A stretch of 64,000 bases of DNA. Source: an uncultured bacterium. GTDB taxonomy: Bacteria; Desulfobacterota_D; UBA1144; Nemesobacterales; UBA2774. The notes beneath the pieces were generated by a model that saw only the letters and a list, made by a program, of their open reading frames with translations, was not told where the DNA came from and did not search any database. Position numbers and translations under genes: made by a program. The stretch is taken from the NCBI GenBank assembly GCA_963705505.1, contig CAVPJU010000006.1:544001-608000 (forward strand), in the 5' to 3' direction. This document shows, piece by piece, positions 1 to 64,000 of the stretch; the first letter of the stretch is position 1, and every line of letters starts with the position of its first letter.

Positions 1-305
1 CAGGCGGCGTTCTCAGCAACTCTGCCATGGACTGAAATGGAATAATAGGACGCCGCTCCTTTCCACTCGCATACCGTCATTTTGGCGCTCGGTATGAGAT
101 ATTTCATTTCGATATCCTGCCGCGGGATGTAATACACAGGCGGGCTGCTCGTCTCGAGCACCCTTTTGGCGTCGGTCGAATCTGCGATCAGGATGTTATT
201 GAAAAAGACCTCGACGTGCTTATCGGTATCCTCGACACGAGGGGGTCTCGGGTAATCCCAGACGGATTCCTGCCCCGGCGCGGGCTCTATGCGTTTACGG
301 TTCAT
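1..305 (-). CDS. DUF427 family protein (runs off the left edge of the window)
   Basis: Manual translation from ATG at 305: MNRKRIEPAPGQESVWDYPRPPRVEDTDKHVEVFFNNILIADSTDAKRVLETSSPPVYYIP...CEWKGAASYY, showing the ESVWDYPRPP, ETSxPPxYYIP and CEWKG motifs of DUF427. Confidence 0.85.
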   Translation of the reverse strand, partial: MNRKRIEPAPGQESVWDYPRPPRVEDTDKHVEVFFNNILIADSTDAKRVLETSSPPVYYIPRQDIEMKYLIPSAKMTVCEWKGAASYYSISVHGRVAENAA

Positions 306-347
306 TCCAATATCGGTTTATCTTGTATATGCAAATAAGAAATAAGT

Positions 348-1310
348 CTAAATAACCTTTAAGTACTGAACGCTGAATTTTTTGCCCCTGTCTGTCCAGA
401 CCCTCTCAACGCTGAAAGAGTCCGAAACGAGCTCCCGGAAAGCTTCGAGCGTATACTTGTATGAGTATTCCGTCAATATTGTTTCGTCCTTTCTGAAACG
501 GAAGCTTGTGCCGTCGACTTTAACCCTCTGATTAATCCTGCTTTCGAGATGCATTTCTATCCTGCTTTCCGGAACATTGAAGAAGGCTTTGTGACTCCAC
601 CTGTCTACATCGAAATCAGTTCCGATTTCACGGTTTAATCTTTTTAAAATGTTGAGGTTAAATTCTGCCGTCACGCCCCTCACGTCGTTATACGCGTCTT
701 CGAGTGTCTTTATGTCTTTTACGAGGTCGACGCCTATAAGGAGGCCGCTTCCGCGCCCCGCCCGCTTTGCAATCCTCTTGAGGAAGCCGGATGCGGAATC
801 GGGAGAGAAGTTGCCGATAGTAGAGCCGGGGTAGAAAAAAACGGTCCGAGAGAAGGGGAAATCGAATCGGGGGAGGCTAAAGGGTTGAGTGTAGTCGGCA
901 TAAACGGGCATTATTCTCAATTTAGGATAGTCCTTTGCCAGCGTTTTTACGGACTCCATTAAATGCTCTTCGGAGATATCGATCGGTACGTAGCCCGAAG
1001 GGCTTCTGAGGTTATCGAGAAGTAATCTTATTTTTATACTGCTCCCGCTTCCCAGCTCCACTAGCAGGCAGTGCTTTCCCAGAAAGGAGCAGATCTCATC
1101 GATGTTCTCTTTCATTATTCCGATTTCGGTACGCGTCGGATAATACTCTTCCAGCTCGCAGATCTCATCGAATAGCGCGGAGCCCCTCTTGTCGTAGAAC
1201 AACTTGCAGGGGAGCTGTCTCTGCGGTTTTGCGAATCCCGCGAGCACCTCGTTTAAAAGGTTTTCTCTCTCGGGTTCGAATTTCTCTATTCTTAAGAGGT
1301 TCTTCTTCAT
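348..1310 (-). CDS. egtD: L-histidine N-alpha-trimethyltransferase (ergothioneine biosynthesis)
   Basis: LPCKLFYDxRGSALFDEICELEEYYPTRTE, VELGSGS, GSTIGNF, TEYSYKY motifs; adjacent to egtB. Confidence 0.95.
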   Translation of the reverse strand: MKKNLLRIEKFEPERENLLNEVLAGFAKPQRQLPCKLFYDKRGSALFDEICELEEYYPTRTEIGIMKENIDEICSFLGKHCLLVELGSGSSIKIRLLLDNLRSPSGYVPIDISEEHLMESVKTLAKDYPKLRIMPVYADYTQPFSLPRFDFPFSRTVFFYPGSTIGNFSPDSASGFLKRIAKRAGRGSGLLIGVDLVKDIKTLEDAYNDVRGVTAEFNLNILKRLNREIGTDFDVDRWSHKAFFNVPESRIEMHLESRINQRVKVDGTSFRFRKDETILTEYSYKYTLEAFRELVSDSFSVERVWTDRGKKFSVQYLKVI

Positions 1311-1357
1311 TCGATTATATATTAGATGATCGAGCAGGCTCTTTGGATTTGCTAAAT

Positions 1358-2704
1358 TTATGGTCGGATGAAATCTTTAGCCAGCCTTATTCCCATAAAC
1401 TGCCATCTCGCATCGGGAGGGAAGAAATTTCTGTATGTTTTTCTGATATGTGATTTCGACGTGGCACAGGAGCCCCCTCTCAGTACGAACTGGTTGCACA
1501 TGAATTTGCCGTTGTACTCACCGAGCGCCCCCGGGAGCGTTTTGAAACCGGGGTAGGATGTGTAGGGGCTCTGGGTCCATTCCCAGACGTCGCCGTATAT
1601 CTGACGGGGAGAGTTATCACCCTTAACCCCGGACCGGGCCTCGGGATGGAAGGTTTTGTCATCGGCGAAGTTCCCTTCTATAGGCAATTCGGCTGCGGCG
1701 ACCTCCCACTCGGCCTCGGTAGGCAGTCTTGCGCCCGCCCAGCGCGCATAAGCGTCGGCCTCGAAATATGAGACGTGACAGACGGGCTCTTCGGGATTTA
1801 CATTACGCATGCCGGATAACGTAAAATACACCCATTTTCCGTTCTTTCGTTCCCAATAAAAGGGCGCTTCCCAATTATTTGTTTCGACCGTGGCCCACCC
1901 CGCCGAGAGCCATAGCTCCGGAGTGCGGTAGCCCCCGTCTTCGATGAAGTCCATGTATTCGCCGTTCGTGATGAGCCGCGACTGAAGACGGAACGGCTCC
2001 AGATATACTTTGTGGAGAGGGAATTCGTTGTCATAGCCGAAACCTTTGCCATCGTGTCCTATGGAATAAATGCCTCCGGCGAAATCCAGCCATTTCGCGG
2101 GAGGAGTGTTTCCGGCGCTCTTTCCGTTCCCCGCTTTATCGCTCATGTAAGCCGGGCGGAGCGGATTCTCGGAAAATACGTGCTTTATATCTGTTACCAT
2201 CAGCTCCTGATGCTGCTGCTCGTGGTGAATGCCTATCTCTATCACGGGGGAGAATTCTTTCCATTCCTTTTCATCGGCATTGTCCATGAACGCGATCATA
2301 TGCTCATCTACGAAATTACGGTAATTATACGTCTCTTCGACGGTCGGTCTCGAGATAAGCCCGCGCTTGGGCCTGAGGTGCCTTTCGCCCGCCTGAACGT
2401 AGTATGAATTGAAGAGATAAGCGTACTGCGGGCTCGGCGACTTGTAACCTTTAACGGCTTTGGAAAGTACGAATGTTTCGAAGAACCAGCTCGTATGTGC
2501 AAGGTGCCATTTGGTCGGACTTACATCCGGCATCGACTGTATGACGTAATCCTCTATTTCAAGCGGCTCCGCGAGCGCGCCTGAAAAATCCCTTACTGTT
2601 TTATAGCTTTCCGTTAAAAATTCCCTCGACGGATTATTAATGCTGTTAAGCTCCGTATCGATTTGCGCATCATTTTTATCTCGGGATTTAATCTTGGTCG
2701 CCAT
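1358..2704 (-). CDS. egtB: Ergothioneine biosynthesis sulfoxide synthase
   Basis: QSMPDVSPTKWHLAHTSWFFE, HHEQQHQEL iron-binding motif, C-terminal FGE-sulfatase-like domain (RLPTEAEWE, YRNFFPP). Confidence 0.95.
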   Translation of the reverse strand: MATKIKSRDKNDAQIDTELNSINNPSREFLTESYKTVRDFSGALAEPLEIEDYVIQSMPDVSPTKWHLAHTSWFFETFVLSKAVKGYKSPSPQYAYLFNSYYVQAGERHLRPKRGLISRPTVEETYNYRNFVDEHMIAFMDNADEKEWKEFSPVIEIGIHHEQQHQELMVTDIKHVFSENPLRPAYMSDKAGNGKSAGNTPPAKWLDFAGGIYSIGHDGKGFGYDNEFPLHKVYLEPFRLQSRLITNGEYMDFIEDGGYRTPELWLSAGWATVETNNWEAPFYWERKNGKWVYFTLSGMRNVNPEEPVCHVSYFEADAYARWAGARLPTEAEWEVAAAELPIEGNFADDKTFHPEARSGVKGDNSPRQIYGDVWEWTQSPYTSYPGFKTLPGALGEYNGKFMCNQFVLRGGSCATSKSHIRKTYRNFFPPDARWQFMGIRLAKDFIRP

Positions 2705-2811
2705 ATCGGTTCTCCCGGGGATTATGCCCCTTCCGTTTTTGGACGGGCAGGACTTTTAAATCTGGAACCCTGTATATGCACAAATGTTAATTGTAACAAA
2801 TAGTCATGTTT

Positions 2812-2856
2812 ATTAAAAGCATGTAATTATTAAGATAGTGTTAAAGGCGGCTTAAA
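2812..2856 (-). promoter_or_regulatory. Putative Pho-box-like array plus -10 upstream of egtB
   Basis: Minus strand TTTAAGC-N4-TTTAACA-N4-CTTAATA-N10-TTTAAT, nearly the same architecture as the pstS promoter. Confidence 0.4.
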
Positions 2857-2941
2857 AATAAATGGACAATAAAATCAGTTAAGCGGGGAGCGGGTCAGGA
2901 TACTTGCATAGCCGATTAACGACGGGCGGACGAAGAGTTAA

Positions 2942-3565
2942 TTAATTCTCTCTCACTTCCTTGAGCTTCCGGATGAGCCCCTTAATCTCCTCGGATTTGA
3001 CCTTCATGCTCACCCTGTTTACCACCAGTCGCGCGGAAATATCCGCTATAGTTTCGAACTCTATGAGGTTGTTTTTCTTAAGCGTTTCCCCCGTCGCGGT
3101 CAAGTCCACAATCACGTCCGAGAGTCCCACTATAGGCGCAAGCTCGACGGAGCCGTAGAGCTTGACGATTTCGGCTCCCACTCCCTTTCCCGAGAAGTGC
3201 TCGTGGGATATTCTCGGGTATTTAGTAGCAATTCTAAGGGACCTCGTCGAGGAGTATTCAAAACCCTTGGGCGCCGCGACTACGAGCTTGCATTTTCCTA
3301 TGCCGAGGTCGAGGGGCTCGTAGAGGTCGTGTTTTTCTTCCATGAGTGTATCCACGCCGACTATGCCGCAATCGGCTGCCCCGTATTCGACATAGGGGGG
3401 TATATCAGTCGGGCGTATTATCAGTATCTTCAGCTTTAGCGAAGGGTATTCGAAGATCAGCTTCCTCGAATCCTTTAATATGTTGTCCACGGGATAACCC
3501 GCCTTTTTCAAAAGAGTCACTTCCTCGTCGAGCAGCCTTCCCCTTGCTATCGCAAGCGTTATCAT
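2942..3565 (-). CDS. hisG: ATP phosphoribosyltransferase, short form (HisZ-dependent)
   Basis: IATKYP, KLYGSVELAP, IVDLTATGETL motifs; 207 aa, lacks the C-terminal regulatory domain. Confidence 0.95.
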   Translation of the reverse strand: MITLAIARGRLLDEEVTLLKKAGYPVDNILKDSRKLIFEYPSLKLKILIIRPTDIPPYVEYGAADCGIVGVDTLMEEKHDLYEPLDLGIGKCKLVVAAPKGFEYSSTRSLRIATKYPRISHEHFSGKGVGAEIVKLYGSVELAPIVGLSDVIVDLTATGETLKKNNLIEFETIADISARLVVNRVSMKVKSEEIKGLIRKLKEVREN

Positions 3566-4818
3566 TCTTTCTCCCTCCAGATACTGGCTCCTAAAGATTC
3601 GAGTTTGCTGTCTAGTTTTTCGTAGCCCCTGTCCAGGTGATACACCCTTGATATCTCGGTTTTTCCGACCGCGGCGAGTCCCGCCAGAACGAGAGAGGCG
3701 CTCGCTCTCAGATCGCTCGCCATCGTGGGCGCGCCGCTCAGGTGCCTGACGCCCCTCACGACAGCGCTGTTCCCGACGAGCTTTATGTCCGCGCCCATCC
3801 TCCTCAGCTCGCCCGCGTGGAGGAACCGCTGCGGGAATATGGTTTCGGTGAGCACGCTGAGCCCGTCCGCGGTGCTCATGAGCGTCATCATCTGCGCCTG
3901 CATGTCAGTCGGGAAGCCGGGGTAGGGCAGGGTGGTGATATCGGTACTTTTTAATTCTCCGTCAGACTTCACCCTTATACCGCCGTCCTCACGGGTAATT
4001 TGTGTGCCTATTTCGATAAGCTTCCCGATGAGGGCGCCCATGTTCTCAAAGCGGCAGTTCTTAATCAGCAGGTCCCCTTTGGTCAGCACTGAGGCTATCA
4101 TGTATGTTCCAGCCTCAATCCTGTCGGGCATTACTTCGTAGTCTTTGAGGGGTGAAAGCGTTCTTACGCCTCTTATCGTGATTATGTCCGTCCCAATGCC
4201 TTTTATATCGGCGCCCATTTTGTTGAGCGAAGTAGCGAGGTCGGTAACCTCGGGCTCGCATGCCGCGTTAAGCAGTATTGTTTCTCCCTCCGCGAGCACC
4301 GAAGAGAGGATGAGGTTTTCGGTCCCCGTCACTGTCGACACGTCAAACGGTATGATGCCGCCCGTGAGCTTGGGCGCATTCGTTTCGACATAGCCTTCCT
4401 CGATCTGGATTTTTGATCCCAGGATGCTGAGACCTTTTAGGTGCTGGTCTATGGGCCTCTCGCCTATCGCGCAGCCGCCGGGAAGCGATACGCGGGCTTT
4501 GCCGAACCGGGCAGTGAGGGGCCCGAGCACGAGGACCGAAGCGCGCATCGTTTTAACGAGGTCGTAAGGTGCCTCCCAGCTATTTAAGTTCGTCGTGTCT
4601 ATGGAAAGAGTTCCCTTGTCGTATTCGACATCGGCTCCCAGTATCTGGAGAAGCTTTGCCATAGTCCTCACGTCGGCGAGGTCGGGGACATTGGTAAGGA
4701 TATGCTCACCCTCAGCCAGAATGCACGCGGCCATCAAGGGTAAAACTGCGTTTTTGGCCCCGCTGACTATGACTTCGCCTGCAAGCCTCTTTCCGCCTTC
4801 GACTATTATTTTTTCCAT
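3562..4818 (-). CDS. murA: UDP-N-acetylglucosamine 1-carboxyvinyltransferase
   Basis: SGAKNAVLP, LPGGCAIGERPIDQH, PGFPTDMQAQ, YHLDRGYE. Confidence 0.97.
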   Translation of the reverse strand: MEKIIVEGGKRLAGEVIVSGAKNAVLPLMAACILAEGEHILTNVPDLADVRTMAKLLQILGADVEYDKGTLSIDTTNLNSWEAPYDLVKTMRASVLVLGPLTARFGKARVSLPGGCAIGERPIDQHLKGLSILGSKIQIEEGYVETNAPKLTGGIIPFDVSTVTGTENLILSSVLAEGETILLNAACEPEVTDLATSLNKMGADIKGIGTDIITIRGVRTLSPLKDYEVMPDRIEAGTYMIASVLTKGDLLIKNCRFENMGALIGKLIEIGTQITREDGGIRVKSDGELKSTDITTLPYPGFPTDMQAQMMTLMSTADGLSVLTETIFPQRFLHAGELRRMGADIKLVGNSAVVRGVRHLSGAPTMASDLRASASLVLAGLAAVGKTEISRVYHLDRGYEKLDSKLESLGASIWREKE

Positions 4819-5670
4819 CTGGCTCTCACAACCCTCTCTATATCGTTAATGTCTCTTGAGGAGGAAATCTCCGTGAATCCGGCCTCTCGGAAAAGCGTTT
4901 CTACCGCGGATAACTGTCCCGCGCCTATTTCCAGCAGGCACCATCCGCCGTTTTTCAGAATATATGCCGCACCCGGGATTATCTGCCTGATAAAATATAG
5001 ACCGTCCTCTCCTGCAATCAGGGACGAGCGCGGCTCAAAGTCCTTTATTTCGGGAGGCAGGGCTTTAAACTCCCGCTCGGAGATATAGGGCGGATTAGAT
5101 GCGACTATGTCGAATGCGTCTTTTTTAAACGGGTCCGTCAGGTTGCCGCGGACAAATAATATTTTATCGCGGGAACCGTGCCTCCGGGCGTTTTTTGCGG
5201 CTAATGCGAGGGCTTCGGGCGAAATGTCGGCACCGTATATTTTTGCATCTTTCAATTCACATGCCAGGGTTACCGCGACGCACCCGCTCCCCGTGCCTAT
5301 ATCCAGTATCGCGGGTCTCTCCATGCCGTCCGCCGCTCTCAGCGTCTCTTCGACGAGGAGCTCCGTTTCCGGCTCTCGGAATCAATACGCTTCTCTCAAT
5401 CGAAAATGTCCTCGAGTAAAATTCCTTTTCGCCCGTTATATAGGCCATGGGCTCGTTTTTGATTCTTCTTTCCATAAGCCGGTTGAATACGTCGACTTTT
5501 ACCTGATCAAGCTCCTTTTCGGGATGGGCATAGATTTCCGAAATATCCTTGATGGCGCTCGACTTTGAAAGCAGGATAGACGTTTCGAGGGCGGGATTCT
5601 CTATGAGATGCCGCTTCATGTTTTCCTTGCCGTATTGATAGAGGTCCTTCAAGTGCATGTTTTTACTCAT
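4806..5670 (-). CDS. prmC: Release factor glutamine methyltransferase, split by a 1-nt frameshift near 5375
   Basis: N-terminal half ends at EPMAYITGEKEFY...VLIPR; the other frame continues PETELLVE...ILDIGTGSG...SNPPYI. Probably a sequence error. Confidence 0.9.
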
Positions 5671-5860
5671 TTACCTTCAAAAAGCTAAGAGTTTATACGT
5701 ATACCGTATCTTTTCAAGGAAATTATACTATACTCGCGAAAGCATCTCCTTATTGAAGGCGATTTGAGGTTTGCCTGTTGGGACTGAGAGCGTCCGGAAG
5801 GGACAAAATCATGATAATGTTTCTGGAATTTCCGCCTTTTAGCGGTTCGGATAATGCGGG

Positions 5861-6523
5861 CTACTCTCTTTGAAACGAGTGGTGTTTCAGGGTTTTTCCG
5901 CTCGCAATATAGTACGTATCCTCGGCTATATTCGTAGCGAGGTCGGCGACCCGCTCTATCTCCCTGGCTATGAGAATAATGGTCAGGGATCTGTCTATTG
6001 TCTGAGGGTCGGCGATCATATATGTAACGAGCTCCCTCACTATCTGGGGCTCGAGCGCATCGACTTCGTCGTCTCTCTTGCATACATCTATCGCCAGCTG
6101 GGCGTCTTTATTGACGAAGGCGTCCAGGCTTTCCTGAAGCATCTGTATGGCCTTGTCAGCCATCTTGGGGATGTCTATCAGCGGCTTTACGGGGGGTTTG
6201 TCGGCGAGGTAGATCGTTTTTTCCGCGATGTTGACGGCGTGGTCCCCGATCCTTTCGAGGTCGTTGTTTATCTTCATGATCATGGAGACCGTTCTTAAAT
6301 CCTCCGCTTCGGGGTGATAGAGGGCGAGTATCTTTATGCACTGGTTATCTATATCGATTTCCATTTCATTGATCTTGGCGTCGCTCTTTATTACTTCCTC
6401 GGCCATAATCATGTTACGGTCTTTCAAAGCTTTGATGCTTTTAGCGATCATCTCTTCGACCGAGGTTGCCATTTCGAATAGCATTTTTTTTAATTTGCTG
6501 ATCTCTTCTTCGAGTCTAACCAT
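5861..6523 (-). CDS. phoU: Phosphate signalling complex protein PhoU
   Basis: DLERIGDHAVNIAE and ERVADLATNIAE repeats; at the end of the pst operon. Confidence 0.95.
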   Translation of the reverse strand: MVRLEEEISKLKKMLFEMATSVEEMIAKSIKALKDRNMIMAEEVIKSDAKINEMEIDIDNQCIKILALYHPEAEDLRTVSMIMKINNDLERIGDHAVNIAEKTIYLADKPPVKPLIDIPKMADKAIQMLQESLDAFVNKDAQLAIDVCKRDDEVDALEPQIVRELVTYMIADPQTIDRSLTIILIAREIERVADLATNIAEDTYYIASGKTLKHHSFQRE

Positions 6524-6565
6524 TTTTTCCCCGGCTGGTTTTTCCGAGCATCGATTTGAGGGCGG

Positions 6566-6991
6566 TTAATTCCCGTCAAACTCGGACTGTATCCAGCACT
6601 TTATTTCATCCCTTACCGTTCTGAAGCCGGCCAGTATCTCCTCGTCCTTGCCTCTGAATCTGGTGGGGTCTGCGAAACCCCTGTGGATATGCTTGTTTCC
6701 CCCCGCGAAAAAAGGGCAGGCCTCATTTGCCTGATCGCATACCGTGACGACATAATCGAAATTCATGTCCGCGAACCTGTCGAGGTTTTTGGAAGTGTGC
6801 TCCGTGATGTCAATCCCGATTTCCTCCATGGTCCGGATGGCATAGGGATTCACACGGGATGGCTCCGTGCCTGCACTGTAGACGTCGAACTTGTCGCCGT
6901 ATAAACTTCTCAATATTCCTTCCGCCATTTGCGACCGTGCGGAATTGTGTGTACAGATGAAAATTACTTTTATCTTATCTTCATTGGACAT
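6566..6991 (-). CDS. arsC: Arsenate reductase, thioredoxin-coupled (LMW-PTP fold)
   Basis: CTHNSARSQMAEG P-loop and VTVCDQANEACP cysteine pair. Confidence 0.88.
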   Translation of the reverse strand: MSNEDKIKVIFICTHNSARSQMAEGILRSLYGDKFDVYSAGTEPSRVNPYAIRTMEEIGIDITEHTSKNLDRFADMNFDYVVTVCDQANEACPFFAGGNKHIHRGFADPTRFRGKDEEILAGFRTVRDEIKCWIQSEFDGN

Positions 6992-7057
6992 TTATTCCCT
7001 TCCGATAAAAAAGATAATTTCACAGAGAGGAGCTAATTGTCGGATGAAGGTCTGTTA

Positions 7058-7930
7058 TTATCCGAATTTGCCGGAGACGTAGTCTTCTGTCTGTTTAAGT
7101 TTGGGATTGAGGAATATCGTCTCGGTCGTGTCGTACTCAATAAGCTCTCCCAGGTACATAAAAGCTGTGTAATCGGATACGCGGGAAGCCTGCTGCATGT
7201 TGTGAGTGACGATAACTATCGTGTAATTCGATTTCAGCTCCGTAATGAGGTCTTCGATTTTTCCGGTCGCTATGGGGTCAAGTGCCGAGCAGGGTTCGTC
7301 CATGAGGAGCACCTCGGGCTCGACCGCTATGGCTCTTGCGATGCACAGTCTCTGCATCTGGCCCCCGGATATCCCTAATGCGCTTTCGTGCAGCCTGTCA
7401 TGCACTTCGTCCCAGAGCGCCGCACCCTTCAAGCTCTTCTCGACTATTTCGTCCAAAACTGATTTTCTATTTTCACCTGCTATTCTCGCTCCGTATGCGA
7501 CGTTTTCGTAGATGGATTTAGGAAAGGGGTTTGATTTTTGAAAGACCATTCCCACGTTTTTTCTAAGCTCGGTTATATCCACGCTGGGGTCGTGTATGTC
7601 TTCGCCGTCTATCAGTATTTCTCCCTCGACCCGGGCTGCGTCAACGAGGTCGTTCAGGCGGTTAAAGCAGCGGAGCAGCGTTGACTTGCCGCACCCTGAC
7701 GGTCCTATGAACGCCGTAGCCTTATTTTTCGGTATGTCCATGTAGATATTCTTTAATGCCTGTTTTCCCCCGTAGTACAGGTTCACATCGTTAACCTGTA
7801 CGATGGGGTCAGGCACCTTGAATTTGCTCGATTTGGGATCCCCGTGCACCTTAATCTGATCCGGGGTTCGGCTTTCGGGCGCTTCCTTTACATTCTCCGT
7901 AATCACTTTTGTTTCGACCTCCTCAGTCAC
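7058..7930 (-). CDS. pstB: Phosphate ABC transporter ATP-binding protein
   Basis: [44 protein letters not shown]. Confidence 0.97.
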
Positions 7931-7962
7931 ATACCGCGGAGCAAATTATAATATAACATCTA

Positions 7963-9585
7963 TTAGACTGCCGAGGTAGTATATTTTTTTCTCAGACGGT
8001 TTCTGACAAGAATAGCAGTCATGTTTAAAGCAACGACAATTAATATTAAGAGAAGGGCGGTTGTAAATACCATGGGTTTTGCTGCCTCGACGTTGGGGGA
8101 CTGAAAACCCACATCATATATATGAAACCCGAGATGCATGAACTTTCTTTCGAGGTGCACGTAAGGGAAATAGCCGTCTATAGGCAGCTGTGGGGCAAGC
8201 TTGACGACCCCGGTGATCATAAGCGGCGCGACCTCACCCGTCGCCCTCGCGATCGCCAGTATAAGGCCCGTCAGTATGGCCGGCATCGCGCTGGGTATGA
8301 CGATTTTCCAAGTGGTTTCGAATTTAGTCGCACCCAGGGCAAGGGAGCCGTCCCGTATCTCCTTGGGCACCGCCGCGAGGCCCTCTTCGGTCGCGACAAT
8401 GACTACGGGAACGGTAAGGAGTGCGAGTGTCAGAGACGCCCAGAGTATGCCTCCGGTCCCGAACGTGGGGTTGGGCAGGGCTTCTTTGAAGAAAATCTGG
8501 TCTATCGTACTTCCCATGCCGTATATGAAGAACCCTACGGCGAAAACTCCGAACACGATGGAGGGGACGCCCGCAAGGTTATTAACGCATATCCTGACAA
8601 GCCTCACGAGTACGCCCTGCTTTGCATACTCCCTCAGGTATAAAGCCGCGAGAACTCCGAAGGGCAGCACCACTATGCTCATCAAGAACACCATCATTAC
8701 CGTGCCGAATATCGCCGGGAAGACGCCGCCTTCGGTGTTCGCCTCCCTGGGTTCTTCGGAGACGAATTCCCATACATTTGCTATATATAGGGAAAGCTTT
8801 TGAAACCAATTCATTGCGTTCGGTCTGTAAGCGTTTACAATAGTCCCGACCGGCATTTCTTTCTCTCTTCCGTCAATGGACGTCATTACAAACTTTTCTT
8901 TATTAAACTCCTGATAAAGTGAAGTGAGTCTATTTTCCTGTTCCTTGTATTTAATCTCCTGTTCTTTTACCTCGGCCTCGAGTTTGTTGATTTTTTCCTG
9001 ATTATTTCCCCCTTTGAGCTGAAGCCCTTTGAGATGGAGCCTGAGGTCTTCCATTTTCATGTTAATTCCGCCGATTGCACCCTTTTCAATCGACCTTATT
9101 TCATTATATATTTTTTTGTATTTAGGGATTTGGGCTTCGAGCACCGGCCAGCATTCCTCATTGCCGCTGCAGACAACGTTTCCGCTCTCGGTGACTTCTT
9201 TTATGAATCCGTACATGTTGCCCCACTCTCTGCGTTCGAGAACCACGGCGTATTTGGGATGGGTTGTATTCTCTATCTGGTCGTCGTCCACCCATTTGAA
9301 ATCGAGGCCGTATAGATCCCTGTTCCCGATCTTGAGCTGTGTCCTGTATATTTGAGGAGCCTCGGGTCCGGCATTATAACCCTTTACGTTTTCGTGGCCG
9401 GTGATTACACCCATAAGCTTTGTGCCGTCCTTAAGGTCGAGCTGAGCAAGACCGGAAGGCCAGAAGAACCCGAGACCCTTGGCGGCTATGAGGTAAAGGA
9501 GGCCAGCAATCATCAGGAGTGAAAACATCAGGGCAACGCCCGAAAGCCATACGAAAGGATCACCGCTTTTCCAGAATTTATGCAT
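7963..9585 (-). CDS. pstA: Phosphate ABC transporter permease, long form with periplasmic insert
   Basis: EPREANTEGGVFPAIFGT, NNLAGVPSIVFG, ARATGEVAPL. Confidence 0.95.
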   Translation of the reverse strand: MHKFWKSGDPFVWLSGVALMFSLLMIAGLLYLIAAKGLGFFWPSGLAQLDLKDGTKLMGVITGHENVKGYNAGPEAPQIYRTQLKIGNRDLYGLDFKWVDDDQIENTTHPKYAVVLERREWGNMYGFIKEVTESGNVVCSGNEECWPVLEAQIPKYKKIYNEIRSIEKGAIGGINMKMEDLRLHLKGLQLKGGNNQEKINKLEAEVKEQEIKYKEQENRLTSLYQEFNKEKFVMTSIDGREKEMPVGTIVNAYRPNAMNWFQKLSLYIANVWEFVSEEPREANTEGGVFPAIFGTVMMVFLMSIVVLPFGVLAALYLREYAKQGVLVRLVRICVNNLAGVPSIVFGVFAVGFFIYGMGSTIDQIFFKEALPNPTFGTGGILWASLTLALLTVPVVIVATEEGLAAVPKEIRDGSLALGATKFETTWKIVIPSAMPAILTGLILAIARATGEVAPLMITGVVKLAPQLPIDGYFPYVHLERKFMHLGFHIYDVGFQSPNVEAAKPMVFTTALLLILIVVALNMTAILVRNRLRKKYTTSAV

Positions 9586-9632
9586 TTGCTCTGCCTCTAT
9601 TTATTCAGTCGCATTAATCTGATCAATATTAT

Positions 9633-11927
9633 TTATAACTGACCGTACTTCTTTCTGAGCCTCTGTCTTACCAGCTCTGCAGCCGTATTAATAATGAAAG
9701 TAAAGAAGAAGAGTAGAAGCGCAGCCAGGAATAGTATCCTGTAAAGCGTCCCTCCCTGCGGGGCTTCGGGTATTTCCACTGCTATGTTCGCTGACAGTGC
9801 ACGGAAGCCGTTGAATATGCTCCAGTCCATTATGGGCGTGTTCCCGGTCGCCATAAGCACTATCATCGTCTCTCCTATCGCTCTTCCCAAGCCTATCATG
9901 ACGGCGGAGAATATCCCCGGGCTCGCAGTCGGAAGCACTACCCGTATGGCTGTTTGCCAGCGGTTTGCTCCGAGGGCGAGAGAGCCCGCCGCGAGATGAT
10001 TGGGTACGCTCGACAGAGCGTCCTCGGAGATGGTGAATATTATAGGTATGACCGCAAACCCCATTGCGAATCCGACGATTAAAGAGTTTCTCTGGTCGTA
10101 TTGGAGACCCAGTACATTATAGAACCACGCCTTATAATCCCCGCCGAAAATAAAATGCTCTACCGGGGAGTTTATCCAGAGAGTCACTATGACTCCAAGC
10201 AAAATCACGGGGATGAGGAAAAAGAGCTCTGTCCCTTCCTTGAATCTGCCCTTTATTCTTCTCGGCAGATACCCCCAGATGAAAACGGCTATTAATGTGA
10301 ATATCGTGAGGACGATGGGCATAGTAAAAATTGCGGGGATAATTTTTTCGATGACGGGCGCAAGCCAGAGGCCCGCAAAGAATCCCAGTACGACGCTTGG
10401 AAGGGCCGCCATGACTTCTATTACGGGCTTAATCGTGTTCCTGAGCGACGGGTGCATGAATTGTGAGACGCATAGAGCCGCGAAAATGGAAAGAGGTATT
10501 GCGAAGAAGAGGGCGTAGATGGCTCCTTTCAATGTTCCAAAAGCCAGAGGTGTTAAGCTGAACTTCGGCTCAAAGTCATCTGTACCCCCTGTCGACTGCC
10601 ATACGTATTCCGGTTTGCTGTATCCCTCGTACCAGACTTTTCCGAAGAGGGTTGTTAAGCTCGTCTCGGGGTGAGGGTTCTTTACATCCCAGTCGTATAA
10701 TTTTCCCTTTTGATCGACAGCGATTATTCCGTCCGCTTTGGGGGGATAGGCGAGAGTTTTCACAGCCCCGTCCGTTTTGAACGATGCGAGTTGTCGATTT
10801 GATGTAGCGTGATAAAGGTTTATATGGCCCCCGTTGTCCGCGGCTATAAATCCGCGGTCCCGAGTGGATGCAATAATATTCGTCACCGGAAGCTCCATCG
10901 GAGGGAGCTCATGAATCTTTTTTAAAATCTTTCCCCGCGGGGAATCCGGCTCTGCCACTTCGAACCAGACGGACACGTCCCCCGCGCCGTCGCCCACTAT
11001 GAGAGAGCGGTCTCCCAGAAGGAATGCGAGCGCTGTAACCGGGGTATTCGAGTTGGGAGCGGCGGTCAGGACATCTAAAAGTGCAGGGTTCTCTTTATCA
11101 CTCACATCCCAGTGGTATAGCTTGCCGATATTCGTCCCGACATACAGGTTGCCAAGGGACCGGTCGATCTCCAAAGCGGTCACCTTGCTGCCTTCGAGCT
11201 TCTCCGTCAGATCGCGAGTGACCTGCGTTTTTTCTCCTCCGCCTAGTAATCCACCCGATTCGACCATCGCGGAGAAAATAAGGTGTCCGTCGGACGTATA
11301 AGCGGCTGCCGTATCGTTCCCGTCATCGTCTTCTTCATACGCAATTGTGAGGAGCGGGGAGGAGCCGATATTCACGGCATCCTCTTCTTTGACATCCGGG
11401 GTAATGATTCTTTTATCGCCCTGGAAGTCCGCTGCGTAACTCATGCTGACAGGCAGAATCTTGCCGTTTTCGGTACCGAAACTATATAATTTATTGTTAT
11501 CGGACACATAGCTCGAAATTATCTTTGTGCCCTCGAGCCCCGGAAGCTGCACTTTTTTTATGGTGCGCCCGTCTTTAAGAGATAAAAAGACGACCGTCCC
11601 GTCGTTTGCGACTATGAAACCTATTTCCTTATATTGTTCGGTCCCTGCCGCAAGGAACGGGAATTGCCTTTCGTCGGGACTGTCAAGAGAGTAAGAGGCG
11701 AGGTCGGGGGATTCCTTCAGAATAAAAGAACTTGTAAGCTCGGATTTTACTCCCTGCCAGAGGGGAAGGGTCTCGATCCCTATGAATACGAGAATCGCGA
11801 TGATGCATAAAATAATCGCTATTCCGCCGATTGTGACTATAACGGTCGCGATACGGTCGACAAGTTTCCTCCGCTTAACTCCGGAGGAAACCTGTCTTGG
11901 TTCTTTCAGTTTGGTTTTGGGTGCCAC
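9633..11927 (-). CDS. pstC: Phosphate ABC transporter permease with large beta-propeller-like periplasmic domain
   Basis: KVWYEGY...WQST, AALPSVVLGF, GRAIGETMIVLMATGN; WD-like repeats in the N-terminal half. Confidence 0.93.
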   Translation of the reverse strand: MAPKTKLKEPRQVSSGVKRRKLVDRIATVIVTIGGIAIILCIIAILVFIGIETLPLWQGVKSELTSSFILKESPDLASYSLDSPDERQFPFLAAGTEQYKEIGFIVANDGTVVFLSLKDGRTIKKVQLPGLEGTKIISSYVSDNNKLYSFGTENGKILPVSMSYAADFQGDKRIITPDVKEEDAVNIGSSPLLTIAYEEDDDGNDTAAAYTSDGHLIFSAMVESGGLLGGGEKTQVTRDLTEKLEGSKVTALEIDRSLGNLYVGTNIGKLYHWDVSDKENPALLDVLTAAPNSNTPVTALAFLLGDRSLIVGDGAGDVSVWFEVAEPDSPRGKILKKIHELPPMELPVTNIIASTRDRGFIAADNGGHINLYHATSNRQLASFKTDGAVKTLAYPPKADGIIAVDQKGKLYDWDVKNPHPETSLTTLFGKVWYEGYSKPEYVWQSTGGTDDFEPKFSLTPLAFGTLKGAIYALFFAIPLSIFAALCVSQFMHPSLRNTIKPVIEVMAALPSVVLGFFAGLWLAPVIEKIIPAIFTMPIVLTIFTLIAVFIWGYLPRRIKGRFKEGTELFFLIPVILLGVIVTLWINSPVEHFIFGGDYKAWFYNVLGLQYDQRNSLIVGFAMGFAVIPIIFTISEDALSSVPNHLAAGSLALGANRWQTAIRVVLPTASPGIFSAVMIGLGRAIGETMIVLMATGNTPIMDWSIFNGFRALSANIAVEIPEAPQGGTLYRILFLAALLLFFFTFIINTAAELVRQRLRKKYGQL

Positions 11928-11996
11928 GAGTAAGATTTCCTGTCCAGACCGTATTTATAAAATCTATATTATTATCTGATAGCTTCGGAAGAATAA

Positions 11997-12992
11997 TCAG
12001 TTTCCGATCACTTTCCACTGCTCTGCGTCGATGTTTGCAGGTAACGGGTCATAACCGTCTTTAATTACGACCTGCTGACCCTCCTGGCTGAGCACATACT
12101 TTAAGAACTCGAGACGAAGCGGGTCAAGAGCTTCGTTCGGTTTCTTGTTGACATAGATATAAAGATACCTGCCTAGAGGATATGTTTTGTTAAGAACATT
12201 CGCGAGATTCGGTTCTGCGCATTCGCCCGGCTTTTTGCCAAGCTTGAGCGCCTTAACGCCGGAGGTTACATACCCGATTCCGCTGTATCCGATGGCGCCT
12301 TTATCTTCGGTGACGCCCTGAACGACGGATGCAGAGCCGGGCTGCTCCTTGACGGAGTCCTTGTAATCTCCCTTACAGAGCGTATGCTCCTTGAAATATC
12401 CGTATGTGCCTGAGGCCGAATTTCTGCCGTACATGCTTATCGGCATGTTGGCCCAATCGCCCGTCAGTCCGAGCTGCCCCCAGGTAGTAATGTCCTGAGC
12501 CCCGCCGCAAGCCCTGTTCTTCGAGAAAATTGCGTCTAACTGATCCATGGTCACACAATCGAGCGGATTATCTTTGCTAACGAATACCGCGAGTGTGTCT
12601 ATCGAGGTTGAAACCGCAGTCGGCTTGTAACCGAATTTCTTTTCGAAATCGTCAACTTCTTTATCCTTCATCGTACGGGACATGGGACCGAACTGAGCCG
12701 TCCCCTCGATGAGAGCCGGAGGGGCGGTGCTTGAGCCTTTACCCTCGATCTGGCATTTTACGTTCGGGTAATTCTTTGTGAACCCCTCGCACCAGAGGGT
12801 CATGAGGTTATTCATAGTGTCCGAGCCGATGCTGTTGATGTTCCCGGTGACACCGCTTGTTTTGGTGTACATGGGGATAGCCGTATCGACCGTTACGGTC
12901 TCCGCGGCAATACCTATAATTCCCGCCAGTGCCAAGACAAATGCAGCAAGGCCGGCAATTATGCTACCCTTGATAAGTTTTCCTCTAAGCAT
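11997..12992 (-). CDS. pstS: Phosphate ABC transporter substrate-binding protein
   Basis: Signal peptide, [31 protein letters not shown]. Confidence 0.95.
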
Positions 12993-13029
12993 TTTTCAAT
13001 ACCTCCATAAGAGTTTTAATCTGGCAAGC

Positions 13030-13084
13030 ATTAAAACCGAGTAATGTTAAGGATGTGTTAAGAGAACATTAAACCCTAGTTAAC
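13030..13084 (-). promoter_or_regulatory. Pho-box array and -10 element of pstS
   Basis: Minus strand GTTAACT-N4-TTTAATG-N4-CTTAACA-N4-CTTAACA-N9-TTTAAT: four 11-bp-period direct repeats directly upstream of pstS, resembling PhoP/SphR-type boxes. Confidence 0.8.
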
Positions 13085-13266
13085 GGTATTCCGAGCCCGC
13101 TGGTCTTCGTATATTAATATTTTAAATTAAAATCGGCAAGTTGAATAATATCCCCATAGCCGGGAGCACCCTCAAGATTTCAACCTAACCTCGCCTCTAT
13201 CAAAAATGTATACAACTGATATATGACTTAAGTTAGCCGGTTTGAGGGGACGGGGTTGCGGAGCCG

Positions 13267-13306
13267 GTTAACGGGGGATTAATACGCAATTAATCTTATC
13301 TTCATT
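13267..13306 (+). promoter_or_regulatory. Second Pho-box-like array, upstream of the divergent hypothetical gene
   Basis: GTTAACG-N4-ATTAATA-N4-ATTAATC-N4-CTTCATT, 11-bp period. Confidence 0.55.
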
Positions 13307-13408
13307 ATCCGGCATTATCGTGTGGGAGGTGTTTATAACGGGCCCGGTAATTGAGTCTCAGGTTATTCATAGTAAAAACGGAATTGGATTCGGAGAATAA
13401 TAACTAAA

Positions 13409-13990
13409 ATGGAAATACGATCCGTACATCAGATAGCCAAAAGAGAGTGGGAAAACATCTCGGTATCCCTGGAGCTATGCGGGGACATAGGGAAATTCGA
13501 TCTCGCGCGTTACATCGAAAGAGAGCCCGAATTAATCCGCAATCTTATCGGAATGGAGAAGAAGATTCATCAACATGACTATCTCACAAGGGAAGCCGCC
13601 TATGTGTTTACCGAATTGGGGAAGGAAGCGGGAGGGAGACTCGGGCTGAAAGCGGAGCTGGCTAAAGCTTTCGGGGGCGGCTACAGCTGGGTGAGGACGG
13701 GATGGTTCGATCTTATAAACCTTGAGTTCGATGACCTTGATATTCTGGAGGGACACCTGACCCGTAAGATCTTCTTTTTCAGGCTTTTTTTCCCGCTGAA
13801 AGAGGATTTCAGCTGGCTTTTCGATTCCCCGGCCGTTACTTCGAATTTTAAATCCATATTCGAAAGGTTTTTATCCTGGCAAAGGGACCCCGTTGGCTAT
13901 GACAGGGATTTAGAGTCTTACAAGACCGAGATCGATCCGATCAGGGAGGGACTCGCGTCCGCTCTCGATATACAATCCGGACGCTGCTAG
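13409..13990 (+). CDS. Hypothetical protein (193 aa)
   Basis: Long ORF with ATG start, upstream GGAG and host-like codon use; no family recognised. Confidence 0.7.
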   Translation: MEIRSVHQIAKREWENISVSLELCGDIGKFDLARYIEREPELIRNLIGMEKKIHQHDYLTREAAYVFTELGKEAGGRLGLKAELAKAFGGGYSWVRTGWFDLINLEFDDLDILEGHLTRKIFFFRLFFPLKEDFSWLFDSPAVTSNFKSIFERFLSWQRDPVGYDRDLESYKTEIDPIREGLASALDIQSGRC

Positions 13991-14113
13991 CATTGTATAC
14001 CCTCGAATATCCTCCTAACGATTTTCAGGCTGTAAATTCAGGTTTCAAAATCTGATAATACGAGTATAATTTCATTAAGCTTTATGAATATCTGTCTGTC
14101 CAAGGATTGAAAT

Positions 14114-14191
14114 ATGCGCACATATCTTGTTGTGATTTCGATACTTTTGGCGGCCGTATTCATTACCGCCTGCAAGTGCAATCTCGGTTAA
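14114..14191 (+). CDS. Micro-lipoprotein precursor 1 (25 aa, MRTYLVVISILLAAVFITACKCNLG)
   Basis: AAGGA RBS at 14102-14106, TATAAT at 14065-14070, signal peptide plus lipobox ITAC; paralogous to 14409-14486. Confidence 0.75.
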   Translation: MRTYLVVISILLAAVFITACKCNLG

Positions 14192-14408
14192 ATATGTCCC
14201 TGCGGGACAAAGGTAATCCACTATACGCTTAAGCTCCGGGATATGTCATTTCAATATGCCCGCTGTATCGGCAGTGGAGCGGATTTTCTTCACATGCAAG
14301 TTATGAGAATAAGGCGGAAGCCGATTTGAAGGAAACATTTTGAGAGGCACATTTTAATTGTATAATTCTTTCCTGGTATTAAAATAATTCTCGAAAAAGG
14401 ATATAAGA

Positions 14409-14486
14409 ATGCGCATATACCTGACTTTGTTTTCGATTCTCCTTGTTACGCTTCTCGTTACGGCCTGTCAGTGCGGTATCGGTTAG
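14409..14486 (+). CDS. Micro-lipoprotein precursor 2 (25 aa, MRIYLTLFSILLVTLLVTACQCGIG)
   Basis: AAGGA RBS at 14397-14401, TATAAT at 14361-14366, signal peptide plus lipobox VTAC; 13/25 identical to precursor 1. Confidence 0.75.
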   Translation: MRIYLTLFSILLVTLLVTACQCGIG

Positions 14487-14540
14487 ACGCAGCGGAGAAC
14501 GAATCCGAACCTTAAAACAATCCTTTTAATTCCCGAACGC

Positions 14541-15022
14541 ATGATTCTGATAATAATGGGTGTAACGGGAGCGGGTAAGACTACAGTCGGGAAGCTCCTT
14601 GCCAGGAAGCTCGGCTGGAGGTTTTATGACGCCGACGAGTTCCACCCGAAAGAAAATATCGAGAAGATGGTTAAGGGCATCTCTCTGACCGACGAGGACA
14701 GACTCCCCTGGCTGAGATCGGTTCGTGATTTTATTAAGGGACGAAATGAGCCTGCCGTCATTGCCTGCTCGGCGCTGAAGAAGTCCTACAGGGATATACT
14801 GGAAGGAAGGCTGCGGTCGATATAAAGTTTATTTATCTCAAAGGGAACGCGGGATTGATAAGGGAGAGGCTCGAAGAGAGGAAGGGGCACTTCGCGGGAG
14901 CTCAGATACTCGAAGGTCAGTTCGATGCGCTCGAAGAGCCGGAAAATGTACTGACTGAAGATATTTCGAACGGCGCTGAATCGATCGCGGAAGATATAAT
15001 ACGTGAGCTTAATTTGAGTTAA
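14541..15022 (+). CDS. gntK: Gluconokinase (GntK/IdnK type), frameshifted near 14805-14815
   Basis: [38 protein letters not shown]; the other frame continues DIKFIYLKG...RKGHF...GQFDALEEP to TAA at 15022. Confidence 0.85.
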
Positions 15023-15041
15023 GCGGAAGGCGCAAATCCGT

Positions 15042-15908
15042 TTACTTCACCTTTTTCCTTCTGGCATCGGAGGCTTTTGAGAGTATTTCCATAAGCGCGT
15101 CCCGGTCTCCGTCCGCAATCGCTTTTTCTATTTTGCCGAGAGAAATCTTAAGCTGTCCGATAGCCAAGAGGATGTTTTCTTTATTGGCATCTAGGATATC
15201 AACCCACATTTCCGGAGAGCTTGCCGCGACCCTCGTATAATCATTGAGACCCCCTCCGGCAAAGTTGAAGAGCATATCCGGATCGTCTGTCGAGAGTAAA
15301 GCATCGACGAGAGAGTAAGCGAGTACGTGAGGGAGGTGGCTTACGAAACCGAAAACACGGTCGTGCACGTCGATGTCCATCTCGTGCACCTCGCTCCCGA
15401 CCAGCTCCCATAGCGTCGCGACTCTGCTTTTTACGACGAGAGGGGTTTTTTCGGTGGGGGTCAGAATGAACCTTCTTCCCTTAAAGAGCTTGGGATCGGC
15501 ATACTTGATTCCCGAATTCTCTGTTCCGGCTATGGGGTGCCCTCCGACAAAGTGCAGATTAGGGGGCATGATCTCCTCTATCCCTCTCACGATTTTTCCC
15601 TTTACGCTCCCGACGTCGGTGATGATCGTCCCCTGGGTCACTGCGGGGATTAAGGACTTTGCGGTTTTTACAATAGCTCCGACGTGAGTGGCAATTACTA
15701 TTATCTCGGCTCCGGAGACTCCTTCTGCTATGTCCCGCGATCCTTCATCGATTATTTCGTTCCTGAGTGCGTATTCGATCGTCTCTTCATCTGTATCTAC
15801 ACCGAGCACGTTTTTTACCTGCTTTGAGCGTTTGAGCGCCCGGGCAAGAGAGCCGCCTATGAGTCCGAGACCGATTATCGCAACCTTTTTGAATTCCTTC
15901 TTCTTCAT
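15042..15908 (-). CDS. tyrA: Prephenate/arogenate dehydrogenase
   Basis: GLGLIGGS, TDVGSVK, HPIAGTE, SHLPH. Confidence 0.93.
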   Translation of the reverse strand: MKKKEFKKVAIIGLGLIGGSLARALKRSKQVKNVLGVDTDEETIEYALRNEIIDEGSRDIAEGVSGAEIIVIATHVGAIVKTAKSLIPAVTQGTIITDVGSVKGKIVRGIEEIMPPNLHFVGGHPIAGTENSGIKYADPKLFKGRRFILTPTEKTPLVVKSRVATLWELVGSEVHEMDIDVHDRVFGFVSHLPHVLAYSLVDALLSTDDPDMLFNFAGGGLNDYTRVAASSPEMWVDILDANKENILLAIGQLKISLGKIEKAIADGDRDALMEILSKASDARRKKVK

Positions 15909-17017
15909 TTATTCAGGACCTTCTTCATCGCTTTTACGAACCTCTCGTTTTCTTCCGGAAGTCCTATGGTTACGCGGAGCTGTGTTTTTAACCCGTAGCC
16001 CCCGAGGGGCCTCACTATCACCCCTTCTCTCAGGAGAGCGTTATAGACCGGCATGGGGTCTTTTCCGAGGTCGATGAGGATAAAGTTCGTATAAGTGGGC
16101 GCGTGAGGGATATGGAGCTTCCCGAGCTCGTCCTTTAGGTATCCGAGCCCTTCCCTGTTGACCTCCCTTGATCTTCTCACATGGTCGTGGTCGTCGAGCG
16201 CCGCGAGCGCCGCAGCCTGTGCTATGGAGCTCGTATTGAAAGGATGCCTCGCCCTCTGCATTGCCGATACCATTTCCTCCTCCGCGACGCCGTACCCGAG
16301 CCTGAGTCCCGCAAGGCCGTATATCTTGGAGAACGTCCTCACCGTGAGTACAGATTTGCCTCTATTTTGATAAACCAGCGAATCGGGGTAGCCGGGGTCT
16401 TCGACGTACTCGAAGTAGGCTTCATCTATCACGACGAGGATGTCCTCGTTGACCTTATCCAGAAACCACTCGAGCTCATCCCTTTTCACCATCGTGCCTG
16501 TCGGATTATTGGGGTTCGCTATGAATACCGCCTTCGTTCTGGGAGTAATGCGTGAATACATATCCTTCAGATTATGGGTGAGGTCGGGCATGGGGGAGAT
16601 CACCGCTTTAGCCCCCACAGCCTGAGTCACTATCGGATATACGATGAACGCGAATTCGCCCATAACGGCCTCGTCGCCAGGCGACAGAAATGTCCTGGCC
16701 GCGATATCGAGAACATCGTTCGATCCGTTCCCGAATATAAGCCTTTCGGGTTTTACGTCTAAAGCTTGTGCGAGCTTGCCTTTAAGGTAGAACGCGTCCC
16801 CGTCCGGATAGCGGTGTATATCGTGTAATGCATTTTTTGCCGCGATTAACGCAAGGGGCGAAGGGCCGAGCGGGTTTTCATTAGACGCGATCTTTATTGC
16901 GCCTTTTATACCGAGCTCCCTTTCAAGCTCCTCTACGGGCTTTCCGGGAACATAAGGTATCAAATCCCTGACAAAAGGATTGGGCTTTATCAATTTTGTC
17001 CCCTCGGGAACGGCCAA
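15905..17017 (-). CDS. hisC: Histidinol-phosphate aminotransferase
   Basis: KIASNENPLG, NPNNPTG, DEAYFEY, RTFSKIYGLAGLRLGY. Confidence 0.95.
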   Translation of the reverse strand: MAVPEGTKLIKPNPFVRDLIPYVPGKPVEELERELGIKGAIKIASNENPLGPSPLALIAAKNALHDIHRYPDGDAFYLKGKLAQALDVKPERLIFGNGSNDVLDIAARTFLSPGDEAVMGEFAFIVYPIVTQAVGAKAVISPMPDLTHNLKDMYSRITPRTKAVFIANPNNPTGTMVKRDELEWFLDKVNEDILVVIDEAYFEYVEDPGYPDSLVYQNRGKSVLTVRTFSKIYGLAGLRLGYGVAEEEMVSAMQRARHPFNTSSIAQAAALAALDDHDHVRRSREVNREGLGYLKDELGKLHIPHAPTYTNFILIDLGKDPMPVYNALLREGVIVRPLGGYGLKTQLRVTIGLPEENERFVKAMKKVLNK

Positions 17018-17229
17018 GACTCTCGGATCCCCGAATGAAAGGCATTAATCTATCACCGGCGCGCGGAGGAGGCAAGCATCGGTATTGAAATAATCCGGGA
17101 TTTCTTAAAGGATCACGGGTGAATATATATCTTCTGCCATATATTATCGTATTACGCATGGAGGGGCCCTTCAAGGTTATTTTGCCCGAATTGAGAGTTA
17201 GACTCCCAGTTGATATAATCTACTGATCC

Positions 17230-19833
17230 ATGTCCACCGACACCCCCATGCTAAAACAATATCTGGCGATTAAGAAAGAATATCCGGACTCTATCCTATT
17301 TTTCAGGCTCGGGGACTTTTACGAAATGTTTTATGAAGACGCGAAGGTCGCCTCAAAGGTCCTCGGCATCGCTCTCACATCGAGAAATAAATCCGACAAG
17401 AAGAACAGTGTCCCGCTCTGCGGAGTCCCGCATCACAGCGCGGAGCCCTATTTAACGAAGCTCCTCAAGAGCGGGCATAAGGTCGCGATCTGCGAGCAGG
17501 TGGAGGACCCGAAATCGGCGAAGGGCGTAGTAAAACGGAAGGTCGTCAGGGTGCTCACGCCAGGCGCAGTCCTCGATTCCGAGAATCTCGATTCCAAATC
17601 GAATAACTATCTTGCGAGCGTTTATGCCGGGAACGGCTCATACGGATTCGCTTATACGGATATTTCGACGGGGCTATTCAGGACGACCGTTTTTAATTCC
17701 ATCGACGACCTCATGGACGAGATCTATCAGATAGAGCCCAAGGAGATACTCCTGCAGGAGGTAACTGGAGAGAACGGGTCGCTCGGCTCATTGAGAAAGG
17801 CCTCGAACCCCCTGATTACGCTCCTTGATTCCTGGATTTGGGATACCGACCGCGCGAGGGAGCTCCTTCTCGACCACCTGTCCTCAAAAACACTCGAACC
17901 TTTCGGCCTCGAAAATAAACCCGAGGCGATAACCGCATCGGGTGCACTGATTCAGTATTTAAGAGACACGCAGATGGAGGATATGCCCCCACTCGATGAG
18001 CCTGAGTTCTACGAGAAATCGGAGTTTCTGCTTATAGACGATTCGTCGAAGAAGAATCTGGAGCTCCTGAAGTCGGCGGGCGGCGATACCCGGGGGTCCC
18101 TGCTCTGGGTATTGGATGAAACGATGACCGCAATGGGGGGGAGGCTTCTCAAGCAGCGGATAAATTACCCGCTTTTGGATATGGGCAAGATAGAAAAGAG
18201 GCTTGATGCGGTGGAGGAGCTAAAGAGGAGGGCGGGTATAAGGGGCGAGATTAGGAACACGCTTAAAGAGATAAGCGATATCGAAAGGCTCATCGGCAGG
18301 ATTGCGACATCATCGGCAAGGCCCAGGGACCTCGGGTCGTTAAGAGATTCCTCTCAATATATAACGGGGATCAAGACCGCATTATATGGAGCTGATACGG
18401 AAATTCTAAAAAATATCGGTGAGAATCTCGATGACCTGAGTGATCTGAAGGAGGTTCTCGGGAGGACACTCGTCGACGAGCCTCCCGTATCGGCGCGGGA
18501 CGGGGGGATGATAAAGGAAGGGGTGAGCACTGAGCTCGACGAGCTCAGATCGCTCAGGCGCGACGGAAGAAAGTGGATCGCCGAGCTTGAGATCAGGGAG
18601 AGAAGCGCATCCGGAATTAACTCACTCAAAGTGAGCTACAACAGGGTGTTCGGTTATTACATAGAGGTCTCGAAGGCAAACCTGGCTCTCGTTCCCGAGG
18701 GATACATAAGAAAGCAGACGCTTGCCAATGCGGAGAGATATATCACGGAAGAGCTAAAGGAGTATGAGGAAAAAATTCTCGGCGCCGAGGACACGATACT
18801 CCGGATCGAACAGGAGCTTTTTGAAGAACTGCGCAAACGCATCGCCCTGGAGTCGGAGAGAATAAGGCTCACTTCGTCTCATATTGCGGAGATAGACGTC
18901 CTGTGCTCTCTATCGGAAGCCGCGGAGAAATACTCGTATGTCAGACCGCAGATAACCGAATCCGGGTTAATAGAGCTAAAGCACAACAGGCACCCGGTCG
19001 TTGAGAGAATGGACCTGGGGGAGCGCTTCGTTCCGAACGATATAAGGCTCGATGCCGATGAGAACCAGTTCCTCATCATAACGGGCCCGAACATGGCCGG
19101 TAAATCGACTCTCATCCGGCAGGTGGCTCTCACAGTAATCATGGCGCAGATGGGGAGTTTCGTTCCCGCAACACATGCGAGGATCGGAATTACGGACAGG
19201 ATATTCACCAGGGTGGGGGCCTCGGACAATCTGGCGAAGGGGCAGTCGACCTTCATGGTGGAGATGGTCGAGACCGCATACATACTGAGACACGCCACTG
19301 ACAAAAGCCTCGTCATACTGGACGAGATCGGCAGGGGGACGAGCACATTCGACGGGATGAGCATCGCGTGGGCGGTTGCAGAATACCTTCACGACAGGGG
19401 GGCGATGACCCTTTTTGCGACCCATTACCACGAGCTTGCCGGACTCGCGATGTCGAAGCGCAGGACCAAGAACTACAACATCTATGTAAAAGACACGGGA
19501 GACAAGATCGTATTTCTGAGGAAGCTCATCCCGGGGGCGGCGAGCCACAGCTACGGTATCCAGGTGGCAAAGCTTGCAGGTGTGCCCGATGCGGTTATTA
19601 AAAACGCGCAAAAGGTACTGTCCAAACTGGAGAAGACGCAATCGGGGCTTAGGAGCTCCATAATCGGGGGGCAGATATCCCTGTTCGGGGATGAGGATGT
19701 CAAAGAGACGGGCGAGGAAAATCCCGTTATCGGGGAAATAAGGGCGCTCGATACGAACTCCATGACGCCGCTCGATGCGCTCGCAAAGCTCGCCGAATTG
19801 AAAAGCAAACTCGAAAACGACCCGGATCAATGA
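17230..19833 (+). CDS. mutS: DNA mismatch repair protein MutS
   Basis: TPMLKQY, FRLGDFYEMF, TGPNMAGKST, DEIGRGTST, ATHYHEL. Confidence 0.98.
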   Translation: MSTDTPMLKQYLAIKKEYPDSILFFRLGDFYEMFYEDAKVASKVLGIALTSRNKSDKKNSVPLCGVPHHSAEPYLTKLLKSGHKVAICEQVEDPKSAKGVVKRKVVRVLTPGAVLDSENLDSKSNNYLASVYAGNGSYGFAYTDISTGLFRTTVFNSIDDLMDEIYQIEPKEILLQEVTGENGSLGSLRKASNPLITLLDSWIWDTDRARELLLDHLSSKTLEPFGLENKPEAITASGALIQYLRDTQMEDMPPLDEPEFYEKSEFLLIDDSSKKNLELLKSAGGDTRGSLLWVLDETMTAMGGRLLKQRINYPLLDMGKIEKRLDAVEELKRRAGIRGEIRNTLKEISDIERLIGRIATSSARPRDLGSLRDSSQYITGIKTALYGADTEILKNIGENLDDLSDLKEVLGRTLVDEPPVSARDGGMIKEGVSTELDELRSLRRDGRKWIAELEIRERSASGINSLKVSYNRVFGYYIEVSKANLALVPEGYIRKQTLANAERYITEELKEYEEKILGAEDTILRIEQELFEELRKRIALESERIRLTSSHIAEIDVLCSLSEAAEKYSYVRPQITESGLIELKHNRHPVVERMDLGERFVPNDIRLDADENQFLIITGPNMAGKSTLIRQVALTVIMAQMGSFVPATHARIGITDRIFTRVGASDNLAKGQSTFMVEMVETAYILRHATDKSLVILDEIGRGTSTFDGMSIAWAVAEYLHDRGAMTLFATHYHELAGLAMSKRRTKNYNIYVKDTGDKIVFLRKLIPGAASHSYGIQVAKLAGVPDAVIKNAQKVLSKLEKTQSGLRSSIIGGQISLFGDEDVKETGEENPVIGEIRALDTNSMTPLDALAKLAELKSKLENDPDQ

Positions 19834-19861
19834 TTGAAAGGCATTTTCACTTCACATTACC

Positions 19862-20224
19862 ATGACTGATAGCAAATCACTCGGACAAATAGGAGAGGAT
19901 ATAGCCTGCAAAGCCCTTAAGAAGGACAGGTATAAAATCCTCGAGAAGAATTACAGGTGCAGGCAGGGGGAGATCGACCTCATTGCGGAAGACAGGGGCA
20001 AGGTGCTCTGCTTTGTCGAGGTAAAGGCCAAGTCGTCCTTCGACTTCGGCCTTCCCGAGGAAGCTGTTACTCATAGAAAACAAAAGAAGCTCCAGGCTGC
20101 CGCGTTCAGTTACATAGAGTCGAAAGGGCTTAAATCACGGCCTATGCGCTTCGATGTCGTTTCGGTCAACCTCGTCAGTAATGAGAGCAGGATAATAAAG
20201 AACGCTTTCGAAGCGGATATGTGA
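19862..20224 (+). CDS. yraN: YraN family (UPF0102) putative endonuclease
   Basis: GQIGEDIA, GEIDLIA, FVEVK, RFDVVSV. Confidence 0.9.
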   Translation: MTDSKSLGQIGEDIACKALKKDRYKILEKNYRCRQGEIDLIAEDRGKVLCFVEVKAKSSFDFGLPEEAVTHRKQKKLQAAAFSYIESKGLKSRPMRFDVVSVNLVSNESRIIKNAFEADM

Positions 20225-20446
20225 TCTCTCCCACATTTATATTGAACAAAATAAACGCCTCTCTCCCCTATATAATGATGAATTATTTAAAATTTATGGG
20301 GATATATGCTATACATAGCGATAAAGATGTTTTTTGACCCCGGCTCTTGACACAGAAAAATTCGTGCCTATTTTATACCTAGTTTTTCAACTGAGTAAGT
20401 TAGTTAACCCTAAACTATTATATTTCTATCCAGGAGGTTTTTTAAG

Positions 20447-20737
20447 ATGGGTGTAAGACCGCTTAACGATAAGGTTTTGATCAAGAGAGTGGATGCGCCG
20501 GAAAAGACTAAAGGCGGCATCATCATCCCCGATACGGCAACCGAAAAACCGCAGGAGGGAGAGGTGGTTGCGGTGGGTAAGGGAAAAGTGCTCGAGAACG
20601 GCACGACGAGGAAGCTTGATGTTAAAAAGGGCGACAAGGTGCTGTTCGGGAAGTACGGGGGTACGGAGATAAATTTTAAGGGCGATGACTTTGTCATCCT
20701 CGATGAAAGTGAAATTTTGGCAATAATCGAATCATAA
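20447..20737 (+). CDS. groES: Co-chaperonin GroES
   Basis: [36 protein letters not shown]. Confidence 0.98.
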
Positions 20738-20761
20738 AATAAACCGGAGGTATTACAAGAC

Positions 20762-22415
20762 ATGGCAGCGAAGGAAATAAAATTTGAGAGGGCAGCGCAG
20801 GACGCGATATTGAAAGGAGTGAACACGCTAGCGAACGCGGTAAAGGCGACGTTAGGTCCGAGAGGCAGGAACGTGCTTATAGAGAAGACGTTCGGAGCGC
20901 CCGTAGTGACAAAGGACGGCGTGACTGTAGCAAAGGAAATAGAGCTTGAGGACAAGTTCGAGAACATGGGGGCACAGATGGTGAAGGAAGTGGCCTCCAG
21001 GACGAGCGACGTGGCGGGAGACGGCACGACTACTGCTACGATACTGGCGCAGGCAATAATCCGCGAAGGGATAAAGCTCGTAGCCGCAGGGCACGACCCG
21101 ATGAAGTTAAAGAGGGGAATAGACAAGGCAGTGGAAGTGGTAGTGGAGAGCATAAGGAAGCAGAGTAAGCAGGTAAAGGGGCGCACGGAGATAGCGCAGG
21201 TGGCCACGGTATCCGCAAACGGGGACGCAACGATAGGGAACATAATAGCGGACGCGATGGAGAAGGTGGGGAAGGACGGAGTAATAACGGTGGAAGAGGG
21301 CAAGAGCTTAGAGACAGAGCTCGACGTTGTGGAGGGTATGCAGTTTGACAGAGGGTACCTGAGCCCGTACTTCATAACGGACGCCGGAGAAGATGCAGAT
21401 AGAGCTTGAGGACCCGGTGATACTGATGTTCGACAAGAAGATATCGAATATGAAGGACATGGTTCCGTTGCTCGAAGAAGTGGCAAGGAGCACAAAGCCG
21501 CTATTAGTAATGGCGGAGGATATAGAAGGGGAGGCGCTTGCAACGCTCGTTGTGAATAAGCTGAGAGGGACGTTAAAGGCCGCGGCCGTAAAGGCGCCCG
21601 GGTTCGGAGACAGGCGTAAGTCGATGCTAGAGGACATAGCCGTGCTCACAGGGGGCAAGGTTATAGCCGAAGAAGCGGGGATGAAGCTCGAGAACACGAA
21701 GCTTCAGGACCTTGGAAGGGCAAAGAAGATAGTAATAGATAAGGATAATACGACGATAATAGGGGGAGCGGGGAAGAAAGGGGAGATAGAGGGGAGAATA
21801 AAACAGATAAAGGCGCAGGTGGATGAGGCGAGCGGGGAGTACGACAGGGAGAAGCTCCAGGAAAGACTAGCCAAGCTCGCGGGCGGAGTCGCGGTGATCC
21901 GCGTAGGGGCGGCCACGGAGGCCGAGATGAAGGAGAAGAAGGCCAGAGTGGAGGACGCGCTCAACGCAACGAGGGCGGCCGTAGAGGAAGGGATAGTGCC
22001 CGGAGGTGGAGTGGCGCTCATAAGGGCGATAAAGGCAGTGGACGGGTTCCAGGGGGCGGACGACGAGGAGAAGGCGGGGGTGAGCATAGTGAGGAGAGCG
22101 CTCGAGGAGCCTCTCAGAGGGATAGCGACGAACGCCGGATGGGACGGATCGATAGTAGTGGGTAAGGTAAGCGAGGAGAAGGGCTCAAACGGGTTTGACG
22201 CCGCGAAGCTCGAGTACTGCGATATGATAGAGGCCGGTATAGTGGACCCGGCTAAGGTTACGAGGACCGCGATGCAGAATGCATCGAGTGTAGCGGGACT
22301 GCTCCTTACCACAGAAGCCCTGATTGCCGAGAAGCCGCAGTCTAAGGAAGAGATGGGCGGAGGCGGCGGAGGCGGAATGGGGGGCATGCACCCGGGAATG
22401 GGCGGCATGATGTAA
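20762..22415 (+). CDS. groEL: Chaperonin GroEL, split by a 1-nt frameshift near 21384
   Basis: [31 protein letters not shown], then the other frame gives [10 protein letters not shown]...GGM tail. Confidence 0.97.
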
Positions 22416-22446
22416 TTTAAAAAAAGAATAAAAGAGTATAAAACTC

Positions 22447-22487
22447 AAAGGCGGACTGTCCCTCCGGGGACTGCCCGCCTTTTTTTT
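22447..22487 (+). terminator. Intrinsic terminator after groEL
   Basis: GGCGGACTGTCCC/GGGACTGCCCGCC imperfect stem followed by a T8 run. Confidence 0.8.
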
Positions 22488-22601
22488 GGCTGAAACAGAA
22501 TGAGCGGGATTTTTTTAAAGCTGCCGCCCGGCCGCGAATGATAGCGAACGCTCCCTTTTTAAAACATACCGTTTGTGGTTAAAATTTAACCCACGATCAC
22601 T

Positions 22602-23297
22602 ATGCCGGACGCACCTCATTATATAAATCACAGGAAGAGGTTGAGGGAGCGGTTTCAGAAGACGGGAGCCGACGGGATGCACGACTACGAGCTTCTCGAG
22701 CTCCTGCTGACTTTTTCCATTCCCCGGAGGGACGTCAAACCCGTGGCCAAAATGCTTATAAGCAGGTTCGGGGGCCTTTCCGGAGTACTCGATGCGGATC
22801 AAAAAAAGCTCGAAGAATTAACCGGCGTGGGCGCCATGTCGGCTACCCTCATACGTCTCGTAAAAGAGCTGTATAACACATACCTTGCCGAGAACATGAA
22901 GAAGGGAGACGCCCTTTCCTCGCCCGATGCCGTATTGAAGTTCGTCAGGGTCAGGCTTTCCGGTATGTCGAATGAGGCCTTCATGGTGATATTCATGAAT
23001 GTTAAGAACGAGGTGATCGACTACACTATCCTTCATGAAGGAACGGTCGACAACGTGGCCGTTTATCCCAGGCGAATTGTTGAGTCTGCCCTGTCGCGGC
23101 ACGCTGCGGGAATCATTCTAGTCCATAACCATCCGAGCGGGAACCCGGCGCCCTCGAGGGAGGACAAGGCACTCACCAAAGACATCGCGGATGCCGCGAC
23201 TACGCTCGATATAAGGGTATTGGATCACATAATCGTCGGAAAAGACGGCTACTTCAGTTTTATGGAAAATAATCTGCTGTCTATCGTAAAAACGTAA
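22602..23297 (+). CDS. radC: RadC family (UPF0758) JAB-domain protein
   Basis: HRKRLRERF, YELLELLL, VYPR, HNHPSG, LDHII. Confidence 0.93.
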   Translation: MPDAPHYINHRKRLRERFQKTGADGMHDYELLELLLTFSIPRRDVKPVAKMLISRFGGLSGVLDADQKKLEELTGVGAMSATLIRLVKELYNTYLAENMKKGDALSSPDAVLKFVRVRLSGMSNEAFMVIFMNVKNEVIDYTILHEGTVDNVAVYPRRIVESALSRHAAGIILVHNHPSGNPAPSREDKALTKDIADAATTLDIRVLDHIIVGKDGYFSFMENNLLSIVKT

Positions 23298-23379
23298 TCC
23301 CTATCCTGACAGCAGCACACGCACGCGGGGAATATCTCGCAATTATGGTAATCTCGGTTAAACTCCAATTGATCGTGAT

Positions 23380-24021
23380 ATGGATAGCTTGAACCGGGAT
23401 ACCTGCTGCGATAATAAGAAACCCCACCAAAGAGCGTTTTATCTGTCTGTTTTTACCGTCGTATACAATTTTTTCGAGGGAGTTATATCTGTTTTTGCCG
23501 GAACGGTTTCCGGAAGCGTTGCACTTGTCGGATTCGGTCTCGACAGTTTTGTGGAATCGCTTTCGGGGGGAATAATGATCTGGCGCTTCCGGGGGCTTGG
23601 AACGATTTCGCACGAGGAAGAAGAAAGGATAGAGGCAAAAGCGGCAAAATTCGTAGCTTACACGTTTTTTGTACTGGGAGCTTATGTTCTGTATGAGTCC
23701 CTGAAGAAGCTTATTTTACGCGAGCTGCCGGAGCCGAGCCTCCTCGGAATCATAATAGCGATAGTCTCGCTTGTGGTCATGCCGGTATTGTTCTTTATGA
23801 AATATAGAGTAGGGAAGTCGATCGGGAGCAGGAGCCTGGTTGCGGATTCAAAGCAGACGCTCGTCTGTTGTTACTTATCCGTAGCGCTTCTCGCGGGTCT
23901 CGGGCTTAATTACCTGTTCGGGATATGGTGGGCTGACCCTGCGGCCGGAATTATTATAGTGGTATTTCTTATAAGGGAGGGTTATGTGACCCTGAGGGAA
24001 GAAAAAATTTGCGGATGTTGA
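23380..24021 (+). CDS. Cation efflux-like (CDF transmembrane domain only) transporter
   Basis: GSVALVGFGLDSFVE, SLVADSKQT, WWADPAA; Cys-rich termini (CC, CGC). Confidence 0.8.
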   Translation: MDSLNRDTCCDNKKPHQRAFYLSVFTVVYNFFEGVISVFAGTVSGSVALVGFGLDSFVESLSGGIMIWRFRGLGTISHEEEERIEAKAAKFVAYTFFVLGAYVLYESLKKLILRELPEPSLLGIIIAIVSLVVMPVLFFMKYRVGKSIGSRSLVADSKQTLVCCYLSVALLAGLGLNYLFGIWWADPAAGIIIVVFLIREGYVTLREEKICGC

Positions 24022-24117
24022 ACATTGGGAATAAATGAGCGCTCCGCTGTTTGATAACGGACGACGTGTTTACGGATAAGAAAGAAATCTCCCTTCCGGA
24101 CTAATGCTATACGCGAT

Positions 24118-25125
24118 TCAAATAATACGTTCCGCGCTCAAGCTTGATGCAAGTGTGACCATGAAGTAGTACAACGAAGATAAGAAAGACATAAGCGATT
24201 TAATACTCAACAATTTATATCTGTTGTAGAGGGACGACCAAACATCTTTAAGACGGCTTAAAATGGAATTATTGCGAACACTATTAATATCGGGAAGGAT
24301 CCAGTAATTGCCTAATATCGTATCGTACGACTCGGGGTCGAATTCCCCTATGCCGGCTGACGGATAATGAGTGAACTCGCCGAAATATATTTTGCCTGCA
24401 ATGCTGTAGAGGTCCACACGCACGAAATCAAAGGGTTCGGCAAGCGTTTCGGCAACCCGGACCAATTCATCGAGATTTGATGGTCTTTTAACAGGTTTCC
24501 TTGAAGGCAGCCCCTTTTTCCCGGGCCAATCGGACCACGTGAAATTTAAAATATTCCATTTATTATCGTAAAAGTTATCCGAATAATCTTCGAACCTGTC
24601 CTCTACTACCTCGATAATTTTTACTTTGCCTCCGAAGCACAGGAACTTATAGTCAACCGGGGGTAATCCGTTCTCATCGGCGAGAAACTCTTCGACAATG
24701 ATCACGGGCTTTATCCCCTGGTATGACCATTCGTTGATTTCATTCCAGTAGCGGTGACGCAGATAATGACCGCATTTAGCGATTATATCTTCCCTTGTAA
24801 GCCTGGTTTTTGTAACCAGATCCATGCCCCTATCAATTACTATTAAGTCGCCCGAGGTATGGTTTGCTTTTATTACAAACCGGTCGGGAAGGTCATCAAA
24901 AGGAATTTCACTCGGATTATCCGTAACGAAATAGATCTTCTTTAAAATATCTCCGAACCCTTGCTCTTTGAGATAATCGGTCACCCTGTACTTGTCTGCG
25001 GTCATGGTGAGGAGGGGCCTCCGGTCGTACCTCATCTTCCATCTGGTTTTTTCGTTGAAAGTCCGGGGCTCTTCCGGAAGCCTTTCATTGTATAATGACT
25101 TAGCTATGAGATAAGCAGTCTTCAT
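24118..25125 (-). CDS. TupA-like ATP-grasp amidoligase family protein
   Basis: PRTFNEK, ADKY.V, FVIKANH, IIVEEFL, DYKFLCFGGK, FVRVDLY, FGEFTHYP. Confidence 0.85.
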   Translation of the reverse strand: MKTAYLIAKSLYNERLPEEPRTFNEKTRWKMRYDRRPLLTMTADKYRVTDYLKEQGFGDILKKIYFVTDNPSEIPFDDLPDRFVIKANHTSGDLIVIDRGMDLVTKTRLTREDIIAKCGHYLRHRYWNEINEWSYQGIKPVIIVEEFLADENGLPPVDYKFLCFGGKVKIIEVVEDRFEDYSDNFYDNKWNILNFTWSDWPGKKGLPSRKPVKRPSNLDELVRVAETLAEPFDFVRVDLYSIAGKIYFGEFTHYPSAGIGEFDPESYDTILGNYWILPDINSVRNNSILSRLKDVWSSLYNRYKLLSIKSLMSFLSSLYYFMVTLASSLSAERII

Positions 25126-25443
25126 ATCGCCGTAAAAGAGATCGAATAATCCCGGTCTTTGAATTGATATTATACCGCTCTTTTTTGCTGACGGACCGGG
25201 GGATGATAGTCATTTCCTGCAATATGAATATAATGGCCTCCCCCCGGCATAAATCGTATTTATCAGAAACGATTAACTATGTCAATACACTGATCACCCT
25301 ATTAATCCAAATGGTAAATTCAGGCGTTATATGTGAAATTCACTGCTTTGAAAATCTCCCAATCACGATGTATAGTAAAAAATCTCGTATGTGCTACCAT
25401 TTTAATTCCGTAAAATCTTTGATACCCGCCTGTAGAGGATTTA

Positions 25444-25998
25444 ATGAAAGACAGAAAGGATTCTTCTGAGAAAGGGCGCTCAAGCTCGGTCAGCATACTG
25501 AGGTTCGTATTGACTTACGTGCTGCTTATGGGGGCATTTTTCCTATTGCTCGGGTTGAAGCCCATACAAAACATAGTCGATATAAACGGCGGGTATTCCA
25601 ACGCCATAGTATATATGACCGCGAAGATTCTGGGTCTGATAGGTGTTTCGTCCACATTCCAGGGCTCCGTGATACACCTCCCTTCAATCTCCCTCGACGT
25701 CGAGTTCGGCTGCAACGGGCTTGAGGCGGTCATGATATACGCTGTTGCGGTTTTGACCTTCCCGGCTTCGTGGAGGAACAGAATCATAGGCATTGTCGCC
25801 GGTTTTCTCGTCATCCAGGTTCTGAACCTGATAAGGATCGTGGCGCTTGCCTATGCGGGTGTTTATCACAAGGATCTGTTCGATCTAATACACCTCTACG
25901 TAGCGCAGGGTGTGATGATAGCGGTCGCTCTGGCGACTTTCGTGCTTTACCTAACTTACCTGAGCCATGAACAAGGAAAACAAGAAGCCCTTATTTAG
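25444..25998 (+). CDS. Exosortase H-like (exosortase/archaeosortase family)
   Basis: Membrane protein with VEFGCNGLE (catalytic Cys), NLIRIVAL (Arg) and IHLYV (His). Confidence 0.85.
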   Translation: MKDRKDSSEKGRSSSVSILRFVLTYVLLMGAFFLLLGLKPIQNIVDINGGYSNAIVYMTAKILGLIGVSSTFQGSVIHLPSISLDVEFGCNGLEAVMIYAVAVLTFPASWRNRIIGIVAGFLVIQVLNLIRIVALAYAGVYHKDLFDLIHLYVAQGVMIAVALATFVLYLTYLSHEQGKQEALI

Positions 25999-26578
25999 GT
26001 CCGTCCTACTTAAGGCTTCACTTATATTCGTCGTTTCTTATCTTATTTTTCTGGTCGTCTGGCTGGGTGTTAAGGGCTATTACGGAATGGCGATAACGAC
26101 TATCGCCTCACATGCCATTTCACTATTCAAAGACGTGGATATCGTCTCGATAATAAGAAACAAGGATATAGTGGCCGTTGGCTTTATCCCCCAGAAGTAC
26201 GGCGTAACTCTATTAAAGACCACGATCGACGTGCCGATTTCCAACTACACGTTCAACGCCCCGCTGACACTTGCGATAATGGCCGCTTTCTTTCCTTTTT
26301 TAAAAAGAAAGTGGATATATCTGGAGGCTCTTTTGATCCTGGTCTTCGTTCATTTTCTTTTCGTGTTCTCGCTCGAAGGGGAAAAGCTCTCGTCAGCGCT
26401 CCAGACACAGGGCTATGAGAAATCCGGAGCCGTGTCTCAGATATTCTGGGAATTCCTCTGGGGTTTTATAAATAATATGGTCGTAAGGTTCGAGCCGTTT
26501 TTAATAGGCGCATACCTGTACTTTTTCAGGGACCGTAAATCGCCCGTAAAAGAGGCACCGAAGAAAGCCAAGAAATAA
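25967..26578 (+). CDS. Exosortase-associated membrane protein
   Basis: Overlaps the exosortase stop; multi-TM with an NYTFNAPLTLA motif; companion-gene arrangement. Confidence 0.65.
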   Translation: MNKENKKPLFRSVLLKASLIFVVSYLIFLVVWLGVKGYYGMAITTIASHAISLFKDVDIVSIIRNKDIVAVGFIPQKYGVTLLKTTIDVPISNYTFNAPLTLAIMAAFFPFLKRKWIYLEALLILVFVHFLFVFSLEGEKLSSALQTQGYEKSGAVSQIFWEFLWGFINNMVVRFEPFLIGAYLYFFRDRKSPVKEAPKKAKK

Positions 26579-26589
26579 AATCGGTTTAG

Positions 26590-27327
26590 TTAGGAAGCCC
26601 GAGTGTCATCGACGTTGAATAAGATCCCGCTCCACAGCACTCCCAGAAGATAAGTTGAATAAATAAGCGCAATCCCCAGAACGAAAGAAACAGCAACCCC
26701 CGCGATATCGCCTGCTCCGTATCGGCCGCCTGAAAAGAAGAGCTCGTCCGAGAGCTTGAACAGGTCGTCGCTCCTCCACCGTTCGATATCGAGGGAGGGA
26801 GAAAACAACGCCGCCAGGCGTGAGATCACTATAGAGCCCATCTCGTAATAATCTCCGCTGAAGGACATGAAAGGGGCAAACGCTATCGGGAGAGAAAAGC
26901 CGAGTTTGATGCTTGCTGCCCGGGGGGATGAGCGCGGTACCGATCTCAGAAGCGGGACGCCAATGAATATAGTCAGAAGAAAAGGGAAGAATACGGTCAG
27001 TAAATACGTAAGGTCGCTGCCTCCGGTGTCGAATCCTGTGAGCTGCCCCGCATAGTCGGAGCCTGAGGAGACGAAGGGGAAGATTTTCTCTAAAAACGCT
27101 CCGCCGTATCTGGGGCTTATTTCGAGCGCTGTTACGGTTCCGCCGCCCAACATGCAGCCGAATGCATGGCATAGCTCGTGAACCGGAACATATATCCACC
27201 ATGATATAATGAAGATAACTACGACCAGAAGTATGTTGCTCGGAGCTGATTTTGCGAGACATCTGTCGAGGCCCGATAAAAAGTCCTCAAAGGGCAGCAG
27301 TAATATGTGCTTTATTTTCTTTAGCAT
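26590..27327 (-). CDS. Membrane protein with HExxH motif (putative M50-like intramembrane metalloprotease)
   Basis: TM helix ending in VPVHELCHAFG; later SGDYY; several TM segments. Confidence 0.6.
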   Translation of the reverse strand: MLKKIKHILLLPFEDFLSGLDRCLAKSAPSNILLVVVIFIISWWIYVPVHELCHAFGCMLGGGTVTALEISPRYGGAFLEKIFPFVSSGSDYAGQLTGFDTGGSDLTYLLTVFFPFLLTIFIGVPLLRSVPRSSPRAASIKLGFSLPIAFAPFMSFSGDYYEMGSIVISRLAALFSPSLDIERWRSDDLFKLSDELFFSGGRYGAGDIAGVAVSFVLGIALIYSTYLLGVLWSGILFNVDDTRAS

Positions 27328-27448
27328 ATGACAGCCGTTTCATCTTATACAAAAATGTCAATATTGTAAACGGGTTCCACATCTTCGTGCATTATCTTAA
27401 GTTAAATGCCGCAGTACATTAATTAATATGCCTAACCTTTAAAAGTCA

Positions 27449-27477
27449 TTGACAAATATGGATCCGCATTATACAAT
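27449..27477 (+). promoter_or_regulatory. Sigma70-type promoter of the riboswitch leader
   Basis: TTGACA-N17-TACAAT. Confidence 0.75.
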
Positions 27478-27506
27478 TAGTTCGGAGTTTGGAGAAAGGA
27501 TGTTCT

Positions 27507-27594
27507 GATCGAAAGGGCAAACTATTCGAAAGAATAGGGCGCAAAGCCGACGGCCTAAGGGCGAAGTCAGCCTATGGCGGCGGGTTGCCGAAGA
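27507..27594 (+). ncRNA. Cyclic di-GMP-I (GEMM) riboswitch
   Basis: AGGGCAAACTATTC-GAAA-GAATAGGGCGCAAAGCCGACGGCCTAAG...ATGGCGGCGGGTTGCCG follows the class I pattern (GNRA tetraloop stem, GCAAAGCC, CCTAAG/ATGG receptor). Confidence 0.9.
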
Positions 27595-27733
27595 GATGGA
27601 GGATGGGTCGCTATTAAATTCCGCTCTTCTATTTAGATATTGAGGCAGTCCCTCTATGCCCTTTTTGAGAATGTGCTGTCCGGAGTCTCGCATGAGAAGA
27701 GCCGACTGCCGAATACTCAATATCAGCAAACGC

Positions 27734-28840
27734 ATGATTTGGGTTTTTTTAACCCTGCCCGTATTTATTTTTTCGTTATCGGAAAATACCTCCGCAAATT
27801 CATATTATTATAAAAAAGAAGTTAACGGGGTCGTGTATTACACAAATATCGACCCAAAAAGCAGCGGATACAAGAAGATCGGAAGTCCCTGGGGGACGTT
27901 CCGCGGCACTCCCAAGAGCCAGAGGGGGTACCTCGATAAATACAATTACTCCGATGAATTCGATCAGCATATAAACAGCACCGCAAAGTGGTACGGCGTC
28001 GACCCGCTTCTCATAAAAGCGATGATAAAGGTAGAGTCAAATTTCAACCCCGATGCGGTTTCTCCCCAGGGGGCCATGGGCATAATGCAGCTGATGCCGG
28101 GAACGGCAGAGCGGATCGGGGTATCGGATCCGTTCGACCCCGTCGAGAATATCGAAGGCGGAGTCAAGTATTTCAATATGCTTATGGGTATGTTCAACAA
28201 TAACATGACGCTTGCGATAGCCGGGTATAACGCCGGGGAGAATGCCGTTATAAAGTACGGTTATAAAATTCCTCCGTACGATGAAACCATAGAATACGTG
28301 AACAGGGTTTATGCCCATTACGATTATCTGAAAAAAACTCCAGCCGAAAGAAATATCGCCTCTATGATCGCTAAGGAAACGGACAGAACCAATTCATCCG
28401 CCGGCAATAAAAAATCGTTTATATATGTCGAGACTCTCGCCGATAAAGGGGTGAGCAGTCAGGTAAACGCCAAACCGGCTCTCCCGAAACAACCTGCATT
28501 GACGGTCAAAGCGGAAAAAGTCGAAAGGAAAGCCGATAAAACCGCGGCAAGCGGAGATTCCGATACGGTAGCGGGTTCTCTGATTACGAATGACACCGAA
28601 GGGCAGTACGCGGTACAGCTGGCCTCGTTCCCCGACCTTCAGTTAGCAAAGGAGATGGAGGAGTCACTCAAGTCCAAGACCTATCAGGCTTACATAGAGA
28701 AAGTGGATTTGCCGGGCAAGGGGACCTGGTACAGGGTGAAAGTCGGCAAGTTTACTACTGAAGACGAGGCCAAGAGGTTCGGCGACGATATGATAAGCGT
28801 CGAGCCCGATGTTAAGTCCGTTCTGGTCACATTGAACTGA
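27734..28840 (+). CDS. Lytic transglycosylase (SLT) with C-terminal SPOR domain
   Basis: AMIKVESNFNPDAVSPQGAMGIMQLMP, AGYNAGE, ETIEYV; C-terminal YAVQLASF...WYRVKVGKF; start chosen at the signal-peptide Met. Confidence 0.9.
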   Translation: MIWVFLTLPVFIFSLSENTSANSYYYKKEVNGVVYYTNIDPKSSGYKKIGSPWGTFRGTPKSQRGYLDKYNYSDEFDQHINSTAKWYGVDPLLIKAMIKVESNFNPDAVSPQGAMGIMQLMPGTAERIGVSDPFDPVENIEGGVKYFNMLMGMFNNNMTLAIAGYNAGENAVIKYGYKIPPYDETIEYVNRVYAHYDYLKKTPAERNIASMIAKETDRTNSSAGNKKSFIYVETLADKGVSSQVNAKPALPKQPALTVKAEKVERKADKTAASGDSDTVAGSLITNDTEGQYAVQLASFPDLQLAKEMEESLKSKTYQAYIEKVDLPGKGTWYRVKVGKFTTEDEAKRFGDDMISVEPDVKSVLVTLN

Positions 28841-29069
28841 TCCGTTCCAAAACCACAGGGCCGGTTGCTACTCCATGTTCGGCGGCGGGGTTGCTTAAGG
28901 GGATGGTGTTGTTTCACACCTCCGTTTACATTCCGAAACCGGTCTCTAATGTATATTATTTATAGCCCATATATATAATATTCATTATTTGTCCGGGCAC
29001 TCGAATTTATTCCCCTATTGTTATTATTAAAATTAATTTATCACGCCGGACTTAAAAGCCCGTTTTTCC

Positions 29070-29098
29070 TTGACTATCATAGCGCTTTTTTTTAAGAT
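29070..29098 (+). promoter_or_regulatory. Sigma70-type promoter
   Basis: TTGACT-N17-TAAGAT upstream of the Fe-S oxidoreductase gene. Confidence 0.55.
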
Positions 29099-29149
29099 AC
29101 TTAGAGCCGGTCTGGTAATTCGGTCGCCCGCTTATTAAGGAGACAATTT

Positions 29150-31150
29150 ATGAAGCCGATCATAATGGCAATTTTGATAATAGCCGCCTTCGGGTTTTTC
29201 TTCTACAACATTTATAACCTTGTGAAGATTCTTCGTCTGGGTAAATACGAACCCAGGTTCGATAATATCGGTGAAAGAATAAAAAGGGTGCTGATATACG
29301 TGTTCGGCCAGAAGAGGCTTGTAACAAATTATAAATTCGCCGGCGTAGAGCATTTCATGATTTTCTGGGGCTTCGTAATAATTACGATCGGAACTATCGA
29401 GATACTCATCGGCGGGGTATTCCCGGGCTTCAAACTGATCCCCGGCTCGGCGCATAAAGTCTATGAATTCGTACTGGATATAGTGCAGACACTGGTCGTC
29501 ATAGCCATTATAATGGGGATAATAAACAGGACCACTATCGCTAAGAGAAGGGAAGTAAACGGGCTCGATGCGGTCGTGATACTGGGGCTCATATTCGGGC
29601 TCATGGTTACCGCTCTCGGGGCTATGGCTACAAATGTAGCTATGGGCGCGGCGGAACCCGGATGGCTGCCTGTTTCGAGCACATTGTCAGGAGTTTTCTT
29701 TTCGGGCATGAGCGATTCCGGTCTTATGTATTCCCATGAATTTTTCTGGTGGTTCCATGTCCTCATAGTCATGGGATTCTTGAATTATCTGCCATATTCG
29801 AAGCACAGCCACGTATTTACAGCCATACCCAACGTGTTTTTCCAGAACCTTCAGCCGCGGGGGGCGCTTAAGCCCATTGACTTCGAAAATGTCCCCGAGG
29901 ACGTAGACCACTTCGGAGCGGGCAAAATACAGGATTTCACATGGAAGGACATACTTGACGCGTACACATGCACGGAGTGCGGAAGGTGTACGGATAACTG
30001 TCCCGCATGGCATACGGAGAAGCCGCTCTCGCCTCGAGAAATAGTTGTCAAGCTCAGGCACTATGCCTCGAGCGAAGGGAAAGAGCTTTTGAACGGGAAT
30101 TCCTCAAACGGCAAAGAGGCCCAAACCATACCCGGACCCGAATGGGTGACCGAGGAAGAGCTCTGGGCATGCACAAGCTGTAACGCCTGTGTCGAGCAGT
30201 GCCCGCTCTTTATAGACCAGATGGGGAAGATCATGGAAATGAGGCGATATCTTACGCTCGAGGGCAGGCTGACCGGGACGGCGGTCAAAACCCTGCAGAA
30301 GCTCCAGACCCAGGGGAATCCGTGGGGGTTCAGCGAGGGCGACCGCGCCAAATGGATCTCCGGATATGAAGGCGTAAACGTGATTGGTGAAAACGGAATC
30401 GAGGACGCAAGCGCATTTGAATATATTTACTGGATGGGGTGCTACGGGGGCTACGATCCGAGGGGACAGAAGATCGCGCAGTCGATAGTAAGCCTTCTGA
30501 CTCAGGCCGGGGTTAACTTCGCAGTCCTCGGACCCATGGAGAGCTGTACGGGCGACCCGGCGAGGAGGCTCGGGGAAGAGGCGTTATATCAGATGCTCGC
30601 CACACAGAACATCGAAACCTTAAACGGGCTCAAGGTCAAAAAAGTCATAGCCAACTGTCCTCATTGTTTCAACACTATCAAGAACGAATACCCGCAGTTC
30701 GGAGGCAACTACGAGGTCATAAACCATACACAGCTCCTGAACGATCTCGTGAAGCAGGGGAGATTAAAACCGACGAAGGAAATAAACAAGGATGTCGCCT
30801 ATCACGACCCGTGTTATCTCGGCAGGTATAACAGGGTCTTCGATGAACCGAGAGAGCTGCTTCAATCGATACCCGGACTCAGGCTTATCGAGCTTGACAG
30901 GAGGCGCGAGAAGAGCTTCTGCTGCGGGGCGGGCGGGGGAAAGATTTGGATGGAGGAAGACGCGCCGAGGGTCAACTGGAACAGGTTCGAGGAAGTGGAA
31001 TCTAAAAACCCCGACACGCTGGCTGTGGCATGTTATTTCTGCGATACGATGTTTGAGGATGCATCCAAACACGCCGGCAACGATAAGATAGAAATCAAGG
31101 ACATATCTGTGATTCTGAGGGAGTCTGTCGAGTCCGAGACCAAGGCCTGA
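29150..31150 (+). CDS. Membrane-bound Fe-S oxidoreductase (FadF / heterodisulfide-reductase-like, CCG domains)
   Basis: N-terminal TMs, CTECGRCTDNCP and CTSCNACVEQCP, ESCTGDPARR, YHDPCYLGR, FCCGAGGG. Confidence 0.88.
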   Translation: MKPIIMAILIIAAFGFFFYNIYNLVKILRLGKYEPRFDNIGERIKRVLIYVFGQKRLVTNYKFAGVEHFMIFWGFVIITIGTIEILIGGVFPGFKLIPGSAHKVYEFVLDIVQTLVVIAIIMGIINRTTIAKRREVNGLDAVVILGLIFGLMVTALGAMATNVAMGAAEPGWLPVSSTLSGVFFSGMSDSGLMYSHEFFWWFHVLIVMGFLNYLPYSKHSHVFTAIPNVFFQNLQPRGALKPIDFENVPEDVDHFGAGKIQDFTWKDILDAYTCTECGRCTDNCPAWHTEKPLSPREIVVKLRHYASSEGKELLNGNSSNGKEAQTIPGPEWVTEEELWACTSCNACVEQCPLFIDQMGKIMEMRRYLTLEGRLTGTAVKTLQKLQTQGNPWGFSEGDRAKWISGYEGVNVIGENGIEDASAFEYIYWMGCYGGYDPRGQKIAQSIVSLLTQAGVNFAVLGPMESCTGDPARRLGEEALYQMLATQNIETLNGLKVKKVIANCPHCFNTIKNEYPQFGGNYEVINHTQLLNDLVKQGRLKPTKEINKDVAYHDPCYLGRYNRVFDEPRELLQSIPGLRLIELDRRREKSFCCGAGGGKIWMEEDAPRVNWNRFEEVESKNPDTLAVACYFCDTMFEDASKHAGNDKIEIKDISVILRESVESETKA

Positions 31151-31316
31151 TCCGGAAAGATTTAATGCGTGCTCAGGACTTTTTCACAATAATCCCGGGG
31201 CGGCGACTTCTGCTTATAGATATAACGTAGTAGTAATTTATTGATTTTGCTAAATCCTATATTAACATCTGCCTTCCGGTTTGTAAGTTTATTTAATATA
31301 GTTAAGATTTATAACC

Positions 31317-32570
31317 ATGAACTATCTGGATCCGTGTTCATGTCTCTTTATAGACTCAGGCGGCGGCTGGTCGGGGTCCGGCGGCGGGAAGGGCACCTTC
31401 ATTCATTTCGGAGAACCCAGAGGGTCATTTTATTCCGAGGGGGGCTTAGTGACCGTAAGAACGGAAAACGGCTCGTCACAAACAAGCCGCGACCCTTTAT
31501 TGATCCTTGAGGGTTACCTGAGCGAGGGGTACACAGCCGCGGGATACATCGGGTATGAATACTCCGCTTACACTGACACGGGCTTCATCCCTGCACGAAT
31601 TAAAGAAGGCGACAGATTCCCGGATATGAATTTTCTTCTTTTCCGGGACGAGGATATCTCAACCGGGGATTCCGCGAAACTAAAATTTGAGCCCGGCGGA
31701 CAGAGGCATGTCCCCGACAATTTAAAACATCGCCAAGAAGCCGTCCATGAATTAAAATCGAATCTGAGCAGGGACGAATACGTAAGGATGGTCGGGCTTG
31801 CAAAAAGATACATAAAATACGGGGACATATATCAGGTTAATCTTTCACAGAGGTATACAGTCGAATACCGGCTGCCCGCCATTGAATGCTTTTTGCGGAT
31901 GTTTCACGTGCAACAAGTGCCTTTCGGCTGCTATCTGGATTTCGGTGATTTTCAGTTGGCGAGCGGGTCGATGGAGCTTTTTTTGCGCAAAAATGGAGAT
32001 ATATTGACCACGACGCCAATAAAGGGGACCATCGACAGGGGGAATACCCGGGAATCGGACACGATTAAGAAAGCGAAGCTTGTGAGCAGCGAAAAGGAGA
32101 GGGCAGAGAACCTTATGATCGTGGACCTCATGAGGAATGATCTCTCAAGGGTATGCAGGCGCGGCTCAGTAAAGGTCAGCAGGCTTTTCGATGTGGAAAC
32201 ATATACGACCCTTCATCAATTGGTTTCAGAGGTGGAAGGCCGCCTTAACGACGGTGAAGCAATAAGAAGTATAATAAAAAATCTCTTTCCGCCCGGCTCT
32301 GTCACCGGAGCGCCCAAGAGGAGGGCTCTTGAGGTGATAGATGAGCTCGAGCCGCATTATAGAGGACCCTATTGCGGAGCAATAGGATTATTTTTCCCGA
32401 ACGGGGACTTTACGTTGAGCGTCGGGATAAGATTGATGGTCAAATATGCCGGGAGAGCTACGTTCTGGGCGGGCGGCGGGATCGTATGGGATTCGGACCC
32501 GGAGAGAGAGTATGAGGAAACAGTTTTAAAATCCCTTGCGATCAAAAAGGCCATGGGGCTGGCTGAATAA
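31317..32570 (+). CDS. pabB: Aminodeoxychorismate synthase component I (chorismate-binding)
   Basis: GDIYQVNLSQR, PIKGT, KERAENLMIVDLMRNDL, PPGSVTGAPK; next to a class IV aminotransferase. Confidence 0.85.
   Translation: MNYLDPCSCLFIDSGGGWSGSGGGKGTFIHFGEPRGSFYSEGGLVTVRTENGSSQTSRDPLLILEGYLSEGYTAAGYIGYEYSAYTDTGFIPARIKEGDRFPDMNFLLFRDEDISTGDSAKLKFEPGGQRHVPDNLKHRQEAVHELKSNLSRDEYVRMVGLAKRYIKYGDIYQVNLSQRYTVEYRLPAIECFLRMFHVQQVPFGCYLDFGDFQLASGSMELFLRKNGDILTTTPIKGTIDRGNTRESDTIKKAKLVSSEKERAENLMIVDLMRNDLSRVCRRGSVKVSRLFDVETYTTLHQLVSEVEGRLNDGEAIRSIIKNLFPPGSVTGAPKRRALEVIDELEPHYRGPYCGAIGLFFPNGDFTLSVGIRLMVKYAGRATFWAGGGIVWDSDPEREYEETVLKSLAIKKAMGLAE
31900..31915. promoter_or_regulatory. parS-like site inside pabB
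   Basis: TGTTTCACGTGCAACA, one mismatch to TGTTTCACGTGAAACA. Confidence 0.6.
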
Positions 32571-32592
32571 AGATAGTATCAAGGAAAATGAG

Positions 32593-33408
32593 TTGGAACA
32601 GGTACTTATAAATGGCGAAAGGGCAGAGCCCGGGGTCCCGCTGAGGGCTCTTTTTTATGGAGAGGGGCTTTTTGAGACATTTCGTTATAAATCACGTTTG
32701 CCAGTCTTTTTCGAGAAGCACTATGAGCGTATGGAGCGTGGGGCCGCTCTGCTCGGAATACCTTTGATGGGTATAGCTGCACTGACCGGTTTAATAGATA
32801 AAGCCCTATCGGATTCACGATTGCCGGATGCTTATGTGAAGGTATGCCTGCTTTCTGGCGGGGGTTTTAATTATTATGATTATCCTGCGAGCGGCGACAT
32901 CATAATTATAGTCAGGGATTACCGGCCGAGGGGGGAGCCGGTAAGAGCCGATATATGCTCATTTAAAAGACACTCGGGATCTCCCATTCGCCGCATTAAG
33001 TCTCTCAACTATCTTGAGAATGTCGTCGCGCGGAGAGAAGCGAACCGGACGGGCTATAATGAATCAGCAATTCTCAATGAAAAGGGGGAGATAACGGAGT
33101 GCACATCGAGCAACATTTTCTGGGTAGGGAAAGATACCTTATGCACTCCTTCGCTTGATTGCGGGCTTCTGGCCGGAGTCACACGCGAAATTCTCATAAA
33201 TTCCGCCCCGGAGCTGGGATTGACGGTGGAAGAGGGCGGGTATTATCCGGAAGACCTGGCCGGTTCCCGGTTCGCCTTCTTGACGAACTCCCTCTCAGGT
33301 TCTCTTCTTATTTCGGAACTGGGAGGATTAAGCTTACCGCTTGGAGATGAACTATATGAAAGCATTAAGAAGCTGCTTTATGCGAAGCTCGGATGGGATC
33401 AAAATTAG
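32593..33408 (+). CDS. pabC: Aminotransferase class IV (4-amino-4-deoxychorismate lyase)
   Basis: YGEGLFET, IKSLNYL, ECTSSNIF, LAGVTR, TNSL; TTG start after AAGGA is inferred. Confidence 0.8.
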   Translation: MEQVLINGERAEPGVPLRALFYGEGLFETFRYKSRLPVFFEKHYERMERGAALLGIPLMGIAALTGLIDKALSDSRLPDAYVKVCLLSGGGFNYYDYPASGDIIIIVRDYRPRGEPVRADICSFKRHSGSPIRRIKSLNYLENVVARREANRTGYNESAILNEKGEITECTSSNIFWVGKDTLCTPSLDCGLLAGVTREILINSAPELGLTVEEGGYYPEDLAGSRFAFLTNSLSGSLLISELGGLSLPLGDELYESIKKLLYAKLGWDQN

Positions 33409-33506
33409 CTCTTTATATCCTCAAGCCTTTCTGTATTAATATATTTTCACGTCCTAATTGCTCAACCGCCCGAAAATAATGAAAAATTAAAAAAAGGTGG
33501 AAGGAT

Positions 33507-33624
33507 TGTGGATAAAAACCAGGCGCAAAACAGCAAAATTGCCATAACCAACTGTTAATATTAAATAATATGCCTTAATGCGGTCTTCATAAATGTGAAA
33601 ATATCTATCCACAATTGTGGATGT
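33507..33624. promoter_or_regulatory. DnaA-box cluster in an AT-rich intergenic region
   Basis: TGTGGATAA (33507-33515, perfect), CTATCCACA (33605-33613, 1 mismatch), TGTGGATGT (33616-33624, 2 mismatches). Confidence 0.6.
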
Positions 33625-33637
33625 TTCACGTGAAACA
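33622..33637. promoter_or_regulatory. parS centromere-like site
   Basis: Perfect palindrome TGTTTCACGTGAAACA. Confidence 0.9.
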
Positions 33638-33649
33638 TTCCCTAACACC

Positions 33650-35056
33650 CTATTTGCCAATGCAAAATTTACTGAAGATCCTTCCCAGTATATCTTCCGT
33701 AGTTACCTCTCCCGTTATTTCTCCGAGCGAATCGAGAGCCGTTCTGAGGTCTATGGCGAGGAATTCCGGGGACTCACCCTTATTCAATATCTCAAGGAAT
33801 GAATTGAGGTTATCTACAGCCATTTCCAGGGCGAGTTTGTGCCTGAGCTCCGTGAGCATGAGCTCGGTTCCATCGGCATGGACTTTCCCGCCTGTCAGCA
33901 GCCCGCCTACCGCGTCCTTAAGCTCCTCGATACCCGTGCCCAGTTTGGCGGATGTATGTACTATTTTGTTTCCGGGAATCAAATCGGAGAGTGCATCTGG
34001 GTTCAAAATAAATCCTCTATCTGATTTGTTGATAACAACGATGGCTTTCTTGTCGATCGCGTGTCTTAGGGCCTCGATATCGTCGCTATCGAGCTCCACA
34101 CTCCCATCGAGCACCACCAGCAGCAGCTCCGCCTCCTCGGCCTTTTTCTCCGCAAGCCGGACTCCCTCATGTTCTATCTCTTCGGATGTAATTCTGATGC
34201 CTGCGGTATCTATCAGGATGAGCGGGATCCCCCTGACATCTATGCTCTCCTCTATGAAATCCCTCGTAGTTCCGGGGAGGGGGCTAACGATCGCTCTATC
34301 CTTCATTAAGAGCCTGTTCAAAAGGCTTGATTTTCCGACGTTCGGCTTGCCGAGTATAGCGGTTTTTACGCCGTATTTTATTATCCGGCCTTCCTCGTAT
34401 GTGCATAAAAGCGTATTTAAGCCCGATAGCAGACTCTGTACACGCTTAATCAGGCTCTCTTTGACTATGGGATCTATATCTTCCTCGGGAAAGTCAACCT
34501 GAGCTTCCACCTCGGCCAGCATATCCAGAAGAACATCCTTGAATTCCCCGATCTTTTCCGAGAGGACCCCTTCGAGCTGGAGCTCGGCCTGTTTCAAACC
34601 CTCTTCGGTCCGGGCGTTTATGATATCCGAAACGGCTTCGGCCTGGGCAAGGTCCATTTTCCCGTTTAAAAACCCTCTGAGGGAGAATTCTCCCGGGTTT
34701 GCGGGCCTGATTCCCAGGCTGAATAGTATCTCAAGTATTTTTTTCGGGACCAGATATCCGCCGTGGGAATGTATTTCGACGACGTCCTCTCCCGTATATG
34801 AGTTTGGGGACTTCATGAATACGCAAAGCACCTCGTCCGCAACGTCGCCCGTTCTATAATCGATGATACGGCCGTGATACAGGCGGTGAGATTCCATAAG
34901 CGTTATATCGGCATCGCCGCGTCCGGTTTTAAAGATGAGATTAGTGAAATGAAGAGATTTCGGGCCGCTGATCCTTATGACGGCGATGCCTCCATTCCCG
35001 GGAGGTGTCGCTATAGCGGCGATAGTGTCTTCGTTCGATATTAAGCGCCAGCTCAT
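33650..35056 (-). CDS. mnmE: tRNA modification GTPase MnmE
   Basis: DTIAAIATP, SYTGEDVVEIHSHGG, GKPNVGKSS, GTTRD, DTAG, FSKFCIGK. Confidence 0.98.
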   Translation of the reverse strand: MSWRLISNEDTIAAIATPPGNGGIAVIRISGPKSLHFTNLIFKTGRGDADITLMESHRLYHGRIIDYRTGDVADEVLCVFMKSPNSYTGEDVVEIHSHGGYLVPKKILEILFSLGIRPANPGEFSLRGFLNGKMDLAQAEAVSDIINARTEEGLKQAELQLEGVLSEKIGEFKDVLLDMLAEVEAQVDFPEEDIDPIVKESLIKRVQSLLSGLNTLLCTYEEGRIIKYGVKTAILGKPNVGKSSLLNRLLMKDRAIVSPLPGTTRDFIEESIDVRGIPLILIDTAGIRITSEEIEHEGVRLAEKKAEEAELLLVVLDGSVELDSDDIEALRHAIDKKAIVVINKSDRGFILNPDALSDLIPGNKIVHTSAKLGTGIEELKDAVGGLLTGGKVHADGTELMLTELRHKLALEMAVDNLNSFLEILNKGESPEFLAIDLRTALDSLGEITGEVTTEDILGRIFSKFCIGK

Positions 35057-35262
35057 TCGAAGGATAAGTTACCACATTAGCCTTGGGGCTGCTAATATTA
35101 TTAAAATATGTAGTAATACTGGACAATTAAGGTTTAAGCGGGGTATGGACTGACAATTCGTATCGGAGACGATAGGGCTTCTGCCATCGTCTCCGCACGG
35201 GTTTGATTCATCGTTTTATTCGCCGAGGGGCGTAGGTTAAAAGCTTGACCGCATAATTCGAA

Positions 35263-35970
35263 TTATCCGGCAGCCCTGGCTTTATCCTTTGCATTCAGGC
35301 TTGAAAGCGTATCCATTGCAATGCTCGTATGGGCAAAGCATGCGCCCGCGGACATGACCATGGCTACATTGATAGCCTCTGCCATTTGCTCCTTCGTAAT
35401 TCCGCCGCTCCTCGCGTCCTTCACGCAGCCCCTGATGCAGTACGGGCATTTCGTCATGTGGGCGCAGGCGAGTCCGACTAGACCTCTTTTAAAATCCTTG
35501 CTTAGCGCCCCTTCGGCGAATACCTTTTTAGTGAAATTCTTGAAAGCCTCTGAATTAGCCCCGCTGCATTTGCTGAACTCGCTTATTTCCTTGGTTACGT
35601 CCTTTTTAAAGAAATGTCCTTCCGTAAGGGGGATATTGTGCTCAAGCGCGTCATGGGCTTCATAAGCTATGGTTGAGTAAGCATAGGGCCCTCCCATCGC
35701 AAAGCGCATCGCGACATAGATCGCTTCGATGATCTCCTGATCCGTGGCTCCGAGGTTTTTGGATAACCTGACCCTTGCCCTTATGCAGTATGGACATCGC
35801 GTTATGTGCGCTCCTGCAACTGCGATGAGCTGTTTCTCCTTCTGGGAGAGGGCTCCGTCTTCAAATGCTCCGTTATGAAATTCCATCCAGGCCCCGTGGA
35901 GCTCGGGGTTTAATTCTTTAAAAAGTGCCATATCACTTGAAATGTCACTTTTAAATAAAAATTCCGGCAT
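35263..35970 (-). CDS. Carboxymuconolactone decarboxylase / AhpD-like protein with two tandem CMD domains
   Basis: GALS.KEKQLIAVA...RCPYCI and GALSKDFKR...KCPYCI repeats. Confidence 0.85.
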   Translation of the reverse strand: MPEFLFKSDISSDMALFKELNPELHGAWMEFHNGAFEDGALSQKEKQLIAVAGAHITRCPYCIRARVRLSKNLGATDQEIIEAIYVAMRFAMGGPYAYSTIAYEAHDALEHNIPLTEGHFFKKDVTKEISEFSKCSGANSEAFKNFTKKVFAEGALSKDFKRGLVGLACAHMTKCPYCIRGCVKDARSGGITKEQMAEAINVAMVMSAGACFAHTSIAMDTLSSLNAKDKARAAG

Positions 35971-35992
35971 AATACACCTCCTTAAATTTTTA

Positions 35993-36574
35993 TTATGCAG
36001 CTTTTAAAAGCTTCATGATGGTCTCGACCCCCGTAGAAAGCGGCTCGATCGACCTGTGGGTTTTAACCATCATTATCGCCCCTTCGAGATGAGAGAGTAT
36101 CAACTGAGCGATTACTCCGGGCGGGAGGTCGCTGCGGAAATCCCCTTTTCTCATACCCTCTTCAATGCACTCTTCTATAGTCTTTTCCCAGGAATTAAAA
36201 AAAACGGAAAGTTTTTCCCTGAAATTTTCATTTGCTCCGCTCATCTCAATTGCAAGATTGCCAAAAGGGCATCCCTTTGGTTTTTCTGAATCGCGGTGGA
36301 ATGTTTTAACGGCTTTATAAAACTCCTTTAGTCTTTCGGAGGGCCCAAGCGATGTATTTCCAAGCGTCTTCAGCAGCACTTCGGCCTCGTAATGCCTTAT
36401 AAATCTATCGAGTATGATAAGCCCCAACTCCTCCTTACTTTTGAAGTGGTAGTAGAAGTTGCTTTTTGTGACCCCGCTCTGCTTGAGAATTTCATCTACC
36501 GATGTCTGCTGGAAGCCGTTTTCGTGGAATAACTCCTTTGCGCTGGCTAGAATTTTTTCTTTGCTTTTATTCAA
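35993..36574 (-). CDS. TetR/AcrR family regulator (NemR-like)
   Basis: N-terminal HTH (GFQQTSVDEIL...KSNFYYHFKSKEEL) and GCPFGNLA motif. Confidence 0.92.
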   Translation of the reverse strand: MNKSKEKILASAKELFHENGFQQTSVDEILKQSGVTKSNFYYHFKSKEELGLIILDRFIRHYEAEVLLKTLGNTSLGPSERLKEFYKAVKTFHRDSEKPKGCPFGNLAIEMSGANENFREKLSVFFNSWEKTIEECIEEGMRKGDFRSDLPPGVIAQLILSHLEGAIMMVKTHRSIEPLSTGVETIMKLLKAA

Positions 36575-36593
36575 TTTCGATACCCCTCGTAAG

Positions 36594-36645
36594 TTAGTAC
36601 TGACCGGTTAGTCCTAATAATATTATATCTCAGCGCTATTGTCAA
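36594..36645 (-). promoter_or_regulatory. TetR promoter with overlapping palindromic operator
   Basis: Minus strand TTGACA-N17-TATTAT; TTAGTACTGACCGGTTAGTCCTAA (36594-36617) is self-complementary at 20 of 24 positions. Confidence 0.75.
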
Positions 36646-36794
36646 GAGGTTTTTTGGCCCGGGATTATAAATGGATGAGTATATGCCGGATTTCGGATTA
36701 TCGCTGGATCCGGTAGGTCGTTTCGGGGAGGGGGCGAAAAAAGGTGTCTGACCGCAAAAGAATGATTATGTCCGGGAGCCGGCTTTTCTGCTTT

Positions 36795-37928
36795 TTATAC
36801 TATGCCGAAGCTTAATTTTAACGGGGATTCAGGATACAGGCCTTCATCGGTTTCATCGACGTTCTTTTTCTGAAGGAGTATTTTAAAACTATTGCCCATG
36901 GACCCCGGAAGGAAGAGGTTCTTTATAGTCATATTCTTATTATCCTCCAAATTACCGGGTTCCCTCATCATTATATCCAGTATCCCCCAGTCTATAAGGA
37001 ACTGGCCCTGGGTTGTGTACTTGAGCTTCTTGAGCCCGAAGGTCTCGCCCGCCCTTATCAGATTGCTGAAATCCACATGAGCGGTAATGTCCTGCTCGCC
37101 GATGTTTACGTAGGGATTTTCATTTGTCGTATGCTTATGCAAACACTTAAAGGTCCCTTTCATCCTTTCCGGGCTATATAGCTCGGGTGCGAGGTATCCG
37201 TAGTCTATGGTCAGGATAAAACCCTTTCCTATAATCTTTTGAGCCTGCCCGAGCCATCTGCCAGCATTCAGATTTATTTCGACCTCCTGCCCTTCACGAA
37301 AATGAAGCCCGTACCCATCGAAGTATTCGTCCAATTCCTTAGCGCTCGGCTCATCGAGGACTTCGGCGAATTCACCGTCTTTCAGCGAAACGAATATCTC
37401 CCTGAGAGCTCCGCCTGCGAACTTCGCTCTGTGAAAGGGGAATGCGTCGACGAGCTCGTTCGATAGGATAACACCGTCCGCTCCTTCGGGATCGATTTCG
37501 GAGATCGAGGATAAGAATTTAATTCTGGCGATATGATTTTCGAGGGCCTCTTCGGCTTGTTCGAGATTCCGAGCGCTCTTTTCGATCACATAGTAAGTAA
37601 TTTCATCATACAGTTCAGGACTCCCTCGTTTAATTGCATCGAGTATATCCGAGGCCAGTAACCCCCTCGCTGCGCCGAACTCAACTACCTTAAGACCGTT
37701 TCCGTCTATGAAAGTGCCTGCTTTGGCTATGAATCCGGCCAGGACCTCCCCGAATTCGGAAGTTACGCAGGGGCTTGTGTAATAGTCCCCTCCTTTTCCG
37801 ATCCGGGTTTTCCCGGACGTATAGTAGCCGAGCTCCGGATGGTAAAGCGCATGCTCCATGAATTCCGAGAAAGTGATCCGGCCTTTCGCCCTTATCTCCG
37901 ATTTGATAAATTCTGTGAGCGTATTCAT
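36795..37928 (-). CDS. SAM-dependent methyltransferase, MidA/NDUFAF7 family
   Basis: FMEHALYHPELGYY, GDYYTSP, SNELVDAFP, IDYG, QDITAHVDF. Confidence 0.9.
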   Translation of the reverse strand: MNTLTEFIKSEIRAKGRITFSEFMEHALYHPELGYYTSGKTRIGKGGDYYTSPCVTSEFGEVLAGFIAKAGTFIDGNGLKVVEFGAARGLLASDILDAIKRGSPELYDEITYYVIEKSARNLEQAEEALENHIARIKFLSSISEIDPEGADGVILSNELVDAFPFHRAKFAGGALREIFVSLKDGEFAEVLDEPSAKELDEYFDGYGLHFREGQEVEINLNAGRWLGQAQKIIGKGFILTIDYGYLAPELYSPERMKGTFKCLHKHTTNENPYVNIGEQDITAHVDFSNLIRAGETFGLKKLKYTTQGQFLIDWGILDIMMREPGNLEDNKNMTIKNLFLPGSMGNSFKILLQKKNVDETDEGLYPESPLKLSFGIV

Positions 37929-38026
37929 CTGACTGTTTTTATATTTCCGCCGGGTGAAGTAAATTATATCCGGCAATTATTTTATCACAGCGGCCTGAAT
38001 CAAAGCGGAATCGGGCATCGGAAACT

Positions 38027-38821
38027 ATGACCTGGCTCATTAAACCCATCAAGATCCTCGCGTTCCTTGTACTCGTCATAACATTTCTCCCGTTATCCTT
38101 TTGCGTGGATCTTCTTGTTAGAGACAAAGGGGCGAAACTCAGGTATTTCTCGCGCATCTCTTCCTTTTATCTCCGGGCGGCTCTCATGGTGCTCGGCGTG
38201 AAAGTCACACTTAAGAATATTCATAGGCTGAAGGAAAGAAACGAGAACCACCTCATTATATCGAACCATCTTTCGTATATCGACATCTTCGTAATCTCCT
38301 CCTCCGCTCCCTCGGTTTTCGTAGCGAATTCGGAGCTCGAGGAAGCATTCCTGCTCGGATCGATTATCAGGTACTCGGGAGGGGTATTCGTCGAAAGGAG
38401 GAACAGGGCACGCCTGTTAAGCGATATGCGGAATATTAAGGATATACTAAATATGGGTCTGAACGTAGTCCTCTTCCCGGAGGGGACGACTTCTGACGGC
38501 GAGGGGGTAATGCCATTCAAAACGCCCTTACTCGGTGTGGTATCGGAAGGTGATGTCGATGTTCTCCCGCTTTGTATAAGGTACAGAAAAATAAACGGTC
38601 TCGATGTGGACGCCGTGAACGGGCGGCTGGTTTATTATCACGGCAACATAACCTTTTTCGAGCACTTTTTCAGACTCTTGAATCTCAGATCGATAAGCGT
38701 GGAGCTCACCGAGCTCGAAGCAATCGGGTCGGGCTCCTATCGTTCCAGAAAGGAGCTGGCGAAAATCGCATACGAACGAATTAGCGGGGCGTATAAAGAA
38801 AGCGCCGGTGCCGAAGATTAA
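38027..38821 (+). CDS. Lysophospholipid acyltransferase (PlsC family)
   Basis: NHLSYID, FVER, FPEGT motifs. Confidence 0.9.
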   Translation: MTWLIKPIKILAFLVLVITFLPLSFCVDLLVRDKGAKLRYFSRISSFYLRAALMVLGVKVTLKNIHRLKERNENHLIISNHLSYIDIFVISSSAPSVFVANSELEEAFLLGSIIRYSGGVFVERRNRARLLSDMRNIKDILNMGLNVVLFPEGTTSDGEGVMPFKTPLLGVVSEGDVDVLPLCIRYRKINGLDVDAVNGRLVYYHGNITFFEHFFRLLNLRSISVELTELEAIGSGSYRSRKELAKIAYERISGAYKESAGAED

Positions 38822-38956
38822 ATGGTGCCGGGAGGTTACATACATACTCCGATCGGCCTGTTTCTTCGGGCACCTGAGGCGTCCCGGCTTGCTCTAACAC
38901 GATAGGTTAGTTATGATAGAAAATCCTAAAGGGCAGAGACAAAGGAGAATTTCTAT

Positions 38957-40123
38957 ATGGATGTGAAGTGGGCGAAGAGAATTGCGGATCTTCCGCCGTA
39001 CCTGTTTGCAGAAATCGACGCAAAAAAGACTGAAATGAGGGCAAAGGGGATGGACATCATAGATTTAGGCGTAGGCGACCCTGACATACCGACACCGAAG
39101 CATATAGTGGAGGCATTGAAAAGAGCGGCCGAGGACCCGCAAAATCACAGATACCCCTCATATGAAGGCATGCTCTCATTCAGGACCGCAGTCGCTGATT
39201 GGTATAAGGAGCGTTTCGGAGTCGAGCTCGACCCGAAGACAGAGGTGGTTGCGCTCATCGGCTCGAAAGAAGGGATAGCCCATACTCCGCTTGCCTTTCT
39301 CGACCCCGGGGACATCGGACTATATACGGACCCGGGTTATCCCGTTTACCCCACGTCCATAAGCTTCGCCGGAGGCGTGCCCTACGCAGTCCCCCTCCTG
39401 AAGGAGAACGGATTTCTCCCCGACCTCGGAGCTATACCCGAGGATATCAGGAAAAAAGCGAAGATAATGTTCGTAAACTATCCGAACAATCCCACTACTG
39501 CCGTCGCGGGCGATGATTTTTACAAGGAACTTGTGGATTTCGCCATCAAGTACAATATTCTTATATGTCACGACGCTGCTTATACGGAAATAGCGTATGA
39601 CGGATATACTCCGGTCAGCTTCCTCCAGTTCGACGGTGCCAAGGAAATCGGTATCGAATTCCATTCCCTGTCCAAGACCTTCAACATGACCGGATGGAGG
39701 ATCGGGTTTGCGGTAGGAAATAAGAAGGCGATAGGAGGGCTGGGGAAAATAAAGACTAATATAGATTCGGGCGCCTTCCAGGCTGTCCAGGTTGCCGGCA
39801 TAGAGGCATTGAAAAACTACAAAGTCGGCCTTGAGGACAGGAAAAAAATATTCCAGGATAGGAGGGATATTTTTTGTAAGGGACTCGACGAGGCCGGTTT
39901 AAAGTACCATAAACCCAAGGCCACGTTCTATGTCTGGTTCGAAGTCCCACGGGGGCTTTCGTCAAAAGAATTTTCGACAAAGCTTTTAACCGAAGCCGGG
40001 ATCGTCGTGACCCCCGGCACGGGTTTCGGAAGGTATGGCGAGGGGTATGCGCGTGTATCGACTACGTTCAATACCGAAAGAATAATTCAGGCTGTAGAAA
40101 GGCTCAAAGAGGCAAAGTTCTGA
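38957..40123 (+). CDS. dapL: LL-diaminopimelate aminotransferase
   Basis: LPPYLFAEID, LGVGDPD, IGSKEG, NYPNNPT, SLSKTFNMTGWRIG. Confidence 0.85.
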   Translation: MDVKWAKRIADLPPYLFAEIDAKKTEMRAKGMDIIDLGVGDPDIPTPKHIVEALKRAAEDPQNHRYPSYEGMLSFRTAVADWYKERFGVELDPKTEVVALIGSKEGIAHTPLAFLDPGDIGLYTDPGYPVYPTSISFAGGVPYAVPLLKENGFLPDLGAIPEDIRKKAKIMFVNYPNNPTTAVAGDDFYKELVDFAIKYNILICHDAAYTEIAYDGYTPVSFLQFDGAKEIGIEFHSLSKTFNMTGWRIGFAVGNKKAIGGLGKIKTNIDSGAFQAVQVAGIEALKNYKVGLEDRKKIFQDRRDIFCKGLDEAGLKYHKPKATFYVWFEVPRGLSSKEFSTKLLTEAGIVVTPGTGFGRYGEGYARVSTTFNTERIIQAVERLKEAKF

Positions 40124-40159
40124 TCTTCTCCGGAAGGAAAAGGCAGCAGGAAATGAGAA

Positions 40160-41701
40160 GTGGAATACCTTATTTTAGCTTCTAAGATTATTGTAACAGT
40201 CCTTTATGCCGTAACGCTGACGCTTCTTTGCATATTCGGTCTGCACCGGTATTACCTTTCCTATTTATACGGTAAGAATAAAGAAAAAGTACCGGTCCCC
40301 AAATTCAGGTTCGAAACCCTTCCCCACGTAACGATACAACTCCCCATATATAACGAAATGTACGTCGTGGAGAGGCTCATCTCCTCAGTATGCAGGATAG
40401 ACTATCCGAGAGAGCTGCTCGAGATCCAGGTCCTCGATGATTCCACGGACAGGACCGTGGAAATTGCGAGCAGGTGCGTCAATCAATTTAAACAATCCGG
40501 CTACGATATAACATATATACACAGGGAAAACAGGGAGGGTTATAAGGCAGGAGCCCTGAGGGAGGGGCTTAAATCGGCAAAGGGCGAGCTTCTGGCAATA
40601 TTCGACGCTGACTTTATACCCCCCCGGGACTTTCTCAGGAATACCGTGGATTTCTTCTCCGATCCCGAGGTCGGCATGGTGCAGGTCAGGTGGGGGCATG
40701 TAAATCTCGATTACTCCTCCCTTACCAAAGCTCAGGCGATACTCCTTGACGGGCATTTTATGATAGAGCAGACGTCCAGGTTTAACGGCGGGATGTTTTT
40801 TAACTTCAACGGGACTGCCGGAGTATTGAGGAAGGAATGCATAGAAAGCTCGGGCGGATGGCAGCATGATACCCTTACCGAGGATCTCGACCTCAGTTAC
40901 AGGGCACAGCTTGCGGGATGGAAGCTGGTTTACCTGAGGGAAACGACTGCCGATGCGGAGCTGCCGGTGGATATGAACGCGTTTAAATCACAGCAGCACC
41001 GGTGGGCAAAGGGAGGGGTTCAAACTGCATTAAAAATACTTCCCGAGGTGTTCAGGAGGAAAAATCTTCCTTTTAAAATTAAGTCCGAGGCATTTTTCCA
41101 TCTCTTCGGCAATATATCTTATCTGCTCTTGTTGTTTCTCTTCCTGCTTATGTTCCCGATGGGATTTTTCTGGAGCAAGATAGGGTGGGACAGCGGCATA
41201 GTCATAAACATAATCGCTATAACTGCCGGAACTCTCAGCTTCGTGCTTTTTTATGTAATCACGGTGAGGGAGGTGCACGGCAAGAACTGGCTCACCTATC
41301 TGAAGTATGTACCGCTTGCCATATCTATAGGAGCCGGAATGGCGGTCAACAACTCGAAAGCGGTGCTCGAAGCCTTACTCGGCAAGACTTCGGAGTTCAG
41401 GCGTACCCCGAAATTTGCAGTTACTTCCAGGAATGACAACTGGCGTTCGAGGAGCTACGTCGCATCGAAAGAAATGACCGCTGTCATAGAGCTCGTTCTC
41501 GGCGTATTGTTTTTTCTCCAGACCGTTTTTGCTATATATATGGGACATCTGGGGTGGGTCCCGTTCCTTCTGCTCATACAGTTCGGATTTTTATATACGG
41601 GACTTCTTTCAATCTTTCACGGCTCCGGTAAAAAGGGCCCGGACTCATCAATTACCCCGATAATTCCCGAGCCCGCGCTTCAGAGAGATAAGGAGTATTG
41701 A
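40160..41701 (+). CDS. Processive family 2 glycosyltransferase (cellulose-synthase-like)
   Basis: QLPIYNE, DDSTD, KAGAL, DADF, TEDLD, QQHRW (QxxRW) plus TM helices. Confidence 0.88.
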   Translation: MEYLILASKIIVTVLYAVTLTLLCIFGLHRYYLSYLYGKNKEKVPVPKFRFETLPHVTIQLPIYNEMYVVERLISSVCRIDYPRELLEIQVLDDSTDRTVEIASRCVNQFKQSGYDITYIHRENREGYKAGALREGLKSAKGELLAIFDADFIPPRDFLRNTVDFFSDPEVGMVQVRWGHVNLDYSSLTKAQAILLDGHFMIEQTSRFNGGMFFNFNGTAGVLRKECIESSGGWQHDTLTEDLDLSYRAQLAGWKLVYLRETTADAELPVDMNAFKSQQHRWAKGGVQTALKILPEVFRRKNLPFKIKSEAFFHLFGNISYLLLLFLFLLMFPMGFFWSKIGWDSGIVINIIAITAGTLSFVLFYVITVREVHGKNWLTYLKYVPLAISIGAGMAVNNSKAVLEALLGKTSEFRRTPKFAVTSRNDNWRSRSYVASKEMTAVIELVLGVLFFLQTVFAIYMGHLGWVPFLLLIQFGFLYTGLLSIFHGSGKKGPDSSITPIIPEPALQRDKEY

Positions 41702-41789
41702 TTGTACCGCCTCCTCCGGCGGCTGTAAGAATAGTGCCGGTTGGATTTGAGCGGAGCTATGCGAATCAATGGAGACTTTCCCGGATTAT

Positions 41790-41850
41790 AAAAAGGGGGG
41801 GGTGAGCCCGATGAAGTCTCACCCCCCAGGAGCACGGAGTTTTAGGGTAT
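41790..41850 (-). ncRNA. Candidate small RNA (~60 nt) ending in an intrinsic terminator
   Basis: Minus strand ATACCCTAAAACTCCGTGCTCCT-GGGGGGTGAG-N11-CTCACCCCCC-CC-TTTTT; no minus-strand gene upstream to account for the terminator; own -10 and Pho-like array. Confidence 0.6.
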
Positions 41851-41857
41851 GGAAATG

Positions 41858-41912
41858 ATTATTACTAAAAAAGATTAATTTTCTATTAAGGTTCGGTTGA
41901 GCATTGGTTAAC
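41858..41912 (-). promoter_or_regulatory. Pho-box-like array and -10 driving the candidate sRNA
   Basis: GTTAACC-N4-CTCAACC-N4-CTTAATA-N4-ATTAATC-N9-AATAAT, same spacing as the pstS promoter. Confidence 0.6.
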
Positions 41913-42058
41913 GATCACGGTTGCTCGGCGTATTAACTACATCTTGCGCGTGAATCGAAATCGGATTAGAGGGGTTTTTAATTCCGCGGTGTTGACTTTT
42001 AAGAAAAAATAAATCCATACTAGATTTTCATATCGATGGAAACGGTACCGTATAACCA

Positions 42059-42817
42059 ATGAGAATCTGTACACTTGCGAGCGGCAGTTCCGGGAATTCT
42101 CTATATATAGAATCCGAGGACACGAGGATCCTCGTCGACGCGGGAATAAGTCTCCGGCAGATCGGTCTCAAGCTGAGGAGGCTCGATGTGGATGTATCCG
42201 ATATCGACGCCGTTGTAGTTACCCACGAGCATTCCGACCACACTGCGGCCATACCGAATATAGGCGTCCCGGTGCATGTCGCCAGAGCCACGTCCCATCT
42301 CTGGCATAATAAAGTGAGCTCTCTCAGGGAATTCGATAGCGATGCTTCTTTTATGATAAAGGATATGTTGATAACACCCTTCTCCGTGCCTCACGACGCC
42401 CTTGACCCCGTCGGCTTCTCGATCGAATCCGGCAAAGATGAGAAGATAGGGGTGGTCACGGACATAGGCACCGTCACTGCATTAGTCAGAGAGAGGCTCA
42501 GGGGGTCGAACGCTCTCGTATTGGAATTCAACCACGATAACGACATACTCCTTTACAGCCACTATCCGTGGGATCTAAAGCAGAGGATCAGGGGACGCCT
42601 GGGCCACCTTTCGAATAACCAGGCTTCGGAGCTCCTCTCGGAATTGGTTCATTGCGGGTTAAAACACCTTGTGCTCGCCCATTTGAGCCAGGTGAATAAC
42701 AAACCCGAAGTAGCTTATGAATCTGCGTCGAGCGTGTTAAAGAAATCGGTTGATGGGACGGAGGTGCAAATCTCAGTCGCTCCCAGAAAAACCATGGGGG
42801 AGGTGCTTACGATTTGA
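42059..42817 (+). CDS. MBL-fold metallo-hydrolase, YycJ/WalJ-like
   Basis: LASGSSGN, THEHSDH, PHDA, GHLSN, LAHLS. Confidence 0.9.
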   Translation: MRICTLASGSSGNSLYIESEDTRILVDAGISLRQIGLKLRRLDVDVSDIDAVVVTHEHSDHTAAIPNIGVPVHVARATSHLWHNKVSSLREFDSDASFMIKDMLITPFSVPHDALDPVGFSIESGKDEKIGVVTDIGTVTALVRERLRGSNALVLEFNHDNDILLYSHYPWDLKQRIRGRLGHLSNNQASELLSELVHCGLKHLVLAHLSQVNNKPEVAYESASSVLKKSVDGTEVQISVAPRKTMGEVLTI

Positions 42818-44106
42818 TTCCCAGATATTCAAGGCCTGAAATGTCCGCGGTCTGGACGGATGAGGCAAAGTACAGAAACTGGCTTCGAGTTGAAATTGCC
42901 GTTTGCGAGGCATGGGCTAAGTACAAGCGGATACCCAAAAAAGCGGTGGATGCCATTAAGAAGAAAGCCGGGTTCGATGTCGCCAGGATCAACGAGCTCG
43001 AAAAAGAGCTTAAGCACGATGTAATCTCCTTTCTGACCTCGGTCTCGGAGCACGTAGGTAAGGAATCAAGGTATATCCATCTCGGCCTCACATCATCCGA
43101 CGTTCTCGATACCGCGTTCGCGCTTCAGCTGAGGGAAGCGGCCGAAATAATAATTCAAGATATCAAGGTCGTAATTAAGATTCTAAAAAAACAAGCGTTT
43201 AAATATAAGAAGACGCCCATGATCGGCAGGACCCACGGCATTCACGCAGAGCCTAAAACACTGGGACTCGTATTCGCGCTCTGGTATGACGAAATGAAAA
43301 GGAACCTGGAGCGGATTATACGGGCAAGGGATGTTGTCAGCGTCGGCAAGATTTCAGGGGCTGTCGGGACGTTCGCGAACGTTACTCCCGAGATAGAGGA
43401 AGACGCTTGCAGACGCTTGGGTCTCAGGCCTGCTCCGATATCCACCCAGATCGTCCAGCGCGACATACATGCCGAATACTTCCTCACTCTGTCGATAATA
43501 GCATCGACTATCGAAAAAATAGCCTTGGAAATAAGGCACTTTCAGAGGACGGAAGTGCTCGAGCTCGAAGAGCCGTTTACGGAGGGCCAGAAGGGCTCAT
43601 CTGCAATGCCTCACAAGAGGAACCCTGTGCTTTCTGAAAACCTGTGCGGGCTTGCCCGTGTCGTTCGCTCTTATTCCATTACCTCGCTTGAGAATATACC
43701 CCTCTGGCACGAACGCGATATCAGTCATTCGTCCGTCGAGAGGGTGATTGGTCCCGACAGTACGATCCTCCTCGATTTCATGCTCGACAGGCTCGCCTAT
43801 CTTCTTGAGGGTCTTCAGGTCTATCCCGAGAATATGGAAAAAAACATATGGCTCACACGAGGACTCATATTCTCGCAAAAGGTTTTGCTGAAACTGGTCG
43901 AAAAAGGCGTGTCCAGAGAGGACGCCTATAAGCTAGTCCAACGGAATGCCATGAAAACGTGGAAGGAGAATGCCGATTTCCTCGACCTCCTTATTAAAGA
44001 CGCGGATGTCGCGGGTTTATTAACTAAGGAAGAAATAAAAGAATGTTTTGATGTGACCGCCGATCTCAAGAATATCGACCGCATATTCGACAGGGTGTTT
44101 TCATGA
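42814..44106 (+). CDS. purB: Adenylosuccinate lyase
   Basis: MIPRYSRPEM, GRTHGIHAEP, GSSAMPHKRNP, ERDISHSSVER. Confidence 0.97.
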   Translation: MIPRYSRPEMSAVWTDEAKYRNWLRVEIAVCEAWAKYKRIPKKAVDAIKKKAGFDVARINELEKELKHDVISFLTSVSEHVGKESRYIHLGLTSSDVLDTAFALQLREAAEIIIQDIKVVIKILKKQAFKYKKTPMIGRTHGIHAEPKTLGLVFALWYDEMKRNLERIIRARDVVSVGKISGAVGTFANVTPEIEEDACRRLGLRPAPISTQIVQRDIHAEYFLTLSIIASTIEKIALEIRHFQRTEVLELEEPFTEGQKGSSAMPHKRNPVLSENLCGLARVVRSYSITSLENIPLWHERDISHSSVERVIGPDSTILLDFMLDRLAYLLEGLQVYPENMEKNIWLTRGLIFSQKVLLKLVEKGVSREDAYKLVQRNAMKTWKENADFLDLLIKDADVAGLLTKEEIKECFDVTADLKNIDRIFDRVFS

Positions 44107-44220
44107 ATTAAAATTGAATAATTCTGGCTACTAGCGCTTAAATTAGGCCAGAGGAGTTTATGTTGCTTTCTCAACATTCAGTGGTATAGTTTTAGCTAAC
44201 AAAAACCCAAGGAGGCATGT

Positions 44221-45348
44221 ATGAGATTTAAATTTTTGTCTTTGGCAATACTTACAATAACATTTCTAATTGTAGGCAGCCAGGCGTTCAGCCAGCAAAT
44301 ATCAAAAGAAGACTCTTCACGTCTTCAGACGTTTTTTAAAAACAGGTTCGGTGCGAATTTAACGCCCGATACCGTTATCGAGGTTCAAGGTTTTGAAGAA
44401 AGTTCGATAAAGGGTCTCAAAAAAGGTAAATTCGTTATCACTACCCCTCAGGGGGCGCAGGACGTTGCCTTCGTCATCAGCCAGGACGGGAAATATATAT
44501 TAATGGGCAACATGGTGGAGACATCGACCTTTAAAGAGACGCCGATAAAGAACATAAAGCAGGGTGCGATCCCCATTCCAAGGGGCGAGTTCCCAATTCT
44601 GATGACAGCTGACGGAAAGTTTCTGATCATCAATAGCGAGATTGTGGACACATCGAAGTTCAAGGCGTCCAAGATAACCGGTTTCAGAGAGGGATCGTTT
44701 AATATGGGAGGCCGTCAGACCGTTCCTGTGTTCGTTAGCGATAACGGGAAGTATCTCGTTCTCGGAAGCGAGGTATTCGATACGACCGTCGATCCGCATA
44801 AAGAGATAATGGAAAAGATAACGCTCGAGAACGTTCCGACAAAAGGCGCTGCGGACGCGAAGGTTACAATAGTCGAGTATTCTGATTTTCAGTGTCCTTT
44901 CTGCAAGAGGGGAAAAGATATGCTCCCCGCGATCTTAAAGGAATATAACGGGAAGGTTAAAATCTCCTACAAGCAGCTTCCTTTGAAGAACCATAACTGG
45001 GCAATGCCTGCCGCGATAGCCGCTACATGCGTCTATCAGGAGGGTGGTAATGATAAGTTCTGGGCTTACCATGACAAGCTATTCGATAATCAGAAGGACA
45101 TTACACTCGAGAACTCGAATGAAAAATTCAATCAGTATGCAAAGGAGCTAGGGCTCGATACCAAGAAGTTCGATGCATGCCTGCAATCCAAGGAAGTAAA
45201 GGCAAAGGTTGAGAGTCAGATTAAAGAAGCTACGGAAGTCGGGGTTCAGTCCACACCCACATTCGTCGTTAACGGTATGATAGTACCTGGCGCGAATCCG
45301 GAAGGTCTTAAATCCGCTATTGAGATTAAGCTCACGCAAGGTTCCTGA
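44221..45348 (+). CDS. Periplasmic DsbA/DsbC-family thiol-disulfide oxidoreductase
   Basis: Signal peptide, EYSDFQCPFC, GVQSTPTFVVNG; three N-terminal ~43-aa repeats. Confidence 0.9.
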   Translation: MRFKFLSLAILTITFLIVGSQAFSQQISKEDSSRLQTFFKNRFGANLTPDTVIEVQGFEESSIKGLKKGKFVITTPQGAQDVAFVISQDGKYILMGNMVETSTFKETPIKNIKQGAIPIPRGEFPILMTADGKFLIINSEIVDTSKFKASKITGFREGSFNMGGRQTVPVFVSDNGKYLVLGSEVFDTTVDPHKEIMEKITLENVPTKGAADAKVTIVEYSDFQCPFCKRGKDMLPAILKEYNGKVKISYKQLPLKNHNWAMPAAIAATCVYQEGGNDKFWAYHDKLFDNQKDITLENSNEKFNQYAKELGLDTKKFDACLQSKEVKAKVESQIKEATEVGVQSTPTFVVNGMIVPGANPEGLKSAIEIKLTQGS

Positions 45349-45369
45349 CACCATAGTAAATAAATTCAT

Positions 45370-45445
45370 CTGCGCCCTATCCCGACTCCATATACCCATC
45401 AGAATGATTGATCTGATTAGTCGGGTTAGGGCGCAGTTTTTTTTT
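45370..45445 (+). terminator. Long-stem intrinsic terminator after the Dsb gene
   Basis: CTGCGCCCTATCCCGACT...AGTCGGGTTAGGGCGCAG followed by T9, with an inner ATCAGA/TCTGAT stem. Confidence 0.8.
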
Positions 45446-45492
45446 CGTGCATAATATATTGATTACCATATTCGATATTACACCGAACACCC

Positions 45493-46428
45493 ATGAAATG
45501 TCCGTCGTGCGGATATAACAGTTTTGACTATCTGGAATACTGCAAGAAATGCGGTTCTCCTCTGAGTGCCGACCCGATATATAGAGCTTCTGATCAGGAA
45601 GATGCTAAAAGTGCTGAAATGAGCTCCGGGACGCACCGGGAAAACAATTCCGGCGACTCTTTAGACAGCTTGTTCAGTGAGCGCCCCCTCCCGGCGGACG
45701 ATACATCGTCACTCACTAAATCTCCGAAGTCATGGCCATCGAAGCGTAAACGGGGGGCTACGGCCGAAAATGATATCGAGAATGAATCCTATGAACTGTT
45801 TCCTGTCTCTAAAGAGTTTGGAAGAGGGAGGCCGGCAGAAAATAGACGCGGTAATTTTCCTCGCGCCCCAAAGAAAAAGGAGCCGCGTTTTGAAGAGGAG
45901 ATATCGGCACTGCGGTCTGACCCGTTCGTATCTGTCGAACACGAGGATGCTTCCGATGAGCCGGATTTACGGAAAGGAGCGGGATATGGCGAGCGGGAGA
46001 CCGAGGTATATAATCTCGCGGGCATCATTTCACGCGCTATCGCATTGATCATAGATATTGTGCTCGTCTCACTGGTCGCGTTTCTCGCGGCCGCAACGGG
46101 TATATATTTGGTAAATGGATTTAACCCGGGGGCATCGGAATCCCAAGATATATTTTTTCCCTTGTATATCATCCTTTTCTTCCTTGCGTCCACGTACTTT
46201 GTTTTTCTCCACGGGTACGGAGGGAAGACAGTTGGAAAGATGATGATGGGTATAAAATTGATCAATAACGAGGGTGAGAGGGTAGGGTTCTGGGAAGCCT
46301 TTGTCAGGTGGCTCGGCTATTATGTCTCCGCAGCGTTTTTGTTCGCGGGATTTTTGTGGTCTTTAATAGATTCCGAATATCAGACCTGGCACGATAAGCT
46401 CGCCGGAACATACGTCGTGAAAGATTGA
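45493..46428 (+). CDS. RDD family membrane protein with N-terminal zinc ribbon
   Basis: CPSCG...CKKCG, low-complexity linker, RAIALIID, GKTVGK, QTWHDKLAGTYVV. Confidence 0.88.
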   Translation: MKCPSCGYNSFDYLEYCKKCGSPLSADPIYRASDQEDAKSAEMSSGTHRENNSGDSLDSLFSERPLPADDTSSLTKSPKSWPSKRKRGATAENDIENESYELFPVSKEFGRGRPAENRRGNFPRAPKKKEPRFEEEISALRSDPFVSVEHEDASDEPDLRKGAGYGERETEVYNLAGIISRAIALIIDIVLVSLVAFLAAATGIYLVNGFNPGASESQDIFFPLYIILFFLASTYFVFLHGYGGKTVGKMMMGIKLINNEGERVGFWEAFVRWLGYYVSAAFLFAGFLWSLIDSEYQTWHDKLAGTYVVKD

Positions 46429-46432
46429 GACA

Positions 46433-47698
46433 GTGATGCAGCATCTTAATGAACTAAATGTCAGGATATCGGGGAGCAAGGAGAAATTAGAAGCCTGGTT
46501 CAGGGGGAAGGCTGAAAAGGAGTTCATTCCCCTCTACTCCTCGGTTGATCTCAGGGTATCCGATCATAAGATCGCTCCCGTCGATACGAACATATTCCCC
46601 GCCGGGTTTAATAACCTCTCACAGCCTTTCAGGGACCGCGCATCCGTGCTTTTTAGGGACTATTTCCTCCGTAAGTACCCGAAAGTAAAAAATATTCTTA
46701 TCATTCCCGAGCTCCATACGAGAAACCCGTACTACTGGGAAAACATTTATGTCCTTAAGTCGATACTCGAGAATGTCGATTACGAGGTGGAAGTCGGGAT
46801 TGTGAGCGACGATTTTAACCAGGACGAAGCGTCTTTCCGTTCTCAGAGCGGAGAGGAAGTCGTGGCGCAAAAAGTAATGAAGGAAGGTAATAGGATATTT
46901 ACCTCGAGAGTTTCGCCCGATCTCCTGCTGATTAACAATGATTTTTCCGAGAAGTGTCCGAAGACACTGAAGGACATACTGCAGCCGGTCGAGCCGCCGG
47001 TTGAGATCGGCTGGCACACGAGGAGAAAGAGCGTCCATTTCGAGTATTACAACAGGCTTGCCGGGGAGGCGGCGGAAATCCTGGGCATCGACCCGTGGAT
47101 AATCTCGATCGATACCGTCTCGCTTCAGGGTGTGGACTTCGATAGTCCCGAAGACAGGGATAGAACCGCGTCGATCGCGGACACGATGCTGCAGAGGCTC
47201 CGGAAGGTCTATAGAGAAAAGGGGGTTTCCGAAGAGCCGTATCTGTTCTTAAAGAGTAATTCCGGAACCTACGGTATGGCAGTTATAAGCGTTTCGAACG
47301 GGGATGAAATACGCACCCTCAATGCCGAAGGGAGAAAGCGGATGAGGGTGAGTAAGGGGGGTAAGCCCGTGAGGGATATAGTCATACAGGAAGGGATACC
47401 GACGGCCATAAAACTGGGTTCGGATGCGGCTGCGGAGCCCGTATTCTATCTCGTCGAATCCAAGGTGGCGGGGGGATTCTTGAGGGTTAACCGCGGGAAA
47501 GACGACCATGAGAACCTGAACACGAAAGGAATGGAATTTACTCCGTTGTATGGTGAGGGAGAAAAGATCGAAGCCGAAGACGAGAGTATGATTTTTTCCC
47601 CGGTTCATGAATTGGTCTCGTGTATCGCGAGCATCGCTGCGGGGTACGAGATTGAGGAGATATTGAGGGAGGGTGGGTGCAAGGAAGAGGTTCTCTGA
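46433..47698 (+). CDS. gshA: Glutamate--cysteine ligase (GshA family)
   Basis: PLYSSVDLR..HKIAPVDTNIFPAGFNNL, IPELHTRN, GTYGMAV, IQEG, AEPV, NLN. Confidence 0.88.
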   Translation: MMQHLNELNVRISGSKEKLEAWFRGKAEKEFIPLYSSVDLRVSDHKIAPVDTNIFPAGFNNLSQPFRDRASVLFRDYFLRKYPKVKNILIIPELHTRNPYYWENIYVLKSILENVDYEVEVGIVSDDFNQDEASFRSQSGEEVVAQKVMKEGNRIFTSRVSPDLLLINNDFSEKCPKTLKDILQPVEPPVEIGWHTRRKSVHFEYYNRLAGEAAEILGIDPWIISIDTVSLQGVDFDSPEDRDRTASIADTMLQRLRKVYREKGVSEEPYLFLKSNSGTYGMAVISVSNGDEIRTLNAEGRKRMRVSKGGKPVRDIVIQEGIPTAIKLGSDAAAEPVFYLVESKVAGGFLRVNRGKDDHENLNTKGMEFTPLYGEGEKIEAEDESMIFSPVHELVSCIASIAAGYEIEEILREGGCKEEVL

Positions 47699-47807
47699 TT
47701 TAAATTCTTGTCTCTTTATAGCCGGACGACCGGCCCGGTCTTTTCGTTTATATTTTAATACCCTTCCCATTCGCAATACTTATTATATTCGGGATTAACC
47801 GAGAGAT

Positions 47808-49163
47808 TTATTTTCTTGCGAGGCTGAGCGCCCTTCTCAGAAGCACCGTATAAACAGGCTTTCCCCCCAGTCCCTCCGCAACGAGCGTGGCCGTGAGGCA
47901 GGTAACAATGAGCGGGAGTATCATGGAGTAATTGCCCGTCATTTCTATAGTGAGGGCGATGCCGGTGAGAGGCGCTCTTACTGTTGCGCAGAAGAGGGCC
48001 GCCATGCCCGCGACAGCGAAAAGCTCCGGACGCACGACGAGGTCGGGCCGCAGGCCGTGAGCGATGTTGCCATACCACATTCCGAACAATGTCCCCAGAG
48101 CCAGCATGGGTGCGAATATTCCGCCCGGCGCTCCCGAGCCGTAGCTTATCATCGTCGTTCCGAAACGTGCGAAGAAGAGCAGCAGAAGCATAGTCACAGG
48201 AATCGTGCCCGAGAGGGCTTTTGGTATGACTTTATAGCCTCCTCCCACTATATCGGGGTAAAGCCACGCGAGAAGCCCGATGAAGGCGCCCACGTAAAGC
48301 CCCGTAAGCGTGAACGCGGGCCCCTTCATGTTCGAGAAGAAGTCGAGTGTTCTCACGAGGAGGAAGTTGAATACGACGCCGAATATGCCGAATAAAAAAC
48401 CGAATATGAGAAAGATCCAGAGAGAGGTGAGCGGGGGGGTCGCGAGGACGGTCATCTCGATATCTGGGCTTTGTCCCATTATGGAGCGCAGCGCTATATC
48501 CGAAGCCGCCGAAGCTATAATCACCGACTGTACAGATAGAAAGTTGTATTTGAATTCGGGGCGCATCTCCTCGAATACGAAAAGGATGCCCGCGAGGGGA
48601 GCGTTAAATGCCGCGGTCAATCCTCCTCCGGCGCCCGCCGCTATGAGCGCATGAGCCTCCTCTTTTCCGGCTTTGAATATATCCGCAACCATCTTGCCGA
48701 TGTTTCCGCCCATATGGATAGTCGGCCCCTCCCTCCCTAAAACCATGCCGCCGCCTAACGAGAGCATGCCGCCCAAGAATTTCACGGGCAGCACATTTTT
48801 CCACCTGATCGGCCTTACGTCATCGAGGGCTCCTTCAATCTCGTGCACTCCGCTTCCTCCGGTCTCAGGGGCCAGCCTGCGGACGAGCAGAAATGCGAGA
48901 TATACAAGAACCGCCGAGAATATCACGGAGGCGATCAGTAAAAGCGCCGGGACCTGAGGAAGCATTCCGATGAGTATTTCCCTCGAATCCTGAACTTTTG
49001 CTATGCAGATTTGAAATAACGCCGCTACTGTCCCCGTGAGGGCGCCTACGATTAGAGACCAGAATAAAATCGGGCTGTATCTTTTCTCGGCAGCGAGGAA
49101 CCTCGATGCGATCCTGCTTATGTCTGATTGTCCTGCCGGTTTCCGCTCCGAGTGAAGCTTCAT
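47808..49163 (-). CDS. clcA: H+/Cl- exchange transporter
   Basis: GGSGVHE, LGREGPT, AFNAPLAG, GGIFAPM, RAPLTG, PVY. Confidence 0.92.
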   Translation of the reverse strand: MKLHSERKPAGQSDISRIASRFLAAEKRYSPILFWSLIVGALTGTVAALFQICIAKVQDSREILIGMLPQVPALLLIASVIFSAVLVYLAFLLVRRLAPETGGSGVHEIEGALDDVRPIRWKNVLPVKFLGGMLSLGGGMVLGREGPTIHMGGNIGKMVADIFKAGKEEAHALIAAGAGGGLTAAFNAPLAGILFVFEEMRPEFKYNFLSVQSVIIASAASDIALRSIMGQSPDIEMTVLATPPLTSLWIFLIFGFLFGIFGVVFNFLLVRTLDFFSNMKGPAFTLTGLYVGAFIGLLAWLYPDIVGGGYKVIPKALSGTIPVTMLLLLFFARFGTTMISYGSGAPGGIFAPMLALGTLFGMWYGNIAHGLRPDLVVRPELFAVAGMAALFCATVRAPLTGIALTIEMTGNYSMILPLIVTCLTATLVAEGLGGKPVYTVLLRRALSLARK

Positions 49164-49413
49164 TACTCCCTCCGGTGTATTGATGGAGACGAACGTCTAT
49201 TCAAGTCAAATGAACCGATGCCGGATTGTCTGGATCGCTATTAATTATCTTTCTTATCCGGTATTAGCGCAATAGTAAAATCAGGCGGGATAAAATTATA
49301 GTTCCTGAGATCTCCGGGTGTGGATTGCCTGGAGGCCGAACTCCCGTGTTTTCGGGCGTGAGCGGATTGGGGAGGGTATGAGAAATGCGGGACTCATATA
49401 TGGTAGAGAATTT

Positions 49414-49842
49414 CTACCATTCCGCCACGTCTTTATGGGCCGTTATCTTTGAGGGTTTGATCCTCACGAGCATCTCGCCCGGGGCCGAATTTCTTTCCCC
49501 ATATGCTTCCGCCTGGTCTTCGCCCATGTACCTCCCGCCTATGCGTGTGGCCCAGTAAAGGAGCTCATCGGGGTCCTCGGAAAAAGAAGCCGTCCCTTCT
49601 ATCATGACGTATGAATAAGGCGGGGTCTGATCGTCGACAGCAAGGCATACACGGGGGTCGCGTTTCATGTTCTTATACTTTACGGATTCCCCTCCGGTCG
49701 TGAATATAACCGTATCGCCGTCGAGATAGAACCATATCGGGACGACGTGGGGCCGCCCGTCCCTTCTTACAGTCGCGAGCTTGCCTGTTTTTGTGCCGTC
49801 GAGAAGGAATGCTCTGTATTCCTCCCTGTTCATTTCCTTCAC
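49414..49842 (-). CDS. PPOX-class (pyridoxamine 5'-phosphate oxidase-like) putative F420-dependent oxidoreductase
   Basis: GKLATVRRDGRPHVVPIWF, K..NMKRDPRV, YVMIEG. Confidence 0.8.
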   Translation of the reverse strand: MKEMNREEYRAFLLDGTKTGKLATVRRDGRPHVVPIWFYLDGDTVIFTTGGESVKYKNMKRDPRVCLAVDDQTPPYSYVMIEGTASFSEDPDELLYWATRIGGRYMGEDQAEAYGERNSAPGEMLVRIKPSKITAHKDVAEW

Positions 49843-49945
49843 TGCGGAATCTCCTTCATTGAGGGCATATTATTTTGTCCCGGCCCGGGTGTTGTTCCCG
49901 AACGGATGGCCGTTTGATTCGGGAGATCGAATCGTTATTTTCTCT

Positions 49946-51328
49946 TTACCATTTCCCGAGCTCTTTTTTCCCCAGTCCTATCATTTTAAGGACATTTTGT
50001 CTCGCGGTACCACCGTAGGATTTCCTGTTGCTTACCGAGCCTTCGAGTGTTATATGGTCGAAGAGGTCGTCGTCGAAGAGTTTGGAGAACATCCTGTACT
50101 CCGATATGTGGAGGTTGATAAGCTCTCTCCCTTTTTCTTCCGCGTAGCCGACTATCCTGCCTGTAACCTCGTGCGAGTGTCTGAACGGCACGCCTTTACG
50201 CGTCAGATAATCAGCAATGTCGGTCGCCGTTATGAACCCCTCATTCAGGGCTTTTTTCATATTTTCATGCTTGAATTCGATGTTGCTGAGCATCGCCCTC
50301 AAAATCTCGAGGGACGATTTAACGGTATCCGCCGTATCGAACATGGGCTCCTTGTCCTCCTGCATGTCCCTGTTGTAAGAGAAGGGGAGGCCTTTCATTA
50401 TCGTCAATATGGATACGAGGTTCCCGTAAACCCTCCCTGTTTTCCCGCGCGTGAGCTCGGCCATGTCCGGGTTCCTTTTCTGGGGCATGATGCTCGATCC
50501 GGTCGTGAACTCGTCCCCGAGATCGGCAAAATCGAATTCCTTGCTCGACCAGAGGACGAACTCCTCTGACACCCTGCTTAAATGCATCATTAAATTCGCG
50601 GATACTGCTATGAATTCGACGATGAAGTCCCTGTCGCTCACTGTGTCGATGCTGTTCTGCGTAACCTTGGGGAAATCGAGGAGCTTTGCGACGTATTCCC
50701 TGTCTATAGGGAAGGTCGTCCCTGCACCCGCCCCCGCCCCGAGCGGCATTACATTTATCCTGTCGAGGCAATTGAGGTATCTTTCTCTATCCCTCTTGAA
50801 CATCTCGTAAAGACCCATCAGATGGTGCGACAGGAGCACGGGCTGCCCCCTCTGGAGGTGCGTGTAGAGAGGCAACATCGCGTCTATATTCTTTTCCGCT
50901 AATTCAAGCAGTGACTCGGCGATGCCTTTTAAGAGCAGGAGAATTTCCTTGACCTCGCTCCTCAAATAAAGCCTCATGTCTAGCGTTATCTGGTCGTTCC
51001 TGCTCCTGGCAGTGTGAATTTTCCCCCCGGTCTCTCCTATCTTTTCGATGAGGCGTTTTTCGATGTTGAGGTGTATGTCTTCGTATTCTTCCCTGAACTG
51101 GAATTTGCCCGACTCGATCTCCTTCTCGATCTGTCTGAGCCCCTTTACGATCTTTTCGGCTTCGTTCTTGAGGATAATACCGCACTCAGCGAGCATTTTG
51201 ACATGCGCGACGCTCCCCTCTATATCCTCCTTGTAGAGCCTCTTATCGAAGTCTATCGAGGCAGAAAATTTTTCGGCGATTTTGTGGGTGTCTTTTTTGA
51301 ACCTGCCCCCCCAGGGTTTTTTCAGCAC
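49946..51328 (-). CDS. argH: Argininosuccinate lyase
   Basis: WGGRF, HTARSRNDQ, YTHLQ, TGSSIMPQKRNPD, YNRDMQEDK. Confidence 0.97.
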   Translation of the reverse strand: MLKKPWGGRFKKDTHKIAEKFSASIDFDKRLYKEDIEGSVAHVKMLAECGIILKNEAEKIVKGLRQIEKEIESGKFQFREEYEDIHLNIEKRLIEKIGETGGKIHTARSRNDQITLDMRLYLRSEVKEILLLLKGIAESLLELAEKNIDAMLPLYTHLQRGQPVLLSHHLMGLYEMFKRDRERYLNCLDRINVMPLGAGAGAGTTFPIDREYVAKLLDFPKVTQNSIDTVSDRDFIVEFIAVSANLMMHLSRVSEEFVLWSSKEFDFADLGDEFTTGSSIMPQKRNPDMAELTRGKTGRVYGNLVSILTIMKGLPFSYNRDMQEDKEPMFDTADTVKSSLEILRAMLSNIEFKHENMKKALNEGFITATDIADYLTRKGVPFRHSHEVTGRIVGYAEEKGRELINLHISEYRMFSKLFDDDLFDHITLEGSVSNRKSYGGTARQNVLKMIGLGKKELGKW

Positions 51329-51457
51329 GCTTTTTCTCCTCCGTAAGCCATTATGATACCGTGATTTTGCGTATCATTGAATAAGACTTCCGAGAAACTA
51401 TATCACGGAGGGGGATTTTATATAAGGGCCCCGGCCGTGGCATGTGGTCAGATTCCG

Positions 51458-51934
51458 CTACGTTTTATTCTCCTCCGGAAGCCTCAGGGCTTCCAGAGCC
51501 TCCTCGACGTGCTTTTTGTAGCCTAGCTGAGAGGATATCACGCGTATTACTTTGCCTGTCCGGTCAATTACGTATGTGACCCTGCCGGGGAAGATACCCA
51601 GGGTCTTGGGGACGCCGTAGAGCTCCCTCACTTTACCCTTCTCGTCGCTCAGCAGCCTGAAAGGGAGTCTGTATTCGGAGGAGAACCGTTTATGGGATTC
51701 GGCGGAGTCAGAGCTTATTCCGAATACTTCCGCATCGCCGATCTTCCTGAATTCGTCGTAGTTGTCCCTGAACGTGCACGCTTCTTTAGTGCATACCGCC
51801 GTATTGTCCTTCGGATAGAAGAAAAGGACTACGGGTTTTCTGCCGATATAATCGCCAATGTTTACGGTATCGCCGCTTTCTGAGGGGAGACTGAAAGCGG
51901 GGGCCCTGTCTCCGGTTTTAACGGATTCCGCCAA
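51458..51934 (-). CDS. bcp: Peroxiredoxin, BCP/PrxQ family
   Basis: FFYPKDNTAVCTKEACTFRD, GRVTYVID. Confidence 0.9.
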   Translation of the reverse strand: MAESVKTGDRAPAFSLPSESGDTVNIGDYIGRKPVVLFFYPKDNTAVCTKEACTFRDNYDEFRKIGDAEVFGISSDSAESHKRFSSEYRLPFRLLSDEKGKVRELYGVPKTLGIFPGRVTYVIDRTGKVIRVISSQLGYKKHVEEALEALRLPEENKT

Positions 51935-52094
51935 TTTGATTTCTCCCTGTATCGTTCAGCATAATGATACTTAAAGAATCCGGATTCCGCCCGTGCATGG
52001 TCGGACAGGAATCTTTTCACAGGATAAACTACTCTATAATATTGGACGATAAATAAGCGTTCACCGATACCGATTTACCGGAGGCGATAGTAAA

Positions 52095-52610
52095 ATGGAC
52101 GTATTCGAGTGTGTAAAGACAGTAAGCTCGATCAGGAGCTACATTAAGAAGCCGGTGCCCGATAAAGTCGTTAGAGAGGTACTCGAGGCCGGGAGGCTCG
52201 CGCCGAGCGCCCACAACGACCAGCCGTGGCAGTTCATTTTGGTGAGGGACAAGGATAAGCTCAAGGGTCTCGAGAAATTCTGCATAAGCGGGAGGTTCGT
52301 TTCCGAGGTCGACTTCGCTGTCGTAGTGCTGACCGACCCGGCCACGAAATGGCACGAGATAGACGGGACGCGCGCGGTACAGAACATGGTGCTGACCGCC
52401 TGGAGCCATAAGCTCGGCTCGTGCTGGATCGGGAGGATCGAGAAGGAAGGGCTAATGAAATATCTGGGTATACCCGATAATCTCAACGTCCTTACGGTCC
52501 TGCCCTTCGGGTATTTTGATGAGAGACAGGCGGACCCGGTTAAATACAGGAAACCCCCGGAGCAGGTCTTTCATTTGAACGGATTCGGGAATAGATTGAG
52601 TAACTTATAG
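52095..52610 (+). CDS. Nitroreductase family protein
   Basis: SIRSY, AGRLAPSAHNDQPWQF, QNMVL.A...LGSCWIG. Confidence 0.9.
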   Translation: MDVFECVKTVSSIRSYIKKPVPDKVVREVLEAGRLAPSAHNDQPWQFILVRDKDKLKGLEKFCISGRFVSEVDFAVVVLTDPATKWHEIDGTRAVQNMVLTAWSHKLGSCWIGRIEKEGLMKYLGIPDNLNVLTVLPFGYFDERQADPVKYRKPPEQVFHLNGFGNRLSNL

Positions 52611-52628
52611 ACAGGCTTGAGTTCCTTT

Positions 52629-53579
52629 TTACAGGGTGGGAATTGGCCGCATAACTGTGACTTCTCTATTCATCGCGGCTCCAATGCTCAGTAATCTGTA
52701 TTGCGGAATAAACGACCTTTCCTTATCGCCGCAGCTTTTTAATACTTTGAAAGTGTTATCGGATCTTCTCAAGTTGACCTCGAAGATCTTTTCTTCAAAA
52801 TTAGAGAAAAATTTCACCTTTATTTCTCCATCTGCTTCCTTTGCACCTTCTAAATAAAATGAGGGAATCTCCGTTACCCCCGTTTCTCTTCTTAGAAAAT
52901 ATTCGGCTGCCTGCGCGGGTGCACTGTAGCACGAGCGGCCCCTGTAGCTTCTGAGATCGATCTTTCCGTTCTTATATTTATCGATTATCTCGTCAGCTCT
53001 CTTTCCTTCCCTGACGCGTCCGTAATATAGACCGTGAGGGAGGCAGACAAATGTGGAAGCGAACCTGTGCCCGCCGATGTGGGTCGTCTGCCACGTGTCC
53101 CGGCCGTTCACGCCTGCTTCAGCCTCCAGATACACCGGCATACCGAATTTTCCGCAGCACTTATCATGCTCGCCGTTTGTGCAAATGAGATATATCGGCT
53201 CTCTCCGTTCGGATGAGCCGTCATTTGTAATCGAATCGACGTCGAGCCCGAGCAGGTCCTCGTATTTGCCGAGTGTAAATTCGTATAGTTGCGGCTTCCT
53301 CTCTTCAGAGCGCGCTATATAAAACTTTATACCGCCCTTACTCTGTTCTTGTTTCTTAACGAGCTGGAGACGCGAATTGGGGAAGGTCTCGAGATAACGG
53401 CTGATCCGCGCTTTTGCCTTTTCGGGGATTTTACTATCGCGAAATGCATCGCCCGACCAGCGCCCGTTATATTCGAGTATGAACCACATATCGACTTTTG
53501 TAGCGGTACCGTACATCTCCTCGTCTGCTTCGAGCGAATCCATGGAGCATAAAGTACCGCGCTTAATCGTGACACTCAA
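52629..53579 (-). CDS. Sucrase/ferredoxin-like (Apd1/Aim32 type) [2Fe-2S] protein
   Basis: ICTNGEHDKCCGKFG and THIGGHRFA motifs, YYGR, YRGRS; start codon uncertain. Confidence 0.85.
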   Translation of the reverse strand: MSVTIKRGTLCSMDSLEADEEMYGTATKVDMWFILEYNGRWSGDAFRDSKIPEKAKARISRYLETFPNSRLQLVKKQEQSKGGIKFYIARSEERKPQLYEFTLGKYEDLLGLDVDSITNDGSSERREPIYLICTNGEHDKCCGKFGMPVYLEAEAGVNGRDTWQTTHIGGHRFASTFVCLPHGLYYGRVREGKRADEIIDKYKNGKIDLRSYRGRSCYSAPAQAAEYFLRRETGVTEIPSFYLEGAKEADGEIKVKFFSNFEEKIFEVNLRRSDNTFKVLKSCGDKERSFIPQYRLLSIGAAMNREVTVMRPIPTL

Positions 53580-53607
53580 TCCTAATTCACCTATTCCTTA
53601 AGAGTAG

Positions 53608-54762
53608 TCAGAGCCGCTCGATGATCGTGGCTGTCGCCATACCGTGGCCGATACACATTACCTGAAGACCGAACTGTCCGTCCACGCGCTCGAGCTCATA
53701 GAGGAGCTTCGTCATGAGCACGGCTCCCGTGGCCCCCAGGGGATGGCCGTGGGCTATCGCTCCGCCGTTAGGATTTACTCTCTCCATATCGGGCTTTAGC
53801 TCACCCGACCATGCGAGCACGACTGAGGCAAATGCTTCGTTGATTTCAATTACATCGATATCGGACAAACGTAGCCCGGCGCTCCGGAGGGCTTTGATTG
53901 TTGCGGGTATAACCTCTATGAGCTGGAGCGTTGGGTCTCCTCCTAAAACTACCCTTGTCCGGAACCTTGCCCGCGGTTTAAAACCGTCGGCAACGGCGGC
54001 TTCACTGTCCGCGATCAGCAGAAGCGCGGCTCCGTCGGAAATCTGGCTCGAATTGGCTGCCGTAATGACCCCCCCGCTTCTGAAGATCGGAGGAAGAGAC
54101 GACATTTTTTCGAGGTCGGGCTTAAATCTTATCCCTTCGTCGTAATCGAGAATGAGCGGGCTGCCTTCGGCATCCACACCCGTCACGGGCATGATCTGCC
54201 CCTTGAAGAATCCTGACTTCGCTGCCCGCGCGGCCTTCGAATGGCTATCGAAGCTGAATCTGTCGAGCTCCTCTCTTGCGAGGCCGTATTTGTCCGCTAT
54301 ACGCTCGGCAGACTCGCCCTGATGAATGAGCTCGTATTTCTGAGAGAGCTTTGGATTTAAGTTTTCGAGTCCGCCTTTGATGTCCGAGAACATCGGGACA
54401 CGCGTCATTGACTCGACGCCGCCTGCCAGTATATACCTCGCGTCCCCCGACGCTATCGACTGCGCCGCGAAATGGACGGCCTGCTGGCTCGACCCGCACA
54501 TACGGTTAAGCGTTACGGCGGGGACCGATGGGGGGAGGGGGGAAAGGAGCACAGCGAGCCTCCCTGTATTTGCACCCTGCTCGCCGTACTGCGTCACGCA
54601 CCCCGTAATTACATCGTCGATTTTATCTCCGCCGATGCCCGTCCTTTTAAGGAGCTCGCCTATTAACCCGGCGTATAACTCGTCCGGCCTAATGTTCCTG
54701 AGCGCTCCCCGGCTCCGTCCCACGGGCGTTCTGACCGCATCGATAATTACAGGCTCTCTCAT
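53608..54762 (-). CDS. Acetyl-CoA acyltransferase (thiolase)
   Basis: NRMCGSS, NEAFA, GHPLGATG, CIGHG. Confidence 0.95.
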   Translation of the reverse strand: MREPVIIDAVRTPVGRSRGALRNIRPDELYAGLIGELLKRTGIGGDKIDDVITGCVTQYGEQGANTGRLAVLLSPLPPSVPAVTLNRMCGSSQQAVHFAAQSIASGDARYILAGGVESMTRVPMFSDIKGGLENLNPKLSQKYELIHQGESAERIADKYGLAREELDRFSFDSHSKAARAAKSGFFKGQIMPVTGVDAEGSPLILDYDEGIRFKPDLEKMSSLPPIFRSGGVITAANSSQISDGAALLLIADSEAAVADGFKPRARFRTRVVLGGDPTLQLIEVIPATIKALRSAGLRLSDIDVIEINEAFASVVLAWSGELKPDMERVNPNGGAIAHGHPLGATGAVLMTKLLYELERVDGQFGLQVMCIGHGMATATIIERL

Positions 54763-54767
54763 GCGGG

Positions 54768-55904
54768 TCAGTCCCTGGTCAGCTCCTTTACCATTACGAC
54801 GCGCTGTATCTCGTTCGTGCCTTCATATATCTGCAGCACCTTGGCGTCCCGCATGAGCTTCTCGAGCGGATACTCTTCACTGTATCCGTAGCCTCCGTGA
54901 ATCTGGACGGCTTCAGTCGCGGCCCACATGGCGGTGTCCGAGGCGAAGGTCTTCGCATATGAAGCCTCGAGAGTGTTTTTTTCTCCCCTCGCCGCTAACC
55001 ACGCAGCTTTATAGGCGAGAAGTCTCGAGGCCTCCGTGCGCATACCCATTTCGGCTATCTTGAAGCTTACTCCCTGAAAGTTGGCGATCGGACGTCCGAA
55101 GGCCTCTCTCTCCTTGGAGTAGCTTATGCATTCGTCGAGCGAGCGCTGGGATATGCCGACGCCGAGCGCGGCGATTAGGGGGCGGGTGTGGTCAAAGGCC
55201 TTCATGGCGAGCTTGAACCCGTCGCCTTCATTTCCGAGAAGAGAATTCGGCGAAAGCTCGACATCTTTGAAGACGACCTCACACGCGTCGCTCGCCCTCT
55301 GTCCCATCTTCGCTAGCTTTTTCGATACGTCCACGCCGGGCAGGTCCCGGTCAACAATGAAGGCGCTCATCCCCTTGTGTCCGTCGCCGGGTGACGTTTT
55401 GGCAAAGACTACGAAAAAGGAAGCCTCTTTCGCGTTTGATATCCATGTTTTCTGGCCGTTGAGTATGTACTTGTCCTTGAGTTTCCTTGCGCTCGCGCGC
55501 ATGGAAGCGACGTCCGAGCCAGCGTTCGGCTCGGTAACGCAATAGGATCCGAACCCCTCTGAGAGGATGCCGAGATATTTTTTCTTCTGGTCTTCATCGC
55601 CGGCGATTAAAATGGGCTGCGCGGTCAGTGTATTGATTCCGATTCCGCCTACGGCGATTCCGGCGCATCCCCAGGCGAGTTCTTCGGTTACTAATATCAT
55701 TTCAACCGCGGAGAGCCCCGAGCCTCCGTACTCCTCGGGTATGACCACGTTTATCAATCCGAGCTCGCGCGCCTTCGCCTGGATTTTGTGGGGGAATTCG
55801 GCGGTCCGGTCGTAGTGGGCTGCCGCGGGGGCGATTTCCTTCCTGGAGAAATCCCTCGCAACTCTCCTAATCATCTTCTGTTCTTCGGTGAAGTCGAAGT
55901 CCAT
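54768..55904 (-). CDS. Acyl-CoA dehydrogenase
   Basis: CVTEPNAGSD, NGQKTWISN, QIHGGYGY, IYEGTNEIQ; start taken at MDFDF. Confidence 0.95.
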   Translation of the reverse strand: MDFDFTEEQKMIRRVARDFSRKEIAPAAAHYDRTAEFPHKIQAKARELGLINVVIPEEYGGSGLSAVEMILVTEELAWGCAGIAVGGIGINTLTAQPILIAGDEDQKKKYLGILSEGFGSYCVTEPNAGSDVASMRASARKLKDKYILNGQKTWISNAKEASFFVVFAKTSPGDGHKGMSAFIVDRDLPGVDVSKKLAKMGQRASDACEVVFKDVELSPNSLLGNEGDGFKLAMKAFDHTRPLIAALGVGISQRSLDECISYSKEREAFGRPIANFQGVSFKIAEMGMRTEASRLLAYKAAWLAARGEKNTLEASYAKTFASDTAMWAATEAVQIHGGYGYSEEYPLEKLMRDAKVLQIYEGTNEIQRVVMVKELTRD

Positions 55905-55996
55905 TTGGTTTTCACTATCCGTCTTTACACCGACCGGAGTATTGATGATATTGTACAGCATGGATAGAAAGATTTTTATACCGAAGGGGAAAGAAG

Positions 55997-56962
55997 ATGG
56001 ATAAGAGAGTTATCGGAATAGACGTCGGGGGCACTAACCTGAGGGGGGCTCTGGTCGATTCGGACGGTAAAATAATAAAGCGCCTGAAAATCGCGTCCCA
56101 GGCCGAAGAGGGGATCGAAGCGGTAATAAACAATCTCGTCAGCTTGATAAGGAGCATAGGGGAGGGCGCGGATGTCTCAGGTGTCGGGTTCGGCATACCG
56201 GGGATAATCGACTTTAAAAACGGGGTAATAACCCAGGCCCCTAATATATCCAACGTGAATAATTACCCTATAAGGGAGAATCTCCGCGTAAGGCTCGGGG
56301 ACGAAATGCGGGTAATCATAGAAAACGACGCCAACTGCGCCGCTCTAGGGGAGTGGTGGATGGGTGCGGGAAAGGACGTGGGATCGATCGTTATGATAAC
56401 GCTCGGGACGGGCGTCGGCGGAGGGATAATACTCGACGGTAAATTATGGAGAGGGGCGGACGGTATGGGAGGGGAGGTCGGACACATGACGATATATCCT
56501 GACGGTGCAAGGTGCAACTGCGGAAATTTCGGATGCCTCGAAAGCTACTCTTCGGCTACGGCCATAAGGCGAATGGTAAAAGAGGCCCTCGCGGATACGA
56601 ATTCAAAAACTGTACTCAGAGAACTGGTAATAGACGAAGACCCAGGGAGGATACCCGAAGTCGTCATGAAGGCGGCTCTTGAGGGCGACGGGGCCGCGCT
56701 CGGGATATGGGAGCAGTTTGGCATTGCGCTCGGCATAGGGATGGCGAGCCTCGTGAACATTTTAAACGTCGAAATGATAGTCCTGGGAGGCGGCGTTGCG
56801 CAGGCCTGGGAATTGTTTATAGATCAGGCGAGAGCGGAGCTTAAGAAAAGGGGGTTAAGGGCGCCTGTCGAGCGGGTAAGGGTAATGAAAAGCGTCCTCG
56901 GTGACGATGAGGGGATAATAGGCGCGTCGTATCTGGCATTGAATGCGGGAAAGCCCGCATGA
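55997..56962 (+). CDS. glk: ROK family glucokinase
   Basis: GIDVGGT, ENDANCAALGE, GTGVGGG, GEVGH, CNCGNFGCLE. Confidence 0.88.
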   Translation: MDKRVIGIDVGGTNLRGALVDSDGKIIKRLKIASQAEEGIEAVINNLVSLIRSIGEGADVSGVGFGIPGIIDFKNGVITQAPNISNVNNYPIRENLRVRLGDEMRVIIENDANCAALGEWWMGAGKDVGSIVMITLGTGVGGGIILDGKLWRGADGMGGEVGHMTIYPDGARCNCGNFGCLESYSSATAIRRMVKEALADTNSKTVLRELVIDEDPGRIPEVVMKAALEGDGAALGIWEQFGIALGIGMASLVNILNVEMIVLGGGVAQAWELFIDQARAELKKRGLRAPVERVRVMKSVLGDDEGIIGASYLALNAGKPA

Positions 56963-56968
56963 GTTGAT

Positions 56969-58345
56969 TTAGAGGGAAGACCCCGGGATCCTAAGGCTGA
57001 ATTTAAGCGCTTTCTTTCCTTTTTTTCTTACCTTGAACCTGTCGTCGATTCTCATGCCCCCGATCCAGAATATTTCCCCTTTACACCTGAATATCGGGAT
57101 TCCATATCTCCGGAACCTCGGGACCTTACAGTCGATAAAGAAGTTTTTCACCTTTTTCGGGCTTTTCATGCCGAGCGGGAAAAACCTGTCCCCCGGTCTG
57201 AAACTCCTCACCTCGACCGGGAACACCAGAGAGTCGGCGTCGAGATAAGCCACGTCTTCTCTCTCCTCCTCCAGACTCTTAGCCGATACTTTCTCTATAT
57301 CGACGTCGAATTCGGGGAAGCTCCATTTCCCGGTCGATGGGATAGTGTACGAGAATTCGCGCTCGAGCGCTGACCTAGTCGTTACAAGGAAGGAATCATA
57401 CCCCTTGGCGATGACCGTTTCGTCGGGGAATTCTATTTCTCCCGAGGCGGTATCCGACGTTAAGAATTCGTCCGCTGAAAAGAGGTGGAGTGACGTAACA
57501 TTCTTGAGGCTCTTATTGCGCTCCTCGACGGCGAGCCTCAGGACGCTCAATCTGATCGCTTGATCGAGGCGTCTGAATTTTTTTAAATCGCCCTGCAGTT
57601 CGAGTTTACTTACGGCGAAAATTCGTCTGAAATTCTTCTTCGCCTCTCCTTCGATAAAGCTGTCTTCTATCCTCAGCAGATCGGACGTTCTCGAAAGGGT
57701 CTCTTTAATTTTGGGGTTGTAGCTCTCGAGCTCGGGCAGCAGATCGAGTCTTATCCTGTTTCTCAGTATGGTTCTCAGCTTGTTTGTGGAATCCTCGATC
57801 CACTCTACGCCCCGGGATATGAGATAGTTTTCAATTTCGGAACGCTTGGTCTCTATGAGGGGCCTTATTATAACCCCGTTTGAAACGGGGGGAATGCCGG
57901 AAAGCCCTCTCGGGCCGCTCCCCCTCATGAGCCTCATCAATACGGTTTCCGCCTGGTCGTCGAGTGTGTGAGCAGTGGCTATCTTATCGGCTTTGTATTT
58001 TTTACGTGTTTCCTCAAAGAAATCGTAACGGAGAACCCTCGCGGCCTCTTCGAGACTGAGTTTCGATTCTTTTTTATAGCGGGGAACATTTACCTTTCCG
58101 ATCTCGAATTTCAAACCCAGGGAATCCGCAGCTCGTTTTACGAATAACGAGTCCCTCTTAGCCTCTTTGCCTCTTATCCCGTGGTTCAAATGAGCGACTA
58201 TAAGCTCGGTATCGTATTCCTCTAATTCGAGAAGGGCGTGGAGGAGCCCTATTGAGTCCGCCCCCCCGGAAACGCCTATAACTATCTTCTCTCCGGGGAG
58301 GAGCATTTCGTATTTTTTAATTGTTTTTCTTAGTCTCGACAGCAT
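56969..58345 (-). CDS. tilS: tRNA(Ile)-lysidine synthetase
   Basis: VSGGADS, HLNHGIR, EEAAR..RY, TAHTLDDQAET, RNRIR. Confidence 0.96.
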   Translation of the reverse strand: MLSRLRKTIKKYEMLLPGEKIVIGVSGGADSIGLLHALLELEEYDTELIVAHLNHGIRGKEAKRDSLFVKRAADSLGLKFEIGKVNVPRYKKESKLSLEEAARVLRYDFFEETRKKYKADKIATAHTLDDQAETVLMRLMRGSGPRGLSGIPPVSNGVIIRPLIETKRSEIENYLISRGVEWIEDSTNKLRTILRNRIRLDLLPELESYNPKIKETLSRTSDLLRIEDSFIEGEAKKNFRRIFAVSKLELQGDLKKFRRLDQAIRLSVLRLAVEERNKSLKNVTSLHLFSADEFLTSDTASGEIEFPDETVIAKGYDSFLVTTRSALEREFSYTIPSTGKWSFPEFDVDIEKVSAKSLEEEREDVAYLDADSLVFPVEVRSFRPGDRFFPLGMKSPKKVKNFFIDCKVPRFRRYGIPIFRCKGEIFWIGGMRIDDRFKVRKKGKKALKFSLRIPGSSL

Positions 58346-58349
58346 TTTC

Positions 58350-58700
58350 TACGTTATTCGTGGCGAGGCCCGCGGACTTATAACTTGAACGCGTCCTCTA
58401 TTGAGATCGGAAGCTCCGTACTTTCCTCTTCCGGGAGCATGATATAGTACCCGGCTCTCGGCTTGGGCGTCGTGGGGACGAGCAGGGTGCCGAGGGGTCC
58501 TATCAGGAATATAACGACTTCGAACAGGCCTTTCGGGGGTTCCGCCGGAGGGCTTCCGATTAGTTTTGCAGGAGCGGCGCTCACGAGTCCTATAATCCGT
58601 TTGGCGAGCTTGAATAATATAAGAAGCGTAAGTCCGAACGTACTGAAACCAGTATTCCGGCGAGTATGTTCCGCTTGAAGAAACTATAGATATGCCTCAT
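58350..58700 (-). pseudogene. Degraded DUF502 family gene
   Basis: MRHIYSFFKRNILAGILVSV, frameshift, FGLTLLILF...; then VPTTPKPRAGY...ISIEDAFKL*; the central part of the family appears to be missing. Confidence 0.7.
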
Positions 58701-58703
58701 TGA

Positions 58704-58988
58704 TCAAGCTGGTTGCTTGTCGATGGCGTCGCGGAGAAACCTGCTGGGCTTAAATACAACGGCACGTCTCTCTGCTATCTCAATCGTTTCGCCCGTGGCG
58801 GGGTTTCTTCCCTTTCTCGCCTTCCTCTTCTGAACCCGGAAGCTCCCGAACCTGGGAAGTTTTATACCCTCTCCCCTGCTCAGTTTTTCCTTGGCCACCT
58901 CAAAGAAGAATTCTACGATTTCTGCAGACTCCCTTTTGGAGAGTCCGATTTTGGTGTGGATCACATCCGCCAATTCTTTTTTCGTCAT
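58704..58988 (-). CDS. ihfA: Integration host factor alpha / HU family DNA-binding protein
   Basis: MTKKELA, FGSF, RKGRNPATGE, VFKPS; directly downstream of pheT. Confidence 0.8.
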   Translation of the reverse strand: MTKKELADVIHTKIGLSKRESAEIVEFFFEVAKEKLSRGEGIKLPRFGSFRVQKRKARKGRNPATGETIEIAERRAVVFKPSRFLRDAIDKQPA

Positions 58989-59009
58989 GACGCTAACCTC
59001 CCCTTTTTA

Positions 59010-61421
59010 TTATATTGTACGTAATTCGGCTCCGAGAGCCAATTGAAGATTTTTAATAGTCTTATCCTGAACTTTGTTTATTTCTTCTTCTGTCAGAGTC
59101 TTGTCCGATGCCCGCAGTTGTAATGAAACCGCCACGCTCTTCTTCCCCTTTTCGACCGGGCTTCCCGTAAATACGTCGAATACCTCCGCATCCTCGATCA
59201 ATTTCGAAGCGGTCCTGCCTATCTCTTCGAGGATGCTGCTCACGGGGGTTTCCTCGTCAACGATCAAAGCAATGTCTCGTCTTACGGATGGGAATCTGGG
59301 GAGTGGGCTGAACGCCTTCTTCGATTCACCGTATTTCCCGGTTATCTTGTCTAAATCCATCTCCATAACATACAATCTTTTTGAAATGTCGAGCTTGTCC
59401 CTGAGCTCCGGGTGTAGCTCGCCTATAAAACCGCAATCGTCATTTCCGATCGTAATCACGGCTGATTTGCCGGGGTGGAGAAATCCGATTTCCGATGCTC
59501 GGCTGAATTTGACGCTTCCCGAAATCGATAAAGCGTCGAATCCTTTCTCAAGCAGGCTTTTGAAATCAAAGAAATCGAACTCCTCCTTGTCCCAGAGTTC
59601 CGGCTGCCTTCTTCCGGTTGCAGCCGCAGCAAGTTTCGTTATCTCGACGGGAAGTTTCCCCTTCCCGGCCGGTATGAATATTTTTCCGATCTCGAACAAT
59701 CTGACGTCCTGTTCCTGCCTGTTCAGATTTAGTGCGGTATTTCTAAGAAGACCCGGCAGGAGGCTCGTCCTCATTACCGAGCCCTCGCTCGAAAGCGGGT
59801 TCAGTATCCCGAGCGCCTCGGTTTTTCCGAAGAGTGTTAAAAGCTCGTAGTCTTCGAAGCTGTAGTTTATCGCTTCGTGGAATCCGCCCGAGATGAATAT
59901 TTCTTTCAGTCTTGCCCGAACCCGTTTTTCGGGATCGATCCCCTCCGATTTCATTATTGCGGCGGGCAGGGAACTCGGAATCCCGCTGTACCCGTATAGC
60001 CTTGCGAATTCTTCGATTAAATCGATCTCCCTCGTGAGGTCGACCCTGTATGTGGGGATACGGAATACGAGATCTCCGTTTGAGGATTGCGCGTTCTCCA
60101 GGCCGAGTCCTTCGGCTATTCGCATTACCTCTCCGGGATCGATGCTTGTCCCGAGGAGCGAGTTGACGCGCTTGATTGATAGTCCGACGAGAGAGGGCTC
60201 GATTTTTACCGGATACGCGTCTATCCTGCCTTTTGCGATCTGTCCGCCCGATAATTCCCTCATCAGCTCTGCGGCCCTGTCGAGCGCTTTTGTAATGCCG
60301 TTCGGGTCGACGCCCCTTTCGAACCTGTACGAGGATTCGGACTTGAGCCCTGTTTTTCTGGATGTTTTCCTTATCGCTGCGGGGTCGAAGTACGCGCTCT
60401 CGAGCAGGATGTTTTTCGTGCCGTCGGATACCTCCGTGTTCTCTCCGCCCATAACGCCCGCGAGAGCAACGGGTCTTTTGCCGTCACAAATGAGCAGGTC
60501 CTCCGGTGTGAGCTTCCTCTCGACGCCGTCTAGCGTCTTTATGACCTCACCATCGCCCGCGGCTCTGACTACGATTTTTCTTCCTTCCAGAAGATCGTAG
60601 TCGAACGCATGGAGCGGCTGGCCGAGCTCTAAAAGGACATAGTTGGTCACGTCGACGATATTGTTTATCGACCTTACTCCCGAAGACTCGAGCCTTGACT
60701 TGAGCCACACAGGAGAGGGTCCGATGTTTACGTTCTTTATCACACGGCAGGAATACCTGGGGCATTTTTCGGGGTCCAGAAGCTCGACCTTTGCAAGCTC
60801 ACGAATATCCTCGCCTCCTTCTTTGACTGACAGGTCGGGATAATTTAATTTCGTCCCGAGAATTGCGGACACTTCCCTCGCGACGCCTACAACACTCAGG
60901 CAGTCAGGGCGGTTTGGTGTGATATTGATCTCGAAAATTACATCGTTTAATCCTATCTCGTCTATGAGCCTGGAGCCTGCTGTCGCCGAGGGGGAAAGAA
61001 TCATTATTCCTTCTCCCTCGCCGCCGATCCCAAGCTCGTTTTCGGCGCAAAGCATCCCTTCTGAAACCTCTCCCCTTATCTTGGCCTTTTTAATCGTCAT
61101 GCCTTCCGGGAACTTCGGACCGGGCGGAAGGTTTGTTCCGATCTTGGCGAGCGCAACCTTGTCTCCGGCCTTCATGTTGTTGGCCCCGCATACTATGCTG
61201 TAATTCTTTTCTCCGTCCGAAACGTCGCAGAGGGAGAGCTTTTCGGCATCGGGGTGAGGTCTGATACCCAGAATTTGAGCGACAACCACATTTTCGAGAC
61301 CCTTCCCGCGGTACTCGACAGACTCCACCTCGAGTCCTGCCATCGTGAGCCTGTCCGCGAGCTCTTCGGGCGTGATTCCGAAGTCGACGTATTCCCTTAA
61401 CCAGTTAACCGTGATTATCAT
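59010..61421 (-). CDS. pheT: Phenylalanine--tRNA ligase beta subunit
   Basis: HPDAEKL, GEVSEGM, ITPNRPDCLS, RFERGVD, DLIEE.ARLYGY, MRTSLLPGLL, FDX-ACB tail. Confidence 0.98.
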   Translation of the reverse strand: MIITVNWLREYVDFGITPEELADRLTMAGLEVESVEYRGKGLENVVVAQILGIRPHPDAEKLSLCDVSDGEKNYSIVCGANNMKAGDKVALAKIGTNLPPGPKFPEGMTIKKAKIRGEVSEGMLCAENELGIGGEGEGIMILSPSATAGSRLIDEIGLNDVIFEINITPNRPDCLSVVGVAREVSAILGTKLNYPDLSVKEGGEDIRELAKVELLDPEKCPRYSCRVIKNVNIGPSPVWLKSRLESSGVRSINNIVDVTNYVLLELGQPLHAFDYDLLEGRKIVVRAAGDGEVIKTLDGVERKLTPEDLLICDGKRPVALAGVMGGENTEVSDGTKNILLESAYFDPAAIRKTSRKTGLKSESSYRFERGVDPNGITKALDRAAELMRELSGGQIAKGRIDAYPVKIEPSLVGLSIKRVNSLLGTSIDPGEVMRIAEGLGLENAQSSNGDLVFRIPTYRVDLTREIDLIEEFARLYGYSGIPSSLPAAIMKSEGIDPEKRVRARLKEIFISGGFHEAINYSFEDYELLTLFGKTEALGILNPLSSEGSVMRTSLLPGLLRNTALNLNRQEQDVRLFEIGKIFIPAGKGKLPVEITKLAAAATGRRQPELWDKEEFDFFDFKSLLEKGFDALSISGSVKFSRASEIGFLHPGKSAVITIGNDDCGFIGELHPELRDKLDISKRLYVMEMDLDKITGKYGESKKAFSPLPRFPSVRRDIALIVDEETPVSSILEEIGRTASKLIEDAEVFDVFTGSPVEKGKKSVAVSLQLRASDKTLTEEEINKVQDKTIKNLQLALGAELRTI

Positions 61422-61503
61422 TTGTATGACCCACCAAAATTTAATGATTACATATTCTTATAGTCGGGTCAATACTCTATGTGTTTCTCAGATGCAACTG
61501 AAA

Positions 61504-63771
<2,268 letters not shown>

Positions 63772-63815
63772 TTAATATTTGAAAAACCCCACTTATACAT
63801 TAAACGAAATTCTCC

Positions 63816-63863
63816 ATAGTTGTCCAATATTGATATTCTATATATCCTATAGTTAATGCCTAT
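63816..63863. promoter_or_regulatory. OxyR-type LysR operator between katG and the LysR gene
   Basis: ATAG-N7-ATAT-N7-CTAT-N7-ATAG-N7-CTAT. Confidence 0.75.
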
Positions 63864-63938
63864 GGTTTGGGTTTGGTTTATCGTTAAATTGGTCAGTGGT
63901 TGGTCAGGTTTTGGACCTCTTTAGGCAAGGATAGATAA

Positions 63939-64000
63939 ATGGAGCTTCATCAGCTTAGATACTTCGTCGCTGTCGCTGAAACAGGCGGGTTCAGCAAAGC
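63939..64000 (+). CDS. LysR family regulator N-terminus (probably OxyR-like; truncated by the window edge)
   Basis: MELHQLRYFVAVAETGGFSK LysR HTH start, divergent from katG. Confidence 0.8.
   Translation, partial: MELHQLRYFVAVAETGGFSK

Follow-up and report, generated by a model that had tools for sequence, protein, structure and literature searches.

Tandem 25-codon genes for predicted six-residue lipoproteins in one lineage of uncultured bacteria

Two neighbouring, unannotated 25-codon genes from an uncultured bacterium belong to a conserved family whose products, to judge from sequence comparison, would be bacterial lipoproteins cut down to a signal plus six residues. The micro-ORFs are almost certainly expressed, protein-coding genes. 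The reading that we favour, with moderate confidence, is that they specify Sec/SPII micro-lipoproteins, which would yield triacylated C-x-C-x-Φ-G hexapeptides with one free cysteine. The arrangement as two paralogues is conserved, and the family appears to be confined to one uncultured lineage. What we say of the translation and processing of the peptides, and of where they sit, how they pair and what they do, is inferred from these comparisons. Below, "the window" is the whole 64,000-nucleotide stretch of DNA that was analysed (GCA_963705505.1 CAVPJU010000006.1:544001-608000), and G000 is the genome that contains it, of 2.88 Mb in 10 contigs.

The micro-ORF pair

The features of the locus are collected in Table 1. 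The two micro-ORFs have identical residues at 13 of 25 positions (52%), and at seven of the 13 shared residues (Y4, L5, I10, L11, L12, T18 and C20) the synonymous codons differ. In both copies the distance from AAGGA to ATG is 8-9 nt. A sequence-only reading of the window had described the ORFs in these terms, including their equal length, their differing stop codons, and an AAGGA together with a TATAAT 42-43 nt upstream of each copy, and all of its statements about the sequence hold. The upstream sequence GAGTATAATTT likewise stands 5' of one copy in genus g4, one of the genera compared below. A regular-expression scan of the window genome showed these two to be its only hydrophobic copies.

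Table 1. Features of the micro-ORF locus, in positions counted from the first letter of the window
Feature	Position	Strand	Remarks
193-aa ORF	13409-13990	+	shortly 5' of the micro-ORFs; no match in Pfam or NCBIfam
TATAAT -10 box, copy 1	14065-14070	+	43 nt 5' of ATG; inside invariant GTATAATTT block
AAGGA ribosome-binding site, copy 1	14102-14106	+	
Micro-ORF 1	14114-14191	+	25 codons + TAA; MRTYLVVISILLAAVFITACKCNLG; 52.4 bits in family profile; tail of polar type (Asn at +4), MRTYLVVISILLAAVFITAC followed by KCNLG
Short hairpin GTCCC-TGC-GGGAC	14196-14208	+	just 3' of copy 1 stop; no T-run
TATAAT -10 box, copy 2	14361-14366	+	42 nt 5' of ATG; inside invariant TTGTATAAT block
AAGGA ribosome-binding site, copy 2	14397-14401	+	unpaired in predicted mRNA fold
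Micro-ORF 2	14409-14486	+	25 codons + TAG; MRIYLTLFSILLVTLLVTACQCGIG; 56.5 bits in family profile; tail of Gly type (Gly at +4), MRIYLTLFSILLVTLLVTAC followed by QCGIG

A terminator scan of the locus returned none; the hairpin behind copy 1 was not called by it, and is conserved in close relatives only. A search of positions 13000-15500 with Rfam gave a single lncRNA noise match (E 0.79) and nothing relevant. A Pho-box in the promoter of copy 1, judged by eye, was considered and dropped, its candidate repeats being unconserved in an alignment of nine genomes.

Conservation and coding evidence

When positions 13990-14545 were compared by BLASTN with 40 relatives, both copies were matched in genomes of the same genus and in one genome of another genus, with similarity that begins 60-80 nt 5' of each ATG and stops at the stop codon. 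In the nine-genome alignment the -10 blocks are invariant, the SD sites are conserved, and change within the ORFs is mostly at third positions; one orthologue has a GTG start, and the DNA 3' of the stops is unalignable. An SD-like 4-mer is present at -16 to -4 in 98 of 108 distinct upstream regions of the family, against 15.5% of random ATGs drawn from the window's genome, and 62 of the 108 have a perfect TATAAT at a distance of 25-55 nt, against 1.2% for the same background; because the regions are related by descent, these counts show retention and not independent events.

Does selection act on the peptide, as the sequence-only reading had proposed? Among 48 distinct 78-nt ORF DNAs the pairwise difference at codon positions 1, 2 and 3 is 0.427, 0.146 and 0.635, that is, in the order 3>1>2. 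Summed pS is 0.717 and summed pN 0.295, for a pN/pS of 0.41 that is uncorrected, with synonymous sites near saturation. The codon-position pattern, this ratio and the invariant Cys codons bear the proposal out. The same reading had allowed that the ORFs might be truncated remnants whose homologues are the N-termini of longer lipoproteins. Stop codons fall at one position (TAA in 29, TAG in 16 and TGA in 6 of 51 distinct ORF DNAs), and since every strong match ends at once in a stop, none is the N-terminus of a longer protein. A remnant of a longer lipoprotein was a candidate that we rejected; the weak matches of 17-19 bits, in frames of 197-220 aa, are ordinary signals of a different lipoprotein.

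Distribution and descent

How widely is the family spread? A six-frame profile search of 101 genomes of the order found matches in 29 of the 32 other genomes of the same taxonomic family, f1, and in five of its seven genera: g1 (9/9 genomes), g2 (10/10), g4 (7/7), g5 (1/1) and g6 (2/3). Neither g3 (0/1) nor g7 (0/1) gave a profile match, beside tyrA or elsewhere, and syntenic small ORFs were not found beside tyrA in G011, G015, G030 and G025. A broader profile, applied to 120 genomes of the phylum, again gave 29 of 32, with members at 40.6 bits or more and everything else at 19 or less. A tblastn or pattern search had been suggested together with the original description; the homologues that the profiles return have the same length and the same stop position. 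The carrier genomes are labelled Candidatus Dadabacteria or Thermodesulfobacteriota.

Two pattern searches covered wider ground. A strict DNA pattern, run on one genome per species (185,579 species), gave 30 loci, 23 of them true members and the remaining seven plainly non-hydrophobic chance matches. The labels of the 23 true loci are Candidatus Dadabacteria, Thermodesulfobacteriota, 'Deltaproteobacteria', uncultured bacterium or, for two MAGs, Spirochaetia, and all 23 are of one lineage. A looser pattern, in which Arg2, Tyr4 and the final Gly were left free, recovers 46 of 51 known members and found no further match in the window's own genome. In a metagenome collection it found 93 loci with 115 matches; of these, 70 are intact and hydrophobic, and about 64 were judged by eye to be of the same family. 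No second lineage carrying the family appeared in this metagenome scan.

The family is old. In the carrier genera g2, g4 and g5 a PPIase lipoprotein, which also served as a control below, is 42-54% identical to that of G000, and in the non-carrier genera g3 and g7 the tyrA product (prephenate dehydrogenase) is 55-58% identical to that of G000. A lone 25-codon ORF, MGINLLLLSFIFISLFLMACKCELG, was found in G050, which belongs to another family of the order (L080, 1486-1563, minus strand), among other genes than those around the main locus. An SD and a TTGACT-17-TACAAT promoter accompany it, and the N-terminal Arg is missing. Its profile E-value, 0.012 per genome, is one expected once among about 90 genomes; from its exact length and its signals it is a probable distant member of the family.

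Locus context and loss

In all five carrier genera the locus keeps its place between pstS and gntK/tyrA. The order is pstSCAB-phoU (minus strand), the micro-ORFs (plus), a GntK-type gluconokinase (plus), and prephenate dehydrogenase with an aminotransferase (minus). More speculatively, the fact that the locus always lies next to the pst operon might link the peptides to a remodelling of membranes that spares phosphate. In g1 and g4 only, an ORF of 193-201 aa that belongs to no known family lies between the pst block and the micro-ORFs; the g4 counterpart of the ORF in Table 1 (L038:567-1169) is of like size and position, with no Pfam match. The loci of g2 and g6 hold no counterpart, and there the micro-ORFs are directly divergent from pstS.

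Some members of the taxonomic family dispense with the gene: two of the seven genera (g3 and g7) lack it, and it is decaying in G007, a genome of the same genus as G000 (L027 = G007:C9:953625-956699, about 1415-1575 on the minus strand). In G007 copy 1 is cut by a TGA at the Gly(+4) codon, and the ORF of copy 2 is lost while its TTGTATAAT promoter remnant persists.

Two neighbours of the pair in the window are themselves unusual. The gluconokinase gene (14541-15022, plus strand) is split in two frames, one of 94 aa matching TIGR01313 positions 1-90 and one of 55 aa matching positions 108-157. Relatives have one intact frame of 158-207 aa from stop to stop; the split is either a frameshifted pseudogene or an assembly error. 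On the other side, at 7963-11927 on the minus strand, the two genes for Pst permeases are longer than usual (539 and 763 aa). In both, BPD_transp_1 is matched at the C-terminal end only, and the 763-aa protein has a weak WD40-like match in its N-terminal half.

Anatomy of the peptides

By the rules for such sequences, residues 1-20 are a model lipoprotein signal with a lipobox. M1, C20 and C22 do not vary in a set of 42 distinct peptides, in which R2 and A19 reach at least 90% conservation. Positions -3 to +1 fit the lipobox [IV][TA][AS]C in essentially all members; the window ORFs have ITAC and VTAC, with the Cys at residue 20. A larger set of 85 holds the distinct peptides from all loci, about six of which are noise. 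Just before the Cys, at -1, 80 of these peptides have Ala and 5 have Ser; Thr is usual at -2 (66 peptides, with Ala in 12), and -3 is mostly Ile (40) or Val (38), with I, V and L together accounting for 81. Beyond the Cys, 78 peptides have Ser, Lys, Gln, Arg or His at +2, where Asp never occurs, 84 have Ile, Leu, Val or Phe at +5, and 72 end in Gly, 6 in Phe and 5 in Leu. The length is 25 in 83 peptides and 24 in two. R2 is present in both window ORFs and in 71 of the 85, and core residues 3-19 are uncharged. Some members lack the N-terminal Arg, beginning with ML, MH, MS or, in G050, MG.

The PROSITE PS51257-type rule asks for a lipobox [LVI][ASTVI][GAS]C with the Cys at residue 15-35. The two window ORFs satisfy a rule of this kind, and each has a basic residue among its first seven; 130 mostly spurious ORFs of less than 50 aa in the window genome pass the rule as well, which makes the fit weak when taken alone. 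About 100 longer candidate lipoproteins of the same genome have like signals, for example those ending in LITAC and TVTAC. With the N-terminal 20 residues satisfying the lipobox rules, and lgt and lspA both encoded in the genome, the original claim of a lipobox that Lgt and LspA could process is supported. The 'MR.Y' start is a common form of signal in this lineage, to judge by the likeness of the micro-ORF N-terminus to the signal (MRTYTLVLSFLIVGLIVGAC...) of a g2 lipoprotein of about 190 aa (L081, 145-720, plus; L082, 137-715, plus), which scores 17-19 bits.

One tail of each type

The tails beyond the lipobox are of two types, the first with Gly at +4, in the form C-x-C-G-[IV]-G, and the second with a polar residue (D, N, E or Q) there. 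In multi-copy loci each of 36 distinct peptide sets holds exactly one Gly(+4) peptide with one or two D/N/E/Q(+4) peptides (33 sets have one of each, and in three the Gly type is joined by two polar peptides); as the loci are related by descent, the pairing stands for one or a few evolutionary events, not for 36. In most of genus g1 the first copy is of the Gly type and the second of the polar type. G000 and its near relative G006 have helices that are orthologous in order and tails that are swapped, and one of each is still kept. The pairing argues that the two tails do different jobs, perhaps together. The pair is not obligatory, since g6 has the polar type only.

Proposed mechanism

What would become of such a peptide in the cell? 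In our proposal residues 1-19, a Met-Arg start and a hydrophobic core ending in [IV]-T-A, would serve as a Sec/SPII signal. Lgt would transfer diacylglycerol onto Cys20, LspA would cut before that residue, and Lnt would N-acylate it. The product would be an envelope-anchored, triacylated hexapeptide, C-x-C-x-(I/L/V)-(G/F/L), with the Cys at +3 as its free thiol. The window genome encodes LspA (124.7 bits, against an NCBIfam cut-off of 73.95), Lgt (138.9, cut-off 118.9), Lnt (262.7, cut-off 132.9) and LolA (115.9). The sequence-only reading had expected a diacylglyceryl product; because Lnt is also encoded, that expectation gives way to a triacylated one (N-acyl-S-diacylglyceryl). Lol may move the hexapeptide to the outer membrane, a step that is possible because +2 is never Asp. 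As observations on the enzymes themselves, some 330 bp separate lgt from lnt, which share a strand (G000:C10:803667-805935), and a second lgt-like gene, sub-threshold, is at C6:747265-747999.

Genomes normally keep one Gly(+4) and one D/N/E/Q(+4) peptide, which suggests that the two probably act together, for instance disulfide-linked to one another or to an envelope protein. A VKOR-type disulfide-forming thiol oxidase is present in the window genome (99.5 bits); DsbB was not found there. A bolder idea, which we hold tentatively and regard as possible rather than probable, is that these are the first natural lipoproteins made up of signal sequence only, a ribosomally made pair of triacylated hexapeptides that would act as membrane lipids bearing a reactive thiol. 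Joined through Cys(+3), the two paralogues would form a six-acyl disulfide lipopeptide, or they might be an LptM-like rivet of an outer-membrane machine.

There is one further feature of the second cysteine. Cys22 always stands exactly four residues from the C-terminus, in a CaaX-like layout (C-polar-aliphatic-G/F/L), and the window genome has three Rce1-like genes and also ICMT-family genes, all of them unlinked to the micro-ORF locus. The layout and these genes together make it conceivable that Cys22 might receive a second modification.

Alternative readings

Is the N-terminal part only a signal? The 15 residues before the Cys were compared among genomes, with the signals of just two control lipoproteins beside them. 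For the micro-ORFs the best pairs give 0.83 within genera and 0.54 between, a choice of pairs that biases the values upward, and all paralogue pairs give 0.63 and 0.45; the corresponding values are 0.67 and 0.35 for an OmpA-type lipoprotein signal, and 0.56 and 0.30 for the PPIase lipoprotein signal. The hydrophobic part of the micro-ORFs evolves more slowly than these two real signals, which counts against a mere signal, and suggests that the helix itself may be functional. The main rival to our proposal is that the micro-proteins stay uncleaved, each as a single helix whose N-terminus faces the cytoplasm and whose C-x-C-x-x-G end lies at the periplasmic face, and that they serve as small subunits or regulators of a membrane complex; both cysteines would then be free for metal or disulfide chemistry. 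The polar residues Y/H4, T6, S/A9 and T18 conserved inside the helix fit such a role, residues 3-22 are long enough to span a membrane, and basic residue 2 is missing in some members. We nevertheless consider this reading unlikely, if well short of negligible. Essentially every member has a lipobox of textbook form (all 85 peptides have Ala or Ser at -1), an exported peptide with a lipobox would meet the encoded Lgt and LspA, and the probable distant member in G050 keeps the ...ACKCELG tail and not the sequence of the helix. That same conservation of the signal-like part might be explained if the product were the released signal peptide; a minimal lipoprotein precursor would then yield a hydrophobic peptide for signalling, after the manner of the Enterococcus pheromones. 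Such a reading leaves unexplained the conserved C22, tail pattern and fixed distance to the stop, and it is on account of the tail that we think it highly improbable; besides, no receptor or exporter is linked to the locus, and the known examples are Gram-positive.

Two other readings concern the locus more than the peptide. The sequence-only reading had offered, as its alternative, type I toxin-like membrane peptides. On this view antisense RNAs would restrain them, and the tandem copies would be like those of ibs/sib or ldr/rdl. The ORFs are indeed small, hydrophobic, tandem, promoter-bearing and intergenic, and one sigma-70-like site on the minus strand lies just downstream of copy 1 (14249..14220). 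The case for toxins finds little support in the rest of the evidence, and we give it a small chance. What is conserved is promoter, 5' UTR and ORF, ending at the stop, and the minus-strand promoter is not conserved in the nine genomes, in which no conserved antisense element is seen. A promoter scan returned two sites, both on the minus strand, against 1.5 expected (the plus-strand promoters, with their weak -35 boxes, escaped it). At about 37 nt the 5' UTR is short, with the SD free in copy 2, and folding is ordinary, with z of -1.9 and -0.5 for the mRNAs and of -1.8 and -0.3 for the antisense strands. In g2 the copies are merely 42-82 nt apart, and inheritance has been vertical at one syntenic site in five genera, where tyrA products are 54-58% identical to that of G000. 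Could the conserved DNA then have no protein function at all, and be regulatory DNA or leader ORFs for gntK? Copy 2 ends 55 nt before the start of gntK, on the same strand. The pattern of change by codon position, synonymous turnover and Cys codons that never vary speak instead for a selected peptide, no terminator or attenuator-like structure was found, and the ORFs persist at two loci (L022 and L024) from which gntK is gone. A leader peptide of gntK was rejected on this last observation, and we see hardly any likelihood in the wider reading.

Novelty and significance

No Pfam or NCBIfam model reaches its cut-off on the peptides, which give only sub-threshold matches to LPAM_1, FixS/CcoS and the signal part of LptM. 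Six member peptides, looked up as exact sequences, are absent from a collection of 15 billion proteins, and a search of the literature on short lipoproteins, lipobox sORFs and Dadabacteria lipoproteins found no description of such a family. Novelty is judged from these four sources, Pfam, NCBIfam, the exact look-up and the literature.

ORFs of 25 codons are dropped by annotation pipelines. If processed as predicted, the micro-ORF products would be the shortest natural bacterial lipoproteins, with six mature residues. If the proposal is true, they would represent a class of gene-encoded lipopeptides of concern to envelope assembly, redox or metal chemistry, and innate-immune recognition. The strict pairing of one Gly and one polar tail offers a concrete handle for genetics.

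Comparison with known systems

Ordinary Sec/SPII lipoproteins share with the micro-ORFs the Arg of the n-region, the hydrophobic core and the [IV][TA][AS]C lipobox; the micro-ORFs differ in having a predicted mature part of only six residues, with no folded domain. The Pfam model LPAM_1 gives the micro-ORF peptides 10.8 bits against a cut-off of 20. The CcoS/FixS models match the hydrophobic stretch only, PF03597 with 12 bits against 23.1 and TIGR00847 with 12.7 against 28.35.

The closest published precedent that we can cite is LptM (YifL), a small outer-membrane lipoprotein that aids the maturation of LptD in E. coli. According to a preprint, LptM stopped after nine mature residues (C20GLKGPLYF28, a 28-residue precursor) still supports LptD maturation, only C20-P30 is ordered in the LptD/E/M structure, and the authors predict undiscovered lipoproteins that are almost wholly signal sequence (bioRxiv 10.1101/2025.01.03.631273). 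On that account the working part of LptM is a triacylated Cys and a few residues, as is predicted for the micro-lipoproteins, whose hexapeptides would resemble the lipidated nine-residue N-terminus of LptM that rivets LptD; if processed as predicted, they would be a natural case of what the truncation led the authors to expect. There are clear differences. The mature motif given for LptM is CGLKGPLYF, as against tails of CKCNLG and CQCGIG (C-x-C-x-Φ-G), the mature length is about 48 residues as against a predicted six, and side-by-side paralogues are a property of the micro-ORFs and not of LptM. With the LptM model NF047847 the two micro-ORFs score 13.5 and 15.8 bits (cut-off 27.7), over model positions 1-20 only; in a six-frame search of the whole genome with this model copy 2 scores 12.7 bits, as one of 16 sub-threshold matches, the other 15 being N-termini of longer frames. 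The sequence-only reading knew of no described family of this kind. That statement stands in so far as no Pfam or NCBIfam model fits, but a very short functional lipoprotein, of nine residues, and the prediction of others are already published in the LptM preprint cited above.

The sex pheromones of Enterococcus show that the signal peptide of a lipoprotein can be bioactive in its own right (PMC4173765). The precursors there are full-length lipoproteins of Gram-positive bacteria, whereas the micro-ORFs also conserve the residues that follow the Cys, and their host, which has LolA, is a diderm.

Among small hydrophobic proteins, the micro-ORF products are similar in size and hydrophobicity to the type I toxins and small membrane proteins of enterobacteria, such as Ibs, Ldr, ShoB and CydX, which are often in tandem and often missed by annotation. 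The micro-ORFs differ from these in their lipobox and pair of invariant Cys, in a leader that is short and unstructured, in the lack of any conserved antisense element in the nine-genome alignment, and in having been inherited vertically at a single syntenic site.

Triacyl lipohexapeptides are classic mimics of lipoproteins, and Pam3CSK4 is a synthetic one. A natural, ribosomally made counterpart of its size was not found in the literature searched. Pam3CSK4 differs from the predicted micro-ORF product in being synthetic and in its peptide sequence; the architecture of the two would be the same, an N-acyl-S-diacylglyceryl-Cys followed by five residues.

Follow-up and report, generated by a model that had tools for sequence, protein, structure and literature searches.

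Small RNAs in phosphate control

In Escherichia coli and Bacillus subtilis, the promoters controlled by PhoB or PhoP contain direct repeats with a period of about 11 bp, which replace the -35 element and stand at a fixed distance from the -10 element. Four repeats with an 11-bp period are a hallmark of such PhoP/PhoB promoters. EsrL is reportedly a phosphate-induced small RNA (sRNA) of E. coli that is tied to phosphate signalling.

According to the PhoS report, knowledge of phosphate control is dominated by protein regulators (PMC11522486). The same report describes PhoS, an sRNA of Bacillus velezensis and B. subtilis, which is induced by phosphate scarcity and whose promoter region contains four Pho-box motifs that PhoP~P, a regulator of the OmpR family, binds (PMC11522486). 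An OmpR-family regulator also governs the csRNAs, i.e., the CiaR-dependent sRNAs of Streptococcus, which carry an unpaired anti-Shine-Dalgarno and anti-start-codon sequence, with CAU in 53 of 61 (PMC3091779).

By comparison, the sRNA reported here from Candidatus Dadabacteria resembles PhoS in having four repeats ahead of a small RNA (PMC11522486). PhoS lies in the 3' UTR of phoPR, whereas the Dadabacteria sRNA is a stand-alone intergenic unit 96 kb from phoBR and belongs to another phylum, the comparison being one of descriptions and not of sequences (PMC11522486). With the csRNAs it shares a CAU-N9/10-CUCC arrangement in an unpaired 5' end, a likeness of design only; the ortholog of genome G013 lacks the CAU (PMC3091779). 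The anti-initiation stretch of the csRNAs lies between two stem-loops, and there are several copies per genome; in contrast, that of the Dadabacteria sRNA stands at the 5' end of a single-copy RNA with a single stem-loop, and both the regulator and the signal are others (PMC3091779). No homology to the csRNAs was detected.

A literature search on small RNAs of Dadabacteria and on PhoB or Pho-box sRNAs returned no description of this sRNA and no paper on RNA regulators in Dadabacteria; its results included PhoS of Bacillus and studies of PhoB in Synechocystis and Pseudomonas. Pho-regulated sRNAs and anti-initiation sRNAs driven by response regulators are already known, and to these the sRNA adds a new family from an uncultured group. 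An earlier note on this DNA had proposed an undescribed Pho-regulated sRNA that represses translation through an anti-Shine-Dalgarno sequence. The first part of that proposal is strongly supported by a Pho box of its own, a conserved unpaired 5' end, a covarying terminator, synteny in four genera and the lack of an Rfam family at threshold; for the second part, target searches yielded no conserved target. Overall, the locus is likely to be an independent gene, under a PhoB-type promoter, whose non-coding RNA product of ~60 nt acts in trans at initiation regions. From sequence comparison, its identity as an independent sRNA gene under Pho control is very probable, and base pairing at initiation regions has about an even chance of being its mode of action.

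The sRNA unit and its surroundings

The sRNA unit lies in the window, i.e., the whole 64,000-nucleotide stretch analysed here, in a 357-bp spacer between a GT2 glycosyltransferase gene (40160-41701, plus strand) and an operon of an MBL-fold hydrolase and purB (42059-44106, plus strand). Here the earlier note had described, on the minus strand, four Pho-like repeats of 11-bp period, an AATAAT -10 element with pstS-like spacing, a pyrimidine-rich leader and a 10-bp GC stem with a U-tract, all of which are present. The repeats TTAAC (41911-41907), TCAAC (41900-41896), TTAAT (41889-41885) and TTAAT (41878-41874) form a Pho box at 41874-41911 (minus strand) with an exact 11-bp period. They are direct repeats that stand where a -35 element would be, score 19/20, which places them in the top five genome-wide. 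The -10 hexamer AATAAT (41863-41858, minus strand) begins 15 nt past the start of the last repeat, leaving a spacer of 10 nt, or 9 if the repeat is taken as a hexamer. The promoter lacks a -35 box and instead carries the four-repeat site that is found in this lineage ahead of pstS and other phosphate-starvation genes.

We infer that transcription starts at about 41852 (+/- 2), some 6-8 nt past the -10 element, at or just before CAUACCC. The leader on the minus strand, catttCCATACCCTAAAACTCCGTGCTCCT, contains both CTCC and CTCCT. The conserved unpaired 5' region, or seed, CAUACCCUAAAACUCCGUGCUCC (41829-41851, minus strand), was defined by an alignment of ten copies and their consensus fold, and the core kept most widely within it is CUCCGUGCUC (41839-41830). 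A terminator hairpin, supported by the predicted fold and by covariation, occupies 41795-41827 (minus strand) and comprises a 10-bp G+C stem with an inner 3-bp extension, in which GGGGGGTGAG (41827-41818) pairs with CTCACCCCCC (41806-41797) on the minus strand. The run TTTTT at 41794-41790 (minus strand) gives the U-tail and the end of the transcript, so that an RNA of ~60-63 nt is predicted, from ~41852 to 41790 on the minus strand. A distance of ~90 nt separates its 3' end from the stop codon of the GT2 gene, which is on the opposite strand.

Taken alone, the hairpin is ordinary for its composition (MFE -22.9 kcal/mol, z = -1.29), and a simple terminator scan did not list it; the same scan listed TAGAAA-16-AATAAT of this region as promoter-like. 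The case therefore rests on comparison and not on the single sequence. The statement that no open reading frame exists on this strand was not literally true: a mechanical GTG frame of 51 aa (41680-41835, minus strand) traverses the hairpin. The orthologs are unrelated in sequence there, and no conserved reading frame was found in the sRNA, its sole frame crossing the non-conserved stem.

Two other features of the window were recorded. A c-di-GMP-I riboswitch (27506-27592, plus strand; 74.7 bits, gathering threshold 35) lies upstream of a lytic-transglycosylase-like gene at 27656-28840. The PrmC release-factor methyltransferase is split into overlapping frames at 4806-5324 and 5257-5670 (both minus strand), covering profile positions 90-252 and 3-71, respectively; either a frameshift or a sequencing error accounts for the split.

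The Pho box of the lineage

The reference for the Pho box is the promoter of pstS (gene at 11997-12992, minus strand), in the operon pstS-pstC-pstA-pstB-arsC-phoU. This promoter (13030-13083, minus strand) reads TTAAC/TTAAT/TTAAC/TTAAC at 13083-13046, then 10 nt, then TTTAAT at 13035-13030, and scores 20/20. The -10 spacing at the sRNA equals that of pstS and of the sRNA orthologs, in which the hexamer is TATTAT.

When up to 2 mismatches were allowed, a pattern of three repeats matched 11 times in the window against 0.97 expected, and 0 of 100 shuffles reached 11; the matches cluster at pstS, its divergent neighbour, the sRNA site and one more place. In the 2.88-Mb genome, a four-repeat score of at least 17/20 was reached by 23 strand matches at 16 loci, compared with 0, 2 and 0 in three Markov shuffles. 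The best sites genome-wide stand upstream of pstS (20/20), a PhoX-like alkaline phosphatase, a phosphate-selective porin O/P beside phoB, the sRNA (19/20), a gene of unknown function divergent from pstS, a metallophosphoesterase, a GT2 glycosyltransferase and an OlsB-type N-acyltransferase, the last of which represents phosphorus-free lipid synthesis.

The same four repeats, at 18-20/20, precede pstS in 29 of the 29 family genomes with upstream sequence, a count that leaves out G016, whose copy is at a contig end. At the sRNA promoters, a Pho box scoring at least 17 is present in 20 of 21 distinct loci and in 0 of 3000 random windows, and the ortholog boxes always lie 18-20 nt (once 30) ahead of the first position of the covariance model. 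Because the same layout recurs at pstS, at other phosphate genes and at the pstS genes of relatives, the four repeats at the sRNA are, judged by their pattern, the organism's own Pho box. A promoter with the four-repeat site of the lineage should make the sRNA respond to a PhoB-type regulator when phosphate is scarce. A phoB-like gene (C6:447703-448374; 241.5 bits, under the NCBIfam equivalog cut-off of 296.2) and a phoR-like gene (C6:449123-450151; 320.4 bits, under the equivalog cut-off of 334.2) are adjacent, and are the best matches of the search. Only two full-length OmpR-type regulators were found in a profile search of the genome. At low phosphate, the PhoB-type response regulator, encoded 96 kb away, would activate the sRNA gene.

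Further Pho-box sites have been noted. A second four-repeat box in the window (13268-13305, plus strand; 19/20), divergent from pstS, lies ahead of 13409-13990 (plus strand), whose 193-aa product has no Pfam or NCBIfam match and is a candidate member of the Pho regulon. A Pho-like site at 2829-2866 (minus strand; 17/20) is upstream of the ergothioneine genes egtB-egtD (1358-2704 and 348-1310), where phosphate control of ergothioneine synthesis is possible, as is chance. Outside the window, at C6:630939-636988, four Pho-box sites cluster before a GT2 glycosyltransferase, an OlsB-type acyltransferase and unknown genes, probably reflecting phosphorus-free membrane-lipid synthesis under Pho control.

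Conservation of the RNA in Candidatus Dadabacteria

A 41-nt BLAST match in another genus revealed an ortholog with four repeats, TATTAT, CCATACCCTATCAACTCCGTGCTC, an unrelated hairpin and a T-run. A pattern search then found the sRNA unit in 10 of 33 family genomes and missed the window copy, which is one base shorter. In the alignment of ten copies, positions 9-28 are nearly all invariant and predicted unpaired, and the consensus fold leaves the first 34 nt unpaired and almost invariant. Across orthologs, the 5' 22-25 nt hardly vary, an invariance that is partly by construction, since three of the searches demanded the seed pattern; the unbiased outlier, the G013 ortholog, retains only CUCCGUGCUCU, without the CAU part.

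The stem behaves differently: compensating changes occur at 6 of its 12 pairs among the ten sequences. With 22 distinct sequences, 10 of the 12 pairs have changed on both sides, and none of 500 shuffles reaches the covariation score; 89.9% of cells are paired, compared with 78.3% in shuffles and 39-61% with the partner slid, this alignment having been fitted to the covariance model. The T-runs that follow the stem in the orthologs comprise 5-8 T, and 12 further metagenome loci carry varied terminators.

The covariance model built from the ten copies matched at full length, with 34-92 bits, in 12 of the 33 genomes of the family, all relatives compared being MAGs. These genomes are the window's own, nine of the ten of genus g2, G014 (g6) and G013 (g5), i.e., four genera of Candidatus Dadabacteria, so that the RNA is conserved in relatives. 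The same model found a single copy in the window's genome and none in the other nine genomes of its genus, so that the sRNA is dispensable; in these same-genus relatives the spacer is shorter, without repeats or seed, and the MBL promoter is retained. The other 68 genomes of the order gave only weak matches, of at most 27 bits, and the 20 inspected in other families (22-27 bits) were either common terminators or parts of coding sequences.

The locus (window 41794-41842) is also present, at ~90-99% identity and with length changes in the G and C runs of the stem, on contigs from four public metagenomes (wetland, groundwater, mine drainage). In one run, a near-identical strain differs in the seed core, by C>U at 41837, and also by A>U at 41842. 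No Rfam family matched at its gathering threshold. The weak matches to sbrA and Atu_C9 reflect terminator likeness below gathering. The best of them, sbrA (RF01489), a Listeria sRNA of ~70 nt, likewise has a 5' single strand and a terminator; the window scores 26.7 bits and the G010 ortholog 19.9 bits, both below the gathering threshold of 45, and this is a likeness of shape and not membership.

All 12 matches in the family adjoin the MBL gene, with the sRNA divergent from MBL-purB; counted by locus, the adjacency holds in 13 of 17 loci searched, some of which repeat one genome. This constant divergence might mean that the Pho box controls the MBL-purB operon or is a spare PhoB site, and that the RNA is an incidental, functionless transcript. 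The nine same-genus genomes that keep the MBL promoter without the sRNA, and target searches that gave none, agree with that view. However, the Pho box lies ~80 bp from the MBL -35 element and is oriented to the sRNA -10 with pstS-like spacing. Moreover, across genera no part of the spacer is better conserved than the transcribed 5' 22-25 nt, and the terminator keeps its pairing only; if the sequence of the RNA were of no consequence, such a combination would be difficult to account for. An incidental transcript is considered unlikely.

In every locus that extends far enough, a GT2 gene is found on the other side of the sRNA. Two placements would suit action in cis, either as a 5' leader or attenuator or as an antisense RNA to the convergent GT2 3' end: in the window, ~90 nt lie between the end of the RNA and the GT2 stop codon, and in G010 a co-directional TetR gene starts ~260 nt downstream of the sRNA. 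Against such cis action, the window has no co-directional gene downstream, the GT2 gene is 1.5 kb away in G014 and 7.5-9 kb away in G024 and G010, the terminator is strong (5-8 U), and no alternative pairing between seed and stem is predicted. We regard cis action in either form as highly improbable. The hairpin is also unlikely to be a mere plus-strand terminator of the glycosyltransferase gene, a reading that the earlier note had set against its own: the plus strand has no T-run after the stem, and the 1.5-9 kb that separate the sRNA from the GT2 gene in other genera disfavour it as well. A trans-acting sRNA under Pho control is the preferred reading.

The seed and the search for targets

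The predicted sRNA has an unpaired 5' stretch that hardly varies and leads straight into an intrinsic terminator; it would pair in trans through that stretch. The seed reads CAU-N9-CUCC in the window and CAU-N10-CUCC in genus g2 and G014, complementary to GGAG-N9-AUG and GGAG-N10-AUG. Among 1239 predicted initiation regions with GGAG, the distance from GGAG to the start is 9 nt in 164 and 10 nt in 100; as these spacings are common in the genome, the CAU...CUCC spacing fits real start sites. The seed looks like a generic anti-initiation-region sequence. Its likeliest action would be to occlude translation initiation regions, giving less target protein under phosphate starvation. Anti-Shine-Dalgarno repression is a reasonable model, and the one observation that helps it is the CAU-N9/10-CUCC geometry. 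Neither Hfq (PF17209) nor ProQ (PF04352) gave a match in the 93.6%-complete genome, and since neither chaperone was found, the sRNA probably works without them.

Target predictions in one or two genomes produced no convincing target. Duplex energies between the seed and 2548 initiation regions fell below -20 kcal/mol in 174 cases, with 58-210 for eight shuffled seeds, and the top-ranked regions were mis-called internal starts or unremarkable genes. In 1438 ortholog pairs with G014 (a single relative, 77% of that genome, compared without an accessibility model), the best joint match was -22.5/-21.8 kcal/mol. Contiguous pairing of at least 8 nt in both genomes occurred in 5 pairs, against ~2.6 expected, and used different parts of the seed. 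The candidates rpsE and a dehydrogenase were rejected, because the parts of the seed involved differ and because one of the sites is a promoter spacer that lies ahead of the likely start.

The mRNAs of the Pho regulon and the transcripts of neighbouring genes paired no better than background, and the 5' UTR of the MBL gene gave -7 to -12.6 kcal/mol. Elsewhere in the genome no long complement of the seed was found, the best reaching 24/29 with G-U pairs, inside an aminotransferase gene. Scoring of initiation regions anchored at the start codon gave 13.5/23 at best. Several apparent sites were set aside: the 23 exact GAGCACGGAG sites lie mostly in coding sequence for histidine kinases or PBPs (EHGG codons), pairing at the ThiC start site involves only the window-specific AAAACUCC, and the only conserved core match of a whole-mRNA comparison lies ahead of the next gene in PBP2-type coding sequence, where protein constraint accounts for it.

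A long invariant stretch, yet no conserved mRNA target detected, might point to an RNA that binds a protein or the ribosome as a decoy or mimic, and ten nucleotides of the seed, AACUCCGUGC (41841-41832, minus strand), are identical to the 5' strand of helix 18 of 16S rRNA (C3:331597, minus strand). The AACUCCGUGC 10-mer, however, occurs 6 times in the genome against ~5.5 expected, an identity compatible with chance and probably due to it; the seed has no GGA motifs of the CsrA type, and no partner protein is linked in the neighbourhood. Such a decoy is very unlikely.

The absence of a single conserved target would also fit an sRNA that is a general brake on protein synthesis in phosphate starvation and not a regulator of a few genes. 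Its 5' end would then act as a generic complement of start sites (anti-AUG plus anti-GGAG), with ten nucleotides copying helix 18, and in bulk the RNA would cover many initiation regions or disturb 30S assembly. If true, the sRNA would cut the largest phosphorus sink of the cell, the ribosomes; we give this idea very little probability.

Apparent mobile-element junctions in genus g2

In genus g2, the sRNA gene appears from its sequence contexts to be an integration site of a mobile element. Matches that resembled sibling sRNAs or paralogs in this genus are instead junctions of inserted DNA, and the junctions explain both these paralog-like matches and the identical terminators within one genome. 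The syntenic copy of G045 keeps the Pho promoter and the first ~22 nt, and continues into foreign DNA with DUF3102 and HTH_36 genes. The 3' half of the sRNA and its terminator are found at a distance of ~26 kb. They stand behind a conserved arm, which repeats that of the other junction imperfectly and in inverted orientation. Just inside that distant end are a large serine recombinase of 617 aa and a spare copy of the sRNA that is complete, diverged and driven by a Pho box. The junction-related pieces on contig C48 of G045 are L059 4430-4458 (minus), L058 273-332 (minus), L058 437-591 (plus) and L058 658-2511 (minus); further pieces are L055 8419-8482, L056 4393-4454 and L037 301-359.

The same arm and sRNA 3' half border islands beside an intact sRNA in G010 (TetR/OYE/ADH) and G024 (RND efflux pump). 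In G019, the arm and the 3' half only are present, and no intact sRNA was detected. G010 has a third sRNA 3' part (L055 11901-11967), which runs from CAACTCCGTGCTC through a near-identical terminator with no Pho box ahead, and ends a second island with CARDB-cytochrome c and PAN-domain genes. A further junction is one possibility for this piece, a duplicated attachment site another.

Implications for Candidatus Dadabacteria

Candidatus Dadabacteria has no cultured member. For this lineage, the analysis contributes a defined Pho box and a predicted Pho regulon that includes pstSCAB-phoU, PhoX, a porin, a phosphoesterase and genes for phosphorus-free lipids. As protein regulators dominate the knowledge of phosphate control, each independent Pho-box sRNA supports a common RNA arm of the Pho response. 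The sRNA contributes a first candidate riboregulator wired into the Pho regulon of Dadabacteria.
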